Below are positions 1 through 64,000 of a DNA stretch of 64,000 nt, one piece after another. Position numbers and translations under genes: made by a program. The DNA comes from Oscillospiraceae bacterium. Lineage in GTDB: Bacteria > Bacillota > Clostridia > Oscillospirales > Ruminococcaceae. Numbering within the stretch: position 1 is the first letter of the stretch; every line of letters begins with the position of its first letter. The notes beneath the pieces were generated by a model, which saw only the letters and a program-made list of their open reading frames with translations, ran no database searches and was not told the origin of the DNA. The DNA lies in NCBI GenBank assembly GCA_018110935.1, contig JAGDBX010000090.1, positions 401 to 64,400 of the forward strand, given 5' to 3'.

Positions 1-747
1 TTCCAGAACGACATGCGGGTCACCTTCCAGAACGGAACGGTCCATGAATGCGCCCGGGTCACCTTCGTCAGCGTTGCAGCAGACATACTTGACATCCGCG
101 TCCGGAACGATCGTGCGGGCAAGCTTCCATTTCTGGCCGGTCGGGAATCCGCCGCCGCCTCTGCCGCGCAGACCGGAATCGAGCACCACCTGAATGACTT
201 CGTCCGGCGTCATGGAGGTCAGCACCTTGGCAAGTGCCTCATAACCGCTGCGGGCGATGTATTCATTGATGTCTTCCGGGTTGATCAGACCGCAGTTGCG
301 GAGCGCAACACGGTGCTGCTTTGCATAGAAGGTCGTCTCTGCGAGAGACTTGATGTCGTCGGAGCCCTCAGTCACGGTTTCGTCATAGAGGAATTCCTTG
401 ACAGGCTTGCCGCCGATCAGATGCTCGTCCACGATACGGGAGATCATCTTCATCTCGACATGTGTATAGAACGCGCCTTCCGGATAGACAATCATGATCG
501 GGCCGCGCTCGCACAGGCCGAAGCATCCGGTGCGGACAACAAAGATCTTTTCGTCAATGCCCTTTTCTTTGAGCTGCTTTTCCAGCTCGTCGGCAATCTT
601 CATGGAACCGGAAGAGGTACATCCGGTACCGCCGCACATCAGGACATGCTTTTCATATTTTGCACCGTCAGCGGTTTTGCCGAGACGGAGTGCGATTTCA
701 GCGCGCATTTTTTCTTTGATTGCAGTAAGCTCCTGCAAAGTCTTCAT
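1..747 (-). CDS. NuoF/HydB-family NADH-binding flavoprotein subunit (hydrogenase or NADH dehydrogenase module). This is the N-terminal part; the 3' end runs off the window.
   Basis: Manual reverse translation from the ATG at 747-745 gives MKTLQELTAIKEK...HVLMCGGTGCTSSGS (thioredoxin-like 2Fe-2S module) and GLRGRGGGGFPTGQKW (NuoF FMN/NADH motif). The frame is open to position 1. It is absent from the ORF track because there is no stop in the window. Confidence 0.85.
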   Translation of the reverse strand, partial: MKTLQELTAIKEKMRAEIALRLGKTADGAKYEKHVLMCGGTGCTSSGSMKIADELEKQLKEKGIDEKIFVVRTGCFGLCERGPIMIVYPEGAFYTHVEMKMISRIVDEHLIGGKPVKEFLYDETVTEGSDDIKSLAETTFYAKQHRVALRNCGLINPEDINEYIARSGYEALAKVLTSMTPDEVIQVVLDSGLRGRGGGGFPTGQKWKLARTIVPDADVKYVCCNADEGDPGAFMDRSVLEGDPHVVLE

Positions 748-771
748 AATGAACCTCCTGTTCCGTCCGAA

Positions 772-1275
772 TCAATCGGCGTATTTTGCGAGGATCTCTT
801 TGATCTCCTCAGGCTTGCCGGTCAGTCTGCCGTACACATCGTCATTGATCGTGACGACCGGTGCCAGACCGCACGCGCCGACACAGCGGCAGTCGTCAAG
901 CGAATACTTGCCGTCGTTCGTGATTTCACCGCTCTCAATGCCGAGTGCTTCTTCCAGTCTTTCCATTACGACGCCGGAGCCCTTGACATAACAGGCTGTT
1001 CCGAGGCATACGGAAATGCGGTATTTCCCTTTCGGAGACATCGTGAACTGTGCGTAGAATGTTGCAACGCCGAACACCTTTTCCAGCGGGATGTTCAGCT
1101 CTTCTGCGATCAGCGTCTGCACCTCGATCGGCAGATAGCCGTAGATCTCCTGCGCCTTCTGCATGATCGGCATCAGACATCCGGGATCGTCACGCAGCGC
1201 ATCGATCGCGGCACGCAGCTCCTGCTCCTGCGCCGCAGTTCCCGAAAAGGGAATGGTCGCGATTTTCTTTGCCAT
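772..1275 (-). CDS. NuoE/HydC-family thioredoxin-like [2Fe-2S] subunit
   Basis: 167-aa ORF with cysteine pattern SVCLGTACYVKG...DCRCVGACGLAP. RBS AAGGAGGAAA lies 9 nt upstream. It sits directly upstream of the NuoF-like gene. Confidence 0.85.
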   Translation of the reverse strand: MAKKIATIPFSGTAAQEQELRAAIDALRDDPGCLMPIMQKAQEIYGYLPIEVQTLIAEELNIPLEKVFGVATFYAQFTMSPKGKYRISVCLGTACYVKGSGVVMERLEEALGIESGEITNDGKYSLDDCRCVGACGLAPVVTINDDVYGRLTGKPEEIKEILAKYAD

Positions 1276-1474
1276 AATGAATTGTTTCCTCCTTATGTAA
1301 TTTGAAAACCGGGTTTTAGGTCATTGTGTCCTGTCATGCTGACGAACACAGGACAGCACATTGAGAGACCGCATCCCGCGGACAGATTTATCCGGAGAGA
1401 TGCGGGGAATCAAAAGCACTGAGCCAAATGCGTCTGTCCCCGTAGGAACGGGAAAACAGACATAACCAGATAAC

Positions 1475-1503
1475 ATTATACTATATATGGGAAGAAAAAT
1501 CAA
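1475..1503 (-). promoter_or_regulatory. SigA-type promoter for the nuoE/nuoF-like operon (TTGATT-17-TATAAT)
   Basis: Reverse complement reads TTGATT (1503-1498), a 17-nt spacer, then TATAAT (1480-1475). It lies about 200 nt upstream of the start at 1275. Confidence 0.5.
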
Positions 1504-1730
1504 GATGAAAAATGCACAACAATTCCGACATTTTTTCGTATGTTTTCAATGAATCCTGTATGTCCGGTATCACGATTTTTGCGTATCAGCTTGAAAAACA
1601 ATAGATTTTCAGTCCGTCCGAACTGTCCGCGAGCGGCGGACAGCTGTGCTGTCAGAGCGGTATTTCCTGCAAAATCAGCAATCATCTGCAGAGACGTCAC
1701 AAAAACTGCGCATTTACGCTCCGGAAGCAG

Positions 1731-1762
1731 AAAAAACCGATGTCTTTTTCAGACATCGGTTT
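1731..1762 (-). terminator. Rho-independent terminator of prfB
   Basis: Stem aaaccgatgtct / agacatcggttt with loop ttttc. On the minus strand it is followed by TTTTTTC. It lies 8 nt after the prfB stop. Confidence 0.8.
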
Positions 1763-1769
1763 CATGCGG

Positions 1770-2912
1770 TCAGATATCAGAATTCGCTGCGCTTCCGGAC
1801 TGCAGCGTACCGTGTGAGAGTGCTTTCAGATAAGCGTTGATAAATGCGTCAAGGTCACCGTCCATAACAGCCTGCACATTGCCCGTTTCGCAGCCTGTGC
1901 GGACATCCTTCACAAGCGTATACGGCATGAAGACATAGGAACGGATCTGGCTGCCCCATTCGATCTTGAGCTGCACGCCTTTGATGTCAGAGATCTTTTC
2001 GAGGTGTTCGCGTTCCTTGATCTCAACAAGCTTTGCGCGCAGCATCTTCATACAGTAATCCTTGTTCTGGAACTGGCTGCGCTGTGTCTGACAGGAAACG
2101 ACAATACCGGTCGGAATATGCGTCAGACGGACCGCAGAGCTGGTCTTGTTGATGTGCTGGCCGCCGGCACCGGACGAACGGTAGACCTGCATTTCAATAT
2201 CTTCCGGCCGGATCTCGACTTCAACATCATCCGAAAGCTCCGGCATCACTTCAACTGCCGCGAATGACGTATGACGGCGGCCGGAAGCATCGAACGGCGA
2301 AACACGCACAAGGCGGTGAACGCCAGCCTCCGATTTCAGGAAGCCGTAGGCATTCTCACCCTGTACCATGAACGATGCCGATTTGATGCCCGCTTCATCA
2401 CCGTCCAGCCAGTCCAGCAGATCGACTTTGAAGCCGTGCGATTCCGCGTATTTGTTATACATTCTGTAAAGCATCTGTGACCAATCCTGCGCCTCTGTTC
2501 CGCCTGCGCCGGCGTGGATCGTCAGAATCGCGTTGGAATTGTCGTATTCACCGGTCAGAAGCGTTTTCAGCTTTTCAGCGGCAAGCTGCTCGCGGAATTT
2601 TTCCGCATCAGCCATGATCTCCTCGTCAGAGGAATCATCGCCCTCCTCGATACAGAGCTCGATCAGCGCGATGGTATCTTCCAGCAGTGCCTGAAGGCGC
2701 TCGTAATTTTCAACCTTGCGCTCCAGCGTGTTGCACTTCTGCGTGACCTGCTGTGCCTTATCATGGTCATCCCAGAAGCCTTCGTATTCCATCTGGCGCT
2801 TCATATCGCCGAGATCGGCTTTTGCGCGTTCAATCTGCAGCACTTCGCCGAGTTCCTTAACCTCCGGCCTTGCGTTGACCAGCTCGGTGCGGATATCATC
2901 CAGTAAAATCAT
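1770..2912 (-). CDS. prfB: Peptide chain release factor 2
   Basis: SPF tripeptide (VSPFDASGRRHTSF) and GGQ (SSGAGGQHINKT) are present, and the protein is colinear with RF2. It is one uninterrupted ORF with RBS GAAAGGAA 7 nt upstream of the ATG. Confidence 0.95.
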   Translation of the reverse strand: MILLDDIRTELVNARPEVKELGEVLQIERAKADLGDMKRQMEYEGFWDDHDKAQQVTQKCNTLERKVENYERLQALLEDTIALIELCIEEGDDSSDEEIMADAEKFREQLAAEKLKTLLTGEYDNSNAILTIHAGAGGTEAQDWSQMLYRMYNKYAESHGFKVDLLDWLDGDEAGIKSASFMVQGENAYGFLKSEAGVHRLVRVSPFDASGRRHTSFAAVEVMPELSDDVEVEIRPEDIEMQVYRSSGAGGQHINKTSSAVRLTHIPTGIVVSCQTQRSQFQNKDYCMKMLRAKLVEIKEREHLEKISDIKGVQLKIEWGSQIRSYVFMPYTLVKDVRTGCETGNVQAVMDGDLDAFINAYLKALSHGTLQSGSAANSDI

Positions 2913-3006
2913 GTGTATGTTCCTTTCAATCCGGTATTGGTTCTATTTTACAGGATTTTGACAGTTCTGTCAAGTGCCTGAACGGGAAAGGCCCCGCATC
3001 GGCTGT

Positions 3007-3570
3007 TTACGGGATCAGACCGAATGCGCGGAGCTGACGCACCAGCCGCGAAACCGGCAGACCGACAACATTCGGATAGTCACCCGAAATGCCCGCCACC
3101 AGAAGGCCGCCCTGCCCCTGTATGCCGTAGGCGCCGGCCTTGTCATACGGTTCATCCGTATCGGCATAGGCGCTGATCTCCGCCTCTGTCAGCGGATAGA
3201 ACTGCACGAGTGTTTCATCGGAAAAGCTCGCGGAACGGCCGTCCCAGAATACAGCGACGCCGGTCACGACCTTGTGCTGACGGCCGGAGAGCATCCTGAG
3301 CATTTCACAGCATTCCGCACGGTCACGCGGCTTTCCGAGGATCAGGTCATCCAGAATCACTGTCGTGTCAGCACCGATGACAACCGCGTCGGGGTGCTCC
3401 TCTGCAACAGCGGCAGCCTTGCGCACGGCAAGCAGTTCAGCAGCCTGATCTGCAGGAATCCCGTCCGGCAGCGATTCGTCACAGTCTGAGACGATGACCT
3501 CAAACGGCACACCGAGCCTGCCGAGCAGTTCCTTTCTGCGCGGCGAGGCCGAGGCTAAAATCAGCTTCAT
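3007..3570 (-). CDS. maf: Maf-family nucleoside triphosphate pyrophosphatase (septum formation protein)
   Basis: N-terminus MKLILASASPRRKELL and a length of 187 aa are typical of Maf. Confidence 0.9.
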   Translation of the reverse strand: MKLILASASPRRKELLGRLGVPFEVIVSDCDESLPDGIPADQAAELLAVRKAAAVAEEHPDAVVIGADTTVILDDLILGKPRDRAECCEMLRMLSGRQHKVVTGVAVFWDGRSASFSDETLVQFYPLTEAEISAYADTDEPYDKAGAYGIQGQGGLLVAGISGDYPNVVGLPVSRLVRQLRAFGLIP

Positions 3571-3781
3571 ATCATCTGCTCCTTTATGTTTTCACGGGCG
3601 GGCTTATCCTCGCCTTCCCCCGCTCCTGCGGTATTGTTTGTCAGCAGGATTCCAAACTTTCTTCTGCATCATACGCATGAAAGCGAAAGACAGTTTTTTC
3701 CTGCGAGCGGGCATCCCGCGACCGCTGCGCCGAAGAGTGCGTGCCGCGATCCCCGTTTTTTCTGTCCGCGCGCATCCTTTA

Positions 3782-6257
<2,476 letters not shown>

Positions 6258-6342
6258 GCGGCGCCCCCTTATTTCTGAACGGAATACGGAACACGCCGCG
6301 TGAACTTTCGCTCACGCGGCTGGTTGGATATTCAGACTATGC

Positions 6343-6681
6343 TCAGGAATTCCTGTCAACCTGATGGAATTTCTTGAGGTTGCCGGAAACATTGTTGCGC
6401 TCCGCGAGCACGGCTTCGACCTGCTCCCATTCCAGCCCCTGATTGGCGGCCAGCACCATGACATGATAGAGCAGATCGTTGATCTCATTCATCAGCTCGT
6501 CATTGTCGCCGTTCTTTGCGGCAATCACAGTTTCAGTCGCTTCTTCGCCGACCTTCTTGCAGATCTTGTCGACACCCTTGCTGAACAGATAGGCGGTATA
6601 GGAATTGTCCTCGGCGGTACCGGCCTCAAAAGCAGCCTTCCGCGCCATGATCACATTAAAGATCTCCTGATATACATTCAT
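6343..6681 (-). CDS. hisE: Phosphoribosyl-ATP pyrophosphatase
   Basis: I take the internal Met of the 192-aa track ORF ([15 protein letters not shown]...). RBS GAGGAGGAG lies 7 nt upstream. MazG-like helices [14 protein letters not shown]...[16 protein letters not shown] are present. Confidence 0.85.
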
Positions 6682-7033
6682 CGGAATTCTCCTCCTCATC
6701 GTTGTAAAGCTCCTTGAAAAAGCAGCTGTAAGAACCGGTATGGCAGGCGTTTCCGGTCTGCCGGACATTGACAAGCAGCGTGTCGTCGTCACAGTCGGCA
6801 TAAACCGAAACAACCCGCTGAAGGTGGCCTGATGTCGCACCCTTGTTCCAGTATTCCTGTCTGGAACGGCTCCAGAACCATGTATAACCGGTTTCCAGCG
6901 TGCGCCGCAGGCTTTCCTCATTCATATAGGCCAACATCAGCACGGTTTTGGTATCGACCTCATAGCAGATCGCAGGGATCAGCTCAGACTTCTGAAAGAA
7001 GCGGCCGAGATCGTTCAGATCAACATTGATCAT
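6656..7033 (-). CDS. hisI: Phosphoribosyl-AMP cyclohydrolase
   Basis: Motifs [10 protein letters not shown]...DCDDDTLL...TGNACHTG are present. Start is set at the second ATG (MINVDL), which follows GGGAGGGAAGG. The first ATG at 7048 has no RBS. Confidence 0.88.
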
Positions 7034-7065
7034 ATCCTTCCCTCCCATATAAACTGTCCTGTTCT

Positions 7066-7094
7066 ATTATATCATATCTGACCGCAGATTGCAA
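7066..7094 (-). promoter_or_regulatory. SigA-type promoter for hisI-hisE (TTGCAA-17-TATAAT)
   Basis: Reverse complement reads TTGCAA (7094-7089), a 17-nt spacer, then TATAAT (7071-7066). Confidence 0.55.
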
Positions 7095-7143
7095 GCGGAA
7101 AATAACCCCGACAGCTATCTGAAAGACACCGCCGGGGCTGAAC

Positions 7144-7548
7144 TTATGTCCAGAGAGATGTCAGATGCATCGGTGAGGACTCATCCGACTTGTGAAATCC
7201 GCAGTTTTTATAGAAATGAAGCTCGTCATTGTACGCGATCAGACAGATGCGGAGATAGTCGGAGTAATGCTCTTTGATTCGCTCCATCAGCGTGCGCCCG
7301 ACTGCGCGGTCCTGATAATCCGGATGCACAAGCAGATAATGAACATAGGCGTTCATCACACCGTCATCCATCGCGCAGACCATTCCGATCAGCTGATCCC
7401 CTGCCCAGGCGGAAATGACCGTCTGAAAGCCTTTCATCGCCTGCACCAGCTTGTCCGGATACGCGCCGGATGACCAGCCGACTGAAAGAAACAGGGATTC
7501 CAGCTGTCCCCGCGTAAAATCATGTGTTTCGCTGTATGTAATTTCCAT
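7144..7548 (-). CDS. GNAT-family N-acetyltransferase
   Basis: Motif VHPDYQDRAVGRTLM is present. Start is set at MEITYSE because AGGAGG lies 7 nt upstream. The longer track start at 7569 contains that RBS. Confidence 0.8.
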   Translation of the reverse strand: MEITYSETHDFTRGQLESLFLSVGWSSGAYPDKLVQAMKGFQTVISAWAGDQLIGMVCAMDDGVMNAYVHYLLVHPDYQDRAVGRTLMERIKEHYSDYLRICLIAYNDELHFYKNCGFHKSDESSPMHLTSLWT

Positions 7549-7598
7549 CGTGCTGCCTCCTGATGACAATGCGCCGGACAGTCCGGCGGTGATATCCT

Positions 7599-7627
7599 AT
7601 TATAGCACACCCGGCAAAGGATTGCAA
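7599..7627 (-). promoter_or_regulatory. SigA-type promoter for the GNAT gene (TTGCAA-17-TGcTATAAT)
   Basis: Reverse complement reads TTGCAA (7627-7622), a 17-nt spacer, then an extended -10 with TATAAT at 7604-7599. Confidence 0.5.
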
Positions 7628-7656
7628 GGGATTTATGCATATCAGACAAACGGAAT

Positions 7657-7772
7657 GTGAGAAATATATCACAGAGCCGGCAAATCGCCGAAAGTGATTT
7701 ATTTATCACAATCCGCTTGACATCTTCAGCGCGATGTGATATAATTATCACACAAAGTGATGAATACATCAC
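7657..7772. promoter_or_regulatory. Array of four 16-bp palindromic operators, GTGAT-N6-ATCAC
   Basis: Box1 is 7657-7672 (GTGAG-aaatat-ATCAC). Box2 is 7694-7709. Box3 is 7736-7751 and overlaps the -10. Box4 is 7757-7772 and lies at or after the TSS. Boxes 2-4 are perfect. Confidence 0.7.
7717..7745 (+). promoter_or_regulatory. SigA-type promoter for the membrane-protein/XRE operon (TTGACA-17-TATAAT)
   Basis: TTGACA at 7717-7722, a 17-nt spacer, and TATAAT at 7740-7745. Confidence 0.65.
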
Positions 7773-7792
7773 ACGAAAAGGAGCGAAGAATT

Positions 7793-8266
7793 ATGAAAAA
7801 ACCCATTCAAAAACTTTCATACCGCAGGCTTTATCTCCGTCATGCTCTCGTCGGCCTGTTCATGGCAGCGATCTGGGGCGGGTACTACGCGCTGAGCAAA
7901 CTGACAGAAGGCTCCCGCATTCTGATTCGTTTTCTGGTGTTTGCACTGATGATTGCAGCGGTATTCGTCACAATGACCGTCTTTATTTTTAATTCTGCAA
8001 GACGCGACCGCGAAGATGAGCTTGCCCGCGAGAACATCGCAAAGACGAACAGCAGGTTTATCTCGTTTATGGCTTTCACCGGGTTTGTACTGTTTATCAT
8101 CTGCACATGCTTTTTCGGAGATTCGCAGAAGATCACGATTGAGATTCATTATGCGTGGATTGCATCGGTGATTTATCTGTTCTTTGCCGTTTACTATTTT
8201 ATTGCGATGTATTTCGAAGCAAAAACAGAGGCACAGTGCGCCGGAGAGGAGCCGGACGATGCCTGA
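7793..8266 (+). CDS. Multi-pass membrane protein of unknown function (DUF2178-like guess), partner of the XRE regulator
   Basis: Start is set at MKKPIQ, with AAGGAG 9 nt upstream. About 4 hydrophobic helices are visible. The stop overlaps the next ATG (ATGCCTGA). Confidence 0.7.
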
Positions 8267-8477
8267 ACTCAAGACAAGAATCCGTGAATATCGTGCCAGA
8301 ACCGGCATGACGCAGGGCGAACTGGCCGATCGTGTCAATGTCCGGCGTGAAACGATCATCCGGCTGGAAAAGGGGCTGTATAACCCTTCGCTGAAGCTGG
8401 CGATGGACATTGCCGCGGTATTTGAAACGACGGTCGAAACGCTGTTTTCGTTTTCCGATGATGAAGCGGACAGCTGA
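8259..8477 (+). CDS. Small XRE-family helix-turn-helix transcriptional regulator
   Basis: [39 protein letters not shown] is a canonical HTH_3 pattern. The product is 72 aa and overlaps the upstream ORF by 8 nt. Confidence 0.9.
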
Positions 8478-8485
8478 CAGCGGAC

Positions 8486-8522
8486 AGAAAAAAGCCGATG
8501 CAGAACGCATCGGCTTTTTTTT
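8486..8522. terminator. Bidirectional Rho-independent terminator
   Basis: Stem gccgatgc / gcatcggc with loop agaac, flanked by an A-run on the 5' side and a T8 run on the 3' side. It serves the XRE gene on the plus strand and the tRNA pair on the minus strand. Confidence 0.85.
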
Positions 8523-8606
8523 GGTGGGAGAGGGTGGATTCGAACCACCGAAGCGAGACGCAACAGATTTACAGTCTGCCCCCTTTGGCCACTCGGGAAC
8601 TCTCCC
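8522..8606 (-). tRNA. tRNA-Tyr (anticodon GUA), class II with a long variable arm and encoded CCA
   Basis: Reverse complement is GGGAGAGTTCCCGAGTGGCCAAAGGGGCAGACTGTAAATCTGT...GGTGGTTCGAATCCACCCTCTCCCACCA. Acceptor, anticodon loop CUGUAAA and T-arm all fold. Confidence 0.9.
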
Positions 8607-8615
8607 ATGATTGAA

Positions 8616-8688
8616 AGCTGGTGGACGGACTCGAACCCCCGACCTGCTGATTACAAATCAGCTGCTCTACCAACTGAGCTACACCAGC
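8616..8688 (-). tRNA. tRNA-Thr (anticodon UGU), no encoded CCA
   Basis: Reverse complement is GCTGGTGTAGCTCAGTTGGTAGAGCAGCTGATTTGTAATCAGCAGGTCGGGGGTTCGAGTCCGTCCACCAGCT. The cloverleaf is canonical except for one G-G mismatch and one G-U pair in the T-stem as I fold it. Confidence 0.8.
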
Positions 8689-8719
8689 AACTTGTCATCT
8701 TCCGTGAACCAGCTTCACA

Positions 8720-8748
8720 ATTATATCACAAAGCGCGGAAAATGTCAA
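8720..8748 (-). promoter_or_regulatory. Consensus SigA promoter for the tRNA-Thr/tRNA-Tyr unit (TTGACA-17-TATAAT)
   Basis: Reverse complement reads TTGACA (8748-8743), a 17-nt spacer, then TATAAT (8725-8720). It lies about 30 nt upstream of the tRNA-Thr 5' end. Confidence 0.7.
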
Positions 8749-8837
8749 GGACTTTTTTCAAAAAAACGAAAACAAAGCAATTTCTGTTGAAATCATACAG
8801 GTTTCTCTACAATTTCAACAAGTTTTTGAACACGCGA

Positions 8838-10541
8838 TCACGGGTTGTCTCTGTCATCCGCATTGACACGCAGATAGTCAGCAGGATTATAGTTCATCCC
8901 GTTGATGCGCACCTCAAAATGCAGATGATTGCCGGTGGAATGGCCGGTCGTGCCGACCAGCGCGATCACCTGCCCGCGTGTAACCTCCTGCTCCGGCGTA
9001 ACCAGCAGTACGCTGCAGTGCGCGTACAGCGTTTCGTAACCCGTGCGGTGATCGATCTTGACATAGTTGCCGTAACTGCCGGACATGGTCGCAGCTGTCA
9101 CAACGCCGTCCTCTGCCGCGTAGATCTCCGTACCGCCGGGAGCCGCGATATCAAGGCCGCGGTGATTGCGGTTGCTGATAAACACATCGCTGATATAACC
9201 GCCGTTCACCGGCCATGCAAACTGACCCGTTCCGTACAGTTTCGTTTCCTTGCTGAACGGCTCCGGCGTATATGTCCCGACGCCGATCTCTTCATCGACC
9301 GGCAGCGACAGGATCTCTGTCCCGAGCAGCTCCCGGCCGCTCTCCTCACCGTCCGTGAATGTGATCTGAACCGTATTCCGGCGCTCACCCTTGACGCCGT
9401 GCTGAAAGACCTTTTCTTTGCCGGCGCTGAGCCGGTTCGTTTCGATGCGTCTGGTATCAAAATCAACAAAGGAAAGCAGTGAAACGGTTCTGCGGTAGGA
9501 AATCGGATAGTCACGCTGCAGCACCGGAACGGTCACGCGCCCGGAAGGCGGCACAAGGTCTGTCAGCTGCGGGTTCAGCGCACGGATGCGTTCCGGCGTA
9601 GTGGAAAACCGGAGCGCAACTGAATACACCGAATCATCGGAACCGGCAGTGAAGGTTCTTGTGGTCTCGCGCACCGCTGTCAGCGTCCGGATCAGTTCAT
9701 CAGGAGCGGTCAGGTTTTCACGCAGATAAACGCCTTTTTCGTAAGTAAGCTCTTCCGGATAAAAAACTTCATCCACATCTTCCTTCAGCGATGCCTGATA
9801 ATCGGACAGCTGCTGCATCAGCGCATCTTCGACCGGCTGTTTATCGGAAACAGCGCCGAGAAACACTTTGCCGCGATACACGCCCCAGCCTTCAATCAGC
9901 TCAACAGCTGCACTCCTCAGCATGCGGTCCGCAAGCTCAGCGGGAAGCAGGCGCACCGCATCGCTGTCAGTTGTCACGCGGAATTCCCGTGCAAAAGAAA
10001 AATCCGGGCGGTTATCCGTATACGAAAGCCGGCGGCGGACGATCTGTTCTGCCTGCTCGTAATCCTCCTCGTCGCTGATGACGCCGATCTCAGCACCGTT
10101 GAATGTGACAGCGATGCCGTAATCCATACGCATACCGTAACTGACGACCGAAAACAGAAAACCGCAGCAGAACAGCGGTACAGCGATACGGAATACAGAA
10201 ACTGCAATTCCGTGATCATGAAACAGAACAGTGCCGACACTTTGCAGAAAGGCAGCGATCCTGCCGGAAAGGGGTTTGCCTCTCCCGTTCAGCCATTGCC
10301 GTCTTGCCGTTTTTGCGACCTCACTGCGCAGACGGATCGGCTGAAACAGCAAAGAACGGAAGCGGTGCAGGGCTTTTCCGCAGCTGCGGATCAGACAGCG
10401 GATGAGGCGCAGGATTCCCCTGCCGGCCCACGCGAAAAAGCGCGGAAAAAGCATCAGCGCAGAGCAGCCGCAGTTTCCAAGCCACGATATCAGGCGCAGC
10501 GGCGCGCACATCTCAGCAGATTGCAGAAGAACCCCTCCCAT
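8838..10541 (-). CDS. M23-family metallopeptidase with an N-terminal membrane anchor and LysM-like and G5-like segments
   Basis: The C-terminus carries HRGLDIAA...GNYVKIDH...GTTGHSTGNHLHFEV (LytM/M23 motifs). A G5-like stretch reads VFQHGVKGERRNTVQITFTDGEE. The start codon is uncertain because no clear RBS precedes 10541. Confidence 0.85.
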   Translation of the reverse strand: MGGVLLQSAEMCAPLRLISWLGNCGCSALMLFPRFFAWAGRGILRLIRCLIRSCGKALHRFRSLLFQPIRLRSEVAKTARRQWLNGRGKPLSGRIAAFLQSVGTVLFHDHGIAVSVFRIAVPLFCCGFLFSVVSYGMRMDYGIAVTFNGAEIGVISDEEDYEQAEQIVRRRLSYTDNRPDFSFAREFRVTTDSDAVRLLPAELADRMLRSAAVELIEGWGVYRGKVFLGAVSDKQPVEDALMQQLSDYQASLKEDVDEVFYPEELTYEKGVYLRENLTAPDELIRTLTAVRETTRTFTAGSDDSVYSVALRFSTTPERIRALNPQLTDLVPPSGRVTVPVLQRDYPISYRRTVSLLSFVDFDTRRIETNRLSAGKEKVFQHGVKGERRNTVQITFTDGEESGRELLGTEILSLPVDEEIGVGTYTPEPFSKETKLYGTGQFAWPVNGGYISDVFISNRNHRGLDIAAPGGTEIYAAEDGVVTAATMSGSYGNYVKIDHRTGYETLYAHCSVLLVTPEQEVTRGQVIALVGTTGHSTGNHLHFEVRINGMNYNPADYLRVNADDRDNP

Positions 10542-10851
10542 CTATACGGTTTTGACCGGAATTCGCCGGATATGCACATTATAAAGCATAAAACCGTGAT
10601 TTGCAAGAAAAGCGAGACAGTTTTATCGGATTGCACAGCCCGCTTGAAAGAATCCGGATGCTGTTTGTGTGGCCTGCACGACAGATTATTCCGTCGGTAC
10701 CGGAATACGCGTTACGGATGACGCCCGGACAAAGTGCAATATATTTACAATCAAATCAATCCGAACATGAACAGTATGTTACAAAACAATCGCTGATATG
10801 CGGAGGACTTTCTAAAAATCGCACAAAACGAGCCGAATTTTCGGAAAGGGC

Positions 10852-10880
10852 TTAACAATCGCGGAATTATGTGGTATAAT
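10852..10880 (+). promoter_or_regulatory. SigA-type promoter for the PBP gene (TTAACA-17-TGgTATAAT)
   Basis: TTAACA at 10852-10857, a 17-nt spacer, TG at 10872-10873 and TATAAT at 10875-10880. Confidence 0.55.
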
Positions 10881-10971
10881 ATATGTGTATAGATATCCCT
10901 ATTTCCGGTTCTTCCGGTCAACACCCCATGCCGGCAGATGTTCTGCCGTACCCGAAAGGAGCTTCAATTAC

Positions 10972-13383
10972 ATGGATATGACAAACGCAATCAGCAGCAC
11001 CGGCGTATCTGTTCCTGTCAAAAAAGGAAAAAAGCGCCGCAAAACACCGCTGATCCTGCGAATTCTCAAAAAAATCGGCCTGGTGATTCTGGTGACACTG
11101 CTGTCCTTCCTGCTGCTGTTTATCATCATCGGCGTCATCTGCGGCCTGACCGCAACCGCCTATGTCGTCAATTACATGGAGTCTACAAACTCAGTCAGTA
11201 TCCAGGAAATGACAATGAGCTTTTCCACCAACATCTATGAGATGGATGAGAACGGCGAATATGTCAATGTCTACAATGTCAATCAGTCCGTTCAGAGACT
11301 GCCGGTCGATCTGGAAAAGGTACCGCAGCACACGCGCGACGCCTTTGTCTGTGCGGAGGACGAGCGTTTCTATCTGCATGAGGGCATAGATTTCAAGCGT
11401 ACGGCAGGTGCCATCGCGAACATGATCCTCAAATTCTGGAACTCTGAACAGGGCGGTTCCACGATCACGCAGCAGCTCGTCAAGAACCTGACCGGAGACG
11501 ACGAAAAGAGCCCGCAGCGTAAGATCCGTGAGATCTACCGTGCGCTGCAGCTCGAAAAATCCTACTCCAAGGATGAGATCCTCGAAACCTATATCAACTA
11601 TATCGGCTTCGGCGGCGCGGCAAACGGCGTTGAAATGGCCGCGAAAAAATATTTCGGGAAAACCGTCAGTGAGCTTTCCATCGCGGAAAGTGCATGTCTT
11701 GCGGCCATTCCGCAGAACCCGGAGGTCAACAACCCGTTCGCCGGCAGATATGAGGTCCGCGAAAACGAAGTCACAAAGACGGAATATGTCTCTGACAACT
11801 TCATCAACACCGGCGAACAGGCCAACCGTGAGCGTATGGAGTATATCCTTTACAGAATGTACTATAACGGCGCCATCACCTTTGACGAATATCAGGATGC
11901 GCTGCATGAGCACCTGATCTTCAAGGGTACCGACGAATACAAGGCTCTTCACCCCGAAGAGGAGCCCAAGGTCGATGAGAACGGCGCTGCCGTCACAGAG
12001 GAAAAGAACACAACATGGGCCGTCGATGAGGCGCTCCGCGAATACGCGCATGTGCTGATGGAACAGCGCGGCATCACAATGAAGAGAGCGCTCGGCATCA
12101 TCAACAGCGGCGGCTATCAGATCTATACGACAGTTGACCGCAAAATGCAGGCCTATGTCGAAAACAAGTTCCTCGATATGAACAACATCCTGAGCGGCAT
12201 GACGACTGTCTCAAGAACCAATTACCGCCGCGATCTCAACCACGACGGCAAATATGAGGGCGTTGTCAACGGCAAGAAAGAGGTTTTGCCCCTGCAGTGC
12301 GGCTTTACGGCGATCGACTATGACGGCAGAGTGCTCTGCACCGTCGGCATGATCGGCAAGAAGCAGGGCTCCCTCGGCACATCCTTCGCATCCACAGAAA
12401 AGCAGCAGCCCGGTTCCGCGATCAAGCCTGTCACTTCCTACGGCTACGCACTCTATCACGACGCAATCTCCTGGGGCACAAAGCTGCTTGACAATCCGGT
12501 CATCACCAACCCTGAAACGGGAAAGCCGTGGCCTTCCAACTATTCCGAAACCAACATCGGCACATGGTCTCATGCAAAGGTCAATGTATATAAAGCACTG
12601 GAAGTCTCCAAGAACACGATCCCCGCGCTTCTGGTCAAGAATTTCCGTGAGCAGGTCTATGACTTTGCGATGAATTCCGTCGGCCTGAGCCTTGATGCAA
12701 AGGACCGCGACCTTGCTCCGCTTTCCGTCGGTGCTCTGCGCTACGGCGTGACGGTTAAGGATCTCGTCAACGCCTTCATGATCTACGGAAACGGCGGCAT
12801 CTTCTGCGACGCACATATCATCGACCGCGTGGAATCCGGTGACGGCGGCGTGATCTATCAGGGCGGCGAAGGAAAGACACAGGCCGTTGACCGCGAAACC
12901 TCCTATGTTATGAACAAGCTGCTCCAGAATGTTATCAACGGCGAGCAGGGTACCGGTAAACAGGCAAAGCTCTACAAGAACGGCAAACAGATCCCGATTG
13001 CCGGCAAGACCGGTACGACCACGGACTGGTGCGATAAGCTGTTTGTCGGTCTGAATCCGGACTTCGTCAGCGGCTGCTGGTTCGGCTATGAGGAAAACAA
13101 GGAGATCCAGAACCGCGGCGCTTTTGATACACCGCACGCATGGAAAAATATCATCGGCGACTGGATCACAAAGAACTGGTCCGGCAAGGACTTCCCTGAA
13201 TGCAGCACGGTCATTTCCGGCCATGTCTGCGTGGGAACCGGAAAGATCGCCGGTGACGGCTGCACCAAGGGCGCGGTCGGCTACTGGAAATCCACCAATG
13301 CGCCGTACTGTGACAACCGTGAGCTTGGTCTGCAGCAGCCTAAGAATTACGGCGGCTCAAACGGCAGCGACGGAGGAAACTGA
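10972..13383 (+). CDS. Class A penicillin-binding protein (glycosyltransferase plus transpeptidase)
   Basis: GT51 motifs CAEDERFYLHEGID and GGSTITQQLVKN are present, with transpeptidase motifs QPGSAIKP and KTGTT. Start is at MDMTNA, with AAGGAG 9 nt upstream. The track start at 10885 is a GTG inside the promoter. Confidence 0.93.
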   Translation: MDMTNAISSTGVSVPVKKGKKRRKTPLILRILKKIGLVILVTLLSFLLLFIIIGVICGLTATAYVVNYMESTNSVSIQEMTMSFSTNIYEMDENGEYVNVYNVNQSVQRLPVDLEKVPQHTRDAFVCAEDERFYLHEGIDFKRTAGAIANMILKFWNSEQGGSTITQQLVKNLTGDDEKSPQRKIREIYRALQLEKSYSKDEILETYINYIGFGGAANGVEMAAKKYFGKTVSELSIAESACLAAIPQNPEVNNPFAGRYEVRENEVTKTEYVSDNFINTGEQANRERMEYILYRMYYNGAITFDEYQDALHEHLIFKGTDEYKALHPEEEPKVDENGAAVTEEKNTTWAVDEALREYAHVLMEQRGITMKRALGIINSGGYQIYTTVDRKMQAYVENKFLDMNNILSGMTTVSRTNYRRDLNHDGKYEGVVNGKKEVLPLQCGFTAIDYDGRVLCTVGMIGKKQGSLGTSFASTEKQQPGSAIKPVTSYGYALYHDAISWGTKLLDNPVITNPETGKPWPSNYSETNIGTWSHAKVNVYKALEVSKNTIPALLVKNFREQVYDFAMNSVGLSLDAKDRDLAPLSVGALRYGVTVKDLVNAFMIYGNGGIFCDAHIIDRVESGDGGVIYQGGEGKTQAVDRETSYVMNKLLQNVINGEQGTGKQAKLYKNGKQIPIAGKTGTTTDWCDKLFVGLNPDFVSGCWFGYEENKEIQNRGAFDTPHAWKNIIGDWITKNWSGKDFPECSTVISGHVCVGTGKIAGDGCTKGAVGYWKSTNAPYCDNRELGLQQPKNYGGSNGSDGGN

Positions 13384-13426
13384 ATTGGAACGGCAGAACA
13401 AGAGAGGCAGCACAGCGGGGTTCCGG

Positions 13427-14587
13427 ATGTGCTGCCCCTGCCATTTCGGACTGGAAAGCGTTCTGAAATTTGAGCTTGTCCGTCTGGGAGCCGATGAAAT
13501 CAGCGCTGCAGACGGCAGAGTCTCCTTTACCGGGGACTGGACGATGCTCGCTGCCGCGAATGTCGAGCTGACAACAGCGGAGCGTGTACTGATCGAGCTT
13601 GGCAGCTTTCCGGTCGGTACACAGCGCGGAAAAACACCGTTTGATCCGCTCTTTGACGGTGTCGCGGCTCTTCCGCTGGAACAGTTTATCGGGCAGGATG
13701 ACGCGTTTCCCGTCAAGGGAAGCTCCCTGAACTCCGCGCTGAAAAGTGTGCCCGCCTGTCAGGCAATCGTGAAAAAAGCGGCGGTCAGACGCCTGCAGAA
13801 AGCATGGCATACGGAAGCGCTTCCGGAATCCGGTGCGGTGCATCAGATTCAGTTCGTGATCCGGAATGACATCTGCACCGTCTATCTGGACAGCTCCGGC
13901 GTACCGCTCTACAAACGCGGCTGGCGCGAGAATTCCAACGCCGCGCCGATCCGCGAAACACTTGCCGCAGGCATTCTGGATCTGTCTCATGTGCGCGCCG
14001 GAACGGTGCTCTGTGATCCCTTCTGCGGCAGCGGTACTTTTCTGATCGAAGGTGCATACCGTGCCATGCACATGGCACCCGGACTGCACAGGCGGTTTGC
14101 GGCTGAACGCTGGACACAGATGCCGAAAAAGGCTTGGTTTGATGCGAGAGAAGCCGCCCGTGCCAAGATCGACCGTACTGCTGAGTATTCAGCTTTTGGC
14201 TTTGACAGCGATCCGGAAGCCGTGAAGCTGACGATCGAGAACGCGAAAAAAGCCGGTATAGCCGACCGTGTCACGGTGATACAGCGGGACATCAAAGATT
14301 TTGAAGCAATCGCCGGACAGACAGTGGTCTGCAACCCGCCCTACGGCGAACGGATGCTGGATGTTTCAGCCGCGAGAGCGCTGTACCGCGTCATGGGAAA
14401 AGTTTTCCCCGCTGATCTTGCCTGCAGCATCATCACGCCTGACAATGATTTTGAACAATGCTTCGGACGAAAAGCCCGCAAGCGCAGAAAGCTTTACAAC
14501 GGTATGCTGCAGTGTCAGCTGTACCAGTACTGGCAGGAAACAGAAAGGATGAAACCCAATGCTCACACCCAATCTGACAGTTTCTGA
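13427..14587 (+). CDS. THUMP-domain class I SAM-dependent RNA methyltransferase (RlmL/YpsC-like)
   Basis: CHFGLESVLKFEL has a THUMP-type N-terminus. DPFCGSGTFLIEGA is SAM motif I and VVCNPPYGERM is motif IV. The upstream 113 codons of the track ORF overlap the PBP gene and are rejected. The exact start is uncertain. Confidence 0.8.
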   Translation: MCCPCHFGLESVLKFELVRLGADEISAADGRVSFTGDWTMLAAANVELTTAERVLIELGSFPVGTQRGKTPFDPLFDGVAALPLEQFIGQDDAFPVKGSSLNSALKSVPACQAIVKKAAVRRLQKAWHTEALPESGAVHQIQFVIRNDICTVYLDSSGVPLYKRGWRENSNAAPIRETLAAGILDLSHVRAGTVLCDPFCGSGTFLIEGAYRAMHMAPGLHRRFAAERWTQMPKKAWFDAREAARAKIDRTAEYSAFGFDSDPEAVKLTIENAKKAGIADRVTVIQRDIKDFEAIAGQTVVCNPPYGERMLDVSAARALYRVMGKVFPADLACSIITPDNDFEQCFGRKARKRRKLYNGMLQCQLYQYWQETERMKPNAHTQSDSF

Positions 14588-15854
14588 TGAAGGTCATCTG
14601 ATGTTCGGAGGAGCAGACTGTGTCACGCTTGCACAGCAGCACGGCACACCGCTCTATGTCATGGATGAAAACACGATCCGCGAAAACTGCCGCGGATTCC
14701 GTGAGGTTCTGCAGAATGAATACGCCGGAAACGGGCTGATCTGCTTTGCCAGCAAGGCGCTCTCCTGCAAGGAGCTCTACCGCATTGTTCACTCTGAAGG
14801 TCTTGGAACCGATGTTGTCTCCGGCGGTGAACTGTACACAGCTCTGGCGGCCGGTATGCCTGCCTCCGACATTGTCATGCACGGCAATTCCAAAACAGAC
14901 GCTGAGCTTCAGATGGCTGTTGACAAAGGAGTCGGCAGAATCGTTGCGGACAATCTGCCGGAGCTCGAACGCCTGAACCGGATTGCCGAAGAAGCCGGAA
15001 AAACCGTCCGGATCATGCTGCGCATCAAACCGGGCATTGACGCGCACACGCACGATTTCATTCAGACGGGCCAGATCGACTCGAAGTTTGGCTTTGCGCT
15101 GGAAACCGGAGAAGCCTTGGAAGCTGTCCGTGCGGCAGGAACATACAAGAATCTTGAACTGACCGGCCTTCACTGCCATATCGGCTCGCAGATTCTGGAA
15201 ACAGAGCCTTTTGCAGAGGCTGCCAGAGTGATGCTCCGCTTTATGGATCAGATCCGTGCAGAGCTCGGCATCACGCTGACGGAACTGAATCTCGGCGGCG
15301 GCCCCGGCATCCGCTATGTGGAGCGTGATGATCCGAAGCCATTCGGAGACATCGTCCGTGCCATGCTTTCTGCCATACGGAAAACCTGCTCCGAAATCAG
15401 TTTTCCGGAGCCGTTCATGCTCTTTGAACCCGGTCGTTCGATCGTCGGTGCTGCCGGACTCACGCTCTACACGGTCATGGCGAAAAAGCAGATACCGGAT
15501 ATCCGCAGTTATGTGCTGATCGACGGCGGTATGTGCGACAACCCGCGCTATGCGCTCTATGAAGCTGAATATGAAGCCATGATCGCCAACCGTGCTGATC
15601 AGCCGCGCAGTGAATCCGTCACGATCGGCGGAAAATGCTGTGAAAGCGGCGATCTGCTCGGAAAGAATATGCCGCTGCAGCCGGCGGAACCCGGTGATAT
15701 TCTTGCTGTGATTGCAACCGGTGCCTACAATTACTCGATGGCGTCGAATTATAACCGCAATCCGCGCGCTGAAATGGTCATGGTCAGGGACGGAAAAGCA
15801 CGCACTGTCATCCGGCGGGAGACCTATGAAGACATCTGCCGCTGTGATCTTTAA
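14559..15854 (+). CDS. lysA: Diaminopimelate decarboxylase
   Basis: 431 aa with a PLP-barrel (FASKALSCKE) and the CESGD motif. It overlaps the previous gene by 29 nt. Confidence 0.93.
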   Translation: MLTPNLTVSDEGHLMFGGADCVTLAQQHGTPLYVMDENTIRENCRGFREVLQNEYAGNGLICFASKALSCKELYRIVHSEGLGTDVVSGGELYTALAAGMPASDIVMHGNSKTDAELQMAVDKGVGRIVADNLPELERLNRIAEEAGKTVRIMLRIKPGIDAHTHDFIQTGQIDSKFGFALETGEALEAVRAAGTYKNLELTGLHCHIGSQILETEPFAEAARVMLRFMDQIRAELGITLTELNLGGGPGIRYVERDDPKPFGDIVRAMLSAIRKTCSEISFPEPFMLFEPGRSIVGAAGLTLYTVMAKKQIPDIRSYVLIDGGMCDNPRYALYEAEYEAMIANRADQPRSESVTIGGKCCESGDLLGKNMPLQPAEPGDILAVIATGAYNYSMASNYNRNPRAEMVMVRDGKARTVIRRETYEDICRCDL

Positions 15855-15881
15855 CATATGAAACCGTATCATGAAAGAAAA

Positions 15882-15912
15882 ACCCCCGCCTCATGGGCGG
15901 GGGCTTTCTTTT
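15882..15912. terminator. Bidirectional Rho-independent terminator between lysA and the convergent 88-aa ORF
   Basis: Stem cccccgcc / ggcggggg with loop tcatg, followed by ctttcttttt on the plus strand and preceded by an A-run. Confidence 0.8.
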
Positions 15913-15928
15913 TGATTTGATGCGGAAC

Positions 15929-16195
15929 TTACTTCAGCCAGACAGCTGCAAGCTCCAGTGCATCAAGCAGAGAGCTGCGTTCCGCAGTTTTGACAATCGC
16001 TTCCATCGGATTCAGACTTTTGTCTGTCTTCATCAGATAGCATTTGATCGAGGTCGCCGTGCTCACATCGCCCTGCTTTTCTTCTCCGTTGACATTCATC
16101 ATGACAACAAACGGCTCCGCCATGCTGCCGTAATAAATTGTCTTCCCGCTGCGCACAACGGGTCTGTTTTTGTAGGTCATATAAGCCTCGCTCAT
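15929..16195 (-). CDS. Hypothetical 88-aa protein, last gene of the ABC/GldG/DUF4340 unit
   Basis: This is only an ORF with plausible composition. It lies 40 nt downstream of the DUF4340 gene and is followed directly by a terminator. I recognise no motif. Confidence 0.45.
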   Translation of the reverse strand: MSEAYMTYKNRPVVRSGKTIYYGSMAEPFVVMMNVNGEEKQGDVSTATSIKCYLMKTDKSLNPMEAIVKTAERSSLLDALELAAVWLK

Positions 16196-16235
16196 GTGGT
16201 TTGCCTCCGTTTCCGCGATCTTTCCGTGCAGTTCT

Positions 16236-17744
16236 TTACCAGCTCATTTTGAATTCCTGCTCGGAATCGCCGTAAATCTTCATATTCTCGATCAGTGTTG
16301 TCACATAGGACAGTCTGCAGCGATAGAGGATCCTGCCATTCACAGCAATATACGCCTTTCTGCCGCCCGCGTCATAAAACGCGATCTTCGTTCCGTGCTT
16401 TCCGTCCTGCTGCTCCAGTTCAACGGTCGCAAGCGGATCGCCTTCGGGCGTGACCTCTTCAAGAATCAGGTCTTCCGCCGCTGTTTTCAGCAGATAAGTA
16501 TACAGCAGGCGGAAACGCTCTGTTTCGGTATCCGCGCCGTTCAGCTTGACGGTATAATTCTCCTTGTCGCTGCCCGTGCCCTTGAAATCAAGCGTCACGC
16601 CGTCCGCCTTGTATACCAAAGAAGCGATGTCAAAGACATAGTTATCCACGACCGTTTTCGCGGTGATTTCCGGCGCAGTGACATTGTCCAGCGTGAGATC
16701 ATCGGGCGAAAAGCCGTAAACACAGCTGACAGAATCTACATAACCGTAGTAATAGGTCTGCGTATCGTCATCGCTGAGCTTCTTCTCATAGGTATTTCCG
16801 AGACGGAACACTGTGGTCTTGCCGTCGCTGGTCTCCCATGTGACCTTAAGGAACGGATCATCAAAGCCGTAGGAGCTCAGCTGCTCCGCGGTCGGATGCA
16901 CACAGACCACATCAGAGCTGTTCAGTCCATACAGACCGTGCGTCACAGAAGCGGAACGGTCCACATTGAGCAGACAGTGCACAGGCTCCTCCATGACATG
17001 AAGCGCAGCCATGCCGTTGCTGGAATTCTCTTCGTAATACTTGTCATAAACCAGATAGATGTCATAATCCAGATCCTTGCGCTCCAGACGGACAGAATTG
17101 ACGGTTGTCTTGTCATCCTCGCTCTGATCCTCGGTGACCTTTCTTCCGACATAGTAATTCTGATCGTGCAGATACGGATCAACCGTGGAATATGTGACCG
17201 TATAGACAGCCTCATCGCCCTTCAGACGAAGGTAATACTCACCTTTCGCGGTGCGGTTGCCAATGGAAAATTCGACAGGATCGGCGGTGTCAGAGGTGAA
17301 TTTCACCGTTATGGGTTTATCGAGTCCGAAGCTCTTTAATTCAGCGTCCGTCGGGTGCTCGGAAACAAGTGAGCTCGCATCGACCTGATAGCTGCGTGTC
17401 GCGAGGATGCGGACTGACGCCGCATCCATCGGGAGATCCTCAAGACCTTCCAGATAATAGTTGCATACTTCTGTTTCGGTCTTTTCGCCGGTTTCGTAAT
17501 CTGTGGTCTCCTGCTTCTCAATTCTTCGGTTTGCAGCATAGGAAGCGCCTTCTTGCGGGATCACTTCGACGCGGCTGATGTCATCACTGGACGGAATGTC
17601 CCAAAGCATAATGTGCGGATCCTCATTCTCCGGCAGAGAACTTTCCTCACCCGGTTTTTCAGTCAGTTTCAGAGCCGCAAGACCGCCGCCAAGAACCGCA
17701 AGAACACCGCATCCGGCAAGAAGACCTTTCACCTGTTTGTTCAT
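16236..17744 (-). CDS. DUF4340-like secreted or anchored protein
   Basis: Start is at MNKQVKGLLAGCGVLAVLGGGLAAL (signal/anchor), overlapping the upstream stop as ATGA. This is the usual fourth gene after GldG-like proteins. Confidence 0.65.
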   Translation of the reverse strand: MNKQVKGLLAGCGVLAVLGGGLAALKLTEKPGEESSLPENEDPHIMLWDIPSSDDISRVEVIPQEGASYAANRRIEKQETTDYETGEKTETEVCNYYLEGLEDLPMDAASVRILATRSYQVDASSLVSEHPTDAELKSFGLDKPITVKFTSDTADPVEFSIGNRTAKGEYYLRLKGDEAVYTVTYSTVDPYLHDQNYYVGRKVTEDQSEDDKTTVNSVRLERKDLDYDIYLVYDKYYEENSSNGMAALHVMEEPVHCLLNVDRSASVTHGLYGLNSSDVVCVHPTAEQLSSYGFDDPFLKVTWETSDGKTTVFRLGNTYEKKLSDDDTQTYYYGYVDSVSCVYGFSPDDLTLDNVTAPEITAKTVVDNYVFDIASLVYKADGVTLDFKGTGSDKENYTVKLNGADTETERFRLLYTYLLKTAAEDLILEEVTPEGDPLATVELEQQDGKHGTKIAFYDAGGRKAYIAVNGRILYRCRLSYVTTLIENMKIYGDSEQEFKMSW

Positions 17745-19654
17745 CGATTCTTTCTCCTCACATAAACGACCACGCCGATGGCGGCGACCAGAAGCGGAAT
17801 AAAGATAACGATGATATACCGGATCCATTTCATCTGGTTCTCAGTGATTGTGAGCTTTGCGGAAGACAGAGATTTCTCTGCAATGGTCACCATCGCATCC
17901 TTACCGCTTGCTGTATTCAGAACCGAAATGAAATAGCCCGCGTTCTGATAGGATTTCGACTCCAGAATGTTTGCGTCCAGAATCATCGGGCTGCCGAATG
18001 CAATGATACGTCTGTCAACGTTCTGATTGTCCACTACATTCGAATTCGTCGCGACCGCGGCAACCGTAAACGCTTTCTTCTCGGCTGTGTCAGGATCGAC
18101 CGTATCCATTCCCTCGTCAAGCGGAAGCTCGATCGTCGTAGCGTGCGTATCCAGAAGAGACTGTGTCTCTCTGCCGTTGTTCGGTGTGACAAACTCAAGC
18201 TCGATCGGACGGGCATACGGTGCAACAAGCGGAAGTTTCGATTCCGTAGCGTTCGCGTTCAGATCGTTTGCGGATTTTTTGGCGGTAGGAGTGCCGCGCA
18301 TGATGCCGAGTGCAGTCGGTACAATCTGTGCGGAATTCTCGTCAGTCTCATAGAGCAGAGAATAATTGAATTTCAGGCCCCAGAGTGTCAGGAATGCATC
18401 CAGCTCAGGGGTTTCCTGCTGATAGCAGCTGCTGAAATAGACAAGATCCTTGCCGAATTTTCCGTCGTTTTTCAGGTAGTTTTCAAGCTTGTCGATCTGC
18501 GCGGATGTCGGATCATTGTAAGGCGCACACAGAATGGCCATGTCATACTTTTCCGCTGAAAGCTCATCGGACGCAAGGTCGAGCTCCGTAACAACATAAT
18601 TGTTCTTCTCGAGCAGGCTCTTGATGGCGTTGAAAGACGGGGTGTCATAATTGAAGTAGATCGGCTGACCGTTTGTCTTGCTGATGAGCGCGACATTGAC
18701 CGGGTTCAGGTCGGTCACGCCTGCAACAGCGGAGAGCAGTGACTGCTCACCGACAAAAGTATAGTTGTAATCATAGGTCATGGTCTGATAGTTCGGGATC
18801 TGCTCTGTGTTGATCAGATCAGACCACGGCACAACACGCGTCAGCTCACCGCACTTGACAACGGCATCGCCCTGCACAAAATCGCCGTCATAGTCCTTGG
18901 AATACCGGTTGACAGCTTCGGGCTGCTTGGTCATGTCAATGTATTCCACATCAATGTGACCGTCAGACTCCTTCTTGAAGCGGTCCAGCGTCTCAACAAT
19001 GATATTGAAGCCGCGGGAATCCTTTTCAAGAGCTCCCTCTTCGACCATAACGCCGATCTGGATGTCTTTGTTCAGCTTGTGAAGATAATCGATCGTCTGC
19101 TGATCGAGCTCATACTTGCCGGTAGATGTCAGGTCGATGTTCCAGTGAAAACGGTCATCCAGCACATGGCAGATGACGTTGACCAGAACAACGATGCCCA
19201 GCACAACCGCCGTGATGACCACAGCCAGTGTGCCGAACTTGAACTTCTTGCGGCGGCGGCTCTTGCCCACTGCACGGTCCGCCAGCTGCTCCGGCGTATA
19301 CTCACGCTTCTTCTTGTCCTTCTTCTCTTTGACGGCATCTGAATCCTCAGATTTTTCAGCCTCCGGAAGCTGAACGCCCTCTTTCAGAGCCTTTTCAGCT
19401 TCGCGGATCGCGTCAGCAGCTTCCTCCGCGGTTTCCTCCGCATCTTCAGCAAGCTCCTCAGCGGTCTCTTCCAGCAGCTCCTCAGCTTCTTCCGCGGCGT
19501 CGCCGATGTCTTCGGTCAGTTTATCTGCCGCATCCTCAGCTGCCTCAGCAGCTGCATTTGCCTTGTTTTCCGCTTCCTTTGCGGCATCCAGCGCATTCTT
19601 CTTTGCATCGCCGGCAGCTTCGAGCGGATTCTGCTTTCTGTTCTTCTTTGCCAT
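17741..19654 (-). CDS. GldG-like auxiliary component of an ABC-type transport system, with an acidic Ala/Glu-rich N-terminal extension
   Basis: 637 aa. About 130 N-terminal residues are low-complexity (AEEAEELLEETAEELAEDAEETAEEAAD). A TM helix, a large extracytoplasmic domain and a C-terminal TM helix follow, which is GldG topology. Confidence 0.7.
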   Translation of the reverse strand: MAKKNRKQNPLEAAGDAKKNALDAAKEAENKANAAAEAAEDAADKLTEDIGDAAEEAEELLEETAEELAEDAEETAEEAADAIREAEKALKEGVQLPEAEKSEDSDAVKEKKDKKKREYTPEQLADRAVGKSRRRKKFKFGTLAVVITAVVLGIVVLVNVICHVLDDRFHWNIDLTSTGKYELDQQTIDYLHKLNKDIQIGVMVEEGALEKDSRGFNIIVETLDRFKKESDGHIDVEYIDMTKQPEAVNRYSKDYDGDFVQGDAVVKCGELTRVVPWSDLINTEQIPNYQTMTYDYNYTFVGEQSLLSAVAGVTDLNPVNVALISKTNGQPIYFNYDTPSFNAIKSLLEKNNYVVTELDLASDELSAEKYDMAILCAPYNDPTSAQIDKLENYLKNDGKFGKDLVYFSSCYQQETPELDAFLTLWGLKFNYSLLYETDENSAQIVPTALGIMRGTPTAKKSANDLNANATESKLPLVAPYARPIELEFVTPNNGRETQSLLDTHATTIELPLDEGMDTVDPDTAEKKAFTVAAVATNSNVVDNQNVDRRIIAFGSPMILDANILESKSYQNAGYFISVLNTASGKDAMVTIAEKSLSSAKLTITENQMKWIRYIIVIFIPLLVAAIGVVVYVRRKNR

Positions 19655-19671
19655 TTTGAATCTCTCCCCTC

Positions 19672-20376
19672 TCAGCTCCAGCGTCTGTGCTCAAACACGC
19701 GGATCGTCAGAAAATTGAAAACGAACGCGACACTGACATAGAAAATAATTGTCGTCACATTGAACAGACCGACTGTGATTGAATAATACTTCGAATAGAA
19801 CGAAAGATGGTTCAGAACCGTCTGCACCCAGGAAATATGGATCATATTTGCGACCAGATCGAGCAGATACAGCGCCATCAGCGCGACAAAGCTCATGACA
19901 GCAGCGGCGATCTGGTTTTCGGTCAGTGCGGAAATCAGCGTGCCGACCGCGATAAAAGCGGCACCCAGCAGGAACAGCGCAAGGAAGTTCGCAAAGACAA
20001 TCCCCCACTCGACCGCGCCGAACGCACTGATAATCAGCGCATAGACAAAGGGCATCAGGATCGCGATGGTATACAGCGTCAGTGCAGCAAAATACTTGCC
20101 GAACACGATTTCGCCGAGACTGACCGGCGCCGTCAGAAGCCCCTGTTCGGTCTTCTGCTTTTTCTCCTCAGAGAAGAGGCGCATCGTCAGAAGCGGAATC
20201 AGGAAAATCACGACCAGAAACAGGCTCTGGAACACACCGGACATATCTGTTGTGCCGGCTGTGACGCTCGAAGCATAGAAAAACCATCCGGAGAAAATCC
20301 AGAAAACAGCAAGAAAGATATATGCGATACTCGATGTGAAATAGGCACCGATCTCGCGTCTGTAAATCGCACCCAT
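19672..20376 (-). CDS. ABC-2 type transporter permease (GldF-like)
   Basis: 234 aa with six hydrophobic segments, located directly after the ABC ATPase gene. Confidence 0.8.
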   Translation of the reverse strand: MGAIYRREIGAYFTSSIAYIFLAVFWIFSGWFFYASSVTAGTTDMSGVFQSLFLVVIFLIPLLTMRLFSEEKKQKTEQGLLTAPVSLGEIVFGKYFAALTLYTIAILMPFVYALIISAFGAVEWGIVFANFLALFLLGAAFIAVGTLISALTENQIAAAVMSFVALMALYLLDLVANMIHISWVQTVLNHLSFYSKYYSITVGLFNVTTIIFYVSVAFVFNFLTIRVFEHRRWS

Positions 20377-20379
20377 CAG

Positions 20380-21366
20380 TCAGTCCTCCTTTGTCTGTGC
20401 GTCGTTTTTCGCATCATCTGACGGAATGACCACACCCTCGCCCATTGTGATCTTGAGGAACACATCTTCAAGCGTCATTTCAGCGGAGCGCAGCGACAGC
20501 AGATACCAGTGATGCTCGCTGACAATATCAAACAGCGGACGGCGGATATCAAATCCGGGGGCTGCTTCCAGTTCATATTCATAGACGCCCGGTTCACGCT
20601 CCATATCGGCGCGGCAGTAACGGATGCCGTCAATATTGCGCAATGCCCTGACGATCTCCTCACGCGGTCCCTCAATGCGCGCAATGATGCGGTGATCCGC
20701 CGAAACATTCCTTGAGAGGTTGTCAGCGGTATCATGCGCGGCAACAACACCGTGATTGATGATGATGATGCGGTCGCAGGTCGCCTGAATCTCACTCAGA
20801 ATATGGGAAGAAAGAATGACGGAGTGATTCTTGCCGAGCTTTTTGATCAGCGAAAGGATCTCCTGGATCTGTCTCGGATCCATGCCGACCGTCGGTTCAT
20901 CCAGAATGAGGACGGGCGGATTTCCGATCAGTGCCTGTGCCAGACCGACACGCTGACGGTAACCTTTGGAAAGATTCTTGATCAGGCGGTCCTGCACATC
21001 GCTGATCTGTGTCAGATTCATGACCTCATTCAGATGCGCACGGCGCGGAAGCTTGCATTTTTTCAGTTCATAGACATAATGCAGATAGCTCTTGACGGTC
21101 ATATCGACATAGAGAGGCGGAAGCTCCGGCAGGTAACCGATATAGGATTTCGCCTTGATCGGATCCTCCAGAATATCAACACCGTTGATCAGTACGGTGC
21201 CGGAGGTAGAGGAAATGTAACCGGTCAGCATATTCATCGTTGTGGACTTGCCGGCGCCGTTCGGCCCCAAAAAGCCGAGAATTTCGCCGTCCTCAACGGT
21301 AAAGCTGATGTCGTTGACCGCATGCTTGTCGCCGTAATGCTTGGTCAGATGCTGAACTTCAATCAT
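20380..21366 (-). CDS. ABC transporter ATP-binding protein (GldA-like)
   Basis: Walker A is GPNGAGKST, the signature is LSKGYRQRV and Walker B is LILDEPT. Confidence 0.93.
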   Translation of the reverse strand: MIEVQHLTKHYGDKHAVNDISFTVEDGEILGFLGPNGAGKSTTMNMLTGYISSTSGTVLINGVDILEDPIKAKSYIGYLPELPPLYVDMTVKSYLHYVYELKKCKLPRRAHLNEVMNLTQISDVQDRLIKNLSKGYRQRVGLAQALIGNPPVLILDEPTVGMDPRQIQEILSLIKKLGKNHSVILSSHILSEIQATCDRIIIINHGVVAAHDTADNLSRNVSADHRIIARIEGPREEIVRALRNIDGIRYCRADMEREPGVYEYELEAAPGFDIRRPLFDIVSEHHWYLLSLRSAEMTLEDVFLKITMGEGVVIPSDDAKNDAQTKED

Positions 21367-21492
21367 TGTGATCGTTCATCCCTTTCTGCGGCAGACGCCG
21401 CTTGGTTTATAATATAGATATGAACAAAGACTTTTCATTCCCTGTATATTGTATCTGCAGAATGTGAAAGTCCCGTGTCAGTCTTACGAAAA

Positions 21493-22389
21493 TTATCTCT
21501 CTGCCGGAAGCAGAGCCGTCCGGCTGCGAATGTCATCCCGGATCTGCCGGATCAGCGCCTCACGGGAATCAAAGCGCCGCTCTCCGCGCAGAAAATCCGT
21601 CAGGATCACAGGCAACGTGACACCGTTCAGTGTTCCCTGCCAACCGATCAGATGTGTTTCCGCGACCGGTGCGCCGTGTCCGTCTGTCAGTGTCGGGCGG
21701 ACACCGATGCTGGTGACGGAAGGCACCAAAACACCGCTAACCTCAGAAAAAGAGGCGTAAACGCCGTACATCGGAACACACTGCCACGGCGCAAACAGCT
21801 GATTTGCCGTCGGAGCACCGAGCAGCCTGCCCTCCTGCCTGCCGGAAACGACTTTCGCTCTGATCGTATAATCACTGCCGAGCAGACGGTTGGCAGAACG
21901 CAGATCGCCGGATTCGAGGAGCGAGCGGATGCGGCTGGATGAAACCGGAAGCCCCTGCTCATCCTGTACCTGCGGAACAGTCACTATGCGGAACCCAAGC
22001 TGCTTCCCGAAGGAAATGAGCTCTTTCGTGCCGCAGGACGCACCTTTTCCAAAGCGAAAATCCGCTCCGCACACCACGCACTCCGCACGGAGCTGACCGA
22101 GCAGGACCTCGCGGCAGAACTGTTCACCGTCCATCCCGCAGACCTGATCGAAGGGAAGCGCCGTGATTTCTTCCGCGCCGCACTGACGCAGAAGAACGGC
22201 GCGCTGTTCATCGCCGTAGATATATCTGAGCGTGCTGCCTTTCTTTTCCGGCATCGTTGCCGTCTGAAAGGTCACAGCACAGCATTTTCCGTTCTTTGCG
22301 GCTTGACTGAGCACGCTTCTGTGCCCCAGATGTACGCCGTCAAATACGCCCAGAGCAGCTGCAGCCGGGCGCTGGCCTGTTTGTTTCAT
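21493..22389 (-). CDS. ribF: Bifunctional riboflavin kinase / FMN adenylyltransferase
   Basis: GVFDGVHLGHRSVL is the nucleotidyltransferase motif. The C-terminus has a riboflavin kinase segment (GFRIVTVP...PTAN). Confidence 0.9.
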   Translation of the reverse strand: MKQTGQRPAAAALGVFDGVHLGHRSVLSQAAKNGKCCAVTFQTATMPEKKGSTLRYIYGDEQRAVLLRQCGAEEITALPFDQVCGMDGEQFCREVLLGQLRAECVVCGADFRFGKGASCGTKELISFGKQLGFRIVTVPQVQDEQGLPVSSSRIRSLLESGDLRSANRLLGSDYTIRAKVVSGRQEGRLLGAPTANQLFAPWQCVPMYGVYASFSEVSGVLVPSVTSIGVRPTLTDGHGAPVAETHLIGWQGTLNGVTLPVILTDFLRGERRFDSREALIRQIRDDIRSRTALLPAER

Positions 22390-22397
22390 ACAGTACC

Positions 22398-23291
22398 TCA
22401 GAGATTTTTATAGACACGAAGCAGACCGCTTGCTGCATCTGCCTGCGCCAGCCCGAAAAAGCGTCCGTCATCCGCATAGACACGAAAACGGTCCGCATCC
22501 GCGGACACACACAGACGCGACAGCTCCAGTCTGACACCGTTAGCGTACAGCCGTGACTGTGCAGCGCTGAGACGCAGAGCAGGCAGCCCGGCAAACAGCC
22601 TGTCAGTCGGGATTACCAGAGAGGGCAGACTGCCGTTTTCAGCGGCAAGCTGAACCTCTTCAAAGGAATGTGCGTCAGTGAGCGAAAACCCGCAGGCGGC
22701 CGTCCGTATGAGCGATGTCATGCAGGCGCCGCAGAGAAGACGCTGTCCGATATCGTGGATCAGCGTGCGGATATAAGTACCCTTGCCGCATGAAACGGCC
22801 AGAACACCCGATCCGGATTCCGGATCGTACCGGAGCAGACGGATCGCATCCACCTGTACGGTTCTGGCGGGGCGCTCGATCTCTTTGCCGGCACGGGCAA
22901 GCTCATAGAGCCGTTTTCCGCCGATCTGCACAGCTGAATACATCGGGGGGATCTGTGAGATCCTGCCGGTGAATGAAGGCAGAACAGCACTGATCGCTTC
23001 TTCTGTAACAGAAAACGGTCCGGTTTCCGTTACTCTGCCGGTGATATCCTGCGTATCGGTCACAGTGCCGAGCTGAAACCCGGCTTCATAGGCCTTGTCC
23101 GAATCAGGCAGAATATCGCAGGCTCTGGCTGCCGTTCCGATCAGAACCGGCAGAACACCGGTCGCCATCGGATCAAGCGTTCCGGTGTGACCAAGTTTTC
23201 TCATTTTCAGAATGCCGCGCAGCTTCCCGATCACATCAAACGAGGTGAAGCCCTGCGGCTTGTCCATGACAAGAATTCCGCTATCGATCAT
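22398..23291 (-). CDS. truB: tRNA pseudouridine(55) synthase
   Basis: GILVMDKPQGFTSFDV...GHTGTLDPMATGVLPV contains the catalytic Asp motif. Confidence 0.95.
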   Translation of the reverse strand: MIDSGILVMDKPQGFTSFDVIGKLRGILKMRKLGHTGTLDPMATGVLPVLIGTAARACDILPDSDKAYEAGFQLGTVTDTQDITGRVTETGPFSVTEEAISAVLPSFTGRISQIPPMYSAVQIGGKRLYELARAGKEIERPARTVQVDAIRLLRYDPESGSGVLAVSCGKGTYIRTLIHDIGQRLLCGACMTSLIRTAACGFSLTDAHSFEEVQLAAENGSLPSLVIPTDRLFAGLPALRLSAAQSRLYANGVRLELSRLCVSADADRFRVYADDGRFFGLAQADAASGLLRVYKNL

Positions 23292-24283
23292 GTCTGCCTC
23301 TCAAGAAAGCCCGAAGCGGTTTCGATCAGCGTTTTGCATACATCCTCCGGTTTTCCTTCCGGCAGAGAACAGCCGCTTGCCTTGACATGGCCGCCGCCGC
23401 CGAAATGCTGTGCGATGGCAGACACATCCGCGTGATCGCCGCCGCGCATGGACACGCGGTAGCTGCCATCCGGCTGCTGCTTGCAGATGATGCCGATCTC
23501 TACCCCGATGATCTGCATCGGAAGATTGGCCGTACCCTCTGTCTCCTCCGCGGAAAGACCGAATTCCTCCATCCACGCGTAGGGCAGATAGACCAGCGCC
23601 ACACGCCCGTCATCAGAGAGCATTGCCTGCTCCATGAGCCTGGCGTCAAGGCGAAGCCTTCCGGCAGATTTCAAGACAAAATACGCCCGGTTGAGCCGTG
23701 CGTAAGGCAGATCCGGAAACTGTTTCTTGATCTGCGCAACCGCACTGAATGCGGCTGCGTCCGCATTGCTGAACTGGAAGCAGCCTGTATCAGTCGCAAT
23801 GCCGGTATATAGGCAGAGCGCCGTCTGTTCGGTCAGCGGGATGCCGTTTTCAAGCATCATGCGGAACAGCACCTCGGAAGCTGCCGCGGAATGCGGATTC
23901 CAATAAAGACGTTCCGCATAATGTGTATTGGAAATATGATGGTCAATGCAGAGCGCGATCTCCGCGTTTTTCTCCCGTTCAGGCAGATCACCGAGCAGAT
24001 TCCTGTCTGCGACATCGACAGTGACCCATGCTTTCGGTTCAAAATCCTCAAACATGACGCCCTCTGTGATTTCACGGAACATCGAAGGAATCCTGTCCGC
24101 GCAGCACACACGCGACCGGATCCCCCAGCCGCGCAGAATGTGATGCAGCGCGCAGCCGGTTCCCACACAGTCTCCGTCCGGCGAGCGGTGAATCAGGATA
24201 TACACATCGCTGAGGCTTTTCAAAACCGAAACCGCTTCCGCGGAGCCGATCTCACGGCATGCGCCCTGTTCTGTCTGCATCAT
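23288..24283 (-). CDS. nrnA: DHH/DHHA1 phosphoesterase (NrnA-like oligoribonuclease / pAp phosphatase)
   Basis: Motifs HRSPDGDCVG, IDHH and GGGGHVKASG are present. Start is set at MMQTEQ, with GGGGAGGG 8 nt upstream. The track start at 24334 would overlap rbfA. Confidence 0.85.
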   Translation of the reverse strand: MMQTEQGACREIGSAEAVSVLKSLSDVYILIHRSPDGDCVGTGCALHHILRGWGIRSRVCCADRIPSMFREITEGVMFEDFEPKAWVTVDVADRNLLGDLPEREKNAEIALCIDHHISNTHYAERLYWNPHSAAASEVLFRMMLENGIPLTEQTALCLYTGIATDTGCFQFSNADAAAFSAVAQIKKQFPDLPYARLNRAYFVLKSAGRLRLDARLMEQAMLSDDGRVALVYLPYAWMEEFGLSAEETEGTANLPMQIIGVEIGIICKQQPDGSYRVSMRGGDHADVSAIAQHFGGGGHVKASGCSLPEGKPEDVCKTLIETASGFLERQT

Positions 24284-24302
24284 TCGGCTGTCCCTCCCCG
24301 GC

Positions 24303-24686
24303 TCATTCCGGCTGCACGGCGGAATCCGCGTCATTGCCGCCGGTCAGGCCGAGACTGTTCAGCTTTTCGCTGATGTCAGCGGCATATTCAATGGAATCAT
24401 CCGCGATGAAATGCAGCTGCGGGGATTTGCGGAGCTTCAGGCGGTTGAACAGTTCAGCGCGGATGAATCCGCCGGCTGATTTCAGCACGCCGCAGGCAGT
24501 TTTCGCATCATCGACGCCGTTCAGACTGGAAATATAGACCTTGCAGTGTCCCATATCGCCGGACAGCTCAGCACGGACAATCGTCAGAGCCGGTGTCAGG
24601 CGCGGATCCTTGAGTTCCTCCCGCATGATCGCGGTCAGCTCCCGCAGAATATCCTCCTGCACCCGTCCGATCTTAAAGCTTGCCAA
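24303..24686 (-). CDS. rbfA: Ribosome-binding factor A
   Basis: RVQEDILRELTAIMREELKDPRL is a typical RbfA N-terminus, and the gene holds the canonical position after infB. Confidence 0.93.
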   Translation of the reverse strand: MASFKIGRVQEDILRELTAIMREELKDPRLTPALTIVRAELSGDMGHCKVYISSLNGVDDAKTACGVLKSAGGFIRAELFNRLKLRKSPQLHFIADDSIEYAADISEKLNSLGLTGGNDADSAVQPE

Positions 24687-24720
24687 ATCTGGTCACTCCT
24701 TTCAGCCGGAGCATCCCGCA

Positions 24721-24969
24721 TCAGAGTGTGATGGAGCTGTCCGGTTCCGGATTATAGTAGTCGCCGGAGGTCTCCGTTTCGTTAAAGAAGCCTTCTTCAT
24801 CAAAAATCGTCTCCGGATCGGCGACATCCTCGGAAACGCTCAGTTCCCCGAGCAGAATCCGTTTCACGGTATCAAAAAACAGAATGTCGATCGGGCCGAA
24901 ATCCTCCCATGCCAGTGCCTCGTTGCAGTACTGGATCATGTCTTCATTGCTCATTCTATGATTTTCCAT
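24721..24969 (-). CDS. Hypothetical acidic 82-aa protein in the slot occupied by ylxP (DUF503) in Bacillus
   Basis: The ORF sits between infB and rbfA and is very acidic (DEEGFFNETETSGDYYNPEPD). By eye it does not resemble DUF503. Confidence 0.5.
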   Translation of the reverse strand: MENHRMSNEDMIQYCNEALAWEDFGPIDILFFDTVKRILLGELSVSEDVADPETIFDEEGFFNETETSGDYYNPEPDSSITL

Positions 24970-25024
24970 GATACCCTCCGTTCCGGCAGCAGGCGGGCTG
25001 CGCTGCTGCCGTGTTCGTCACGAA

Positions 25025-27835
25025 TCAGTCTTCGCGGTATTCCTCGATGATAAACGCCTCAAGAATATCGCCTTCCTTGATATCGGCAAAACGCTCCAGC
25101 GAAATGCCGCATTCATAGCCGGTCGCGACCTCCTTGACATCGTCCTTGAAGCGGCGCAGTGAATCAATCTGATCCTCTGCCACAACGATGCCGTCACGCA
25201 CGACACGGATCTTGCACTGTCTTGTCACCTTGCCGTCCAGCACATAGCAGCCGGCGACCGCGCCGACACTGGAGATATGATACACCTGACGCACCTCGAT
25301 GCGTGCCATCTGCACCTCGCGGAACTTCGGCGCCAGCATGCCCTTCATAGCGGTCGAAATCTCCTCGATCGCATCGTAGATGATGCGGTACAGGCGGATA
25401 TCGACACCGTCTCTCGCGGCGGTCTCACTCGCGACGGGCATCGGACGGACATTGAAGCCGACGATGATCGCGTTGGATGCGTTCGCAAGCATGACATCAC
25501 TCTCGGAAACAGCACCGACCGCACCGTGAATGACACGGACGCGCACTTCTTCATTGGAGAGCTTTTCAAGCGACTGTGTAACCGCTTCCACAGAGCCCTG
25601 CACATCCGCCTTGACGATGACAGCCAGTTCCTTCATCTCGCCCTCTGCAATTTGAGAGAACAGGTTGTCGAGCGTGACTTTGCGGTAAGCCTTGAACTGC
25701 TCTTCCTTCGCTTCATGCTTTCTCTGCTCCACAAGCTCCTTTGCGAGACGCTCATCCTCAACGGCGTTGAAGACATCGCCCGCACTCGGGACCTCGGCGA
25801 GACCGGTGATCTCGACCGGAACAGAGGGACCGGCCTCCTTGACGACCTTACCCTTGTAATTTGTCATGACGCGGACTCTGCCGACCGCGGTTCCGGCAAT
25901 GATGACATCGCCGGTGTGAAGCGTACCGTTCTGCACGAGGATCGTGGCAATCGGGCCTCTGCCCTTGTCCAGACGCGCTTCGATAACGGTACCCTTTGCC
26001 AGACGGTTCGGGTTCGCCTTCAGCTCGCGGACTTCCGCAACAAGCAGAATGTTCTCAAGCAGCTCCTCGATGCCCTCACCGGTCTTTGCAGAGACGGGCA
26101 CACAGATCGTGTCGCCGCCCCATTCCTCGCAGACAAGCTCATATTCCGTGAGCTGCTGCTTGACGCGGTCGGGATTTGCGCCTTCCTTGTCCATCTTGTT
26201 GATCGCAACGATGATCGAAACGCCTGCAGCCTTCGCGTGGTTGATCGATTCGATCGTCTGCGGCATAATGCCGTCATCTGCCGCGACAACGAGGATCGCG
26301 ATATCGGTGATGTTTGCGCCGCGCGCACGCATGGATGTGAACGCTTCATGGCCGGGCGTATCAAGGAAGGTGATGGTCTTGCCTTCATGCGTGACCTGAT
26401 ACGCGCCGATGTGCTGTGTAATGCCGCCGGCCTCGGTATCTGTCACATGCGCATTGCGGATACGGTCGAGGATCGAGGTCTTGCCGTGGTCAACATGTCC
26501 CATGACGACAACGACCGGGCAGCGCTCCTCGAGTGCATCCTCAGGATCGGCTTCATCGGTGATCAGACGCTCTTCGATCGTGACGATGACCTCATGCTCG
26601 ACCTTTGCGCCGAGCTCTTCCGCGACCAGCGACGCGGTGTCAAAATCAATTTCTTCGTTGATATTGGCCATGACACCGAGTCCCATCAGTTTCTTGATGA
26701 CATCGCGGACCTGCACCTTCAGGCGGGTTGCCAGTTCGCTGACGACGATGCTGTCCGGAATCAGAACCTTGAGCTGCTGCTTTCTGGCACGCTCAAGCTC
26801 TAATCTGCGCAGCTTTTCCGCCTCTGTCTCGCGCACCTTGCCGGACTTCTGCTGTCTGGCTCTCTGCTGGGATTTCTGGGTGATCTTCTGCTTCTTTGCA
26901 GCGTTGTTATCGCGCTTGCCGCCTCTGCCCTGCGGGGCAATCTGCTCATAGCGCTCGTTATACTTATCCAGATCGACATAGCTGCCGCGCGTGTCGATCG
27001 TGTGGCGCTGCTGACTCGGCTGAACATCCGTAGATGCCGCAAAATCCATCTCGATCACAGCGCGCTCGCCGCGCTCCTGTGCCTTGGCAGGCTTCTTCGG
27101 AGCCTTGGGCTGACGCGGCTGCGGCGGCTGAGCAGGTGCCTTCTTCGGCTGCTCGGCTGCCGGTTTTGCGGCAGGAGCTGCAGCGGCCTGCGCCGGCTGA
27201 GCAGTCTGTTTGGCAGCAGCGGCAGCCTTGGCCGCCTGCTTCGCAGCCTGCTGCTGTTGATTCTGAGCCTTTCTCGCAGCTTTCTCCGCCTGCTGACGCT
27301 CATACATCGCGGCACGCTCTCTCGCGCGCTGCTCGGTCATCGCCGCCGTAACAACGCGCGGTGCGGCCGGAGACTCTTCAGCTGCAGGTGCTTCCGTGAC
27401 CGGAGCCTCCCGGACGGCAGGTGCGGCCTCTTTCACTTCTTCAGCCGGCTGAGCAGGCTTTTCTGCCTTGGCAGGCTTTTCAGCTGCAGGCTTCTCAGCC
27501 TTTGCGGGAGAAGCGGGCTTTTCCTTCTTCTTCTTTTCCGGCTTCTCGGCGTTTTCTTCCTTCTTCACAGTCGGACGCGCCGTTCTGGTCGGTTTCTTGA
27601 CCGTCTGCTGCGGCTCAGCCTGCTGCACAGAACGGTCAGCGTAATATGCTTTGAAATCCGCAACCGCCCGCGCCTGCGAGATCGACTCGAGCAGATAATT
27701 CATCTCCGTTTCGGTTATCGAAGATGTCGCCTTTCTGGTTTTATCGTCCAGCCGTTTGAGCTGTTCGATCAGCTCCTCTGCCGGCAGATTCAGATCTGCG
27801 GCAAAATCACTCAGCTTGACTTTCATTGTTGGCAT
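25025..27835 (-). CDS. infB: Translation initiation factor IF-2
   Basis: G-domain motifs are [14 protein letters not shown] and NKMD. The N-terminal region is long and Ala/Lys/Pro/Gln-rich. Start is at MPTMKVKL, with AAGGGGG 8 nt upstream. Confidence 0.96.
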
Positions 27836-27898
27836 TGGCAATACCCCCTTCGGTACTTTCGGTTCACCGCAATGCAGAGCACCGCGGATACATTCCAT

Positions 27899-28210
27899 TC
27901 ACTGCATATCCAGCAGCATCAGAAGCCTGTCGGCAAAGCCCTGTCCGCAGACGCCGAATACCGCCGTCCGCTTCCGGAAAAAGCGCTGCATCGCTTCCAT
28001 CGTTTCACTGAGCTTTCTGACGGGTATTTCACCGCACTGAAAGCGTACTTCCTTTTCGGTGCGCGGCGCTGTATCCGCCGCAAGCAGAATGCACTGCACT
28101 TTTCCGAGCTTCGCCGCCTCTGTGACAGCGTCAAATCCCAGAAGCAGATTTCCGGATCTGCGGCAGACAGTCAGCAGCGAGATCACACGGTTCATTCCGG
28201 CATCAGCCAT
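27899..28210 (-). CDS. ylxQ: L7Ae-family RNA-binding protein YlxQ
   Basis: Motifs RRSGNLLLGFDAV and VQCILLAADTAPRTEKEV are present. The ATG overlaps the ylxR stop (ATGGCTGA). Confidence 0.85.
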   Translation of the reverse strand: MADAGMNRVISLLTVCRRSGNLLLGFDAVTEAAKLGKVQCILLAADTAPRTEKEVRFQCGEIPVRKLSETMEAMQRFFRKRTAVFGVCGQGFADRLLMLLDMQ

Positions 28211-28487
28211 TCTGTTCCGCCTCCTGCTCGGCCATAGCCGCCGCAAGTGCCTCATAGACGCCGACATCGATCCGGCAGGCAAACGCTTTCTCCAGCCGCC
28301 TTACCTTCTGCGCCTTCCTGAGACATTCACTCTGCGGGCAGACATACGCGCCGCGGCCGGACTTCTTTCCGGTCGCATCCAGCACGATGCTTCCGTCCGG
28401 CTGCTTCACAACACGGATCAGCTCACGCTTCGGCTTCATTTCGCCGCAGCCGGTACACATCCGCATCGGAATTTTCCTCGGTGTCAT
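28203..28487 (-). CDS. rnpM: YlxR/RnpM (DUF448) RNA-binding protein
   Basis: RMCTGCGEMKPKRELIRVV...GRGAYVC is the DUF448 signature. Confidence 0.9.
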   Translation of the reverse strand: MTPRKIPMRMCTGCGEMKPKRELIRVVKQPDGSIVLDATGKKSGRGAYVCPQSECLRKAQKVRRLEKAFACRIDVGVYEALAAAMAEQEAEQNG

Positions 28488-28496
28488 AACTGCACC

Positions 28497-29654
28497 TCAG
28501 TTCTCGGCTGCTTCCTCACCGGCTGTCAGTGCTTCGTCATCTGCATCAGAATCCTCAGGCAGCAGATCCTCCGGATCGGGAATTTCCTTTTTGATATCGA
28601 TCTTGTAGCCGGTCAGCTTCGCCGCAAGCTTGGCGTTCTGGCCTTTCTGGCCGATTGCCAGCGACGCCTCGGCATTCGGCACAACCACCTTTGCCGTCGG
28701 GGTTTCACCTTCTTCGATCGTCACGGAAAGCACCTTGGCCGGTGCCAGCGCGTTGACGATGAATTCAACCGGATCTTCGGAATAGCGGATAATATCGATC
28801 TTTTCGCCGTGCAGCTCTTTCACGACAGCGGAGATTCTGGAGCTCCGCTCGCCGATGCAGGTTCCGACCGGATCGACATTCTCGTCATTGGAGCAGACGG
28901 CAACCTTGGAGCGGAAGCCAGCCTCGCGCGAGATCGCGCGGATCTCGATCGTGCCGTCCGCGATTTCGGGGATCGCCTGCTCCAGCAGACGCTCCACAAA
29001 TCCGCGGTCTACACGGGAAATGCGGACGATCGGCTTTTTGGTGCGGTTGGCGATGGTCGTCACATAGACCTTGATGAGATCGCCTTCATGCAGCGGCTCA
29101 TAAACACGCGTCGGTTTTCCGTCCACAATGGTTTCCGTAAAGAGCTGCTCGCTGCGGGAGAGATACAGCTCCGTGCGGTCGTATTCGACTGTGACGGTTC
29201 CGCGTGCGGGATCAACCTGCGTGACGCGCACAGTGATCAGCTGATGCTCCTTGTCCTCAAACTTTTCAAGGATCTGATCGCGGTTGATCTGTCTGAGATC
29301 GCCGCGGATGCTCTGCTTGGCAAACTGCGCAATGCTTCTGCCGAACTTCACCGGATCGAGCAGACATTCCACAAGGTCGCCGAGCTCACAGTCAGGATCG
29401 TGCAGCCGCGCCTGCTCAAGGCTGACCTCGTAATCGGTCTTCGGCTCGCCCTCCACGACGCTCTTTTTCATGTAAATGTCAAAGCGGCGCGACGCGGGAT
29501 CAATTTCCACGCGGATGTCGTCATCCTCGGCATAAGGATATGCCTTCTGCGCGGCCTTGAGCATCGCTGCGGAGATGCGCTCGACCAGCACCCCCTGATC
29601 GACACTGTTCTCGCTGCCGAGATCCGCCAGTGCCTCAAAGAAATCTTTTTCCAT
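28497..29654 (-). CDS. nusA: Transcription termination/antitermination factor NusA
   Basis: Start is at MEKDFFEAL, with GAGGAG 8 nt upstream. S1 and KH segments are present (AISREAGFRSKVAV...GTCIGERSSRI...IGQKGQNAKLA). Confidence 0.95.
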   Translation of the reverse strand: MEKDFFEALADLGSENSVDQGVLVERISAAMLKAAQKAYPYAEDDDIRVEIDPASRRFDIYMKKSVVEGEPKTDYEVSLEQARLHDPDCELGDLVECLLDPVKFGRSIAQFAKQSIRGDLRQINRDQILEKFEDKEHQLITVRVTQVDPARGTVTVEYDRTELYLSRSEQLFTETIVDGKPTRVYEPLHEGDLIKVYVTTIANRTKKPIVRISRVDRGFVERLLEQAIPEIADGTIEIRAISREAGFRSKVAVCSNDENVDPVGTCIGERSSRISAVVKELHGEKIDIIRYSEDPVEFIVNALAPAKVLSVTIEEGETPTAKVVVPNAEASLAIGQKGQNAKLAAKLTGYKIDIKKEIPDPEDLLPEDSDADDEALTAGEEAAEN

Positions 29655-29712
29655 GACCTGTACTCCTCTCAATATCACAAACTCCGTGCAGCATCGGCAC
29701 CGGAATTGTCTT

Positions 29713-30231
29713 TCAAGCCTTGTCCGCGCTGTCCTGTGCCCGGCGGACCTCCTCCTCATCAAAATCAGCGAGCTTCACAAACGCAATGCCCGAGAGCGGA
29801 AGATTCTTTTCTCCGTCGGCCGTGCCGAGCGTGATCTGCTCTCGGTCACAGCCGAGCAGCGTACCGCTGAGATCCTTTGTGCCGTCCTCCAGCGGGCGGA
29901 TCATCCGCACTTTGACCGGGCTGCCTTCGCAGGCGCCGAAATGCGTTTCACGGATCAGTTCGCGCTCCAGTCCGGCAGAACCGACCTCAAGCGTGTAGCT
30001 CTGCGGGATCGGATCCTGCTCATCCAGCAGCTTGCTGAGCGGTCTGGTCACCTGCTCACAGTCCGTGATGTTCACGGGACGCTCCATATGATCGAGCAGC
30101 ACGCGCAGATACCACAGCGCGCCTTCCTTCTCAAACCGGACATCCCAGACGATCAGGCCGAGCTCCTCTGCGATCGGCCGCACGAGCTCATAGACCCGGC
30201 TTTCCGTTCCGCCGAATTTTTTCAGCTTCAT
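29713..30231 (-). CDS. rimP: Ribosome maturation factor RimP
   Basis: The 172-aa product contains VYELVRPIAEELGLIVWDV..EKEG..WYLRV and is the first gene of the nusA-infB operon. Confidence 0.9.
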   Translation of the reverse strand: MKLKKFGGTESRVYELVRPIAEELGLIVWDVRFEKEGALWYLRVLLDHMERPVNITDCEQVTRPLSKLLDEQDPIPQSYTLEVGSAGLERELIRETHFGACEGSPVKVRMIRPLEDGTKDLSGTLLGCDREQITLGTADGEKNLPLSGIAFVKLADFDEEEVRRAQDSADKA

Positions 30232-30302
30232 ACCATCTTTTCACCTGACGCCCGCGGAAAGACGCGGACCCTTTCCTTCTGATCGGGATAAAATCATGCT
30301 CT

Positions 30303-30338
30303 GCAAAACGAAAGACCGGAATTTGTTTCCGGCCTTTC
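30303..30338 (-). promoter_or_regulatory. Terminator-like hairpin in the rimP-nusA leader (candidate attenuator)
   Basis: The minus strand reads GAAAGGCCGGAA-acaaa-TTCCGGTCTTTC followed by GTTTTG. It lies between the promoter (30364-30392) and the rimP start at 30231. Confidence 0.55.
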
Positions 30339-30363
30339 TTGATTTCATCTTTTGTACTATAAT

Positions 30364-30392
30364 ACTATACCACATTTCCCGCAAAAATGCAA
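30364..30392 (-). promoter_or_regulatory. SigA-type promoter of the rimP-nusA-infB operon (TTGCAT-17-TGgTATAGT)
   Basis: Reverse complement reads TTGCAT (30392-30387), a 17-nt spacer, then TATAGT (30369-30364) with a TGg extension. Confidence 0.55.
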
Positions 30393-30486
30393 GCATTTTC
30401 CGATGTTTCGGAACGGTTTTCAGCACTTTGACCAACTGCATCCCGTGAAACGGGGAAGATTTCGCTGTTTTTCCGGCAAAAACCGC

Positions 30487-31224
30487 TTATTCCTCGTCAG
30501 GCATATCCCAGTTATGCCAGACATTCTGGACATCGTCATCATCCTCCAGATGCTCCAGCAGCAGTCCCATCTTCTTGAGATGCTCCTCATCTGTCAGCGC
30601 GACATAAGTGCCCGGCACCTGCTCCTCCTCTGCGGAAACGACCAGATAGCCCTTTGCGGTCAGACCCTCGCGCAGATCATGCAGCACATCCGGCTGACAG
30701 ACGATCTCGATGCTGTCCTCGGAATAGGTCATATCATCACCGCCCAGCTCCATGACATCCTCCAGCACGCTGTCCTCATCCAGTTCGCCGTCATGCTCGA
30801 TGACGATCACGCCCTTGAGCGTAAACAGATAGGAAACACAGCCGCTTGTGCCGAGATTGCCGCCGAACTTGTCGAAATAATGGCGGATATTTGCCGCCGT
30901 ACGGTTCTTGTTGTCGGTCAGGCACTCGACGATGACCGCCACGCCGCTCGGGCCGTAGCCTTCGTAGACCATGCTCTCGTAGCTGTTCTTGTCGCCGTCG
31001 CCGGCAGCCTTCTTGATCAGGCGGTCGATGTTGTCGTTCGGCACATTGTTGGCCTTCGCCTTTGCGATCAGGTCACGCAGCTTGCTGTTGTTGTTCGGGT
31101 CTGCGCCGCCCTCACGGATCACGACCATCATTTCTCTTCCGATCTTCGTAAAGATCTTCGCTTTCGCGGCATCGGTCGCCTCTTTTTTCCGCTTGATATT
31201 ATTCCATTTGGAATGTCCCGACAT
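30487..31224 (-). CDS. yebC: YebC/PmpR-family DNA-binding regulator
   Basis: MSGHSKWNNIKRKK is the invariant family N-terminus. The product is 245 aa. Confidence 0.93.
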   Translation of the reverse strand: MSGHSKWNNIKRKKEATDAAKAKIFTKIGREMMVVIREGGADPNNNSKLRDLIAKAKANNVPNDNIDRLIKKAAGDGDKNSYESMVYEGYGPSGVAVIVECLTDNKNRTAANIRHYFDKFGGNLGTSGCVSYLFTLKGVIVIEHDGELDEDSVLEDVMELGGDDMTYSEDSIEIVCQPDVLHDLREGLTAKGYLVVSAEEEQVPGTYVALTDEEHLKKMGLLLEHLEDDDDVQNVWHNWDMPDEE

Positions 31225-31235
31225 AATGATCCTCC

Positions 31236-31679
31236 TTACTCTGCCTCAGCTTCCGCGTTCTCAGCGCTGCTGTCAGACCAAACCGTCTGGAACAGCTCAC
31301 GAAGACGCGCGGTGCGTCCGCATAAAAATAAATATCCGAACAGGCACTCAATGCCCGTTGCCTTTCTGTAATCGGCCGGTGTCGCGTGCTTCGGCACGCT
31401 GATGCCGCTCGCGTTCCGTCCGCGGCGGAAAATCTCCGCTTCCTCTTCGCTCAGCTGGTCTGCAATCCGCAGTGCAGCGTCCGCCTGATAGGCTGCGCGG
31501 ACATGCGCAACGGCCAGCGTGTGGAGATCACGCGCGGGACGGTTGGCCTCGCGAAGAATCTGCTCGCGTACCATAACCTCATCAACGGTGTCTCCTAAAA
31601 ACGCAAGCGCAAGCGGACTGTACTGCTGTGCTTCAGCCGGTTCAAGCGGCGCGGCAGCCGCAAGCGTATCAATCGACAT
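31236..31679 (-). CDS. mrnC: Mini-ribonuclease III
   Basis: I take the internal Met MSIDTL. Motifs LALAFLGDTVDEVMVRE...RRGRNA...EALFGYLFL are Mini-III type. The upstream 95 codons of the track ORF overlap obg and are rejected. Confidence 0.8.
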   Translation of the reverse strand: MSIDTLAAAAPLEPAEAQQYSPLALAFLGDTVDEVMVREQILREANRPARDLHTLAVAHVRAAYQADAALRIADQLSEEEAEIFRRGRNASGISVPKHATPADYRKATGIECLFGYLFLCGRTARLRELFQTVWSDSSAENAEAEAE

Positions 31680-32940
31680 AGTCAAACTCGAAACCGTTGA
31701 GCGCAACGGTATCGCCCTCCTGTACGCCGGCCTGCTCCAGCGCGTCAATGATGCCGCTTGAACGCAGCACGCGCTCGAAATACTGCAGCGAAGACCAGTC
31801 GTCCGGATTGACCGTCCGCATGATCGGCTCCATAAACGGTGCGTCAACGACATAAACGCCGTCCTCGACCGTGACCGTGAAGCGTTTAGCATCCTCTTCA
31901 GTCGGCATCGGTGCAGCTTCAGGCTCAAACCGTTTGACCGGCGGAAGCGTCTGGAGAACTTCATAGACCTTGTTGAGCAGCGGCTGCACGCCCTGCACCG
32001 CTGCCGCGGAGATCACGAAGAAGGGAAGACCTTTGTCTTCGATGTACTGACGCAGGCGTTCGATCTGCTCCTCATCGGCCAGATCGGATTTGTTCGCAGC
32101 GACGATCTGCGGGCAGCGGCTCAGATCCTCCGAGAAGTTCCTGAGCTCCAGATTGATCTTTTCAAAATCATCAATCGGATCTCTGCCCTCACTGCCCGCG
32201 CAGTCCAGCACATGGACGATCAGACGGCAGCGCTCCACATGGCGCAGGAAATCATGTCCGAGACCCGCACCGCCGGCGGCGCCCTCGATCAGGCCGGGGA
32301 TATCCGCCATGACAAAGGAGCGTTCCGCATCCATCCGCACGACGCCAAGCACCGGCTCCAGCGTCGTGAAGTGATAATTCGCGATTTTCGGCTTTGCCGC
32401 TGATACAACAGAGATCAGTGTCGATTTTCCGACATTCGGGAAGCCGACCAGACCGACATCTGCCAGCAGCTTCAGTTCCAGAACAAGATCATACTTTTCG
32501 CCGTCATAACCGGGCTTTGCAAACCGCGGAACCTGTCTGGTAGACGTCGCGAAATGCTGATTGCCCTTGCCGCCTTTGCCGCCCTTTGCGAGAACGACGG
32601 GCTCGTCATCGGAGATATCCGCCAGCACTCTGCCGGACTTTGCCTCCCGGATAACCGTGCCGCGCGGCACTTTAATCACAAGATCGGGCGCACTTTTGCC
32701 GGTGCATCGCTTTGCCGCACCGGGCTGCCCGTTCTCAGCAATATATTTGCGCTGATAGCGGAATGCAATCAGCGAGGAATCGTGGTCATCTGCAACAAAG
32801 ACGACATCGCCGCCCTTGCCGCCGTCTCCGCCGTCGGGTCCGCCTGCCGCCACGAATTTTTCGCGGTGAAAGCTGACTGCGCCGTCACCGCCTCTGCCTG
32901 CCTCAATGCGGATGCGCGCCTGATCGACAAACATGGACAT
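31669..32940 (-). CDS. obg: GTPase Obg/CgtA
   Basis: The Obg-fold glycine repeats (GGDGGKGGDV) are present, with G-domain motifs GFPNVGKST and DIPGLIEGA and a C-terminal OCT-like domain. The start could be any of three close ATGs; I chose the one 7 nt after GAGGTG. Confidence 0.93.
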   Translation of the reverse strand: MSMFVDQARIRIEAGRGGDGAVSFHREKFVAAGGPDGGDGGKGGDVVFVADDHDSSLIAFRYQRKYIAENGQPGAAKRCTGKSAPDLVIKVPRGTVIREAKSGRVLADISDDEPVVLAKGGKGGKGNQHFATSTRQVPRFAKPGYDGEKYDLVLELKLLADVGLVGFPNVGKSTLISVVSAAKPKIANYHFTTLEPVLGVVRMDAERSFVMADIPGLIEGAAGGAGLGHDFLRHVERCRLIVHVLDCAGSEGRDPIDDFEKINLELRNFSEDLSRCPQIVAANKSDLADEEQIERLRQYIEDKGLPFFVISAAAVQGVQPLLNKVYEVLQTLPPVKRFEPEAAPMPTEEDAKRFTVTVEDGVYVVDAPFMEPIMRTVNPDDWSSLQYFERVLRSSGIIDALEQAGVQEGDTVALNGFEFDYVD

Positions 32941-33024
32941 GATCATTCACCTCATTATCAAAACAAATCCCCCTGCCGGAACAGCAAGGGGATTTGCACC
33001 GTCTCTTACATTGCGAAACGAAGC

Positions 33025-33309
33025 TTACTGCTCGACAGCGTAGACACTGACGCGCTTGCGGTCCTTGCCGTAGCGCTCAAACTTGACTCTGCCGTCGATC
33101 GTTGCGAACAGCGTGTCATCCGAACCGATGCCGACATTGTTGCCGGGGTGGATGTGGGTACCGCGCTGACGGACGAGGATATTGCCCGCGAGCACATACT
33201 GACCGTCACCGCGCTTGACGCCGAGACGCTTTGCCTCGGAATCACGGCCGTTCTTGGTAGAGCCGACGCCCTTCTTGTGGGCGAAGAACTGCATACTGAT
33301 ACGGATCAT
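33025..33309 (-). CDS. rpmA: 50S ribosomal protein L27 with a cleavable N-terminal propeptide
   Basis: [30 protein letters not shown] matches the Firmicute pro-L27 type. Confidence 0.95.
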
Positions 33310-33353
33310 CTGAAATGCACCTCCGTGTTAGATTTTGGTTGTTTGGTGCTGCA

Positions 33354-33692
33354 TCACTGCCCGGAAACCGTGACGCGAAGTGCGCCGCCGCTTTCCTCCG
33401 AGAGCAGATTCAGATGCAGCAGAAGCCCCTCAATGAGCTTTGACTGCACGGGATCCGGCTCAGGAAGCCGGACTGTGATCTGATTCTGTGCGTTCTTTGC
33501 CGGAATCACCTGCACAGCATCTGCCGGAACACCGAAACATTCCGTCAGCGTGTTGCAGGTCAGCTGAACCGCCGAGGAGACCGCCGCACAGAGCACCGAG
33601 ATTCCGGTGTCCTCCGCAGCCACATCATGCCCCGAAACGGAAAAGCCCGAAAAAAGCCCGTGTTTCCGCACAAAATCCGCTTTGATCTGCAT
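33354..33692 (-). CDS. prp: Ribosomal-processing cysteine protease Prp (YsxB family)
   Basis: I take the internal Met MQIKADF. Motifs SGH...DTGISVLCAAVS carry the His/Cys dyad context, and the gene lies between rplU and rpmA. Confidence 0.85.
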   Translation of the reverse strand: MQIKADFVRKHGLFSGFSVSGHDVAAEDTGISVLCAAVSSAVQLTCNTLTECFGVPADAVQVIPAKNAQNQITVRLPEPDPVQSKLIEGLLLHLNLLSEESGGALRVTVSGQ

Positions 33693-33699
33693 CCGTGAC

Positions 33700-34011
33700 T
33701 TATTTCGTGATGGATTCAATGCGAACCTGCGTAAACGGCTGTCTGTGACCGCGTGCTTTCTTCTGACCGCACTTCGGCTTGTAGGTGAAGACGCGAATCT
33801 TCTTGCCCTTGCCGTTGGTGAGAACCTTTGCGGTGACGGACGCGCCCTGAACGAGCGGTGCACCGACGGTCAGACCGGCATCATCACCGACAGCGGCGAC
33901 CTGATCAAAGGTCACGGTATCGCCTGCCTCAGCCGCGAGCTTCTCGATGCGGACGATACTGCCCTCCTCGACCTTCAGCTGCTTACCGCCTGTCAAAATG
34001 ACTGCATACAT
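33700..34011 (-). CDS. rplU: 50S ribosomal protein L21
   Basis: [17 protein letters not shown] is a canonical L21 N-terminus. The product is 103 aa. Confidence 0.96.
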
Positions 34012-34108
34012 GGTTTTCTGGCACCTGCCTTTTCCATAATCTCGCTGCGCTCCGGTGCGGTGTGTGCCTCATAGGGGCATACTCCGGCTTCAACCGGACA
34101 CAAGCGGC
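34012..34108 (-). ncRNA. Candidate L21 ribosomal-protein leader (5' UTR of rplU-prp-rpmA)
   Basis: About 95 nt lie between the consensus promoter and the rplU ATG. A GC-rich hairpin is possible (ggcacacaccgcaccggagcgcagcg region). The L21-leader family is known upstream of this operon in Firmicutes. No covariance model was run. Confidence 0.4.
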
Positions 34109-34114
34109 TTTATC

Positions 34115-34143
34115 ATTATACCGGATTTCACCGCGTTTGTCAA
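34115..34143 (-). promoter_or_regulatory. Consensus SigA promoter of rplU-prp-rpmA (TTGACA-17-TATAAT)
   Basis: Reverse complement reads TTGACA (34143-34138), a 17-nt spacer, then TATAAT (34120-34115). Confidence 0.7.
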
Positions 34144-34154
34144 GTATCGGCGGA

Positions 34155-34183
34155 AACGCCGCCCGAGAAAAACAGGCGGCGTT
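34155..34183 (-). terminator. Hairpin downstream of the GH26 gene (weak U-tail)
   Basis: Stem aacgccgcc / ggcggcgtt with an 11-nt loop. On the minus strand only TTTCC follows, so the terminator assignment is tentative. Confidence 0.4.
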
Positions 34184-34210
34184 TTCGTTGATTTTTGTTC
34201 ATTCTGACAG

Positions 34211-36088
34211 TCACTGTTCAAATTCTGTTTTGGTGAGCGCTCCCGCAAGATACTGAAGAAGTCTTGCGATATCGTCTGAAGTCAGCTTGGTGTCTCCGGT
34301 ACACTCCGCGTTGACCTTTCCCTGCGGCGTCATGACCGCTGCCTGATCTTCCGCACAGTAGCGCGCCAGCAGCACGGCATCGGCAATGCCGACCTTGCCG
34401 TCACAGTCCGCATCGCCGCGGAGCAAGGCCGAAGCTCCGCCGGTGACAGATTCGTCAGACGTTGAGGTCGATGTCTCATCCGGCAGAGTGACATCCGGAA
34501 GCTCCGGATCGTAAGTGTTCCAGTCCGGCAGCTCATCCAGTGTGATGCAGTAATCGCTCTGATAGAGCTTTTTCAGTTCGTTGTGGTCATTCAGCTCGGT
34601 CAGGTAGCGCTGATACCACGGGCAGAAATACAGCCATGCCGCTTTGTCAGCCGTCAGGTTGTCCAGCGAAGGGATCGTGTCGTTCTCGCTCATGACAACC
34701 ATCTTCTGACCGGTCGTCTGCGCGACCATGGAATAGAAGGTCGCGGAGATTGCACTCGGGTTCGGCTCGCTGTTGTTGATCGCGTTGTATTTGTCACAGC
34801 CGATGAAATCGACATACTGATCGCCGGGATACCAGTCATCCGCGTAAGCAGAGGTCGAACCGGTCCAGATCCAGAGCAGATTGTGCAGACCGTATTCGTT
34901 CGTCAGCTTGTCCCACATATAGCGGTAGAGCTTTTTGCAGGGCTCAGCGCCCTCCGCGCCCCACCAGAACCATCCGCCCTCCGCCTCATGCAGCGGACGG
35001 AACAGGATCGGGACACCGGCGTCACGCGCTTTGCCGAGCTGCTCGGCAAGCAGTGCCAGATCTTCATCGACCTTCCCGTGCTCCCATGTGCCTTCGGTTA
35101 CGGCATTCGTGATGCTGAAGTTCGTGAACGGCGTATTGCCTGTCTTTTCGACATAGAACGCAGCATCTTTGCTGTCCTTGCCGTTTGTCGGGACATTCCA
35201 GTGATAGGTCACGGTCGGGATGCCGCCCTTTTCCTTGTACCACGCGACAACACGCTCCGGCGCATCGTCAAAATACGGCTGCGTGGTATTATAGAACAGG
35301 AAGTCGATGCCGCGGATCGCCGGCTGTTCGCCGGTCAGCTCCTCAAGGAAGGTGAATTCCGCCTCATTGTCCTCAAAATAATTGATCGGCTTCCCCTGCG
35401 ATTCGTAGGCGTTTTTGTTGTAGCAGTGCGAGCCGCAGTATTCCTGCTGTCCGGAAATGATATGCTTTCCGTACACGCTGCGCAGATAAGCGTAGAGCTT
35501 TTTGGCCTCCGGGCTCGCTTTCGGATCACAGGGCGCCGCGGCCGGTTCCAGTTTCGTCAGATAGGACGGGGCAGGCGAAACCGTGACATAATCAAGGAAT
35601 GTGTAGCCCCAGTAGCTCTCGATCGTGATTGTGTTGCTGCCCTTTTTCAGATGCACATAGCCGGCCGGAAGCTCCTCCCAGCCCTTTCCGGAATTGAACG
35701 GGAACAGCACTTCGCCCTGGCTCTCGCCGTTGACGAGCAGATACTGTGTCTTGTTCGGGTTTTCCGGAGAACCGAAGCACTGGATATATCCGATGCCGAG
35801 CCCGTAGTACCCGTCCTCTGCGATGTCAACGGTAACGGTGACGGAAGCGCCCTTCTGGTCGATGTAGACATAGCTCTCACCGGACCATCCGGTCATGTCG
35901 CAGACATTGCCGAAGCCGTCCTCGTCAATCTGCTGCCATGTGATCGGCGGGTTTTCGCAGCGGGAAAGCGTTCCGCTCTCACATTCGATCTTCAGTGTCT
36001 CCGCACCAGCAGAGACAGGGATGCTTTGTGCCGCGGTGCACAGCATGGCCGCGGCGGCGCAGACCGCGCCGATTCTGTTTTTCTTCAT
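34211..36088 (-). CDS. Secreted glycoside hydrolase family 26 (beta-mannanase-like) with an N-terminal CBM-like module and a C-terminal type I dockerin
   Basis: A signal peptide reads MKKNRIGAVCAAAAMLCTAAQ. The GH26 hallmark FRPLHEAEGGWFWWG is present. The dockerin duplicated Ca-binding segments are GDADCDGKVGIADAVLLARY and TGDTKLTSDDIARLLQYLAG. Confidence 0.85.
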   Translation of the reverse strand: MKKNRIGAVCAAAAMLCTAAQSIPVSAGAETLKIECESGTLSRCENPPITWQQIDEDGFGNVCDMTGWSGESYVYIDQKGASVTVTVDIAEDGYYGLGIGYIQCFGSPENPNKTQYLLVNGESQGEVLFPFNSGKGWEELPAGYVHLKKGSNTITIESYWGYTFLDYVTVSPAPSYLTKLEPAAAPCDPKASPEAKKLYAYLRSVYGKHIISGQQEYCGSHCYNKNAYESQGKPINYFEDNEAEFTFLEELTGEQPAIRGIDFLFYNTTQPYFDDAPERVVAWYKEKGGIPTVTYHWNVPTNGKDSKDAAFYVEKTGNTPFTNFSITNAVTEGTWEHGKVDEDLALLAEQLGKARDAGVPILFRPLHEAEGGWFWWGAEGAEPCKKLYRYMWDKLTNEYGLHNLLWIWTGSTSAYADDWYPGDQYVDFIGCDKYNAINNSEPNPSAISATFYSMVAQTTGQKMVVMSENDTIPSLDNLTADKAAWLYFCPWYQRYLTELNDHNELKKLYQSDYCITLDELPDWNTYDPELPDVTLPDETSTSTSDESVTGGASALLRGDADCDGKVGIADAVLLARYCAEDQAAVMTPQGKVNAECTGDTKLTSDDIARLLQYLAGALTKTEFEQ

Positions 36089-36150
36089 GGTATCCTCCTG
36101 TGCCCGCTTTGTGCGGGTCTGTTTCTGTTTCTCTTTCTGTTCCGGAAGGA

Positions 36151-36591
36151 TTATTCCGGCTTCTTTTCAAGCTCCGCAATCATGTCGATGCGGCGCTGAT
36201 GCCGTCCGCCCTCGAAATCCGTATCAAGAAAAGCGTGCAGGATCTCCGCGGCAAGCCCCGGGCCAACCACTCTCGCGCCCATGCAGAGCACATTCGCGTC
36301 ATTGTGCAGGCGGGTGAATTTTGCGCTGTATGTTTCGGAGCACACAGCCGCACGGATGCCGTGCAGCTTGCCTGCCGCCATGCACATCCCGATGCCGGTC
36401 CCGCAGAGCAGAATACCGGTATCCGCTTCCCCGCGCTGGATCATGCGGCAAACCTTTTCCGCAATGACCGGATAGTCGCTCGGCGCCTCATCGGTACCGC
36501 AGTCCGTGTAATCATAGCCGTTTTCGTCCAGATAATCCCTGACTATGCGGCGCAGATCCGCTGCCGCGTGGTCACTTCCGAGTGCAATCAT
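36151..36591 (-). CDS. rpiB: Ribose-5-phosphate isomerase B
   Basis: Motifs MIALGSDHAA and GILLCGTGIGMCMAAGK (RpiB/LacAB) are present. Confidence 0.92.
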   Translation of the reverse strand: MIALGSDHAAADLRRIVRDYLDENGYDYTDCGTDEAPSDYPVIAEKVCRMIQRGEADTGILLCGTGIGMCMAAGKLHGIRAAVCSETYSAKFTRLHNDANVLCMGARVVGPGLAAEILHAFLDTDFEGGRHQRRIDMIAELEKKPE

Positions 36592-36771
36592 AGCATCCTC
36601 CTGTCCGGTCTTCAGCCGGTTTCAATCTTATGCCGGAACCTCGCGTCCCGATACTTCCATTATATCAGATGCCGCATGAAAAATCAAGTGGAGCAGACTG
36701 TATCAAAAAGCAGAAAACGCCCCGTCAGAACGAAGCGGATTCTGTGATTTTGAATAAACATAAAGTTCAGA

Positions 36772-37986
36772 TCAGATATGACCGCCCGCAAAAACCGCGA
36801 ACGAATCCCATTCGATATCGGCCAGCTTTTCCGCAGCTTTTTTCGTCGTTTCAAGACTGCCGAAGGACGAAAAACGGATCCAGCCTTCCCCGCCTGCACC
36901 AAAGCCCGCGCCCGGCGCCGACACTATGCCGTAACGGGACAGAAGGCTGTCAAAGCAGTCCCATGAGCGTGCGCCGCCCGGACACTGCATCCAGACATAG
37001 GGCGCGTGTTCGCCGCCGGTCGAGAAAACGCCTCCGCGCCGCAGTGCGTTCCGGATCAGGCCGGCATTTTCCATATAGTATGTCACATCACCGCGCACCT
37101 GACGCTGCCCTGCCGGAGTAAAGACAGCCGCAGCGCCGCGCTGCACAACATAAGAGGTTCCGTTGTATTTCGTGGACTGCCGCCGGCGCCAGAGCTTCTG
37201 AAGCGAATGACCGCTCTCCGTCAGCGCGCGCGGCACGATCATCCAGCTGCATCGGACACCTGTAAAGCCCGCCATTTTGGAAAAGGAGCCGATCTCGATC
37301 GCACAGGTCTCCGCACCTGCAATCTCAAAGATGCTGCGCGGGAGCGATGCGCTGCGGATATACGCTTCGTAGGCCGCATCAAAGATGATGCAGGCACCAG
37401 TCTCGTGCGCGAATTCTACCCATCGGCGGAGCTGTGCGCGGGAATACACAGCGCCGGTCGGATTGTTCGGAGAGCAGAGATAGATCAGATCCGCCCGGAC
37501 AGTATCATCCGGCATCGGCAGAAAGCCGTTTTCGCGGCTGCCGCGTGAGAACAGGATCTTTCGCCCTGCCATGACACTTGTGTCATAAAAAACCGGATAG
37601 ACCGGATCAGGGAGAAGCACCGTGCAGTCCGGCGTGAACAGGTCGCAGAGATTGGAGAGGTCGCTTTTGGCGCCGTCACCGATAAAAATATCCTCCGCAT
37701 CCACGCTGACGCCGTGCTGTTTATAGTATCCGGCAATCGCCTCACGCAGAAACAGCTCCCCCTCCGCCGCGCCGTAGCCGTGAAAGGTCTCTGCGCGCTG
37801 CATCTCACGGGATGCCTCTGCCATAGCATCACAGACAGCGGGCGCAAGCGGCCGCGTAACATCATTGATGCCGAGGCTCAGGATCTCACGCTCCGGATGC
37901 GCTGCCTGAAAATTCCGGACACGCAGCGCGATCTCTGAGAACAGATAATTCTGCTCAAGACGGATACAGTTCGGATTGAGCCGCAA
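36772..37986 (-). CDS. dapL: LL-diaminopimelate aminotransferase
   Basis: Motifs NYLFSEIA, LGINDVTRPL and SFSKMAGFTGVR (PLP Lys) are present. I prefer the TTG start at 37986, with GGGAGGTG 6 nt upstream. The ATG at 38010 is an alternative without an RBS, and the track start at 38067 is less likely. Confidence 0.85.
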   Translation of the reverse strand: MRLNPNCIRLEQNYLFSEIALRVRNFQAAHPEREILSLGINDVTRPLAPAVCDAMAEASREMQRAETFHGYGAAEGELFLREAIAGYYKQHGVSVDAEDIFIGDGAKSDLSNLCDLFTPDCTVLLPDPVYPVFYDTSVMAGRKILFSRGSRENGFLPMPDDTVRADLIYLCSPNNPTGAVYSRAQLRRWVEFAHETGACIIFDAAYEAYIRSASLPRSIFEIAGAETCAIEIGSFSKMAGFTGVRCSWMIVPRALTESGHSLQKLWRRRQSTKYNGTSYVVQRGAAAVFTPAGQRQVRGDVTYYMENAGLIRNALRRGGVFSTGGEHAPYVWMQCPGGARSWDCFDSLLSRYGIVSAPGAGFGAGGEGWIRFSSFGSLETTKKAAEKLADIEWDSFAVFAGGHI

Positions 37987-38114
37987 GAAAGACACCTCCC
38001 GTTTTCGCATGATGGGTTCCGCGGACGCAGAAAAGCCCCGCTTCTGCCGTTCAGAAATCAAAAGCAATGCCGCACAGAAAGCTGCGCGGCATCTGTTCTC
38101 AATCGGTCAGGCGG

Positions 38115-38588
38115 TTATGAATCGCCGGCAATGAAATCGTCAAGTGTCAGATAGCCCTTGTCGATCGCAAAGAATTTGTCGTTATATTTGTCCACAACAG
38201 CACAGGACCATGAGATCATGTACTGCAGGACCTCTTCGCTGATATCGCTGTCCATGAACACATGGGTGACGCGGAAGCCGATCTCACCGGTTTCGACATT
38301 ATAGTCAAAATTACCGTCCGGGAGCATGAACGACGCAACACAGGTCGCGACAGCGCCCTCCATCCGCTTGCTTTCGCTCATCTCAAACGGAAGACGGGAG
38401 AGCAGACGAATCTGCTGGCGCTCCGCATCCACAATCATCACAAAGCGCATCGGGAAATCGTCGCCGCTCACATCGAACTGCACGCGCATCCGGTCATCGT
38501 CGCGGGCGTAGGTCCACTCTCTGGAGGTCAGTGCGGAAATGAGCTTTCCGTAAACCTGCTGTGCGAGAATCTGTTTGTTGTCAGCCAT
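38115..38588 (-). CDS. YbjN-domain protein (T3SS-chaperone-like fold, function unknown), copy 2
   Basis: 157 aa. It is colinear with its upstream paralogue (W.Y..D......F.V.G.DFPM...I.V......I...S..P.E..E.KR.E...), which is the YbjN/DUF1790-type pattern. Confidence 0.65.
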   Translation of the reverse strand: MADNKQILAQQVYGKLISALTSREWTYARDDDRMRVQFDVSGDDFPMRFVMIVDAERQQIRLLSRLPFEMSESKRMEGAVATCVASFMLPDGNFDYNVETGEIGFRVTHVFMDSDISEEVLQYMISWSCAVVDKYNDKFFAIDKGYLTLDDFIAGDS

Positions 38589-38606
38589 TGCCGTTACCTC
38601 CCCTTC

Positions 38607-39086
38607 TCATTCCTGATCCTGCGGCAGGAACGCGTCCAGACCGATCGTTCCGTTTGCCAGGGCTTCAAACTTGTCGTTGTAATCATCAATGATCCGCAGC
38701 GAGACAAAGAGCATGTAGGAAAAAACCTCCTCGCTCAGGACAGTTCCCATAAAGCCGGTGGACATCCGGAAGAAGAGTCTGCCGTTCTGGATATCGAACT
38801 CAAAACAGCCGTTCAGCAGGCGGTAATTCACCATGCTGACAGCAGCAGCGGTTTCGATGCGCTTGTTTTCAGGCACCTCGATCGGAATATGCGAGACCAG
38901 ACAGACAAGCTGACGGTCTTCGCGGACGCGGATCTTGACCGGCATCGGCAGATCGTCGCCGCGTGCGCCGCAGTCAATTACCAGTCCCTCTTCATTCTTG
39001 TCATACTTCCATTCGTGAGAATCCAGTGCCTTGCAGAGAATTTCAAATGTTTTCAGCGCGTGAGCGCGTGCTGCTTCATCTGCCAT
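38607..39086 (-). CDS. YbjN-domain protein, copy 1
   Basis: 159 aa and paralogous to 38115-38588, with an 18-nt gap between the two. It is the first gene behind the promoter at 39154-39182. Confidence 0.65.
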   Translation of the reverse strand: MADEAARAHALKTFEILCKALDSHEWKYDKNEEGLVIDCGARGDDLPMPVKIRVREDRQLVCLVSHIPIEVPENKRIETAAAVSMVNYRLLNGCFEFDIQNGRLFFRMSTGFMGTVLSEEVFSYMLFVSLRIIDDYNDKFEALANGTIGLDAFLPQDQE

Positions 39087-39153
39087 ATTCCGGTGCTCCT
39101 TTTCTTGAATTTACCGCATCAGTCCGCCCTGCGGCAGTCTGTTTCGATGCATT

Positions 39154-39182
39154 TATTATAGCATAATTCGCCTGTTATGTCA
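39154..39182 (-). promoter_or_regulatory. Consensus SigA promoter of the YbjN pair (TTGACA-17-TGcTATAAT)
   Basis: Reverse complement reads TTGACA (39182-39177), a 17-nt spacer, then TATAAT (39159-39154) with a TGc extension. Confidence 0.65.
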
Positions 39183-39332
39183 AGCTTTCCGCCGACAGTT
39201 TTGAGCGAAACTGACAAAAAATCCCTGCGGCGCAACATGGAGAATTCCGGGGTGCCGCGCATATCGGGCAAAAGCAGACAGAGCAGACGGCTCCCGCACG
39301 GGAAGGCACTGAAAAATATCGCAATACGGGAC

Positions 39333-39361
39333 TTGACAATTCCGTCAAATTCTCGTATAAT
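39333..39361 (+). promoter_or_regulatory. Consensus SigA promoter of pckG (TTGACA-17-TATAAT)
   Basis: TTGACA at 39333-39338 and TATAAT at 39356-39361. RBS AGGAGG precedes the ATG at 39409. Confidence 0.7.
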
Positions 39362-39408
39362 GATAGTCGTGGATTTGTTCCTCAATTTTCTATCAGGAGG
39401 TTTGCAAT

Positions 39409-41244
39409 ATGTCTCTGACAAAGAATCCCAATGTCAATCAGTGGGTCGATGAAATGATCGCACTGTGCAAGCCCGATCAGGTTGTCTGGATCGACGGCTC
39501 CAAGGCACAGCTTGACCAGCTCATCGCTGAGGTCACTGCCCTTCCGGACGGTCATCCGGATAAGCTTTATCCGATGAATCAGGATCTCTATCCGGGCTGC
39601 CTGTATCACCGCACCCGCCCGAACGATGTGGCGCGTGTTGAGGACCGCACCTTCATCTGCTCCCGCAGAAAGGAAGACGCAGGTCCGACCAACAACTGGA
39701 TGGATCCGAAGGAAATGTACGCCAAGCTCACCCCGCTCTATGACGGCGTGATGAAGGGCAGAACCATGTATGTCATCCCGTACAGCATGGGCCCGATCGG
39801 CTCTCCGCTCGCAAAGGTCGGCGTGGAGGTCACCGATTCGATCTATGTTGTTCTGAACATGAATATTATGACCCGTATGGGTACGCAGGCATTCAAGAAC
39901 CTCGGCGACGAGTCCAACGACTTTGTCCGCGGCCTGCACTCCAAGGCAGATGTCGATCCGGAGAACCGCTACATCGTCCAGTTCCCGGAGGACAACACGA
40001 TCTGGTCCGTCAACTCCGCATACGGCGGAAATGTTCTGCTCGGCAAGAAGTGCTTTGCGCTCCGCATTGCTTCCTACCAGGCAAAGAACGAGGGCTGGAT
40101 GGCTGAGCATATGCTCATCCTCGGCCTGCAGAAGCCGGACGGCGAGACCAAGTACATCTGTGCTGCGTTCCCGTCTGCCTGCGGCAAGACGAACCTCGCA
40201 ATGCTGATTCCGCCGGAAGGCTACCGTGCAAAGGGCTACAAGGTCTTCACCGTCGGTGATGACATCGCCTGGCTGAAGCCCGGCCCGGACGGCAGACTGT
40301 ACGCGATCAATCCGGAATTCGGCTTCTTCGGCGTCGCGCCGGGAACCAACGAGAAGTCCAACTTCAACGCGCTCGCTTCTACCAAGAAGAACGCGATCTT
40401 CACGAATGTCGCGATCGACAATTCCAACAACACCCCGTGGTGGGAGTCCCTGACCAAGGAGCCGCCGGTCGATGCGACCGAGTGGAAGGGCGCAAAGGTC
40501 AACGGTCCGGAATACTGCGCACAGGTCGGTCCGGACGGCAAGCATCTGACGCTCGCACACCCGAACAGCCGCTTCACCGCGCCGGCAGAGAACTGCCCGT
40601 GCATCAGCCCCGAGTTCAACAATCCGCAGGGCGTGCCGATCTCCGCGATCATCTTCGGCGGCAGACGCGCTTCCACGACTCCGCTGGTCTATCAGTCCTT
40701 CAACTGGGCACACGGCACCTACATGGGTTCTGCTGTCTCCTCCGAGACCACTGCGGCAGCAGCAGGTGCAGTCGGCGTTCTGCGTCATGACCCGATGGCC
40801 ATGAAGCCGTTCATCGGCTACAATGTCGGCGACTACTGGGCACACTGGCTCGAAATGGGCGAGATCCTCGGCGACAAGGCACCGAAGATCTTCAATGTCA
40901 ACTGGTTCAAGAAGGATGCCGAGGGCCACTTCATGTGGCCGGGCTTCGGCGACAACATGAGAGTTCTGGACTGGATCATCAAGCGCTGCGAAGGCACTGT
41001 TGACGCAGTCGAGACACCGATCGGCTATCTGCCGAATCCGGAAGACATCAGCCTTGAGGGCATCGAGGATGAGGTTTCTCCGGAGTGCATGAAGGAACTT
41101 GTCGCAGTCGACAAGGATCTCTGGAAGGCGGAAATCAAGGAGATGCGCAGATACTATGACGAGGACATCGCGGCAAAGGGCGGAAAGATTCCGCAGAAGC
41201 TGTACGAGGTGCTCGATCAGATCGAGGCAAATCTCAACAAGTAA
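39409..41244 (+). CDS. pckG: Phosphoenolpyruvate carboxykinase (GTP)
   Basis: 611 aa with FPSACGKTNLAML (kinase-1a/P-loop) and colinearity with the GTP-PEPCK family. Confidence 0.95.
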   Translation: MSLTKNPNVNQWVDEMIALCKPDQVVWIDGSKAQLDQLIAEVTALPDGHPDKLYPMNQDLYPGCLYHRTRPNDVARVEDRTFICSRRKEDAGPTNNWMDPKEMYAKLTPLYDGVMKGRTMYVIPYSMGPIGSPLAKVGVEVTDSIYVVLNMNIMTRMGTQAFKNLGDESNDFVRGLHSKADVDPENRYIVQFPEDNTIWSVNSAYGGNVLLGKKCFALRIASYQAKNEGWMAEHMLILGLQKPDGETKYICAAFPSACGKTNLAMLIPPEGYRAKGYKVFTVGDDIAWLKPGPDGRLYAINPEFGFFGVAPGTNEKSNFNALASTKKNAIFTNVAIDNSNNTPWWESLTKEPPVDATEWKGAKVNGPEYCAQVGPDGKHLTLAHPNSRFTAPAENCPCISPEFNNPQGVPISAIIFGGRRASTTPLVYQSFNWAHGTYMGSAVSSETTAAAAGAVGVLRHDPMAMKPFIGYNVGDYWAHWLEMGEILGDKAPKIFNVNWFKKDAEGHFMWPGFGDNMRVLDWIIKRCEGTVDAVETPIGYLPNPEDISLEGIEDEVSPECMKELVAVDKDLWKAEIKEMRRYYDEDIAAKGGKIPQKLYEVLDQIEANLNK

Positions 41245-41260
41245 TGCTTTTATTCAGAAC

Positions 41261-41287
41261 GCCCGCTGCAGGTTATCTGCAGCGGGC
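41261..41287 (+). terminator. Hairpin terminator after pckG
   Basis: An 11-bp perfect stem, gcccgctgcag / ctgcagcgggc, with loop gttat. The T-tail (gcttctgttg) is weak. Confidence 0.6.
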
Positions 41288-41367
41288 GCTTCTGTTGACA
41301 GAAATTGCCGTTTCGCGTTGCATCTGTGCAAAAAATGCGGTTTCATCCAAGAAATGCAGGCAAATTG

Positions 41368-41396
41368 TTGACATCTTTTCATATTTGTGCTAAAAT
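41368..41396 (+). promoter_or_regulatory. SigA-type promoter (TTGACA-17-TGcTAAAAT) for the CpsB-like gene
   Basis: TTGACA at 41368-41373, a 17-nt spacer, and TAAAAT at 41391-41396 preceded by TGc. Confidence 0.6.
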
Positions 41397-41431
41397 GAAA
41401 GCAGTGATACTTTGGGGAGGTGTGCTGGGAT

Positions 41432-42157
41432 ATGAATTATTATGTTGATGTCTATTCAAACCTGCTTCCCGGTGTGCCTTCTGCGGACGGCACAGTGCTG
41501 GATGAGGCGGCAGCGGATGAGCGCCTTGCTGTATTTCAGGAAAGCAACATCAAGACGGCTGTCTGCGCGCCGTATTATCAGCCGGAGTTCTGCGGAACAC
41601 CGGAGCAGTTTCTCGCAAAGCGGGACACATGGATCAATGCTGTCAATGAAGACCGTCAGATGCCGCATCTGGTCGGAGCTGCAGTAATGCCCCTCTCCTA
41701 CTGTCTGCAGCATATGCGTGAGCTTTCCGGATTCGTGATCGGCAGCTCCGATTATCTGCTGGTTGATCTGCCCAAGCAGCCGGTCACAGAGGAATTCTGC
41801 GAGACGCTGACACGGCTGCGGATCGTCAGCGGGCTTTCGCTGATTGCTGTGGATAGTGACCGTTGTTATGATGAATGGTCTCTGGAAGACTGGCTGACGC
41901 TGCGGCAGAACGGCATGCTGCTGCAGATCTCGATCAACGGCCTGCTTGTGCCCGAGCAGCGGCGTCTGTCGCTGTATCTGCTGGCAAATCAGCTGACGCA
42001 CTTTGTCGCTACCGGCGGAAGAGACATCAACGCGCCGCTGCGGTTCACCGAAGCGATGCGGTTTATTCAGCGCAGCCTGCCGGCTGGGATCTACCGCCGT
42101 GTCAAAAACAACGCAGGACTGCTGCTCTCCAATGCGGAGCCTTCGGTATTTGTGTGA
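41432..42157 (+). CDS. CpsB/YwqE-like PHP-fold protein with degenerate metal-binding motifs (predicted catalytically inactive)
   Basis: Start is at MNYYVDVYSNLLPG, with GGGGAGGTG 9 nt upstream. It is colinear with the CpsB/YwqE motifs DIHSHILPG, TPHH, GQEI, VIAHPER and ASDAHN, but here they read DVYSNLLPG, APYY, GAAV, IAVDSDR and ATGGRD. Confidence 0.6.
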   Translation: MNYYVDVYSNLLPGVPSADGTVLDEAAADERLAVFQESNIKTAVCAPYYQPEFCGTPEQFLAKRDTWINAVNEDRQMPHLVGAAVMPLSYCLQHMRELSGFVIGSSDYLLVDLPKQPVTEEFCETLTRLRIVSGLSLIAVDSDRCYDEWSLEDWLTLRQNGMLLQISINGLLVPEQRRLSLYLLANQLTHFVATGGRDINAPLRFTEAMRFIQRSLPAGIYRRVKNNAGLLLSNAEPSVFV

Positions 42158-42250
42158 AACAGCTGTTATTCCGAAGGGACTGTGTCCCTTTGGCGGTTAT
42201 GGGAACAGCCCGGTATTCATCAATACGCCGTGATTCATTTCTCAAACAAC

Positions 42251-42279
42251 AAAGCCCCTGCCTGACGGCAGAGGCTTTC
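42251..42279. terminator. Bidirectional terminator between the CpsB-like gene and the convergent aminotransferase gene
   Basis: Stem aaagcccctgcc / ggcagaggcttt has 1 mismatch and loop tgac. T-rich tails are present on both strands. Confidence 0.7.
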
Positions 42280-42289
42280 GTTTTCTGTT

Positions 42290-43498
42290 TTATTTGCCGT
42301 AAGCTTCCGCGAGCTTTTTGAAAGCAGGCAGGCTGCGCTCGATCATTTCAGTTGTCACACAGTAAGCGATGCGGACAAAGCCCTCACAGCCGAATGAATC
42401 TGACGGCACGATGAGCAGCTCATAATCGCGTGCCTTTTGGCAAAAGGCGTTTGCGTCAGGCTCCAGCGCCTGCACCCAGAGATAGAACGCACCGTCCGGA
42501 TAAATGCAGCGATACCCGTATTCGGTGAGTGCTTTATAGAGCAGGTCACGGTTTCTGCGGTAAACAGACAGATCGCCGGTTCTGCCGAGGTTATCGGCAA
42601 CCACGCGCTGTGCCATGCTCGGCGCGCAGACAAAGCCGAGCGCTCTGCCGGAACCGCAGACAGCGGCATATACGAGCTTGCTGTCTTTCATCTTCGGGGA
42701 AACGACAATATAGCCGATACGCTCACCCGGCAGCGAAAGCGATTTGCTGAACGAATAGCAGACAAAAGTATCATCATAGAGATTCGGCAGATAGGGCACA
42801 ACCGTGTCTGCGTCATAGACCAGCTCACGGTAGGGCTCGTCAGCAATCAGATAGATCGGATGTCCGTACTCCGCCTCTTTGGCGCGCAGAATATCGCAGA
42901 GCTTTCTGAGATTCGCCTCGGTAAAGACCACACCTGTCGGGTTGTTCGGGGTATTGATGATGACCGCCTTTGTCTGCGCATTGACCAGCTTTTCAAATGC
43001 GTCCAGATTGAGCTGGAAGCTGTCAAGATCTGCCGGAACAACGGTCAGATCAGCGTTTGCCGCTTCGACAAAGACGCGGTATTCCGGGAAAAAGGGCGCA
43101 AACGCGATGCAGTTGTCTCCGGGGCAGAGCACCGCATGAAGCGTGACGGTCAGTGAGGCGGCCGCACCGCAGGTCATGTATATATTTCCCGCGGAAATGC
43201 CTGCCGAAAACCGCTTGTTGATATCTGCGGCGATTGCGGAGCGTACCGGCTCCGCACCGACCGCCGATGTGTAGCCGTGCAGCAGAACGGAATCGGTTTC
43301 GTCCATCAGCCGGCGCATCGTGTCATGTACGCTATCCGGCGCGGGAACACTCGGATTGCCGAGGCTGAAATCAAAGACGTTTTCTCTGCCGATCTCAGCG
43401 GCACGGCGGTTGCCGTATTCAAATGTCTCGCGGATCACAGACGGTGCCTGCCCGAGCGCAAGCATCGACGCCTGAAAAGGTTGATAATTCTGAGCCAT
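42290..43498 (-). CDS. Class I/II pyridoxal-phosphate-dependent aminotransferase (AspC/AlaT-like)
   Basis: The PLP-Lys motif SFSKSLSLPGERIGY and INTPNNPTG are present. Start is at MAQNYQ, preceded by AAGAGGAAA. Confidence 0.88.
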   Translation of the reverse strand: MAQNYQPFQASMLALGQAPSVIRETFEYGNRRAAEIGRENVFDFSLGNPSVPAPDSVHDTMRRLMDETDSVLLHGYTSAVGAEPVRSAIAADINKRFSAGISAGNIYMTCGAAASLTVTLHAVLCPGDNCIAFAPFFPEYRVFVEAANADLTVVPADLDSFQLNLDAFEKLVNAQTKAVIINTPNNPTGVVFTEANLRKLCDILRAKEAEYGHPIYLIADEPYRELVYDADTVVPYLPNLYDDTFVCYSFSKSLSLPGERIGYIVVSPKMKDSKLVYAAVCGSGRALGFVCAPSMAQRVVADNLGRTGDLSVYRRNRDLLYKALTEYGYRCIYPDGAFYLWVQALEPDANAFCQKARDYELLIVPSDSFGCEGFVRIAYCVTTEMIERSLPAFKKLAEAYGK

Positions 43499-43551
43499 GG
43501 GAATTTCCTCTTTTCGTATGAAATATGATATGGATATATCGTCAGAAACAG

Positions 43552-44031
43552 TCAACGCCTGAAAAAGCTCCGGAGGCTGACTTTTTTCATCTCCGGCTGT
43601 TCACTGTCCTGCAGAAGACAGTCTGTGACGCAGTCAAGGGTCTTCAGTTCCTTGACCCACTCATCCGAATCCTGCTGATAGCTGATCATGCGCATGGAGC
43701 GGTTCAGCGCAGACTGCACCGTTTCGACGCCGTTCAGGTCGGTTTCATCCAGGAACAGCAGGACCGTCTGCCGCTCCAGCGCGGACGCCGCCCTGAGCTG
43801 ATTGACGCAGTTTTCATCAGCAAGCCACTGCTTTGAAACAAGGATCAGTGCCGTCCGGCACTGGCTGAGACGCTCAAGGTCTTCTCTGCGCTGCGCGTTG
43901 AAGCCCTTGTCAGCAACCCAGACGCGGAGTTTCTCAGACTGCAGCTGCCGGATGATTCTGGAAGCTGCTGTGCGGTTTTTCGCCGCGGAGCAGACTGCGA
44001 TGAAGTCTGCACTGCCCTGATAGGATTCCAT
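43552..44031 (-). CDS. Small stand-alone TIR-like domain protein
   Basis: 159 aa. DFIAVCS is a betaA-like strand, KLRVWVAD is betaB-like, and ALILVSKQWLADENCVNQL matches the TIR_2 S.W...E.. pattern. RBS AGGAGGA lies 7 nt upstream. The call comes from motif reading only. Confidence 0.55.
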   Translation of the reverse strand: MESYQGSADFIAVCSAAKNRTAASRIIRQLQSEKLRVWVADKGFNAQRREDLERLSQCRTALILVSKQWLADENCVNQLRAASALERQTVLLFLDETDLNGVETVQSALNRSMRMISYQQDSDEWVKELKTLDCVTDCLLQDSEQPEMKKVSLRSFFRR

Positions 44032-44067
44032 ATTCTTATCCTCCTGTTTTCATTTTACTGTATCGCA

Positions 44068-44538
44068 TCAGTCGTTCGAATCTTCCGTAAAATGATCCGG
44101 ACAGCTGACATAGAGATCAATTTTCAGATCGGTACCGGTCTCAAGACAGAAACGCATAACCTGCATAGACGGCGCGAGACTGGGGGACGGTTCATCAAAC
44201 CGAACCATCGGCACAACTTTCAGCGTCATGGAAACACGGTTCATAAGCCGTATTTTCCGGAGCAGATCAGCCTTCGGCACCAGTGCGGCGATCGTCATCT
44301 GCATTTGCTTCGCAGTATCCTTTTCGTATTCGATGCACGAACCGTAACGCCAGATCGCCGTTTCATGCTTTTTGCCGTCACCGCGGCGGTCGCCGATCCG
44401 ACGGATGCGTTCAGGTGCCAGACGCAGCAGTTCGGTGACCTGATCCGGATCAAACACACCGCGGATCTCAAAATATGTCAGACATCCTGTGTGCGGCGTG
44501 TGATAATAGACGCGTTTCGGCTTTCGGTCGTCCTTCAT
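44068..44538 (-). CDS. DUF4279-like protein
   Basis: 156 aa. YFEIRGVFDPDQVTELLRLAP......IW.Y and the C-terminal DLKIDLYV fit my recollection of the DUF4279 profile. The ATG overlaps the stop of the upstream GTPase-NYN gene (ATGA). Confidence 0.5.
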   Translation of the reverse strand: MKDDRKPKRVYYHTPHTGCLTYFEIRGVFDPDQVTELLRLAPERIRRIGDRRGDGKKHETAIWRYGSCIEYEKDTAKQMQMTIAALVPKADLLRKIRLMNRVSMTLKVVPMVRFDEPSPSLAPSMQVMRFCLETGTDLKIDLYVSCPDHFTEDSND

Positions 44539-47102
44539 CTGCTTCCTCCGATCAGAGCGCGGATCTCCGCCTCGGTCTGCCGCATTTCCGCTTCAAATTC
44601 CCTTGCGGAGATGCGGATGGCTCCGCCTTCCAGAATGATGATCTGTTCCAGCCCGTCAGAAGTCGCGACGCGGACACGGTGATCCTTCGCCAGCTGATGT
44701 GTGACGCGCTCGATGTAGGAATCGGCGGTTTCTGCTTCTTTTGTATAAACGACACTGATGTTTTGTTCCCTGATGATCTCTGTCGCGTGCCCTTTGATTT
44801 TGTAGGCGTCAAAGACGAGAATCACCTCGCATTTTCTGAATCCCTGATAATTGGAAAGCAGGTGGATCAGACGGCTGCGTGCAGATTCCAGGCTTTCTGC
44901 TGCAAGCGATTTCAGCGATTCCCACGAAAAAATGATATTATAACCGTCCACAAGCAGATATTCCTTGCCCTTCGGCATCGGCGCAGAGACGGAAACCGAC
45001 GGATCCAGCTCCGTCTTCGGATCACGGCGCATCGCCTTGCGGGTATCGCCGCCGATTTTGCCGTAGGTCCGCTCGTAGATCGCCATCAGCTCATCATCGC
45101 CCGCTGCGGAAAACTGCGGCCGGCGAACCGGTACGGTCTCCTCTTCAAATTCCGTCCGGTGGGTACGAAACGCAGAGGGCAGATGCATATACTGCGGCAC
45201 TTCCGCCCAGTTGACCAGAAAACCGGCACCGTGCGCACAAAACACGGAATCAGCGGAGTTTTCCAGATCACTGTCCGCGTCATAACCGATCTTTTCAATG
45301 ACGGCTTCCGCGTTATGACAGGGACGGTATCCGCCGAACGACAGCGACAGTTCTCCACGGCCTTTCGTATAGCTCAGAATCTCGGCTGCGTAATCATTCA
45401 TTTCCGAAACCGGCGCACTGCCGGTGATGACCGCGTGAATGCCGTCGGAATCCGGCGGCCTGAATTCAGCCGCACGCTGCGGGAGATCGGTCATGGCGAG
45501 TCCGAGTGCCTCTGCGGGAAGCTCCAATGTGAAATCGTAATACGGCTCCAGCAAAACAGACTGCGCGGAACGGAGTCCCTGCCGGACGGCGCGGTAAGTC
45601 GCCTGTCGGAAATCGCCGCCCTCGGTATGCTTGGGATGCGCTTTTCCGCTGACCAGTGTCAGTTTCAGATCCGTGATCGGCGATCCGGTCAGTACGCCGA
45701 GATGCTCTTTTTCCTCCAGATGCGTGAGGATCAGCCGCTGCCAGTTCCGGTCAAGCGCGTCTTCGGAGCAGTGTGTCTCAAACTGCAGACCGCTTCCCGC
45801 AGGCAGCGGTGTCAGGATCAGATGCACCTCCGCGTAATGTCTGAGCGGTTCGTAATGTCCGACTCCTTCCACCGGCTCCGCAATCGTTTCCCGATAAGTC
45901 ACGCTGCCACTGTCAAAGGTGACGGCATAACCGAATCTGTCTTCGATCTGCCTGGTAAGCACTTCAAGCTGCACTTTTCCCATCAGCTGCACATAGAGCG
46001 CACGAAGATGCTCATTCCAGAGCACATGGAGCTGCGGATCCTCGGCTTCCAGCTGCCTGAACTGTGAAAGCGCAGTGACCGGCGAAATGTCAGGCGGGAG
46101 AAGCACCTGATACCGCATGACAGGCGTCAGCTGTGCAGAGGCCGCTTGAGCGGCCGCGCCGATGCCGAGTCCGGCAAAGGCGTCCGAAAGCCCGGTGACC
46201 GCACAGACCGCACCGGTCTCCGCTTCATCCGCGGCAATATATTTCGCACCGGAATAGAACCGGATGCCGGTGATCTTTTCCGTCAGCGTTTCTCCGGCGG
46301 CATTCTGATAGGTCAGTTCAGCACGGTTTCTGAGCGTGCCGCCCAGTACCTTGAGAAAGGTCAGCCGGCTGCCCTTGGCGTCCACGGAGATCTTGAACAC
46401 TCTCGCGCCGAATTCAGGCAGGCGTTCGGTTTCCGCGGCATATTCATCTAAAATCCCGAGCAGAGCGGGAACACCCTTCATATCCCGCGCGGAGCCAAAG
46501 CAGCACGGGAATACTTCACGCTTTCTGACAGCATCGCGGAGCATCTCCGGCGGAATCATTCCGGTGTCAAGATAGGTTTCCATCATCTGCTCGCTGCAGG
46601 CGGCTGCCGCTTCGCACCGAGCGTCTTCATCTGTGTCAAACTGCACACAGCAGGGCGAGAGCTTCGCCTGCAGTTCCTGCATGAGTGCGGTTTCGTTTTT
46701 TTCAGCCAGATCCATTTTGTTGATAAACAGGATCACAGGAATCCGGTAACGGGCCAGAAGCCGCCAGAGCGTTCTGGTATGGCTCTGCACGCCGTCCGTT
46801 CCGCTGATGACGAGCACGGCGCAGTCAAGCACCTGCATGGTGCGTTCGGTTTCTGCGGAGAAATCCACATGGCCGGGCGTATCCAGCAGCGTGACGAGCC
46901 GTTCTCCGAGCGGGAAAGACGCCTGATGAGCAAAGATCGTGATGCCGCGGCTGCGTTCAATGGCGTCCGTGTCAAGCCATGAATCGCCGTGATCGACTCT
47001 GCCGCGTTTCCGGATCTCCCCGGTATGAAAGAGGAGCGCTTCCGCTAAAGTTGTTTTGCCGGAATCGACATGCGCCATGATTCCGACGGTCAGCTGCTTC
47101 AT
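44535..47102 (-). CDS. EF-G/TetM-family translational GTPase fused to a C-terminal YacP/Rae1-type NYN ribonuclease domain
   Basis: Start is at MKQLTVGIMAHVDSGKTT, with GGAGGAGG 8 nt upstream. G motifs are AHVDSGKT, RGITI, DTPGH and NKMD. About 650 aa are colinear with TetM/EF-G. The last roughly 142 aa (44538-44963) read EYLLVDGYNIIFSW..VFDAYK..ETADSYIE..VATSDGLEQ, which is the YacP NYN pattern. Confidence 0.8.
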   Translation of the reverse strand: MKQLTVGIMAHVDSGKTTLAEALLFHTGEIRKRGRVDHGDSWLDTDAIERSRGITIFAHQASFPLGERLVTLLDTPGHVDFSAETERTMQVLDCAVLVISGTDGVQSHTRTLWRLLARYRIPVILFINKMDLAEKNETALMQELQAKLSPCCVQFDTDEDARCEAAAACSEQMMETYLDTGMIPPEMLRDAVRKREVFPCCFGSARDMKGVPALLGILDEYAAETERLPEFGARVFKISVDAKGSRLTFLKVLGGTLRNRAELTYQNAAGETLTEKITGIRFYSGAKYIAADEAETGAVCAVTGLSDAFAGLGIGAAAQAASAQLTPVMRYQVLLPPDISPVTALSQFRQLEAEDPQLHVLWNEHLRALYVQLMGKVQLEVLTRQIEDRFGYAVTFDSGSVTYRETIAEPVEGVGHYEPLRHYAEVHLILTPLPAGSGLQFETHCSEDALDRNWQRLILTHLEEKEHLGVLTGSPITDLKLTLVSGKAHPKHTEGGDFRQATYRAVRQGLRSAQSVLLEPYYDFTLELPAEALGLAMTDLPQRAAEFRPPDSDGIHAVITGSAPVSEMNDYAAEILSYTKGRGELSLSFGGYRPCHNAEAVIEKIGYDADSDLENSADSVFCAHGAGFLVNWAEVPQYMHLPSAFRTHRTEFEEETVPVRRPQFSAAGDDELMAIYERTYGKIGGDTRKAMRRDPKTELDPSVSVSAPMPKGKEYLLVDGYNIIFSWESLKSLAAESLESARSRLIHLLSNYQGFRKCEVILVFDAYKIKGHATEIIREQNISVVYTKEAETADSYIERVTHQLAKDHRVRVATSDGLEQIIILEGGAIRISAREFEAEMRQTEAEIRALIGGSR

Positions 47103-47133
47103 GCGTGTTTCCTCCTCCAGTTCAATTATTATG

Positions 47134-47162
47134 ATTATAGCACATTTTGAAAATAATTTCAA
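47134..47162 (-). promoter_or_regulatory. SigA-type promoter of the GTPase-NYN / DUF4279 / TIR unit (TTGAAA-17-TGcTATAAT)
   Basis: Reverse complement reads TTGAAA (47162-47157), a 17-nt spacer, then TATAAT (47139-47134) preceded by TGc. It sits about 30 nt upstream of the ATG at 47102. Confidence 0.65.
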
Positions 47163-47248
47163 CCCGTGATTTGCGAGAGTGTATCTGCCTGATTCGGTTA
47201 TCCCCATGTTTCTCTGCATTCTCTCCTCCCGAAAGAACGCTTTGACAG

Positions 47249-47290
47249 AAAAAGCGCCCCCGCAGGTTCAATCTTTACCTGCAGGGGCGC
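47249..47290 (-). terminator. Rho-independent terminator of the arg operon (after argF)
   Basis: A 13-bp stem, gcgcccctgcagg / cctgcgggggcgc (1 mismatch), followed by TTTTT on the minus strand. It lies 14 nt after the argF stop. Confidence 0.8.
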
Positions 47291-47303
47291 TGCGTTTTGC
47301 TGT

Positions 47304-48206
47304 TCAGCCCATGACCTTGACCATGACGGCCTTCTGCGCGTGCAGACGGTTCTCCGCCTCGTCAAAGATCTCGTTTGCGTGCGACTCAAAGACCTTTTCG
47401 GTGATCTCTTCGCCGCGGTGCGCGGGCAGACAGTGCTGCACCATGCATTCAGAGTGTGCAGCTGCCATCACCTCATCGTTGACCTGATAGCCCTTGAAGG
47501 CAATACGGCGCTTTTCGGCCTCGCCCTCCTGTCCCATAGAAGCCCAGACATCCGTAAAGATGACATCGGCGTTCTCAGCTGCAAGCAAGGGGCTGTCGGT
47601 CATCGTGAATTTGCCGCTTGCGTTCGCGAACTGAAGCACCTGTGCATCCGGCTGATAATCTGCCGGGCAGGCAACGGAAACCTGCATGCCGACCTTCAGA
47701 CCGCCGACGATCAGCGAATTCGCCATGTTATTGCCGTCACCGATATAGCACATCTTCAGGCCGTCAAAGCTGCCCTTGTACTCACGGATCGTCATCAGAT
47801 CGGCAAGCACCTGACACGGATGGCAGAAGTCAGTCAGGCCGTTGATAATCGGAATGCTGCCGAACTTTGCAAGATCCTCGACCTCCTGCTGGGCAAAGGT
47901 GCGGATCATGATGCCGTCCAGATAACGCGACAGAACGCGGGCGGTATCCTGAACAGGCTCTCCCCTGCCGATCTGAAGATCATGCGAGGAGAGGAACAGC
48001 GGATAGCCGCCAAGCTGCACCATACCGGTCTCAAAGGAAACGCGGGTGCGCGTTGAGGCCTTCTGGAAGATCATGCCGAGCGTCTTTCCGGCAAGATGCG
48101 GATGCGGAATGTTGTGGCTGCGCTCATACTTGAGCTGATCTGCAAGGTTCAGCAGATCGATGATCTCCTCCGCGGAGAGATCCAGCATTTTCAGAAGATG
48201 CTTCAT
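47304..48206 (-). CDS. argF: Ornithine carbamoyltransferase
   Basis: Motifs STRTRVSFE (carbamoyl-phosphate), HPCQ and HCLPA are present. Confidence 0.95.
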   Translation of the reverse strand: MKHLLKMLDLSAEEIIDLLNLADQLKYERSHNIPHPHLAGKTLGMIFQKASTRTRVSFETGMVQLGGYPLFLSSHDLQIGRGEPVQDTARVLSRYLDGIMIRTFAQQEVEDLAKFGSIPIINGLTDFCHPCQVLADLMTIREYKGSFDGLKMCYIGDGNNMANSLIVGGLKVGMQVSVACPADYQPDAQVLQFANASGKFTMTDSPLLAAENADVIFTDVWASMGQEGEAEKRRIAFKGYQVNDEVMAAAHSECMVQHCLPAHRGEEITEKVFESHANEIFDEAENRLHAQKAVMVKVMG

Positions 48207-48229
48207 ATCGTTCGTCCTTTCTGTTATTA

Positions 48230-49405
48230 TCAGGCCTCAAGGACACGCCGCAGAATGGCGAGTCCGGCGTCCATTTCGTCCTTTGTGATCGTCAGCGGCG
48301 GCAGCAGACGAAGCTTTTCCTTGGCAGTCAGCACAAGGAGACCCGCGTCATTTGCCGCAAGCATGACATCATGCGCATCCTTTGTTCTGAGCGTCATGCC
48401 GATCATCATACCGATGCCGGAAAGCGATATGATCTCCGGAATCTCGGCAAGCTTTGCCCGCAGATATGCGGCTTTTTCCTTTACGGAATCAAGAAAGCCC
48501 TCTGCCGTGATCTGATCGAGAACCGCGACCGCACCTGCGCAGACAACGGGGTTGCCGCCGAAGGTCGAGCCGTGTGTGCCGGGTGTGATGACATCCTCGC
48601 ACTTTTCATCTACAAGGCAGATGCCGATCGGCAGGCCGCCGCCGATGGCCTTTGCCATCGTCGTGACATTTGCCTTTACGCCGAACTGCTCCTGCGCAAG
48701 GAAGGTTCCGGTCCTGCCGCAGCCGGTCTGCACCTCGTCGATGATCAGGATGATATCCTGCTCCTCACAGATTTTCGCGACAGCCTGCACATAGTCTTTG
48801 TCGAGCGCGCAGACACCGCCTTCGCCCTGAATGACCTCGATCATGATGCCGCAGACCGTTCCGTCGAGCTTTGATTTCAGATCGTCAAGGTCATTGGCCT
48901 TTGCAAAGACATGACCGGTCGGGAACGGGTAGAAATACTGATGGAACACATCCTGTCCGGTCGCCGCGAGCGTCTCCATCGTTCTGCCGTGGAAGCTGTT
49001 GACAAGGGAGATGATCGTGCCGCGGTTTTTGCCGTAGCGGTCAGAGCTGTACTTTCTCGCGACCTTGATGGCACATTCATTCGCCTCCGCGCCGGAATTG
49101 CCGAAGAACATCCGCTTCATGCCGGTCACGGCAGCAAGCTTTTCGGCAAGCTCCGCCTGCGGAGCGGTGTAGTAGTAATTGCAGGTGTGCTGGAGCTTCT
49201 TCACCTGTGCGCAGACCGCATCCGTCCACGCGTCATTGCACCATCCGAGCACATTGCAGCCGATGCCGCTGCCGAAGTCGATGTAGGTTTTGCCGTTCTC
49301 GTCGGTACAGGTACAGTTGTGACCGGACGCCTCAACCAGCGGGATCCTGCCGAACGCTTTCATAGTAAACTGATCGGTTGCCTCAATAATATTCATAGTC
49401 ATCAC
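48230..49405 (-). CDS. argD: Acetylornithine aminotransferase
   Basis: This is a class III aminotransferase (GNSGAEANE, DEVQTGCGRTG, TTMAKAIGGG) in arg operon context. Confidence 0.92.
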   Translation of the reverse strand: MMTMNIIEATDQFTMKAFGRIPLVEASGHNCTCTDENGKTYIDFGSGIGCNVLGWCNDAWTDAVCAQVKKLQHTCNYYYTAPQAELAEKLAAVTGMKRMFFGNSGAEANECAIKVARKYSSDRYGKNRGTIISLVNSFHGRTMETLAATGQDVFHQYFYPFPTGHVFAKANDLDDLKSKLDGTVCGIMIEVIQGEGGVCALDKDYVQAVAKICEEQDIILIIDEVQTGCGRTGTFLAQEQFGVKANVTTMAKAIGGGLPIGICLVDEKCEDVITPGTHGSTFGGNPVVCAGAVAVLDQITAEGFLDSVKEKAAYLRAKLAEIPEIISLSGIGMMIGMTLRTKDAHDVMLAANDAGLLVLTAKEKLRLLPPLTITKDEMDAGLAILRRVLEA

Positions 49406-49418
49406 ACCTTTTCTGATA

Positions 49419-50312
49419 TCAATACACGCTCAGGAACTGCGTGCCGACACCCTCGTTCGAGCAGATTTCCACTAAGATCGAATGCGGTACCCTGCCGTCA
49501 ATGATCACGGCCTTTCTGACGCCGCGGCGGATTGCCTCGACACAGCAGTCGATCTTCGGGATCATGCCGCCCGAAATGACGCCCTGCCGCTTGAGGTTCT
49601 GCACCTCGCTGATGTTGACGGACGGAATCAGCGTGGAGGGATCGTTTTTGTCCAGCAGAAGACCGGCAATATCAGTCATAAGAATCAGGTTTTCAGCGCC
49701 GAGTGCCGCCGCGATCGCGGCTGCCGCGGTATCGGCGTTGACATTGTAGACCTGACCGTCAGGGCCGCAGGCCACTGTCGCAATGACCGGAACATAGCCA
49801 TTGTCCAGCGCGATCTCAATCGGTTTCGTATTGACGCCCGTGATCTCGCCGACTAAGCCGAGATCCGGCTTTGATTCCTTTTTCTTCGCCTGCAGGAGCG
49901 CGCCGTCAATGCCGGAAAAGCCGATCGCCTGACCGGAATGTCTGGTCAGATGCGAAACGAGCTCCTTATTGACCTTGCCTGCCAGCACCATGCGCACAAC
50001 ATCCGCTGTTTCCGCGTCGGTATAACGCAGACCGCCGATGAACTTGCTCTCGATGTTCAGTCTGCCGAGCATATCGCTGATCTCCGGGCCGCCGCCGTGC
50101 ACCAGCACGACGCGGATGCCGACCAGCGACAGCAGCACGATATCGCTCATGACCGCTTCCTTGAGCGCCTCGTTCGTCATTGCGTTGCCGCCGTATTTGA
50201 CGACAATGATTTTCTGATTGTAGCGCTGGATATAGGGCAGCGCGTCGATCAGAACCTGTGAACGCACCTGCGTGGAGATGCTCTCCGGAATTTCCATTTT
50301 CTCCATGTTCAT
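49419..50312 (-). CDS. argB: Acetylglutamate kinase
   Basis: Motifs VVKYGGNAM and VLVHGGGP are present. Confidence 0.94.
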   Translation of the reverse strand: MNMEKMEIPESISTQVRSQVLIDALPYIQRYNQKIIVVKYGGNAMTNEALKEAVMSDIVLLSLVGIRVVLVHGGGPEISDMLGRLNIESKFIGGLRYTDAETADVVRMVLAGKVNKELVSHLTRHSGQAIGFSGIDGALLQAKKKESKPDLGLVGEITGVNTKPIEIALDNGYVPVIATVACGPDGQVYNVNADTAAAAIAAALGAENLILMTDIAGLLLDKNDPSTLIPSVNISEVQNLKRQGVISGGMIPKIDCCVEAIRRGVRKAVIIDGRVPHSILVEICSNEGVGTQFLSVY

Positions 50313-50320
50313 CTGCTCCT

Positions 50321-51655
50321 TCAGCTCCTGTAATCGCCGTTGATGCGGACATATTCATAGGTCAGATCGCAGCCCCATGTGCAGGCGGATGCGTTGCCGC
50401 TGTTCAGTGCGATCAGAACCTGAATCTCATCAGCCGAGAGAACCGTTTTGGCCTCCTCCTCAGAGAACGGCACGCCGAAGCCCTGCTCCGCAACATGGAT
50501 TCTGCCGTTTGCAGAGGCAAGGTCAACATCAATGCGCGTCACATCCACATCCGCATCCGCATAGCCGATCGCGCAGGCGATTCTGCCCCAGTTTGCGTCC
50601 TCACCGAAGATAGCGGCCTTGAACAGATTTGACATGATGACGCTTTTGCCGACGGCTGCGGCAACGGCCTCGTTATCGGCACCGGAGACAACACATTCGA
50701 TCAGCTTGGTCGCACCCTCGCCGTCCGCAGCACACATTCTGGCAAGATTCAGCATGACCACATAGAGCGCATCGCGAAGAGTTCTGTAATCGGTACTGTC
50801 GCGGCGGATCTCCTCATTGCCCGCCATACCGTTTGCCAGCACAAGCACCATATCATTCGTGGACATATCGCCGTCCACGGAAACACGGTTCAGTGTTACG
50901 CGGACCACATCACTGAGTGCCATCTGGAGCGTTTCAGGCGAAACGGCCGCGTCGGTCGTGATGAAGGTCAGTGTTGTCGCCATGTTCGGGCAGATCATGC
51001 CGCTGCCCTTGAGCATACCGCCCAGATGGCAGGTCTTTCCGTCTACGCTGAACGAAACAGCGACCTCCTTTTCACGGGTATCCGTCGTCATGATCGCGTG
51101 GACTGCTTCCAGATTTCCGGTGTAGGAAAGTCCCTTGACGAGCTTCGGGATCCCCTCCGCGATCGGTTCGATCGGAAGCGGCTGCCCGATGACGCCTGTC
51201 GATGCGACGACCACATCATCCGCTTCGATGCCGAGTGCCTTTGCGGTCAGTTCGCACATCGCGGCCGCCTTTTCCATGCCGTCGGCATTGCAGGTGTTTG
51301 CGTTGACGGAATTGACGATCACGGCTTTTGCCCTGCCGTTTTTCAGATGCTGCTTAGTCACAAGAAGCGGCGCGCCCTTGACCTTGTTCGAAGTGTAAAC
51401 GGCGGCAGCCGCACATTCCGTATCCGAGACGATCATGGCGAGATCGTTTTTCTGCTTGGTCTCATCGGGCAGCGCGATGTCAATCTCAGAGCCCTCCGGC
51501 TCCACGCCGTTGGCGGCGAGATTCTGCTCCGAAATGCCGTCTGACGGAAGGGCCTGATGCTTCAGTCCGCAGCAGACGCCGTTTGCTTTGAAGCCCTTTG
51601 CTGCGCAGATACCGCCCTCTGCAAAGGGAAATTCCGAAAAGCTCTGTAATTTCAT
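50321..51655 (-). CDS. argJ: Bifunctional glutamate N-acetyltransferase / amino-acid acetyltransferase
   Basis: 444 aa with the autoproteolytic site context MATTLTFITTDA. It carries an extra roughly 30-aa insert near the N-terminus (LPSDGISEQNLAANGVEPEGSEIDIALPDETKQ). Confidence 0.92.
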   Translation of the reverse strand: MKLQSFSEFPFAEGGICAAKGFKANGVCCGLKHQALPSDGISEQNLAANGVEPEGSEIDIALPDETKQKNDLAMIVSDTECAAAAVYTSNKVKGAPLLVTKQHLKNGRAKAVIVNSVNANTCNADGMEKAAAMCELTAKALGIEADDVVVASTGVIGQPLPIEPIAEGIPKLVKGLSYTGNLEAVHAIMTTDTREKEVAVSFSVDGKTCHLGGMLKGSGMICPNMATTLTFITTDAAVSPETLQMALSDVVRVTLNRVSVDGDMSTNDMVLVLANGMAGNEEIRRDSTDYRTLRDALYVVMLNLARMCAADGEGATKLIECVVSGADNEAVAAAVGKSVIMSNLFKAAIFGEDANWGRIACAIGYADADVDVTRIDVDLASANGRIHVAEQGFGVPFSEEEAKTVLSADEIQVLIALNSGNASACTWGCDLTYEYVRINGDYRS

Positions 51656-51682
51656 TCATTTTACCTCTGTTTCATTCCGAAT

Positions 51683-51892
51683 TCATCCCTGCGCTCTGCC
51701 GCGCAGAATAATGCAGGCTGCCCCGCTCATCGCGAGAAGGATGCCGAAAACCGTGCAGAGGATTTTTCTGCTCCGGTCACCGGAAAACGCTCTGGAAGGG
51801 ATCAGGGACTGCGGGCGGTTTCCGAAGAATGCGAGGGCCGCGCCGCAAAGCATCAGCAGGATCCCGCTGATGATAGATTTCATTTCAGACAA
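51683..51892 (-). CDS. Small 2-TM membrane protein (69 aa), coupled to argC copy 1
   Basis: Two hydrophobic helices are visible (IISGILLMLCGAALAFF and ILCTVFGILLAMSGAACIIL). The start overlaps the argC stop by 8 nt. Confidence 0.5.
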   Translation of the reverse strand: MSEMKSIISGILLMLCGAALAFFGNRPQSLIPSRAFSGDRSRKILCTVFGILLAMSGAACIILRGRAQG

Positions 51893-52844
51893 GGCCTGTT
51901 TCTTCCGGTGCGCCTGTCATCAGGTTGAAGCACTGCAGTGCCGCACCGGACGCACCCTTTCCGAGATTATCAAGACGTGCGGCCAGAAGGATCCGCTCGT
52001 CGTTGCCGCAGACAAACACCTCCAGCAGGTTCGTGCCGGCCAGTGTGTTGGCAGGCAGGAAACCGTTTTCCAACACATCCGCGCCGCCGATCTCACGGAC
52101 CTTGACAAAACGCTGTCCGTCATAATGCTTTGCGAACATCGCATGGATCTCCTCCACGTCTGGCTGTCCGTTCAGCAGGCGGCGGTGCAGCGGAATCGAA
52201 ACGACCATGCCGGCGAAATAATCGCAGACCAGCGGATTGAACACCGGCGCGTAGGTCAGACCGGAGACCTTCTGCATTTCCGGCAGATGCTTGTGCGTCT
52301 GTCCGAGCGCGTACTGTCTGGGAGAATCAAATTCGGCGGGGCGGTCATCGGATTCGTAAACCGCGATCGCGGCCTTGCCAGCTCCGGAATAACCGGAGAC
52401 CGCATGGCAGGTGACGGGGTAATCCGGCGCCATCATGCCGCTTTTCACCATCGGATAGACAAGCGACGCAAAGCCGGAGGCATAACAGCCGGGAACGGCC
52501 ACACGCTTCGCCGTCAGAATTCTCTCACGGTGTGCAGCGGAGAGCTCCGGAAAGCCGTATGCCCAGTCGGGATTCGTGCGGTGTGTGGTCGATGCATCAA
52601 TGATGCGCACATCCGGGTTTTCCGCGAAGGATACTGCCTCAACAGATGCGGCATCCGGCAGGCAGAGGAAGGTCACATCGGAAGCGTTGATGAGACGCGC
52701 ACGCTCCGTGTTGTCGCGGTGCTTTGCGGGGTCAATCGTCAGCAGCTCGATATCCGTTCTGTCCTTGATTCGCTCAAACAGCTTCAGGCCGGTCGTTCCC
52801 GCCTGTCCGTCAATATATACTTTCGTCTTTTTCATATTCTTCAT
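51885..52844 (-). CDS. argC: N-acetyl-gamma-glutamyl-phosphate reductase (short, type-2 ArgC), copy 1
   Basis: Motifs YIDGQAGTTGL (NADP-binding) and VAVPGCYASG (catalytic Cys) are present. The start could also be the ATG at 52835. Confidence 0.9.
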   Translation of the reverse strand: MKNMKKTKVYIDGQAGTTGLKLFERIKDRTDIELLTIDPAKHRDNTERARLINASDVTFLCLPDAASVEAVSFAENPDVRIIDASTTHRTNPDWAYGFPELSAAHRERILTAKRVAVPGCYASGFASLVYPMVKSGMMAPDYPVTCHAVSGYSGAGKAAIAVYESDDRPAEFDSPRQYALGQTHKHLPEMQKVSGLTYAPVFNPLVCDYFAGMVVSIPLHRRLLNGQPDVEEIHAMFAKHYDGQRFVKVREIGGADVLENGFLPANTLAGTNLLEVFVCGNDERILLAARLDNLGKGASGAALQCFNLMTGAPEETGLV

Positions 52845-52860
52845 TCACTTTCTTTCGGTA

Positions 52861-53811
52861 TCAGACAAGTCCGGTCTCCTCCGGTGCGCCGGTCATCAGA
52901 TTGAAGCACTGCATTGCCGCGCCGGACGCGCCTTTGCCCAGATTATCAAATCTGGCAACAAGCTGAACGCGCTCATCATTGCCAAAGACAATGATTTCAA
53001 GCATATTCGTACCCGCAAGCGTATTAGAGGGAAGAAAACGCTCTTCCAGCACATCGTCACCGTAAAGCTCGCACACCCTGACAAACCGCTGTCCCGCATA
53101 GTGCTTTGCAAACATCGCGCGGATCTCCGCAGCACCCGGCTGCCCGTTCAGCAGGCGGGTATACAGCGGAACTGATACTGCCATGCCGGAATGATGCGTG
53201 CATCTGATCGGATTGAAGATCGGTGTAAAGCTCAGGCCGGGAATTTTCTGCATCTCAGCCAGATGCTTGTGCTTCTGACCGAGGGCATACAGTCTCGCGG
53301 AATCATAGGAAGCGGGACGGTCAGGGCTTTCGTATCGGGCAATTACTTCTCTACCGCCGCTGGAATATCCGCCGACGCCGTGACAGGTCACAGGATAATC
53401 CGGCGGCATCAGACCGCTGCGGATCATCGGATAGACAAGAGAAACAAAACCGGAGGCGTAACAGCCGGGAACGGCAACACGCTTTGCAGTCCGGATCCTT
53501 TCACGGTATTCCGCAGAAAGCTCCGGAAATCCGTACACCCATTCCGGATCTGTGCGGTGTGCCGCCGAAGCGTCAATGATGCGCACATCCGGATTCTGCA
53601 CAAGCGTAACAGCCTCAGCAGCCGCGTTGGACGGCAGACAGAAAAAGGTCACATCGGATTCATTGATCAGGCGCGCCCGCTCCGCGGTGTCGCGGTGCTT
53701 TGCAGGGTCAATCGTCAGCAGCTCGATGTCTGTTCGGTTCTGAATCCGCTCCCGCAGTCTCAGACCGGTCGTGCCTGCCTGTCCGTCAATATACACTCTT
53801 GTAGTTTTCAT
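52861..53811 (-). CDS. argC: N-acetyl-gamma-glutamyl-phosphate reductase paralogue, copy 2
   Basis: I take the internal Met MKTTRVYIDGQAGTTGL. VAVPGCYASG is retained. The protein is colinear with copy 1 along its full length. Confidence 0.88.
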   Translation of the reverse strand: MKTTRVYIDGQAGTTGLRLRERIQNRTDIELLTIDPAKHRDTAERARLINESDVTFFCLPSNAAAEAVTLVQNPDVRIIDASAAHRTDPEWVYGFPELSAEYRERIRTAKRVAVPGCYASGFVSLVYPMIRSGLMPPDYPVTCHGVGGYSSGGREVIARYESPDRPASYDSARLYALGQKHKHLAEMQKIPGLSFTPIFNPIRCTHHSGMAVSVPLYTRLLNGQPGAAEIRAMFAKHYAGQRFVRVCELYGDDVLEERFLPSNTLAGTNMLEIIVFGNDERVQLVARFDNLGKGASGAAMQCFNLMTGAPEETGLV

Positions 53812-54022
53812 TCTCCCTGTCCTCTCTCTGTTTCTTCTCCTCACGGTAAAAATGGACACAGTTCCAGACACATGCAAGCACGATCACTGAAATGACCCAG
53901 ACGCGTGCGGCAGTCAGACCGGATTCAGGAAAAACAAACATCAGCAGCGCTTCGCCGGCTGCCCAGATGATAAACGCGATCAAAGTCGCAAGGAATATAT
54001 AACGGATCTTTCTGAAGTTCAT
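53786..54022 (-). CDS. Small 2-TM membrane protein (78 aa), coupled between argH and argC copy 2
   Basis: The ATG overlaps the argH stop (ATGA), and the 3' end overlaps the argC copy 2 start by 26 nt. Helices are IFLATLIAFIIWAAGEALLMFVF and VWVISVIVLACVW. Confidence 0.5.
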   Translation of the reverse strand: MNFRKIRYIFLATLIAFIIWAAGEALLMFVFPESGLTAARVWVISVIVLACVWNCVHFYREEKKQREDRENENYKSVY

Positions 54023-55404
54023 GCGTTCAGAGCCTCTATCGCCTGTTTCGCGAGCCGAAGCTGCCCTGCAACGGCCTCGGCGGAAGGACCGCCCTCGGAG
54101 ATTCGGCCGTTCAGGCAGGTCTCCAGCGCAATCGCTGAATAAACATCCTCATCAAACTGCGGGCAGGCTTCCCTGTATGCAGCGAGCGGCAGTGTTTCGA
54201 GCGTCAGGCCTTCCGAAATGCAGCGTGCAACCAGTGTACCGGTGATCTTGTAGGCATCACGGAACGGCAGGCCCTTTTTCACGAGATAATCCGCGCAGTC
54301 TGTCGCGTTGATAAAGCCTTTCGCGGCGGCGGCACGCATATTCTCCTTATTGACACGCATCGTGGCGAGCATCGGATCAAAGGTTTTCAGGCAGAGCTTT
54401 GCCTGGTCGATGGCGTCAAAGACCGCTTCCTTGTCCTCCTGCATATCTTTATTATATGCAAGCGGAATGCCCTTAAGCATCGTCAGAAGCGTCGTCAGGT
54501 CACCGATGACTCTGCCGGTCTTACCGCGGATCAGCTCGGTAACATCAGGATTCTTCTTCTGCGGCATGATCGAGGAGCCGGTCGCGTAGGCATCGTCCAG
54601 CTCAATGAACTTGAACTCCCACGAGCACCAGAGGATGATCTCCTCCGAGAAGCGGGAAAGATGCACCATCAGCAGCGAGAGCGCATTTGCCAGTTCAACG
54701 CAGAAATCACGGTCAGACACTGCATCGAGCGAATTCGGCACCGGTGCGGTAAATTCCAGAAGCCGCGCTGTCTGGTGCCGGTTGATCGGGTAGGTCGTAC
54801 CGGCCAGTGCACCCGCACCCAAAGGGCAGTAGTTCATGCGCTTTGCGGTGTCTGCAAGGCGGCCGTCGTCGCGGAGCAGCATCCAGACATAGGCGAGCAG
54901 ATGATGCGCGAGCGTGACGGGCTGTGCACGCTGCAGATGCGTATAGCCCGGCATGATGGTCTCTGTATGCTGCTCCGCAAGCTGTACAAGCGTCTGAAGC
55001 AGCTTTTTCAGCAGCACTCTGATCTCCGCGATCTCGTCGCGCAGGATCAGGCGGACATCGAGCGCAACCTGATCGTTTCTCGAACGCGCCGTGTGGAGCC
55101 GCTTGCCCGCATCGCCGATGCGCTTGGTCAGCTCCGCCTCGACGAACATATGAATATCCTCTGCCGTCGGATCCATTTCAAGTGCACCGGAATCGAGGTC
55201 ACTGAGAATGCCCTTCAGTCCGGCGATGATCTTCTGCGCATCGTCCTTCGGGATGATGCCGCAGTCAGAAAGCATCGTTGCGTGTGCGACGCTGCCGCGG
55301 ATGTCCTGCCGGTACATTCTGCCGTCAAAGGAGATCGAGGAATTGAACGCGTTGACCGTCTCATCGACCTCTTTTGAAAATCTGCCTGCCCACATTTTTG
55401 CCAT
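54019..55404 (-). CDS. argH: Argininosuccinate lyase
   Basis: MWAGRF and the fumarate-lyase signature GSSIMPQKKNPD are present. Confidence 0.96.
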   Translation of the reverse strand: MAKMWAGRFSKEVDETVNAFNSSISFDGRMYRQDIRGSVAHATMLSDCGIIPKDDAQKIIAGLKGILSDLDSGALEMDPTAEDIHMFVEAELTKRIGDAGKRLHTARSRNDQVALDVRLILRDEIAEIRVLLKKLLQTLVQLAEQHTETIMPGYTHLQRAQPVTLAHHLLAYVWMLLRDDGRLADTAKRMNYCPLGAGALAGTTYPINRHQTARLLEFTAPVPNSLDAVSDRDFCVELANALSLLMVHLSRFSEEIILWCSWEFKFIELDDAYATGSSIMPQKKNPDVTELIRGKTGRVIGDLTTLLTMLKGIPLAYNKDMQEDKEAVFDAIDQAKLCLKTFDPMLATMRVNKENMRAAAAKGFINATDCADYLVKKGLPFRDAYKITGTLVARCISEGLTLETLPLAAYREACPQFDEDVYSAIALETCLNGRISEGGPSAEAVAGQLRLAKQAIEALNA

Positions 55405-55419
55405 AATCGTTATCCTTCC

Positions 55420-55704
55420 TTACCTTCCGTAAAACCGTTCGCGGATCGCATCCTGCTCCGCGGTCCGCCGGCAGCCGACCGGAGCCTCCGAAAAGAGCAG
55501 TCTGCCCCGCGGCGGGTCAAAATCCGGCTCCTCAAATCGGTCATAGGTCTCTTTGGCGATCTCATAATAATCGCAGTAATACATAAAGCTGTAATTCTTC
55601 AGCACGGAGACTGCATAGATTTGCAGCCCTGGCGACCAGAACGCGATCAGATCGGAGTGCTTCGGATTGCGCTTTTCGTGCTGCATATTCTCAAAATCGC
55701 TCAT
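55420..55704 (-). CDS. Hypothetical 94-aa protein inserted between argG and argH
   Basis: ORF only, with no motif I recognise. It is tightly packed, lying 15 nt before argH. Confidence 0.45.
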   Translation of the reverse strand: MSDFENMQHEKRNPKHSDLIAFWSPGLQIYAVSVLKNYSFMYYCDYYEIAKETYDRFEEPDFDPPRGRLLFSEAPVGCRRTAEQDAIRERFYGR

Positions 55705-55782
55705 ATCAAATTCCTCTTGACGGGAAAAAACAGACAGGGCGACCTGCGAAAGCCGCCCTTTCTGTCTGACCGTTCTTCTGAA

Positions 55783-57015
55783 TTACTTGCCGCGCTTCTG
55801 GTTGAGCTTCGCTCTGACCTTGATCGGCAGACCGTACAGATTGATGAAGCCAGCGGAATCCTTCTGATCATAGACATCGTCCTCATCGAAGGTCGCGACC
55901 TCTTCATCGTAGAGGGTGTCAGGCGAGGTGATGCCGGCAGTGATGATATTGCCCTTGTAGAGCTTCAGCTTGACCGTACCGTTGACAGTCTGCTGCGTGC
56001 TTTCCACGAATGCGTCCAGCGCCTCACGGAGCGGAGTGAACCACTGTCCGTTGTAGACAAGATCCGCGTACTGATGTGCAAGCTGCTCCTTGACTCTGGC
56101 GGTTGCCTTGTCAAGTGTGATGGTCTCCAGTGCAGCGTGTGCGTAATAGAGGATCGTGCCGCCGGGAGTCTCATAGACGCCGCGGCTCTTCATGCCGACC
56201 AGACGGTTCTCGACAATGTCGGTGATGCCGATGCCGTTTGCGCCGCCCAGTGCGTTGAGCTTGCGCACGATATCGGAGCCTTTCATCTTCACGCCGTCCA
56301 CTGCGACCGGCACGCCCTTTTCAAAGTCGATCGTGACATAAGTGGGAGTATCGGGAGCCTGCTCCGGCGAAACGCCGAGCTCCAGAAAACCGGGCTTATT
56401 GTACTGCGGCTCATTTGCCGGATCCTCAAGATCGAGGCCCTCATGGGAAATATGCCACAGGTTCTTGTCCTTGGAATAGTTGGTCTCGCGGGAAATCTTC
56501 AGCGGGATCTGATGTGCCTCCGCGTAGTCGATCTCCTCGTCGCGGGACTTGATGTTCCAGATTCTCCACGGTGCAATGATCTGCATATCCGGGGCAAATG
56601 CCTTGATGGTCAGTTCAAAGCGCACCTGATCGTTGCCCTTGCCGGTGCATCCGTGGCAGATCGCGTCCGCACCCTCTCTGAGTGCGATCTCCGCGATGCG
56701 CTTTGCGATGATCGGACGCGCAAAGGAAGTGCCGAGCAGATATTTGCCCTCATAGACCGCACCGGCCTTGACGGTCGGGAAAACATAATCGTCGATGAAC
56801 TCATCGGTGAGATCTTCGATATAGAGCTTGGAAGCGCCGGTCTTGATCGCCTTCTCCTCAAGGCCGTCCAGTTCGGTGCCCTGTCCGACATCGCCGGAAA
56901 CAGCAATGACCTCACAGCCCGGATAGGTCTCCTTGAGCCACGGGATGATGATGGAGGTGTCCAGACCGCCGGAATACGCGAGGACAATCTTCTTCGGTGT
57001 TTTCTTCTCTGCCAT
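55783..57015 (-). CDS. argG: Argininosuccinate synthase
   Basis: Start is at [21 protein letters not shown] (ATP pyrophosphatase P-loop). The track start at 57051 adds 12 unlikely codons. Confidence 0.95.
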
Positions 57016-57074
57016 GATACAGCGTTCCTTTCTGAAGGCGGCATTTCGCACGCCGTAATATAATAAACAAACAA

Positions 57075-57104
57075 AGTACCGCAGGCAGTGTGCCGTGCGG
57101 TACT
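57075..57104 (-). terminator. Hairpin plus U-tract, probably the terminator of the upstream dockerin-CAP gene, abutting the argG promoter
   Basis: A 9-bp perfect stem, agtaccgca / tgcggtact, with a 12-nt loop. The minus strand then continues TTGTTTGTTTATT. Confidence 0.5.
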
Positions 57105-57107
57105 TAC

Positions 57108-57135
57108 ATTATACTCCTGTTTTCGGATTTGTCAA
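57108..57135 (-). promoter_or_regulatory. SigA-type promoter of the arg operon (TTGACA-16-TATAAT)
   Basis: Reverse complement reads TTGACA (57135-57130), a 16-nt spacer, then TATAAT (57113-57108). Confidence 0.6.
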
Positions 57136-57139
57136 GGGG

Positions 57140-57211
57140 TGAATGTATATTTTTCGATATATATCAAATATTCATGTATATTATGCATATATTGAGAATA
57201 ATATACATTCA
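57140..57211. promoter_or_regulatory. AT-rich island with TGAAT/ATTCA half-sites (candidate ArgR/AhrC ARG boxes)
   Basis: The sequence reads TGAATGTATAT...AAATATTCATGTATATTATGCATATATTGAGAATAATATACATTCA. It includes an 11-bp perfect inverted repeat (57140-57150 / 57201-57211) and lies immediately upstream of the -35. Confidence 0.45.
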
Positions 57212-58516
57212 TCCGGCAAGCGTCGCGTAATCCTGTGTACCAAAAATATTGGTCTGCGGCAGATAGCCGTACCCGACACCGAGATCGGTATATTTATCAT
57301 TGAGCATCGTCTCGCGGTGTCCGCCGGTGGAGATATACCACTTATGCGCCGATGAGAAAGGATGCCGGAAGCCCTTGTCCACATTTTCGCCGACCGGTTT
57401 GCAGGGTGTTCCGACCGCCGCGATGATGCGGTCCGTCGGCGTGGAACCGGTCACCGGATCCAGATGCGGCTGCCCGATCGCGCCGTCCAGAACCGAGGCC
57501 AGCGCAAGGGAATGCGCGGCGGCACATTCCGCCAGCAGCGGATTCCAGCGCAGCGGATTCCGGCCGTTGATGCCGCGGATCGCGTTTGTCACATAATAAT
57601 TGAGCTTTGCAAACACGGACAGATCGGACGGATCCGCAACGGAATCCACCACGAGATAAGCACTGGAATGCAGCGCCATCACAGCGTACATCTCCCCTGT
57701 TCCGTCCGGATGCGTGTCACGGTATTCCGTGATCGTGTAAAGATTTGTGCAGACGTATTCCTTTCCCGTTGTATAATACCCGACGACAATGCCGTCACGC
57801 GAGAACATGATCAGTGTATCAGCCGGATCGGAAGCAAAGACATAAAAGTCCATCGTACAGCTGTTGTAAGCAAGCGTCAGTATTTCGGTCACATCGCCGT
57901 AAATGTCCTTGATCTCCGAAAAGCCAAGCACATTCGCAGCCGCGTGGCCGAGCGGGAGCACCCGTTCACCGACGATCAGCGCAGACGCATCTGTCGGGAG
58001 GACAGACGAACCGGCGGTCGTACCGGATGCCGTTGTTTCGGAATCCTGCACAGTCGTCTCCGTTTCCGTGCCGGTCAGCTCGAACGAAGAATCAAAGGTC
58101 TGCTCTGTTTCGATCGCAGTGGTTTGTTCTGTCTCCGGAACATCGGTCTGATCTGTTTCCGGGAATTCAGTCTGTTCATTCGCAGAAGGCGCCGTCGTCC
58201 CCTCTGCCTGCTGCGGCAGGTCCAGATCATTGTTCACGCCCGCAAGATAGCCGATCAGAACACCGTTGTCCTCTGATGTGACAAGGCCGTCCCGGTTGCA
58301 GTCGGCATTCCGGACGCCCTGAACGGTCACCCACGCTTCGGGATCCTCGGAACAGTAGCGTGCCAGAAGCACGGAATCCGCAACACTGACCGCGCAGTTT
58401 TCATCGACATCACCCGGACGGTCAGCCGCTCCGGCGGAGACTGCGGCAATTCCGGCATTCACCGTAAGTGCCGCTGCCAGACCGGTCAGCACAGCTGAAA
58501 TCGAAAATCGCCGCAT
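57209..58516 (-). CDS. Secreted dockerin-containing CAP/SCP (YkwD-like) domain protein
   Basis: Start is at MRRFSISAVL (signal peptide), preceded by GGAGGAGGA. The N-terminal dockerin reads GDVDENCAVSVADSVLLARY...DCNRDGLVTSEDNGVLIGYLAG. A Thr/Glu-rich linker follows. The C-terminal SCP pattern is NAIRG...PLRWN..L...A..HS...GENV...GHRETMLNDKYTDLGVGYG. Confidence 0.75.
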   Translation of the reverse strand: MRRFSISAVLTGLAAALTVNAGIAAVSAGAADRPGDVDENCAVSVADSVLLARYCSEDPEAWVTVQGVRNADCNRDGLVTSEDNGVLIGYLAGVNNDLDLPQQAEGTTAPSANEQTEFPETDQTDVPETEQTTAIETEQTFDSSFELTGTETETTVQDSETTASGTTAGSSVLPTDASALIVGERVLPLGHAAANVLGFSEIKDIYGDVTEILTLAYNSCTMDFYVFASDPADTLIMFSRDGIVVGYYTTGKEYVCTNLYTITEYRDTHPDGTGEMYAVMALHSSAYLVVDSVADPSDLSVFAKLNYYVTNAIRGINGRNPLRWNPLLAECAAAHSLALASVLDGAIGQPHLDPVTGSTPTDRIIAAVGTPCKPVGENVDKGFRHPFSSAHKWYISTGGHRETMLNDKYTDLGVGYGYLPQTNIFGTQDYATLAG

Positions 58517-58635
58517 AAATCCTCCTCCTTCCGGACCGGACGGAAGCGAGCCGCCGGTCAAGATTTTTGACAAACGGTTTCACAGTGCTTCTTTCAGGTT
58601 CAAAATGATTCAGATCAGGGGCGGCGGGTCTGCGG

Positions 58636-59184
58636 TTATCTCTCGGGATGATAGACCATGATATCCGGCAGAAGGCGGTACTTTTCGTTATAGTCCAGCC
58701 CCCAGCCGACCACAAACAGGTCCGGGATCGTGAAGCCGATATAATCCGGCACGATCTCCGCACACTGCGGCACACGGCGTTCCGGCTTATCCAGCATCGT
58801 GCAGATGCGGAAGGACGCCGCCCCTTTATCCTCGAAATGGCGCTTGACAGCCGCCATTGTCTTACCGGTATCAACAATGTCCTCCAGAATCAGAACATGA
58901 CGCCCGCTGACATTGATGTCTTTTCCGAGATCGAAAACAGGCTCCAGTGCGGATTCAGTGTTGATATATGAATGAACCTTCAGAAAATCAAGCTCGATCG
59001 GAACCGTGATGCTCCGCACAAGGTCTGCAGAAAAGAACACGGCACCGCGCAGCGTGCAGAGCAGCAGCAGCGGATTCTCCGCGGTCGCGGTCCCGGCGTA
59101 ATCGTCCGAGACGGCCGCGGCAAGCTCGGCAATCCGATGACGGATCTCCTCATTGGTTTTCAGCATGGTGAATTGCTCTGACAT
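58636..59184 (-). CDS. hpt: Hypoxanthine phosphoribosyltransferase
   Basis: The PRPP motif VLILEDIVDTGKT is present, and the 182-aa product has a typical Hpt layout. Confidence 0.93.
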   Translation of the reverse strand: MSEQFTMLKTNEEIRHRIAELAAAVSDDYAGTATAENPLLLLCTLRGAVFFSADLVRSITVPIELDFLKVHSYINTESALEPVFDLGKDINVSGRHVLILEDIVDTGKTMAAVKRHFEDKGAASFRICTMLDKPERRVPQCAEIVPDYIGFTIPDLFVVGWGLDYNEKYRLLPDIMVYHPER

Positions 59185-59273
59185 GGTAAATCGACTGTCC
59201 CTTCTGTTTGGATTTCAGTGAATCGGCAGCCAACATGCACACAAACGGAGCACACACTGCCACAGTTACTATT

Positions 59274-59302
59274 ATATTACCACAGTTTTTCTCAAAAGTC
59301 AA
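59274..59302 (-). promoter_or_regulatory. SigA-type promoter of hpt (TTGACT-17-TGgTAATAT)
   Basis: Reverse complement reads TTGACT (59302-59297), a 17-nt spacer, then TAATAT (59279-59274) with a TGg extension. Confidence 0.5.
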
Positions 59303-59364
59303 CTGATTTCAGAAAAATTACTGTGAAATCTGCATTGTGATTCTGCACAAATTCACTGATCGTT

Positions 59365-59462
59365 TTTTGTATCTGATACAAAACGCTGCCGGTTACCGCA
59401 GCGTTCTGTCTGCAGTAAAGAAAAGCGCAGAGGATCAAACGGAATTCGTTCCTCCCCTGCGC
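59365..59462 (-). terminator. Two successive terminator-type hairpins after ricT
   Basis: On the minus strand, hairpin 1 at 59425-59462 (gcgcag..gagg / cctctgcgc) is followed by TTTTCTTT. Hairpin 2 at 59382-59405 (aacgctgc / gcagcgtt) is followed by TTTTGTATC. Confidence 0.55.
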
Positions 59463-59470
59463 TCAGCATT

Positions 59471-60838
59471 TCACTCTGTTCCGCCGTCCTTCGGCTTCTG
59501 GCGGTGTTCGTCCGTGTGATGTCCCTCCGGACGCGGTCTGCCGCGGTGGAAATGATGCCGCCGCTCCTCGCTTCCGCCCTCGGACTGTGTGCGTTCGGAA
59601 GCTGCTCTGGCGCGTTCAGGATGTTCCACGACTGCACGGTGTTCGGTAAAATCATCGAGCATCGGAGCTGCCGTCCGCCGCTGAACCGGTTCACGCCGAA
59701 CCTGCACGCTGCGCGTCTGACGGTTCTCACCGAATTCTGTCCGCAAAGCAGGCTGAACCGCAGGCTGTGCGGAATGCTCAGTACGCTCAGCACGCTCGTT
59801 GCGTTCCGGACGCTCACTGTGCTGCTTTGCCGGACGCGGCTGCTTCGCCGGACGCGGCTGACGCACCTTTTCCGGTCTGGATTCGGGCTTTTCCGTCTTC
59901 TCCGTTTTTTCAGCAGCCTCTGTTTTTTCCGGTTTCTCCTGCTTTTTCACTTTGACGGCCTGCTGCGGAGCTGCCGCGGGATCCCGCTTCTCGCGCAGAT
60001 CCTCCTTTGTCATGCGGCGGCTCGCGTCTGTCAGCCGCTCCACACTGTCGCGGCTGACCGTGACCGGTGTGTCGGAGTTTTCCGGCTTGACACGGAGATT
60101 GCCCGTCACGAGATTCGCCTCCATAACATAGGCACGGATCGGCGGATCGCCCGGAAGCAGCACTGTCGAGCCCACCTTCGGCGTCAGCTTGATCAGCTCC
60201 TCGTATACGGGGCTTTCATAGCGCAGGCAGCACATCAGTCTGCCGCAAGCGCCGGAGATCTTTGTCGGGTTGAGTGCCAGTCCCTGCTCCTTTGCCATTT
60301 TAATGGAGATCGGCTGGAAATTGCTCAGATATCCCTTGCAGCAGAATTCTCTGCCGCAGATGCCGAGACCGCCGAGCAGCTTGGTTTCGTCGCGGTCGCC
60401 GATCTGTCTCAGCTCTATGCGCATGTGAAACTGCTGTGCCAGGTCCTTGACCAGTTCCCGGAAATCCACACGGGATTCTGCCGTGAAATAAAAGATCAGC
60501 TTATTGCTGTCAAAGCCGCACTCCACATCGACCAGACGCATCGGCAGCGCCCGCGCTTCGACGCGCTCCTCGCAGAAATGCATGGCTTCCTTCATAAACG
60601 CGCGGTTTTTCTCAAGGATCTCCAGGTCCGCTTCTGTTGCGATGCGGAGAATCGGCTTGAGCGGCGCGGTGATGCTGTCCTCCGGAACCGCATGACGCCG
60701 TGCAGCGACCTCCCCGCATTCCGGGCCGCGTGCTGTCTCGACAACGACATAAGTGCCCTCGGCGGGATTCAGATCACCCGGCTCAAAAAAGTACAGCTTT
60801 CCGCTGCTTTTGAATTTGACTCCAATTATTTCAACCAT
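59471..60838 (-). CDS. ricT: PSP1-domain protein RicT (YaaT) with a long basic/acidic low-complexity C-terminal tail
   Basis: Motifs GICGREFCCKGYL and GACGRLMCCLRYE (PSP1 Cys clusters) are present. The last roughly 165 aa are rich in E/K/R/P/Q repeats. Confidence 0.9.
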   Translation of the reverse strand: MVEIIGVKFKSSGKLYFFEPGDLNPAEGTYVVVETARGPECGEVAARRHAVPEDSITAPLKPILRIATEADLEILEKNRAFMKEAMHFCEERVEARALPMRLVDVECGFDSNKLIFYFTAESRVDFRELVKDLAQQFHMRIELRQIGDRDETKLLGGLGICGREFCCKGYLSNFQPISIKMAKEQGLALNPTKISGACGRLMCCLRYESPVYEELIKLTPKVGSTVLLPGDPPIRAYVMEANLVTGNLRVKPENSDTPVTVSRDSVERLTDASRRMTKEDLREKRDPAAAPQQAVKVKKQEKPEKTEAAEKTEKTEKPESRPEKVRQPRPAKQPRPAKQHSERPERNERAERTEHSAQPAVQPALRTEFGENRQTRSVQVRREPVQRRTAAPMLDDFTEHRAVVEHPERARAASERTQSEGGSEERRHHFHRGRPRPEGHHTDEHRQKPKDGGTE

Positions 60839-60874
60839 TGTATCAAACCATCCAAATATATAGTTTTTGCGTGA

Positions 60875-61861
60875 TCAGCAGGCCATCAGTGCCGCTGTCA
60901 GCGCAGAGACCGTCAGCACGGCTCCGACATTGCCGTCCAGATCCGCAAATGCCTCCGTAACCGCCCCGTGCATTTTCATCAGCCGGCGCGGAGAATACTT
61001 CGCGGCAAGCGCACGCGCGGCGGGCGCGTCACAGCCGAGCCGAGGCAGATCGCCCTCGAGCGAAAGGACAGCGGCATCGCGGAGCTGAAGATCAAAGAGC
61101 GAAAGCGTCTGACGCAGGGTATCCTTATCGGAAGCCGAAGCAGTCAGAAGCCGAAGCATTTCATATTCATTCTGCACAGCAAGCGCTTCCGTCAGCGCGG
61201 AAGCGGTTTCAACCGCCTGCTGCATGGCCGCATCGCGCAGATAATTCAGGCATTTTCCGATATTGCCGCCGAAGCGTGCCGAAGCGGACTGTGCCTCCGC
61301 GGCGGAAAAACCTGCTTTGCAGAGCTCTGCTTCACATTCGGCAGTTGTGACCGGACAAACCGCTTCCGCCGTCATTCGGGAAAGCAGTGTCGGCAGCAGC
61401 GCTCCGACCGTCTCCGCCGTAAAGACAAAGCAGGCGTGCGCGGGCGGTTCTTCCACAGATTTGAGCAGCGCATTCTGCGCCTGGATACTCATTTCATCCG
61501 CATCCGTAAATAAAAAGATGCGCATATCGCCGTTATTCGGCAGGATCGCCGCTTCTCCGCGGATCCGGCGGACCGTATCGACCGAAAAGCCGCCCTTTTT
61601 GCCGGAATGCTCCGCATAGAGCACATCGGGGTGCGCTTCCTCCGCGATGAGCCGGCAGTTCCTGCAGATACCGCAGGGAGCCTCAGACGCATGCTCGCAG
61701 AGAACCAGCATCGAGAACCATTTTGCCAGCAGCTTTTTGCCGCATCCGGCAGGGCCGTGCAGAAGCAGCGCGTGCGGCAGATGCGCGCCGGTCTTCATCA
61801 GACGAAGCTCGCGCAGCAGCGCCGCGTTTCCGGCAACCTCAGGGATTCCGTTTGTATTCAC
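60875..61861 (-). CDS. holB: DNA polymerase III subunit delta prime
   Basis: HALLLHGPAGCGKK is an AAA+ P-loop, and CGICRNCRLI is a Zn module. The GTG start overlaps the darA stop (GTGA). Confidence 0.88.
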   Translation of the reverse strand: MNTNGIPEVAGNAALLRELRLMKTGAHLPHALLLHGPAGCGKKLLAKWFSMLVLCEHASEAPCGICRNCRLIAEEAHPDVLYAEHSGKKGGFSVDTVRRIRGEAAILPNNGDMRIFLFTDADEMSIQAQNALLKSVEEPPAHACFVFTAETVGALLPTLLSRMTAEAVCPVTTAECEAELCKAGFSAAEAQSASARFGGNIGKCLNYLRDAAMQQAVETASALTEALAVQNEYEMLRLLTASASDKDTLRQTLSLFDLQLRDAAVLSLEGDLPRLGCDAPAARALAAKYSPRRLMKMHGAVTEAFADLDGNVGAVLTVSALTAALMAC

Positions 61862-62190
61862 AGCTTTTCAAACCGTTCGATATTCGTGACAAAGATCGTT
61901 GCACCGCCGACAGAAACCTCAAGCGGCATCGCGGGAACAGTGCCGGAAACGGGCGAACCGTAGGTCGGTGCGGACGGGACAAACTGCTTTCTGTGGTGAC
62001 ATTTCTGCTGGATGACATCGATTACGGCGTCGATCTGATCTTCCTCAACACAGATGAGAAAGGTGGTGTTGCCGGAGCTCAGAAAGCTGCCGGAAGACGC
62101 AAGCTTCGTCGCACGGAATCCGTGCTTGGAGAGTGCCTTCGAGACAGCTGCACTGTCATCTCCGTTCACAACCGCAAAAATCAGCTTCAT
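61858..62190 (-). CDS. darA: Cyclic-di-AMP receptor DarA (PstA/YaaQ, PII-like)
   Basis: I take the internal Met MKLIFAVVNGDDS. Motifs FRATKLASSGSFLSSGNTTFLI and VGGATIFV match YaaQ. Confidence 0.85.
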   Translation of the reverse strand: MKLIFAVVNGDDSAAVSKALSKHGFRATKLASSGSFLSSGNTTFLICVEEDQIDAVIDVIQQKCHHRKQFVPSAPTYGSPVSGTVPAMPLEVSVGGATIFVTNIERFEKL

Positions 62191-62283
62191 ATTTAAAATC
62201 GCCTCATTTCGTGTGTTTTTTCCTGTCAATCAAGGGGGATTCCGGACACTATGCAGTCCGGCCGCTTATGCGAACCCATCATT

Positions 62284-62312
62284 ATTATATCACAAACCGG
62301 TAAAATAAGCAA
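62284..62312 (-). promoter_or_regulatory. SigA-type promoter of darA-holB-ricT (TTGCTT-17-TGaTATAAT)
   Basis: Reverse complement reads TTGCTT (62312-62307), a 17-nt spacer, then TATAAT (62289-62284). Confidence 0.5.
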
Positions 62313-62323
62313 GACCGCACAGC

Positions 62324-62353
62324 AAAAAAATCCCTGTCCGGCAGGACGGGGAT
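62324..62353 (-). terminator. Rho-independent terminator of the XRE gene
   Basis: Stem atccctgtcc / ggacggggat (1 mismatch) with loop ggca. The minus strand then reads TTTTTTT. Confidence 0.75.
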
Positions 62354-62372
62354 TTCTCTCAAGGATCAGCGG

Positions 62373-62585
62373 TCACTCATATGGTTCTTTACGGTCAGTC
62401 AGACCGAGCAGATAGTCTGTGCTGGTATGATACAGCAGCGCCAGCTTTACAATGATCTCGACCGGCACCGGCCGCAGACCGCGTTCATATTTGGAATATA
62501 GCGACTGATCGCAGAACAGATAGTCTGCAACCGCCTGCTGTGTCAGGTCATGGTCTTCCCGCAGATTCCGGATTCGGACAAACAC
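62373..62585 (-). CDS. XRE-family helix-turn-helix transcriptional regulator (70 aa)
   Basis: IRNLREDHDLTQQAVADYLFCDQSLYSKYERG is an HTH_3 pattern. The start is GTG, with AAGGGGG 7 nt upstream. Confidence 0.88.
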   Translation of the reverse strand: MFVRIRNLREDHDLTQQAVADYLFCDQSLYSKYERGLRPVPVEIIVKLALLYHTSTDYLLGLTDRKEPYE

Positions 62586-62653
62586 AGAACCGCCCCCTTT
62601 ATTGCAGATGCTATGAACATATTATAAAGGACGCTTTCGTTTTTCTTCCCAGA

Positions 62654-62670
62654 ATAGGACAATATGTCCT
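62654..62670. promoter_or_regulatory. Operator O1 (ATAGGACAATATGTCCT), inverted copy of O2
   Basis: It is the reverse complement of the 17-mer at 62754-62770 and contains the palindrome AGGACA-TAT-TGTCCT. It lies upstream of the XRE gene. Confidence 0.65.
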
Positions 62671-62744
62671 TCTTTGAAACACTGTCATCTTGCACAAAAA
62701 CAAACCTGGCGCTCTGTTCAAAACAGAAAACAGGTCGAAAACGC

Positions 62745-62773
62745 TTGACTTTTAGGACATATTGTCCTATAAT
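62745..62773 (+). promoter_or_regulatory. SigA-type promoter of the DUF4230 gene (TTGACT-17-TATAAT) with operator O2 (62754-62770) filling the spacer
   Basis: TTGACT is at 62745-62750 and TATAAT at 62768-62773. AGGACATATTGTCCTAT occupies the spacer and the first bases of the -10. Confidence 0.65.
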
Positions 62774-62856
62774 GAATATGAAGTATACAGGTTCCTAAAA
62801 TCCGCAAGTGACTCGTCCGCATCATAGTTCACCAACAAAAACGGAGGTATCAAGTC

Positions 62857-63885
62857 ATGGCAGAAAAAACATCTGTATTCAAATCACTGAAAAAGAAATT
62901 CAGCGGAAAGCAACTGCTGGCGACCGTCATTGTTCTTCCGATTGTGCTCTTCATCTGCTGAGCATTTCTGTCCGGACGGGGCATCGTCGGCGGGCTGAAA
63001 ACAATGGTTTTCGGTGATGGGCCAGACCTTTCTGCACTCAAACCTACAGATTCCGAAACACTCACAACTGCCGAGCTGACAGAACTCGCAAAGCCCGCAT
63101 CAGAGCTTGTTTCACTGAAGTATTATTACACCGACGCCGATGAATATGAGCGTCACAAGGAGCTGTTCAGTATCTCACTGCCGGGAACGACAAACCATTT
63201 CGTCTTCGTATACAGCGGCATCATCAGCGCGGGCATTGATTTTTCCGCCGTAGAATATCAGATTACCGAGGAACCCCGCACCATTACAGTCAAACTGCCG
63301 GAGCCCAGTATCCTTTCACATGAGATGAAAGAAAAGGATTTTAAGTTTTATGATGTTTCAACCTCGAAGTTCGCGCCGCTCACGATGCAAGATTATACGG
63401 AACTCATGTCCGATCTCAAGCAGAAAAAAGAGTCGGCGTTTCTGCGCAACAAAGATAACTTCATGCAAACCGTTCTGGAAAATGCTGAAGCGGTCATCGA
63501 GCAGATTCTGACTGCAACCGGAAAAATCACAGACTACAGCATCCGGTTTGACCTGCCGGAACTGCCGGATCCAGCCGCTGCCGAAGCCACAGCAGAACAG
63601 ACAGCTCAGAACGAAGATGCTTCCGGCAGGATTGCCGTTCCGGACAGCGCAAAAGGCTACCGCGGAACACAGTATGAAGCTGTCAAAAACAAGCTGTCGG
63701 ACGCTGGCTTTACCAACATCATAACGGTTGAAAAGCCGGAACTCAGCGGCAACTGGCGTGATCTGCAAAAGGATGTCGGAGACATTGCCGAAATTTCAAT
63801 AGACGGAAACGACGGCTTTGCCAAGGGCGATCAATTCCCCCCTGACGCCACCGTCCGAATTGTATATTACACATTGAAGGAATAA
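62857..63885 (+). pseudogene. DUF4230-like membrane-anchored protein interrupted by a single in-frame TGA (62959-62961) inside its TM helix
   Basis: A GGAGG RBS precedes the ATG at 62857, giving a 34-codon ORF (MAEKTSVFKSLKKKFSGKQLLATVIVLPIVLFIC*). The 293-aa track ORF (63004-63885) is in the same frame, lacks a good RBS and lacks the TM anchor. Confidence 0.6.
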
Positions 63886-63895
63886 CAGAAAGCAC

Positions 63896-63926
63896 AAGGG
63901 CCGGAGGCAGAAAACCTCCGGCCCTT
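63896..63926 (+). terminator. Hairpin terminator after the DUF4230 gene
   Basis: A 12-bp perfect stem, aagggccggagg / cctccggccctt, with loop cagaaaa. The T-tail is poor. Confidence 0.55.
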
Positions 63927-64000
63927 CAGCTTGTCGAAAAAGGGATCGCTCCGCGATGATCGGGATCGAGCTCGGCCCAACCCTGCCAAAAGGATACGAT

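Follow-up and report, generated by a model that had tools for sequence, protein, structure and literature searches.

A translational GTPase fused to a Rae1-like nuclease, with a lineage-specific DUF4279 partner, in the Oscillospiraceae: a candidate mRNA nuclease for stalled ribosomes

In B. subtilis the Rae1 (YacP) endonuclease is reported to act at the tail of ribosomes that have stalled or collided, cleaving the mRNA ~12 nt upstream, and this cleavage feeds trans-translation (PMC12407103, PMC13622287). The first-pass annotation of the locus discussed here had given the outdated view of a cut in the A site. Rae1 stands alone as a protein of ~170-180 aa, encoded in the gltX-cysS-mrnC-yacO-yacP operon. 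Other factors are brought to stalled ribosomes by related logic. SmrB of E. coli and Cue2/NONU-1 of eukaryotes are collision nucleases with an SMR fold, unrelated to the NYN fold, and in the Pelota-Hbs1 system the rescue factors are delivered by a translational GTPase. We know of no collision nuclease or rescue system in which the nuclease is covalently fused to the GTPase.

The architecture in which a translational GTPase carries a NYN domain has been noted before (Atkinson 2015, PMC4342817; Matelska 2017, PMC5499597), so that the fusion cannot be called undescribed as had been proposed. Atkinson 2015 assigned such proteins to the Tet subfamily and speculated that they might confer resistance by way of an RNase. 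Our literature search found no functional study of the GTPase-NYN fusion.

We have analyzed a fusion gene of this kind in a 64,000-nucleotide stretch of DNA from an Oscillospiraceae bacterium (contig JAGDBX010000090.1 of assembly GCA_018110935.1, positions 401 to 64,400 of the forward strand), referred to below as the window. The features of the locus are summarized in Table 1, and all lie on the minus strand. Each sequence feature reported in the first-pass annotation was recovered at the position given for it.

Table 1. Genes and transcription and translation signals around the GTPase-NYN fusion gene, in window coordinates
Feature	Position	Strand	Properties
Upstream intrinsic terminator	47249..47290	-	cagcgcccctgcagg...cctgcgggggcgc then tttttct; predicted to end the arg-gene transcript
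Fusion-gene promoter, sigma-70-type, dedicated	47134..47162	-	TTGAAA-17-TGcTATAAT
Fusion-gene ribosome-binding site	47110..47118	-	GGAGGAGGA, seven nt before ATG 47102
GTPase-NYN fusion, 855 aa	44535..47102	-	Pfam: EF-G/TetM-like G, II-V; linker; YacP/Rae1-type NYN
DUF4279 (FdL-Imm5) protein, 156 aa	44068..44538	-	PF14106, E 2e-16, 60.6 bits, cut-off 25
TIR-fold protein (predicted), stand-alone, 159 aa	43552..44031	-	PF13676 TIR_2, E 1e-8, 35.9 bits, cut-off 28
Aminotransferase promoter-like element	43525..43555	-	TTGACT-19-TATCAT; overlaps the TIR stop codon
Class I/II PLP aminotransferase, 402 aa	42290..43498	-	PF00155, E 2e-47; neighbor outside the unit
First strong downstream intrinsic terminator	42251..42278	-	12-bp stem with seven G-C pairs, T-rich tail; after the aminotransferase

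The upstream terminator is a G+C-rich hairpin with a T-run, lying directly after the ornithine carbamoyltransferase ORF (47304-48206), and the fusion gene is shielded by it from transcription of the arg genes. The promoter that follows has an 11/12 match with an extended -10 element, and is the top minus-strand promoter-like site within 41000-48500. On alignment of seven fusion loci with differing upstream genes the TTG...TGnTATAAT columns are invariant, which bears out the earlier proposal of a promoter dedicated to this unit. Weak terminator-like sites at 43863-43846 and 46470-46454 lie within coding sequence and are unconvincing. There are two candidate starts for the fusion, ATG 47102, preceded by the ribosome-binding site GGAGGAGG and giving 855 aa, and the ORF start at 47219, giving 894 aa. 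The shorter form fits better because its homologs have 852-861 aa, and because the longer ORF would take in the -10 box.

All three proteins score above the Pfam thresholds for the domains first assigned to them. The fusion has the domain order G-II-III-IV-V of EF-G and TetM/TetO (GTP_EFTU, E 2e-51; EF-G_D2; EFG_IV, 7e-20; EFG_C, 2e-18) with complete GTPase motifs, followed by a conserved linker of ~115 aa and a C-terminal NYN_YacP domain (residues 716-848, E 4e-48, 164 bits). The G' insertion is short, as in TetM. The fusion differs from EF-G and TetM/TetO in the tip of domain IV, in the nuclease extension, and in falling short of every curated EF-G and Tet cut-off among the NCBIfam models. 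Rae1 (PDB 5MQ8/5MQ9) resembles the C-terminal 140 residues, with phmmer E = 4e-24, and alignment to 5MQ8 shows that the equivalents of catalytic Asp7 and Asp81 are kept, together with two further Asp. In contrast to Rae1, the NYN domain is tethered by the 115-aa linker to an EF-G-like GTPase of five domains, and the gene has its own promoter and unrelated surroundings. Motifs G1-G4, His78 and NYN residues Asp719, 765, 794 and 816 are invariant across 121 fusions, as is the domain-IV tip HxKHTEGGDFR, in which the EF-G-like His is retained. Judged from these residues, the GTPase and nuclease activities both look intact. The fusion is under purifying selection, with dN/dS of 0.08-0.13, although these values are rough with dS near 1.

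The fusion occurs widely among Oscillospiraceae, Ruminococcus and Lachnospiraceae. In most cases the gene stands alone among housekeeping genes, with a conserved promoter of its own, and the flanking genes vary by lineage. For fusions that are ≤69% identical to that of the window (L002-L027, L045-L047) the flanks contained no DUF4279 gene, TIR gene or conserved downstream partner. The composition of the unit is native (GC 0.52-0.59, similar to the flanks), as had been noted at first sight. No mobile-element genes were found near the locus and there is no integrative-element context; the sole full-length plasmid or phage matches to the fusion come from large non-mobilizable records or from a bacterial contig that was mis-binned. 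The fusion behaves like a native chromosomal gene with a vertical pattern of occurrence. A defense system had been suspected, but PADLOC gave no credible match for the fusion, DUF4279 or TIR-like protein. A role in housekeeping ribosome quality control, entered originally as a caveat, is the better reading.

The DUF4279 gene is closely coupled to the fusion. Its ATG overlaps the fusion stop codon (ATGA at 44538-44535), confirming the overlap seen initially, and its Shine-Dalgarno sequence lies within the last fusion codons (GATCGGAGGA). In eight loci (L001, L028, L030, L031, L032, L038, L040 and L044) DUF4279 adjoins the 3' end of the fusion, with between an 8-nt overlap and a 16-nt gap, and the pair is kept together across at least four unrelated contexts. 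In one of these (L032) the genes next to it are of the Lactamase_B and PolyA_pol (tRNA nucleotidyltransferase) families; in L030 the unit is immediately preceded by genes for a TerB_N/TerB_C protein and a BrxC/BrxD-like ATPase. In the tree the linkage is limited to a single clade, of fusions ≥72% identical to that of the window, indicating that DUF4279 was gained once. The coupling is not obligatory, since no fusion lies directly upstream of the DUF4279 orthologs L042 and L043, and L002, which falls inside the DUF4279 clade, has no DUF4279 nearby. As the majority of fusions lack a DUF4279 partner, the nuclease can in general do without it.

DUF4279 has been classed as the immunity family FdL-Imm5, with a predicted role as partner of RNase toxins (PMC9424270, PMC13304343). 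As in polymorphic-toxin systems such as the Rhs-Ntox33 partner of Salmonella SPI-19, the PF14106 gene lies immediately downstream of, and overlapping, a gene ending in an RNase domain. The predicted fold is likewise alpha+beta, with weak ferredoxin-like matches. Yet the fusion is cytoplasmic, the Pfam scan showing no Rhs, PAAR, LXG or other secretion or trafficking domain, DUF4279 is under ordinary purifying selection (dN/dS 0.05-0.14, rough with dS near 1, similar to the fusion), and related fusions lack the partner. A structure search with the DUF4279 model found no significant PDB match; the weak hits (best E 0.07) were to RRM and PII-like ferredoxin folds.

The TIR-like ORF follows DUF4279 after a 36-nt spacer containing the AGGAGGA ribosome-binding site, as first described. 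When its AlphaFold model (pLDDT 84) is compared with the PDB by Foldseek, plant TIRs (RUN1), SARM1 and SpbK rank at the top (TMq ~0.55-0.63, E 5e-6 to 7e-4), and on this modeling the protein has a genuine TIR fold. It shares that fold with Thoeris ThsB and other bacterial TIR NADases or signal synthases, but the column of the canonical catalytic Glu, which is Glu in 167 of 190 aligned relatives, is Gln78 and invariant in the TIR-like family. The motif Ser is replaced by Asp, and there is no ThsA-type partner. The Gln in place of Glu weakens the earlier suggestion of an NADase or signal producer, and the protein is probably non-enzymatic. In the tree the gene is joined to the pair only in the innermost sub-clade (the window, L028, L030 and L038). 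In L001/L039, whose fusion is 77% identical, DUF4279 is followed directly by the promoter of the aminotransferase, and the TIR gene is missing. Orthologs with 43-49% identity occur in unrelated loci, where the neighbor is an EamA transporter gene upstream or an unrelated 809-aa ORF downstream. The dN/dS is ~0.2, a rough value with dS near 1, and the TIR-like gene changes two to three times as fast as the genes beside it. Its distribution marks it as a recent arrival, and it is most probably either a passenger unrelated to the pair or an adaptor with no enzymatic activity. Thus of the three-gene unit proposed originally, the tight coupling of fusion and DUF4279 stands, whereas synteny in relatives splits the trio as a functional system.

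Transcription through to the aminotransferase had been thought possible, there being no terminator before 42251-42279. The next strong terminator is indeed there (42278-42251), but the aminotransferase has a predicted promoter of its own. Relatives have TTGACA-17-TGGTATCAT at this site, directly behind the stop codon of the preceding gene, which is the TIR gene in L030 and L038 and DUF4279 in L001. The version in the window is weaker, with its 19-nt spacer, and falls outside the promoter-scan calls. In Agathobacter rectalis a 55% identical aminotransferase gene lies directly after the fusion, with no DUF4279 or TIR gene between.

What might the fusion do? The NCBI annotation, "TetM/TetW/TetO/TetS family", implies that the fusion is a ribosomal protection protein for tetracycline resistance, with the RNase domain as an accessory. 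Its best NCBIfam family is tet_protect (E 8e-116), TetM aligns with residues 1-593 in a single stretch, and the published subfamily placement and proposed mechanism agree. However, the score against tet_protect reaches 388 bits, half of the curated cut-off of 775, all specific Tet models fail widely, and domains IV-V are nearer to EF-G (78 bits) than to TetO/TetM (61-62 bits). With the family-specific tip of domain IV and a chromosomal, vertically patterned gene outside any integrative element, we consider a resistance function very unlikely. An action on rRNA or tRNA, in ribosome biogenesis, maturation, inactivation or turnover, rather than on the mRNA of stalled ribosomes, would make DUF4279 an RRM-like, ferredoxin-fold RNA-binding cofactor rather than an inhibitor. 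The YacP-type NYN was first proposed as an rRNA/tRNA processor from operon context, and the neighbors in L032 and the weak fold matches of DUF4279 point the same way. But those matches are not significant, RNA-metabolism genes flank the pair in just one of at least four contexts, and Rae1, the sole experimentally studied family member, is an mRNA endonuclease (PMC12407103). We regard such a target as improbable.

Alternatively the pair could form a toxin-immunity module, of toxin-antitoxin-like or abortive-infection type, in which DUF4279 restrains a ribosome-directed RNase toxin that is released on phage infection or stress, with the TIR-like protein as sensor or adaptor. The layout is the classic one, the immunity assignment of DUF4279 and the mobility of the pair between contexts would suit it, and so would the genes upstream in L030 and the faster evolution of the TIR-like gene. 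Against this, fusions with identical catalytic residues persist without DUF4279 in most lineages, DUF4279 orthologs also occur without a fusion directly upstream, and selection on the pair shows no diversification. The TIR gene joins the pair in a single sub-clade only, its product is without the catalytic Glu, and its orthologs lie elsewhere. Given also the native composition, the absence of mobile-element genes and the PADLOC result, this too is unlikely.

We favor, as somewhat better than an even chance, a Rae1-like mRNA nuclease that a GTPase delivers to stalled or collided ribosomes, with DUF4279 as regulator or inhibitor and the TIR-like protein as bystander. The GTPase body would dock in the factor-binding site of the stalled ribosome, or of one that has collided with it, and so position the tethered NYN nuclease to cut the mRNA. 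The truncated message would then be cleared by trans-translation, the outcome expected by analogy with the translation-dependent cleavage by Rae1. The proposed logic would be analogous to that of SmrB, Cue2/NONU-1 and Pelota-Hbs1. In the clade of the window a translationally coupled DUF4279 would have been added as a lineage-specific regulator or inhibitor, most likely binding and restraining, or otherwise tuning, the NYN domain. A later insertion, between DUF4279 and the promoter of the aminotransferase, would have brought in the TIR-like gene. The fusion may thus be a GTPase-delivered version of the Rae1 pathway of collision rescue and mRNA surveillance, serving housekeeping or stress needs from the chromosome, and not a mobile immune system.

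The three domain assignments of the first-pass annotation all score above their Pfam gathering thresholds. The GTPase-NYN fusion matches GTP_EFTU (E = 2e-51), EF-G_D2, EFG_IV (7e-20) and EFG_C (2e-18), with EFG_III weak, and NYN_YacP (PF05991) over residues 716-848 (E = 4e-48; 164 bits against a cut-off of 24.6). The B. subtilis YacP/Rae1 sequences 5MQ8 and 5MQ9 match residues ~715-848 with E = 4e-24, and on alignment to 5MQ8 the equivalents of Rae1 Asp7 and Asp81 are kept. We examined conservation in 121 fusions, comprising the window protein and 120 homologues. G1-G4 (AHVDSGKTT, RGITI, DTPGH and NKMD) and the catalytic His78 are invariant or nearly so, as are NYN aspartates 719, 765, 794 and 816, which include those of the VFDA and TSD motifs. 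With G1-G4, the catalytic His of DxPGH and domains II-V, the protein belongs to the EF-G/EF2 branch of translational GTPases. Its dN/dS is 0.08-0.13, a rough value with dS near 1. The invariant residues indicate that both enzymatic halves are under constraint. An intact EF-G-family GTPase is covalently tethered to an intact Rae1-type nuclease. The tip of domain IV, HxKHTEGGDFR, is invariant or nearly so at all positions except x in the 121 fusions, and is family-specific, unlike the tips of either EF-G or TetM. It presumably marks a family-specific contact with the decoding centre. A second translational-GTPase-like ORF of 957 aa lies in the window (25025-27898, minus strand), with a G domain 32% identical to that of the fusion; it is possibly IF-2.

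The architecture had been put forward as undescribed. However, Tet-like proteins with a YacP-like NYN domain were noted in ten Clostridiales species by Atkinson in 2015 (PMC4342817), and TetM-NYN_YacP fusions in Clostridia by Matelska et al. in 2017, who called their role unclear (PMC5499597). Our literature search found no paper characterizing the fusion experimentally. The gene is chromosomal and native, is widespread, and has a promoter to itself. Plasmid carriage was rejected, the full-length 'plasmid' matches being 250-520 kb non-mobilizable Agathobacter and Monoglobus records. Phage carriage was also rejected; the best 'phage' match, MT835563, is an unverified contig bearing bacterial housekeeping genes. 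This record (MT835563.1, 'UNVERIFIED: Bacteriophage sp.'; locus L047 of our collection of relatives) has a full fusion beside NAD(P)H-hydrate dehydratase and diaminopimelate epimerase genes, and the phage label is evidently wrong, the contig being bacterial. MT835514.1 is a second match in the 'phage' collection.

All the sequence features listed in the first-pass annotation are present, on the minus strand, and are collected in the table.

Features of the GTPase-NYN, DUF4279 and TIR-like genes and their flanks in the window
Feature	Position	Strand	Remark
Ornithine carbamoyltransferase ORF	47304-48206	minus	upstream neighbour
Hairpin and T-run terminator	47290-47249	minus	3' of ornithine carbamoyltransferase ORF
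Promoter TTGAAA-17-TGcTATAAT	47162-47134	minus	11/12 matches, extended -10; top promoter-like site of region
Fusion RBS GGAGGAGG	ahead of ATG 47102	minus	
Fusion, 855 aa	44535-47102	minus	
Domain-IV tip HxKHTEGGDFR	45606-45638	minus	fusion residues 489-499
Fusion C-terminal codons L-I-G-G (GATCGGAGGA)	44539-44552	minus	also DUF4279 Shine-Dalgarno
Fusion stop/DUF4279 ATG overlap (ATGA)	44538-44535	minus	
DUF4279 ORF, 156 aa	44068-44538	minus	
TIR-like ORF, 159 aa	43552-44031	minus	after 36-nt spacer carrying AGGAGGA
Weak aminotransferase promoter, 19-nt spacer	43555-43525		window version
Aminotransferase gene	42290-43498	minus	53-nt spacer before
Strong terminator	42278-42251	minus	downstream of aminotransferase

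An alternative start at 47219, giving 894 aa, was rejected in favor of ATG 47102, since the homologues measure 852-861 aa and the longer ORF would take in the -10 box. The claim that the unit has its own promoter is well supported, because TTGnnn-17-TGnTATAAT is kept in seven loci with differing upstream genes. At ~25 nt the 5' UTR is too short to hold a leader element, and Rfam found only two tRNAs, both distant from the locus. There is no convincing terminator ahead of that following the aminotransferase gene, as had been stated. Read-through into this gene, the proposed co-transcription, is possible, but the aminotransferase does not depend on the unit, having a promoter of its own in relatives. 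In Agathobacter rectalis (NZ_CP143948.1; locus L046, 3090-7178) an aminotransferase gene lies 94 nt beyond a GTPase-NYN fusion of 933 aa, and its product is 55% identical to that of the window, so that the adjacency of the two genes is common to Lachnospiraceae and Oscillospiraceae. The two genes may have been neighbors for long, DUF4279 having come between them first and TIR afterwards. In L046 the fusion is immediately preceded by a BrnT/CopG toxin-antitoxin pair.

We collected 47 loci for comparison of synteny, and searched for DUF4279 using an HMM built from four DUF4279 partners, together with tblastn. By HMM the DUF4279 gene lies directly 3' of the fusion in L001/L039, L028, L030, L031 and L032-34, and tblastn adds L038, L040/41 and L044. 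Every fusion linked in this way is at least 72% identical to that of the window. By contrast, about 25 further loci with fusions no more than 69% identical, including those of Ruminococcus, Oscillospiraceae, Lachnospiraceae, Monoglobus pectinilyticus and Agathobacter rectalis, are without DUF4279, TIR or any recurrent downstream gene. In a neighbor-joining tree one clade holds all of the DUF4279-linked fusions, and L002, which lacks DUF4279, is nested there. The idea of a conserved three-gene system does not survive this comparison. Only the window, L028, L030 and L038 have all three genes together, as by implication does the contig of P0001 and P0134; the three full-length TIR-linked fusions form a single sub-clade. 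The fusion and DUF4279 are found without TIR in L001, L031, L032, L040 and L044.

The pair keeps its form in varied surroundings. It is flanked by arg genes and the aminotransferase in the window, has ACT and homoserine dehydrogenase genes downstream in L031 and L044, and is accompanied by HD-domain, Lactamase_B-family and PolyA_pol (tRNA nucleotidyltransferase) family genes in L032 and by a 491-aa ORF in L040. In L030 (1-4764; fusion 86% identical) the upstream arg genes are replaced by divergent TerB_N/TerB_C, BrxC/BrxD-like AAA ATPase, HTH and DEAD-box helicase genes, a block that looks like a defence-island insertion adjoining the unit. The junction between the fusion and DUF4279 is always tight: at the extremes the genes overlap by 8 nt or stand 16 nt apart. 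The DUF4279 Shine-Dalgarno sequence is usually encoded within the last codons of the fusion in the linked loci, as in the window, and is the same (GATCGGAGG) in L001, L030, L032 and L038. DUF4279 evolves at the rate of the fusion.

The DUF4279 assignment is secure by profile (PF14106, E = 2e-16, 60.6 bits against 25, covering 112 of 116 positions). An AlphaFold model of the protein (pLDDT 84, alpha+beta) gave no PDB match better than E = 0.07, the weak ones being ferredoxin-like folds, and the fold search did not recover the published likeness of DUF4279 to CdiI (4G6V). In the reverse test, scanning metagenomes with a DUF4279 alignment returned six loci, two of which (L042, 18-1435, and L043, 225-4025) have no fusion directly upstream. 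Their DUF4279 proteins are 56-57% identical to that of the window, and similar RBS regions lie upstream of both. By eye, the L042 gene follows a Sir2-type deacetylase-like (sirtuin-like) ORF by 160 nt, and that of L043 lies just before a carB-like ORF. The tight, clade-limited linkage, taken with L042 and L043, where no fusion lies directly upstream, indicates that the pair is a real two-gene module that was acquired once and is not obligatory. DUF4279 is a newly noticed, lineage-restricted and translationally coupled partner of the fusion.

The 159-aa ORF scores 35.9 bits with Pfam TIR_2 (cut-off 28). Searches of the PDB by single sequence and by family profile both gave no significant match; the fold search alone succeeded, an AlphaFold model (pLDDT 84) matching the RPS4 TIR with E = 5e-6 in Foldseek, with RUN1, SARM1 and SpbK also among the best PDB matches. 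A word-indexed search returned only nine homologues. Those at least 64% identical are the copies in L028, L030 and L038 that accompany the fusion and DUF4279, while those 43-49% identical sit in other loci, among them L035 and L037 (44-49%). Members of this small Gln-variant TIR family are coupled to differing genes, overlapping the end of an EamA transporter gene by 4 nt in L035 (1080-2446) and lying 27 nt ahead of an 809-aa ORF with no Pfam match in L037 (535-3470). In L001/L039 (fusion 77% identical) the DUF4279 stop runs directly into a TTGACA-17-TGGTATCAT promoter and the aminotransferase gene, and in L030 and L038 the TTGACA-17-TGGTATCAT promoter follows the TIR stop. As the same promoter follows either stop, the TIR gene has been inserted between DUF4279 and the promoter. 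The link of TIR to the locus is recent and probably incidental. The gene is nevertheless constrained, with dN/dS ~0.2, two to three times that of its neighbors.

A TIR profile search of 1.84 billion representatives gave 900 relatives, and the catalytic column was read in the top 150 of these, which gave 190 aligned domains. At the position of Gln78 in the window protein, 167 of the 190 have Glu; this is the canonical catalytic Glu of TIR domains, in the motif S..S..C..E[LI]. In the TIR-like family a Ser of the motif is replaced by Asp, and Gln78 is invariant in all ten members. Changing this Glu to Gln or Ala abolishes NADase activity in SARM1, AbTir and ThsB. Canonical NADase activity is therefore unlikely for the TIR-like protein, judged by its sequence, which weakens the suggestion that it cleaves NAD or produces a signal.

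The three genes had been proposed to form a translation-targeting defence or stress module. That view holds in part: the fusion and DUF4279 are a real module, but the TIR association is not an old part of it. PADLOC gave no match for the TIR-like or DUF4279 proteins, and for the fusion only LeoA (E = 1e-3, G domain) and ThsB (E = 0.05, NYN domain), both far below threshold and at chance level. Nothing credible was found for the three proteins by PADLOC, and assignment to a PADLOC defence system was rejected. The TIR fold is common to Thoeris ThsB, the TIR NADases and the window protein, but the ThsA partner (SIR2, SLOG or Macro) is absent from the window locus, where the neighbors are arg genes and the aminotransferase.

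Which function might the pair then serve? Rae1 acts at the tail of ribosomes that have stalled or collided, cutting the mRNA ~12 nt upstream of the codon in the stalled A site, and its cleavage yields trans-translation substrates (PMC12407103; PMC13622287). With little better than even confidence, we regard a GTPase-delivered Rae1-like mRNA nuclease as the best explanation of the fusion. By docking in the factor site of a ribosome that is stalled or trailing, the GTPase body would bring the nuclease into position on the mRNA, a putative role of DUF4279 would be to bind or tune the nuclease, and the TIR-like protein might be a bystander or a non-enzymatic adaptor. A toxin-immunity or abortive-infection module is rather unlikely. 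DUF4279 is the predicted immunity family FdL-Imm5, which is paired with RNase toxins (PMC9424270; PMC13304343), and the gene 5' of DUF4279 does end in a nuclease domain. A typical FdL-Imm5 gene would lie directly downstream of a secreted polymorphic toxin with a trafficking domain; the domains that a Pfam scan found in the fusion are all of the translational-GTPase and NYN kinds, and Rhs, PAAR and LXG are absent. A role in rRNA or tRNA processing, or in ribosome turnover, is likewise rather unlikely. It is distinctly unlikely that the pair is a cytoplasmic ribosome-targeted nuclease/immunity switch, in which DUF4279 would block ribosome access until a stress or infection signal and the Glu-to-Gln TIR-like protein of the innermost clade would be a non-enzymatic sensor or adaptor. 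If true, translation would be shut off here by a module of a new kind, in which a housekeeping rescue factor is combined with an immunity protein taken over from polymorphic toxin systems.

Genuine tetracycline protection is very unlikely, the fusion reaching 388 bits with tet_protect where 775 are required. NCBI places TetM/TetW-family tetracycline resistance names on many such proteins, including that of the window, P0005, P0026, P0027, P0031 and others, and on that of L046. The curated NCBIfam cut-offs are missed for tet_protect (387.8), tet_protect_M_W (260.8 against 1100) and Otr(A) (301 against 900), and domains IV-V score higher to EF-G than to TetM or TetO; we have therefore rejected identification as a Tet protein. 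The fusion also fails the EF-G equivalogs TIGR00484 (273.8 against 659) and NF009381 (331.8 against 583).

The best description of the unit is a GTPase-Rae1 fusion already on record, whose DUF4279 partner, restricted to one lineage, is newly noticed. Its interest is moderate overall, and lies chiefly in the recruitment of Rae1 to ribosomes and in widespread mis-annotation as tetracycline resistance. With a score no more than about half the curated tet_protect cut-off for the window protein, the routine TetM/TetW-family naming of these fusions probably gives rise to false resistance-gene calls, and may inflate counts in gut metagenomes. The DUF4279 partner would be the first polymorphic-toxin immunity family used intracellularly to control a translation factor. 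Rae1 was shown in 2025-2026 to start the rescue of collided ribosomes in Gram-positive bacteria. Fusion of a Rae1-type domain to an EF-G-like GTPase suggests the factor-binding site as the place of docking, and brings the way in which Rae1 reaches the ribosome within range of cryo-EM or biochemistry. The fusion is thus a natural test of Rae1 recruitment, with versions in many abundant gut Clostridia (Ruminococcus, Oscillospiraceae, Agathobacter and Monoglobus).

Follow-up and report, generated by a model that had tools for sequence, protein, structure and literature searches.

The locus analysed here raises the question of what a translational GTPase of the EF-G/TetM type, joined in one chain to a Rae1-type endoribonuclease, would do on the ribosome, and on which RNA its nuclease would act. 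The gene lies on the minus strand of a 64,000-nt stretch of contig JAGDBX010000090.1 from an Oscillospiraceae bacterium (hereafter the window), and had been picked out by an earlier note made from the sequence alone. The features of the gene and its product are as follows:

~47247-47290: argF terminator-like hairpin, upstream of the fusion promoter-like site
47134..47162, minus strand: sigma-70-type promoter-like site of the fusion gene, TTGAAA-17-TATAAT
47111..47118, minus strand: Shine-Dalgarno motif GGAGGAGG of the fusion gene, read from the sequence, 8 nt 5′ of the ATG
44535..47102, minus strand: coding sequence of the fusion, 855 aa, TGA stop at 44535-44537
46437..47093, minus strand: G domain, residues 4-222 (Pfam GTP_EFTU, 2.4e-51)
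46176..46412, minus strand: domain II, residues 231-309 (Pfam EF-G_D2, 4.5e-6; 27.1 bits, cutoff 27)
45915..46061, minus strand: domain III, residues 348-396 (Pfam EFG_III, 3.7e-3; 17.7 bits, under the cutoff of 27)
45561..45908, minus strand: domain IV, residues 399-514 (Pfam EFG_IV, 7e-20)
45309..45557, minus strand: domain V, residues 516-598 (Pfam EFG_C, 2.4e-18)
45177..45308, minus strand: conserved C-terminal extension, residues 599-642 (~50 aa when counted as residues 593-642)
44967..45176, minus strand: disordered acidic/basic linker of ~70 aa, residues 643-712 (AlphaFold pLDDT < 50)
45057-45101, minus strand: conserved short helix DDELMAIYERTYGK within the linker, residues 668-682
44559..44957, minus strand: predicted NYN_YacP (Rae1-type) endoribonuclease domain, residues 716-848 of 855

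The open frame spans 44535..47219 on the minus strand, and from the ORF reading the ATG at 47102 was favoured as the start rather than 47219, because the Shine-Dalgarno motif stands 8 nt before it. The hexamers of the promoter-like site match at 11 of 12 positions, and an extended -10 TG is present. All 855 codons from 47102 to 44535 are open, in agreement with the uninterrupted ORF described in the earlier note, and the fusion gene is real, intact and encodes a single polypeptide. The Pfam search query was an 894-aa version of the protein, in its own numbering.

The G1 to G4 motifs, which had been described as intact, were all found (G1 AHVDSGKT, switch I RGITI, G3 DTPGH with the catalytic His78, and G4 NKMD), and the G′ insertion is short, of the size seen in TetM. 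The five domains follow in the order G-II-III-IV-V, with EF-G_D2, EFG_IV and EFG_C above the Pfam cutoff; domain III is weak at the sequence level, but its fold is seen in the AlphaFold model, for which full-length EF-G structures were the top PDB matches (E = 1e-52). Among the best 150 representatives at 50% identity, the P-loop, the switch I Thr, DxxGH and NKxD are kept in 148-150, with the Asn of NKxD at 139, suggesting that the module should be a working ribosome-binding translational GTPase. Domain IV showed the highest mean column conservation of all domains (0.68, against 0.64 for G, 0.58 for NYN and 0.23 for the linker). Two loops at its tip, VEGVGHYEPLRHYAEVH (residues 411-427) and KHTEGGDFRQAT (residues 491-502), are family-specific, differ in sequence alignment from the loops of both EF-G and TetM, and form together with the P-loop the three most conserved stretches of the family. 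In EF-G and TetM it is domain IV that reaches into the A site, and given that this domain is the most conserved, some read-out of the A site or decoding centre is plausible. The conservation of the domain IV tip, as judged from these alignments, is newly reported here.

At the other end of the protein, the NYN_YacP profile (PF05991) was matched with an E-value of 4.3e-48 (163.9 bits against a gathering cutoff of 24.6), inside the C-terminal ~150 residues, where such a module had been claimed and a check for it proposed. Residues D719, D765, D794 and D816 align with D7, D53, D81 and D104 of B. subtilis Rae1, confirming the acidic residues expected of the domain, and are kept in 145-148 of the 150 best 50%-identity representatives. 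In the PDB the domain matched Rae1 (5mq8/5mq9), by sequence with an E-value of 1e-23 and by Foldseek with 3e-11 (TM 0.68-0.73; no other significant match), and pLDDT exceeds 90 across most of the domain and dips only briefly. The domain should therefore be a working nuclease, as far as sequence can tell. The match covers profile positions 1-135 of 166, leaving the C-terminal segment (~136-166) unmatched, and in the fusion protein 23 residues follow the last conserved NYN motif. Nevertheless, a YacP tail of at least 40 aa is kept in 52 of 150 family representatives, and since about one third of the members keep it, tail loss cannot serve as a family-wide argument. As the residues of both the GTPase and the NYN domain are kept, selection maintains both activities in one chain. 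Throughout this very large family, purifying selection on the two catalytic centres is strong, a pattern that fits a ribosomal nuclease targeted by a GTPase.

The C-terminal extension has the consensus CHN...ENSADSVFCxHGAG..W.EVP.YMHLP, and C595, C622, H624, W632 and H640 are conserved in 112-138 of 150 representatives. A zinc site was weighed for this extension, and its two Cys show no clear co-variation. The linker of roughly 70 aa that had been placed at about 44960-45180 corresponds to residues ~642-715, exactly the low-confidence segment of the AlphaFold model. It is indeed disordered, with the refinement that the conserved extension precedes it and that one conserved helix (consensus D-ELMxIFERTYGK, residues 669-682) lies inside it. 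Because the tether is disordered and 60-127 aa long across the family, the modelled geometry cannot position the NYN domain, and because it could reach the mRNA entry, the mRNA exit, rRNA or tRNA, it leaves the substrate unconstrained.

The architecture is widespread. A single ORF was found in all 120 best database matches (92-59% identity; the closest listed relative is 92% identical and 855 aa long) and in all 150 best representatives of the 50%-identity clusters, while 79 of the 85 loci fetched had one ORF with both P-loop and NYN domain, among them those of four cultured isolates (Ruminococcus, Intestinimonas, Gemmiger and Flavonifractor). The family comprises more than 150 clusters at 50% identity from hundreds of species, and keeps its architecture while members diverge to about 40% identity. 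Its nearest relatives here are from Oscillospiraceae, Ruminococcus and other Clostridia, and it is abundant in dominant gut commensals such as Faecalibacterium, Gemmiger, Ruminococcus, Agathobacter, Intestinimonas and Flavonifractor. The fusion is common in gut Clostridia. The GTPase-NYN architecture is not new, as TetM-like/NYN_YacP fusions in Clostridia were already in print in 2015 (Atkinson, BMC Genomics; PMC4342817) and 2017 (Matelska et al., NAR; PMC5499597), with about ten species given and function addressed by speculation only; the present gene, of the same architecture and taxon, is another member. Literature searches found no functional study of the fusion, so that the earlier note was right about functional work, although the architecture itself had been published.

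On balance, we lean towards the fusion being a GTP-gated, ribosome-tethered Rae1, namely a clostridial translation factor, encoded on the chromosome and inherited vertically, that would cut mRNA on stalled or collided ribosomes. In its GTP form the GTPase module would bind the factor site of the ribosome, as do, to our knowledge, all EF-G/Tet paralogues, and the conserved His/Lys/Arg-rich tip of domain IV would probe the A site or decoding centre. The flexible tether of 60-130 aa would confine the NYN domain near the bound ribosome, where RNA would be cut, and GTP hydrolysis would free the factor, so that RNA would be cut only on ribosomes that domain IV has accepted. By analogy with B. subtilis Rae1, the likeliest substrate would be mRNA on stalled or collided ribosomes, and cleavage would supply tmRNA rescue with truncated mRNA. 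In one appealing arrangement the fusion would bind the trailing, translocation-blocked ribosome of a disome. In this clade DUF4279, a predicted immunity-family protein, may restrain the nuclease. The conservation of the motifs and of domain IV supports the earlier idea of an RNase delivered by a GTPase, but not cleavage specifically in the A site, a claim that rests on a docking model of Rae1 from 2017 that the Rae1 authors revised in 2025.

A more ambitious form of this proposal can be put forward tentatively, with all of its parts taken jointly: the fusion could be a self-contained ribosome quality-control factor and, among translational GTPases, the first to carry a nuclease of its own. The EF-G-like body would then use its unique domain IV tip to sense a translocation-blocked or A-site-vacant ribosome, and binding and hydrolysis of GTP would permit the tethered Rae1 domain one cut where the collided ribosomes meet. 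In Oscillospirales, Lachnospirales and Monoglobales the fusion would take the place of free Rae1, and DUF4279 would act as a further brake in this clade.

It is less likely, while still deserving consideration, that the nuclease targets stable RNA instead, i.e. 16S/23S rRNA near the factor site or decoding centre, or the A-site tRNA. The role would be in ribosome maturation, in quality control or in taking ribosomes out of service when damaged or idle, and the GTPase module would check which functional state the subunit interface is in. NYN_YacP was first tied to rRNA/tRNA processing by gene neighbourhood, through the mrnC-yacO-yacP operon (PMC5499597), a domain IV tip so extremely conserved should touch some invariant part of the ribosome, and the tether lets the NYN domain reach rRNA. 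Furthermore, TrmO, a tRNA modification enzyme (tRNA methyltransferase), is the most recurrent downstream neighbour of the fusion gene, although in about 10 of 80 loci and therefore in a minority only. Against a stable-RNA target, the NYN domain shares 40-41% identity and the catalytic set with Rae1.

Other readings depend on the genomic surroundings, in which the following features lie downstream of the fusion gene:

44068..44538, minus strand: DUF4279 gene, 156 aa (Pfam DUF4279, 2.3e-16)
43552..44031, minus strand: TIR_2-domain gene, 159 aa (Pfam TIR_2, 1.2e-8), same apparent operon as the fusion
42290-43555: aminotransferase gene
42251..42278, minus strand: strong terminator-like hairpin of 12 pairs, after the aminotransferase gene

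The hairpin likely marks the end of the transcription unit. The fusion gene, with its own promoter-like site, is located between the arg operon and metabolic genes, infB and ligA also being within the window, and no conserved neighbourhood was detected across 74 loci. The ATG of the DUF4279 gene overlaps the TGA of the fusion (ATGA) and is preceded by a GGAGGA Shine-Dalgarno motif. DUF4279 stands directly 3′ of the fusion in homologues of 86, 74, 72 and 70% identity whose other flanking genes differ, and the pair is adjacent in five different genomic contexts over 70-100% identity. DUF4279 was absent beside the fusion at 67 and 64% identity and in all 80 more distant genome loci. This apparently translationally coupled, clade-specific partner is newly reported here. 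The TIR_2 gene is otherwise common only to the 86%-identity relative (two genomes in all).

Such surroundings could suggest that the fusion is, in this lineage, the toxin of a conflict or defence module, namely a ribosome-directed RNase checked by DUF4279 and partnering the TIR protein, e.g. in abortive infection. DUF4279 belongs to a predicted polymorphic-toxin immunity family (FdL-Imm5) that elsewhere pairs with an RNase toxin, its start overlaps the fusion stop and the pair persists across contexts, the TIR_2 gene follows in both genomes, and TerB and BrxC/BrxD-like genes lie immediately upstream in the 86%-identity relative. We nevertheless regard this as improbable. DUF4279 is missing from the wider family and hence cannot account for it; the fusion, DUF4279 and TIR_2 proteins gave no meaningful PADLOC match; no secretion or trafficking domain was found in the fusion by Pfam; and the family is housekeeping-like and lies outside variable islands.

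Improbable, too, is that the fusion is a tetracycline ribosomal protection protein with an added RNase domain, i.e. the nuclease-assisted resistance suggested by Atkinson in 2015, who assigned the fusions to the Tet subfamily (PMC4342817). Among the NCBIfam models tet_protect is the best match, over its whole length, and PGAP labels the homologues as TetM/TetW/TetO/TetS family. The colinearity with TetM that had been noted from the sequence holds, with one BLASTP HSP joining residues 1-592 to TetM 1-610 at 28% identity (TetM reference verified against PDB 3j9y_w), and the TetM-sized G′ insertion points the same way. However, the score with tet_protect (NF012153) is 387.8 bits where the curated cutoff is 775, and the scores with all specific Tet models also fall far short of their cutoffs (NF033148, 260.8 against 1100; Tet(M), 214.8 against 1420). 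The models for EF-G proper are likewise below cutoff (TIGR00484, 273.8 against 659.4; NF009381, 331.8 against 583), and domains IV-V score 77 bits against EF-G and 60-61 bits against TetM/TetO. TetM residues 506-513 (YYSPVSTP) align to AHPKHTEG, and the family has an invariant AHxKHTEGGDFRQ instead. From TetM-70S structures we take YYSPVSTP, in loop III of domain IV, to be the tetracycline-displacing element. Moreover, the TetM C-terminal helix is not aligned, the BLASTP match ending at TetM residue 610, and the C-terminal extension, of different conserved sequence, cannot be aligned to it. No mobile-element context was seen in this chromosomal housekeeping window with its variable neighbours. 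The two large PLSDB records that hold the fusion are typed non-mobilizable (60 records match the query, mostly stand-alone NYN genes; 44 non-mobilizable, 16 mobilizable), and a family that keeps its architecture down to ~40% identity behaves as vertical housekeeping genes typically do. The family is widely auto-annotated as a TetM-family resistance protein, and given that the fusion falls outside the ribosomal protection proteins by these measures, resistome surveys relying on such names may overcount tet genes.

Finally, that the fusion is an artefact of mis-assembly, or of a missed stop or frameshift between adjacent genes, can be dismissed: the exact protein has no record in the contig index, hence no independent replicate of the sequence, but the same continuous ORF occurs in hundreds of independent assemblies including isolate genomes, and the junction region itself bears conserved motifs, so that the conserved architecture already refutes this reading.

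Compared with known systems, EF-G (e.g. S. aureus 2XEX; T. thermophilus) is the best sequence and fold match in the PDB for residues 1-600, and has in common with the fusion the catalytic His, the domain order and an equivalent of the domain IV His, whereas loop I of domain IV is 4 residues shorter in the fusion and without a GGRGQ-type sequence, and the G′ insertion is smaller. TetM/TetO (PDB 3J9Y, 3J25, 4V6V) are five-domain EF-G-like GTPases with a short G′ insertion like the fusion, which has in addition the extension, linker and nuclease, and which shares neither their loop III motif nor their C-terminal helix. B. subtilis Rae1/YacP (PDB 5MQ8, 5MQ9), a ribosome-associated endoribonuclease, has the same four catalytic Asp, and both proteins presumably act on translating ribosomes. 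Rae1, however, is a free 170-aa protein that binds the ribosome transiently, whereas in the fusion the nuclease is a domain at the C-terminus of an 855-aa GTPase and, in this clade, lacks the last ~30 YacP profile positions. According to a 2026 CART preprint, there is no ribosome-bound Rae1 structure because binding is transient. A natural Rae1 joined to an EF-G-like GTPase could make the engagement of Rae1 with the ribosome addressable by cryo-EM. By functional analogy only, the fusion resembles the collision-dependent mRNA endonucleases SmrB of E. coli and Cue2 of yeast, whose SMR fold is unrelated to NYN, and the Ski7/Hbs1-type GTPase-family adaptors, which couple ribosomes to RNA decay. 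In all of these, nuclease or decay machinery is recruited to stalled or collided ribosomes and feeds rescue pathways, and in none that we know of is a nuclease part of the same chain as a complete EF-G-type GTPase. Among EF-G paralogues, the fusion would be the first whose own catalytic activities go beyond GTP hydrolysis.

The window is an ordinary piece of chromosome, with ligA, infB, a class A PBP gene, a PEP carboxykinase gene and an arginine-biosynthesis cluster. The last gene of this cluster, encoding a carbamoyltransferase, lies upstream of the fusion gene, and DUF4279, TIR_2 and aminotransferase genes follow downstream on the same strand, before a strong terminator. Both infB (IF-2, 957 aa; 25025-27898, minus strand) and a pair of neighbouring tRNA-Tyr and tRNA-Thr genes (8522-8688, minus strand) are ordinary housekeeping content. 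The reading frame of the fusion and the signals preceding its start are as follows:

47219 to 44535, minus strand: open stretch of the fusion ORF, from reading-frame analysis
Upstream of the fusion gene: terminator-like hairpin closing the ornithine carbamoyltransferase gene, from sequence inspection
After this hairpin and before the fusion ATG: promoter-like site TTGAAA-17-TATAAT with an extended -10 TG, 11/12 matches
8 nt 5' of ATG 47102: Shine-Dalgarno sequence GGAGGAGG, from sequence inspection

The frame is uninterrupted, as the earlier note had described, and translation from ATG 47102 gives 855 residues up to a TGA stop. This start is supported because the hairpin, the promoter-like site and the Shine-Dalgarno sequence precede it, and because the resulting N-terminus, MKQLTVGIMAHVDSGKTT, is the customary beginning of EF-G/Tet proteins.

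Pfam profiles were found along the protein in the order GTP_EFTU (2.4e-51), EF-G_D2, EFG_III (weak), EFG_IV (7e-20), EFG_C (2.4e-18) and NYN_YacP (4.3e-48). That is, the GTPase and nuclease domains read from motifs in the earlier note were recovered by profile, EFG_III only weakly, and every motif quoted there is present in the 855-aa translation. By sequence, the NYN part matched B. subtilis YacP/Rae1 in the PDB (E = 1e-23), with D719, D765, D794 and D816 aligned to Rae1 D7, D53, D81 and D104. We take D7 and D81 to be the sites of the catalytic Rae1 mutants, their counterparts in the fusion being placed by alignment. For the C-terminal 269 residues, an AlphaFold model gave pLDDT values >90 across most of the NYN domain, and a Foldseek search of the PDB with it returned the Rae1 crystal structures as the sole significant matches (E 3e-11, TM 0.68-0.73, 40-41% identity). 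The full-length model (pLDDT 76.9) matched EF-G structures across the first ~690 alignment columns; residues ~641-712 were predicted to be disordered, coinciding exactly with the linker proposed from the sequence.

Among the 120 best matches in a collection of 5.8 billion proteins, all carried both a translational GTPase and PF05991, at identities from 92% down to 59%, and all were 844-888 aa long save one 810-aa sequence annotated as partial. The best 150 representatives from an exhaustive search of clusters at 50% identity (54-40% identity to the fusion, 830-960 aa) aligned nearly all end to end, and a handful of shorter entries were truncated or chimeric. Two representatives, P0150 (1156 aa) and P0154 (1069 aa), exceed the others by 200-300 aa and match only from around residue 200-450 onwards, which suggests either gene-call fusions or additional domains at the N-terminus. 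When one genome per GTDB species was scanned, at least 586 relatives emerged, and all of the best 80 inspected span the extension, linker and NYN domain with the GTPase part upstream. At 79 of the 85 fetched loci, the P-loop and the NYN domain lie in a single unbroken ORF, including those of the cultured isolates Ruminococcus sp. YRD2003, Intestinimonas butyriciproducens An565, Gemmiger formicilis DFI.6.10 and Flavonifractor hominis. In five of the six exceptions a contig end interrupts the gene; at the sixth (L032), which lies inside its contig, the ORF extends over only 232 codons, possibly owing to a frameshift. The fusion is therefore genuine: the earlier worry about a mis-assembly or missed stop is answered by the one-ORF architecture at these loci, cultured isolates included, and an artefact has a negligible chance of being the explanation. 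No second NYN gene was found in the window or at any of the 85 fetched loci, and the only other match in the window resembling a translational GTPase (tblastn, 26150-26512) is explained by infB.

Conservation, a pattern newly described here for the family, was measured over the 150 representatives, whose mutual identity is at most ~50%. The P-loop Asp/Lys/Thr, the switch I Thr and DxxGH are retained in 148-150 of them, as is NKxD, with its Asn in 139, and the four NYN aspartates in 145-148. Mean column conservation was 0.68 for domain IV, 0.64 for the G domain, 0.58 for both the NYN domain and the C-terminal extension, and 0.23 for the linker. Stretches of at least 12 residues above 0.83 numbered only three, namely the P-loop and, in the domain IV tip, the two loops VEGVGH(Y/F)EPLRHYAEVH and KHTEGGDFRQAT. 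In EF-G and TetM, the domain IV tip extends to the decoding centre. The fusion's tip is family-specific, basic and His-rich, and is the most strongly constrained part of the protein, which argues that A-site or decoding-centre recognition would be central to function.

Domain V is separated from the linker by a conserved extension of ~50 aa (CHN...SVFCxHGAG...W.EVP.YMHLP), and the linker, 60 to 127 aa long in the family, contains a conserved short helix (D-ELMxIFERTYGK). Residues C595, H596, C622, H624 and H640 of the extension (595-640; window ~45183-45320, minus strand) look like a possible metal site. C595, C622, H624 and H640 are conserved, yet the Cys pair showed no clear co-variation (Fisher p = 0.09); AlphaFold confidence at the extension was only 50-70, and a zinc site is speculation. 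The NYN domain of the fusion lacks the final ~30 positions of the YacP profile. Since a longer tail, bearing an NYLF...IRLGK-like motif, persists in one third of the representatives, the loss of these positions is clade-specific, and the idea that the Rae1 tail was lost because the GTPase takes over ribosome binding was rejected for the family as a whole.

What the sequence establishes is a single chain with a flexible tether, in a housekeeping context, whose two catalytic centres are intact and maintained by selection. By analogy with its EF-G/Tet paralogues, the fusion would bind the ribosomal factor site in a GTP-dependent manner, its domain IV occupying the A site, and, if its NYN domain behaves like Rae1, it would cut mRNA endonucleolytically on stalled ribosomes, leading to trans-translation. 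A 2026 preprint (CART) reports that Rae1 acts on collided ribosomes to generate substrates for tmRNA, and notes the lack of any structure of Rae1 on the ribosome; the A-site cleavage picture derives from a 2017 docking model of Rae1, which underwent revision by the Rae1 authors in 2025. Placing the EF-G-like body on the trailing, translocation-blocked ribosome of a disome would be a speculative but coherent arrangement. The proposal in the earlier note that the GTPase could deliver the RNase to the A site or decoding centre under GTP control is reasonable, though outdated in part. We regard a ribosome-targeted, GTP-gated RNase as likely in general terms, and the specific model of mRNA cleavage at stalled or collided ribosomes as plausible, just short of probable; taken as a whole, this explanation has our modest preference. 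With 60-130 disordered residues, the tether would be long enough for the mRNA entrance, the mRNA exit or an adjacent ribosome to lie within range, and therefore geometry does not settle the substrate. A stable RNA target, for processing or decommissioning, seems rather unlikely.

All-against-all clustering of neighbours revealed no conserved neighbourhood across the 74 loci with complete genes. The most frequent families occurred at 7-9 loci and none at more than 9 of the 74, so a conserved operon partner was rejected; by tblastn, the arginine, TIR and DUF4279 genes of the window were found at 0 of 80 loci. The commonest gene directly downstream, at ~10 loci, encodes the tRNA methyltransferase TrmO, with stop and start codons sometimes overlapping, a weak thematic link to translation. 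DUF4279 is a clade-specific partner, newly described here. Neighbouring genes at the fetched homologue loci (L numbers) and in the window are:

L019 10822-11496 and L073 7304-7984, other Clostridia: TrmO after the fusion; also at L024, L030, L036, L050, L051, L054, L060 and L069
Window 44068-44538, minus strand: DUF4279 gene
L081 10568-11035, L082 8573-9058, L085 8579-9034 and L086 5596-6072: DUF4279 gene in relatives
Window 43552-44031, minus strand, and L081 11081-11560: TIR_2-domain gene (159 aa) after DUF4279

In the window DUF4279 is coupled translationally to the fusion: its start overlaps the fusion stop (ATGA), with GGAGGA just 5' of it, and the gene holds the same position, overlapping or within 15 nt, beside homologues at 86, 74, 72 and 70% identity. 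The adjacency persists in five genomic contexts (>=70% identity) in which the remaining flanking genes all differ. DUF4279 is classified as FdL-Imm5, one of the immunity families predicted for polymorphic toxin systems, and elsewhere partners an Rhs-Ntox33 RNase toxin; here it may inhibit the fusion nuclease. A clade-specific toxin/immunity or defence role could be read from this coupling, but DUF4279 is missing beside homologues at 67% and 64% identity and at all 80 more distant loci, and no meaningful PADLOC match was obtained for the fusion, DUF4279 or TIR_2 proteins, which makes such a role quite improbable. A defence-system identity for DUF4279 plus TIR was rejected, DUF4279 also having no sequence match in the PDB. 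We read DUF4279 as regulating the nuclease in this lineage, or else as forming with the fusion a pair of genes inherited together; it is not a family trait. The TIR_2 gene is common only to the window and the 86%-identity relative, where TerB_N/TerB_C and BrxC/BrxD-like genes lie directly upstream of the fusion.

Plasmid and phage searches gave no evidence for mobility of the fusion, and no recognisable mobile element was found. Only two PLSDB matches contained the full C-terminal region, both on large, non-mobilizable records:

L091 3132-5933: fusion on Agathobacter rectalis NZ_CP143948.1
L092 3225-5813: fusion on Monoglobus pectinilyticus NZ_OY725736.1

Because both bear housekeeping genes (map, ssb, cotJ), these 'plasmid' records are probably chromosomal pieces. 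Two contigs of human faecal origin, unannotated and labelled 'Bacteriophage sp.' (MT835563.1, 7191-8015; MT835514.1, 16998-17759), encode the extension, linker and NYN domain at 44-48% identity, and could be mislabelled bacterial contigs or carry a prophage-adjacent host gene.

The gene adds a member to a family that is already known but functionally uncharacterised. Its architecture has already been published (Atkinson 2015, PMC4342817; Matelska et al. 2017, PMC5499597). In agreement with the earlier note, full-text searches returned no functional study; they also gave no further paper on the fusion, which goes unmentioned in the recent literature on Rae1. With its architecture, motifs and linker confirmed, the original observation was correct. 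The experimental lead is worthwhile since the family is widespread in major gut commensals and the fusion could open structural access to the Rae1-ribosome interaction; a third reason is that automatic annotation widely names it a 'TetM/TetW/TetO/TetS family tetracycline resistance ribosomal protection protein', which is probably wrong. RefSeq labels one of the two PLSDB proteins as such a resistance protein and the other as a 'translation factor GTPase family protein'.

That the fusion is a genuine tetracycline resistance protein appears highly improbable. Among NCBIfam models tet_protect ranks first, yet its score of 387.8 bits lies well under the curated cutoff of 775, and the fusion also falls far under the cutoffs of the EF-G models. 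Judged by sequence, the GTPase module is roughly equally far from EF-G and TetM (phmmer against the PDB: 236 bits for S. aureus EF-G versus 225 for TetM). The colinearity with TetM described earlier holds along residues 1-592, at 28% identity to a verified TetM sequence. In TetM-70S structures, loop III is the tetracycline-displacing element. Membership of the ribosomal protection proteins was rejected on the tet_protect score, loop III and the C-terminal helix. TetM loop III, YYSPVSTP, aligns with AHPKHTEG in the fusion, where nothing corresponds to the C-terminal helix of TetM. Domains IV-V alone score less against TetM/TetO (60-61 bits) than against EF-G (77 bits).
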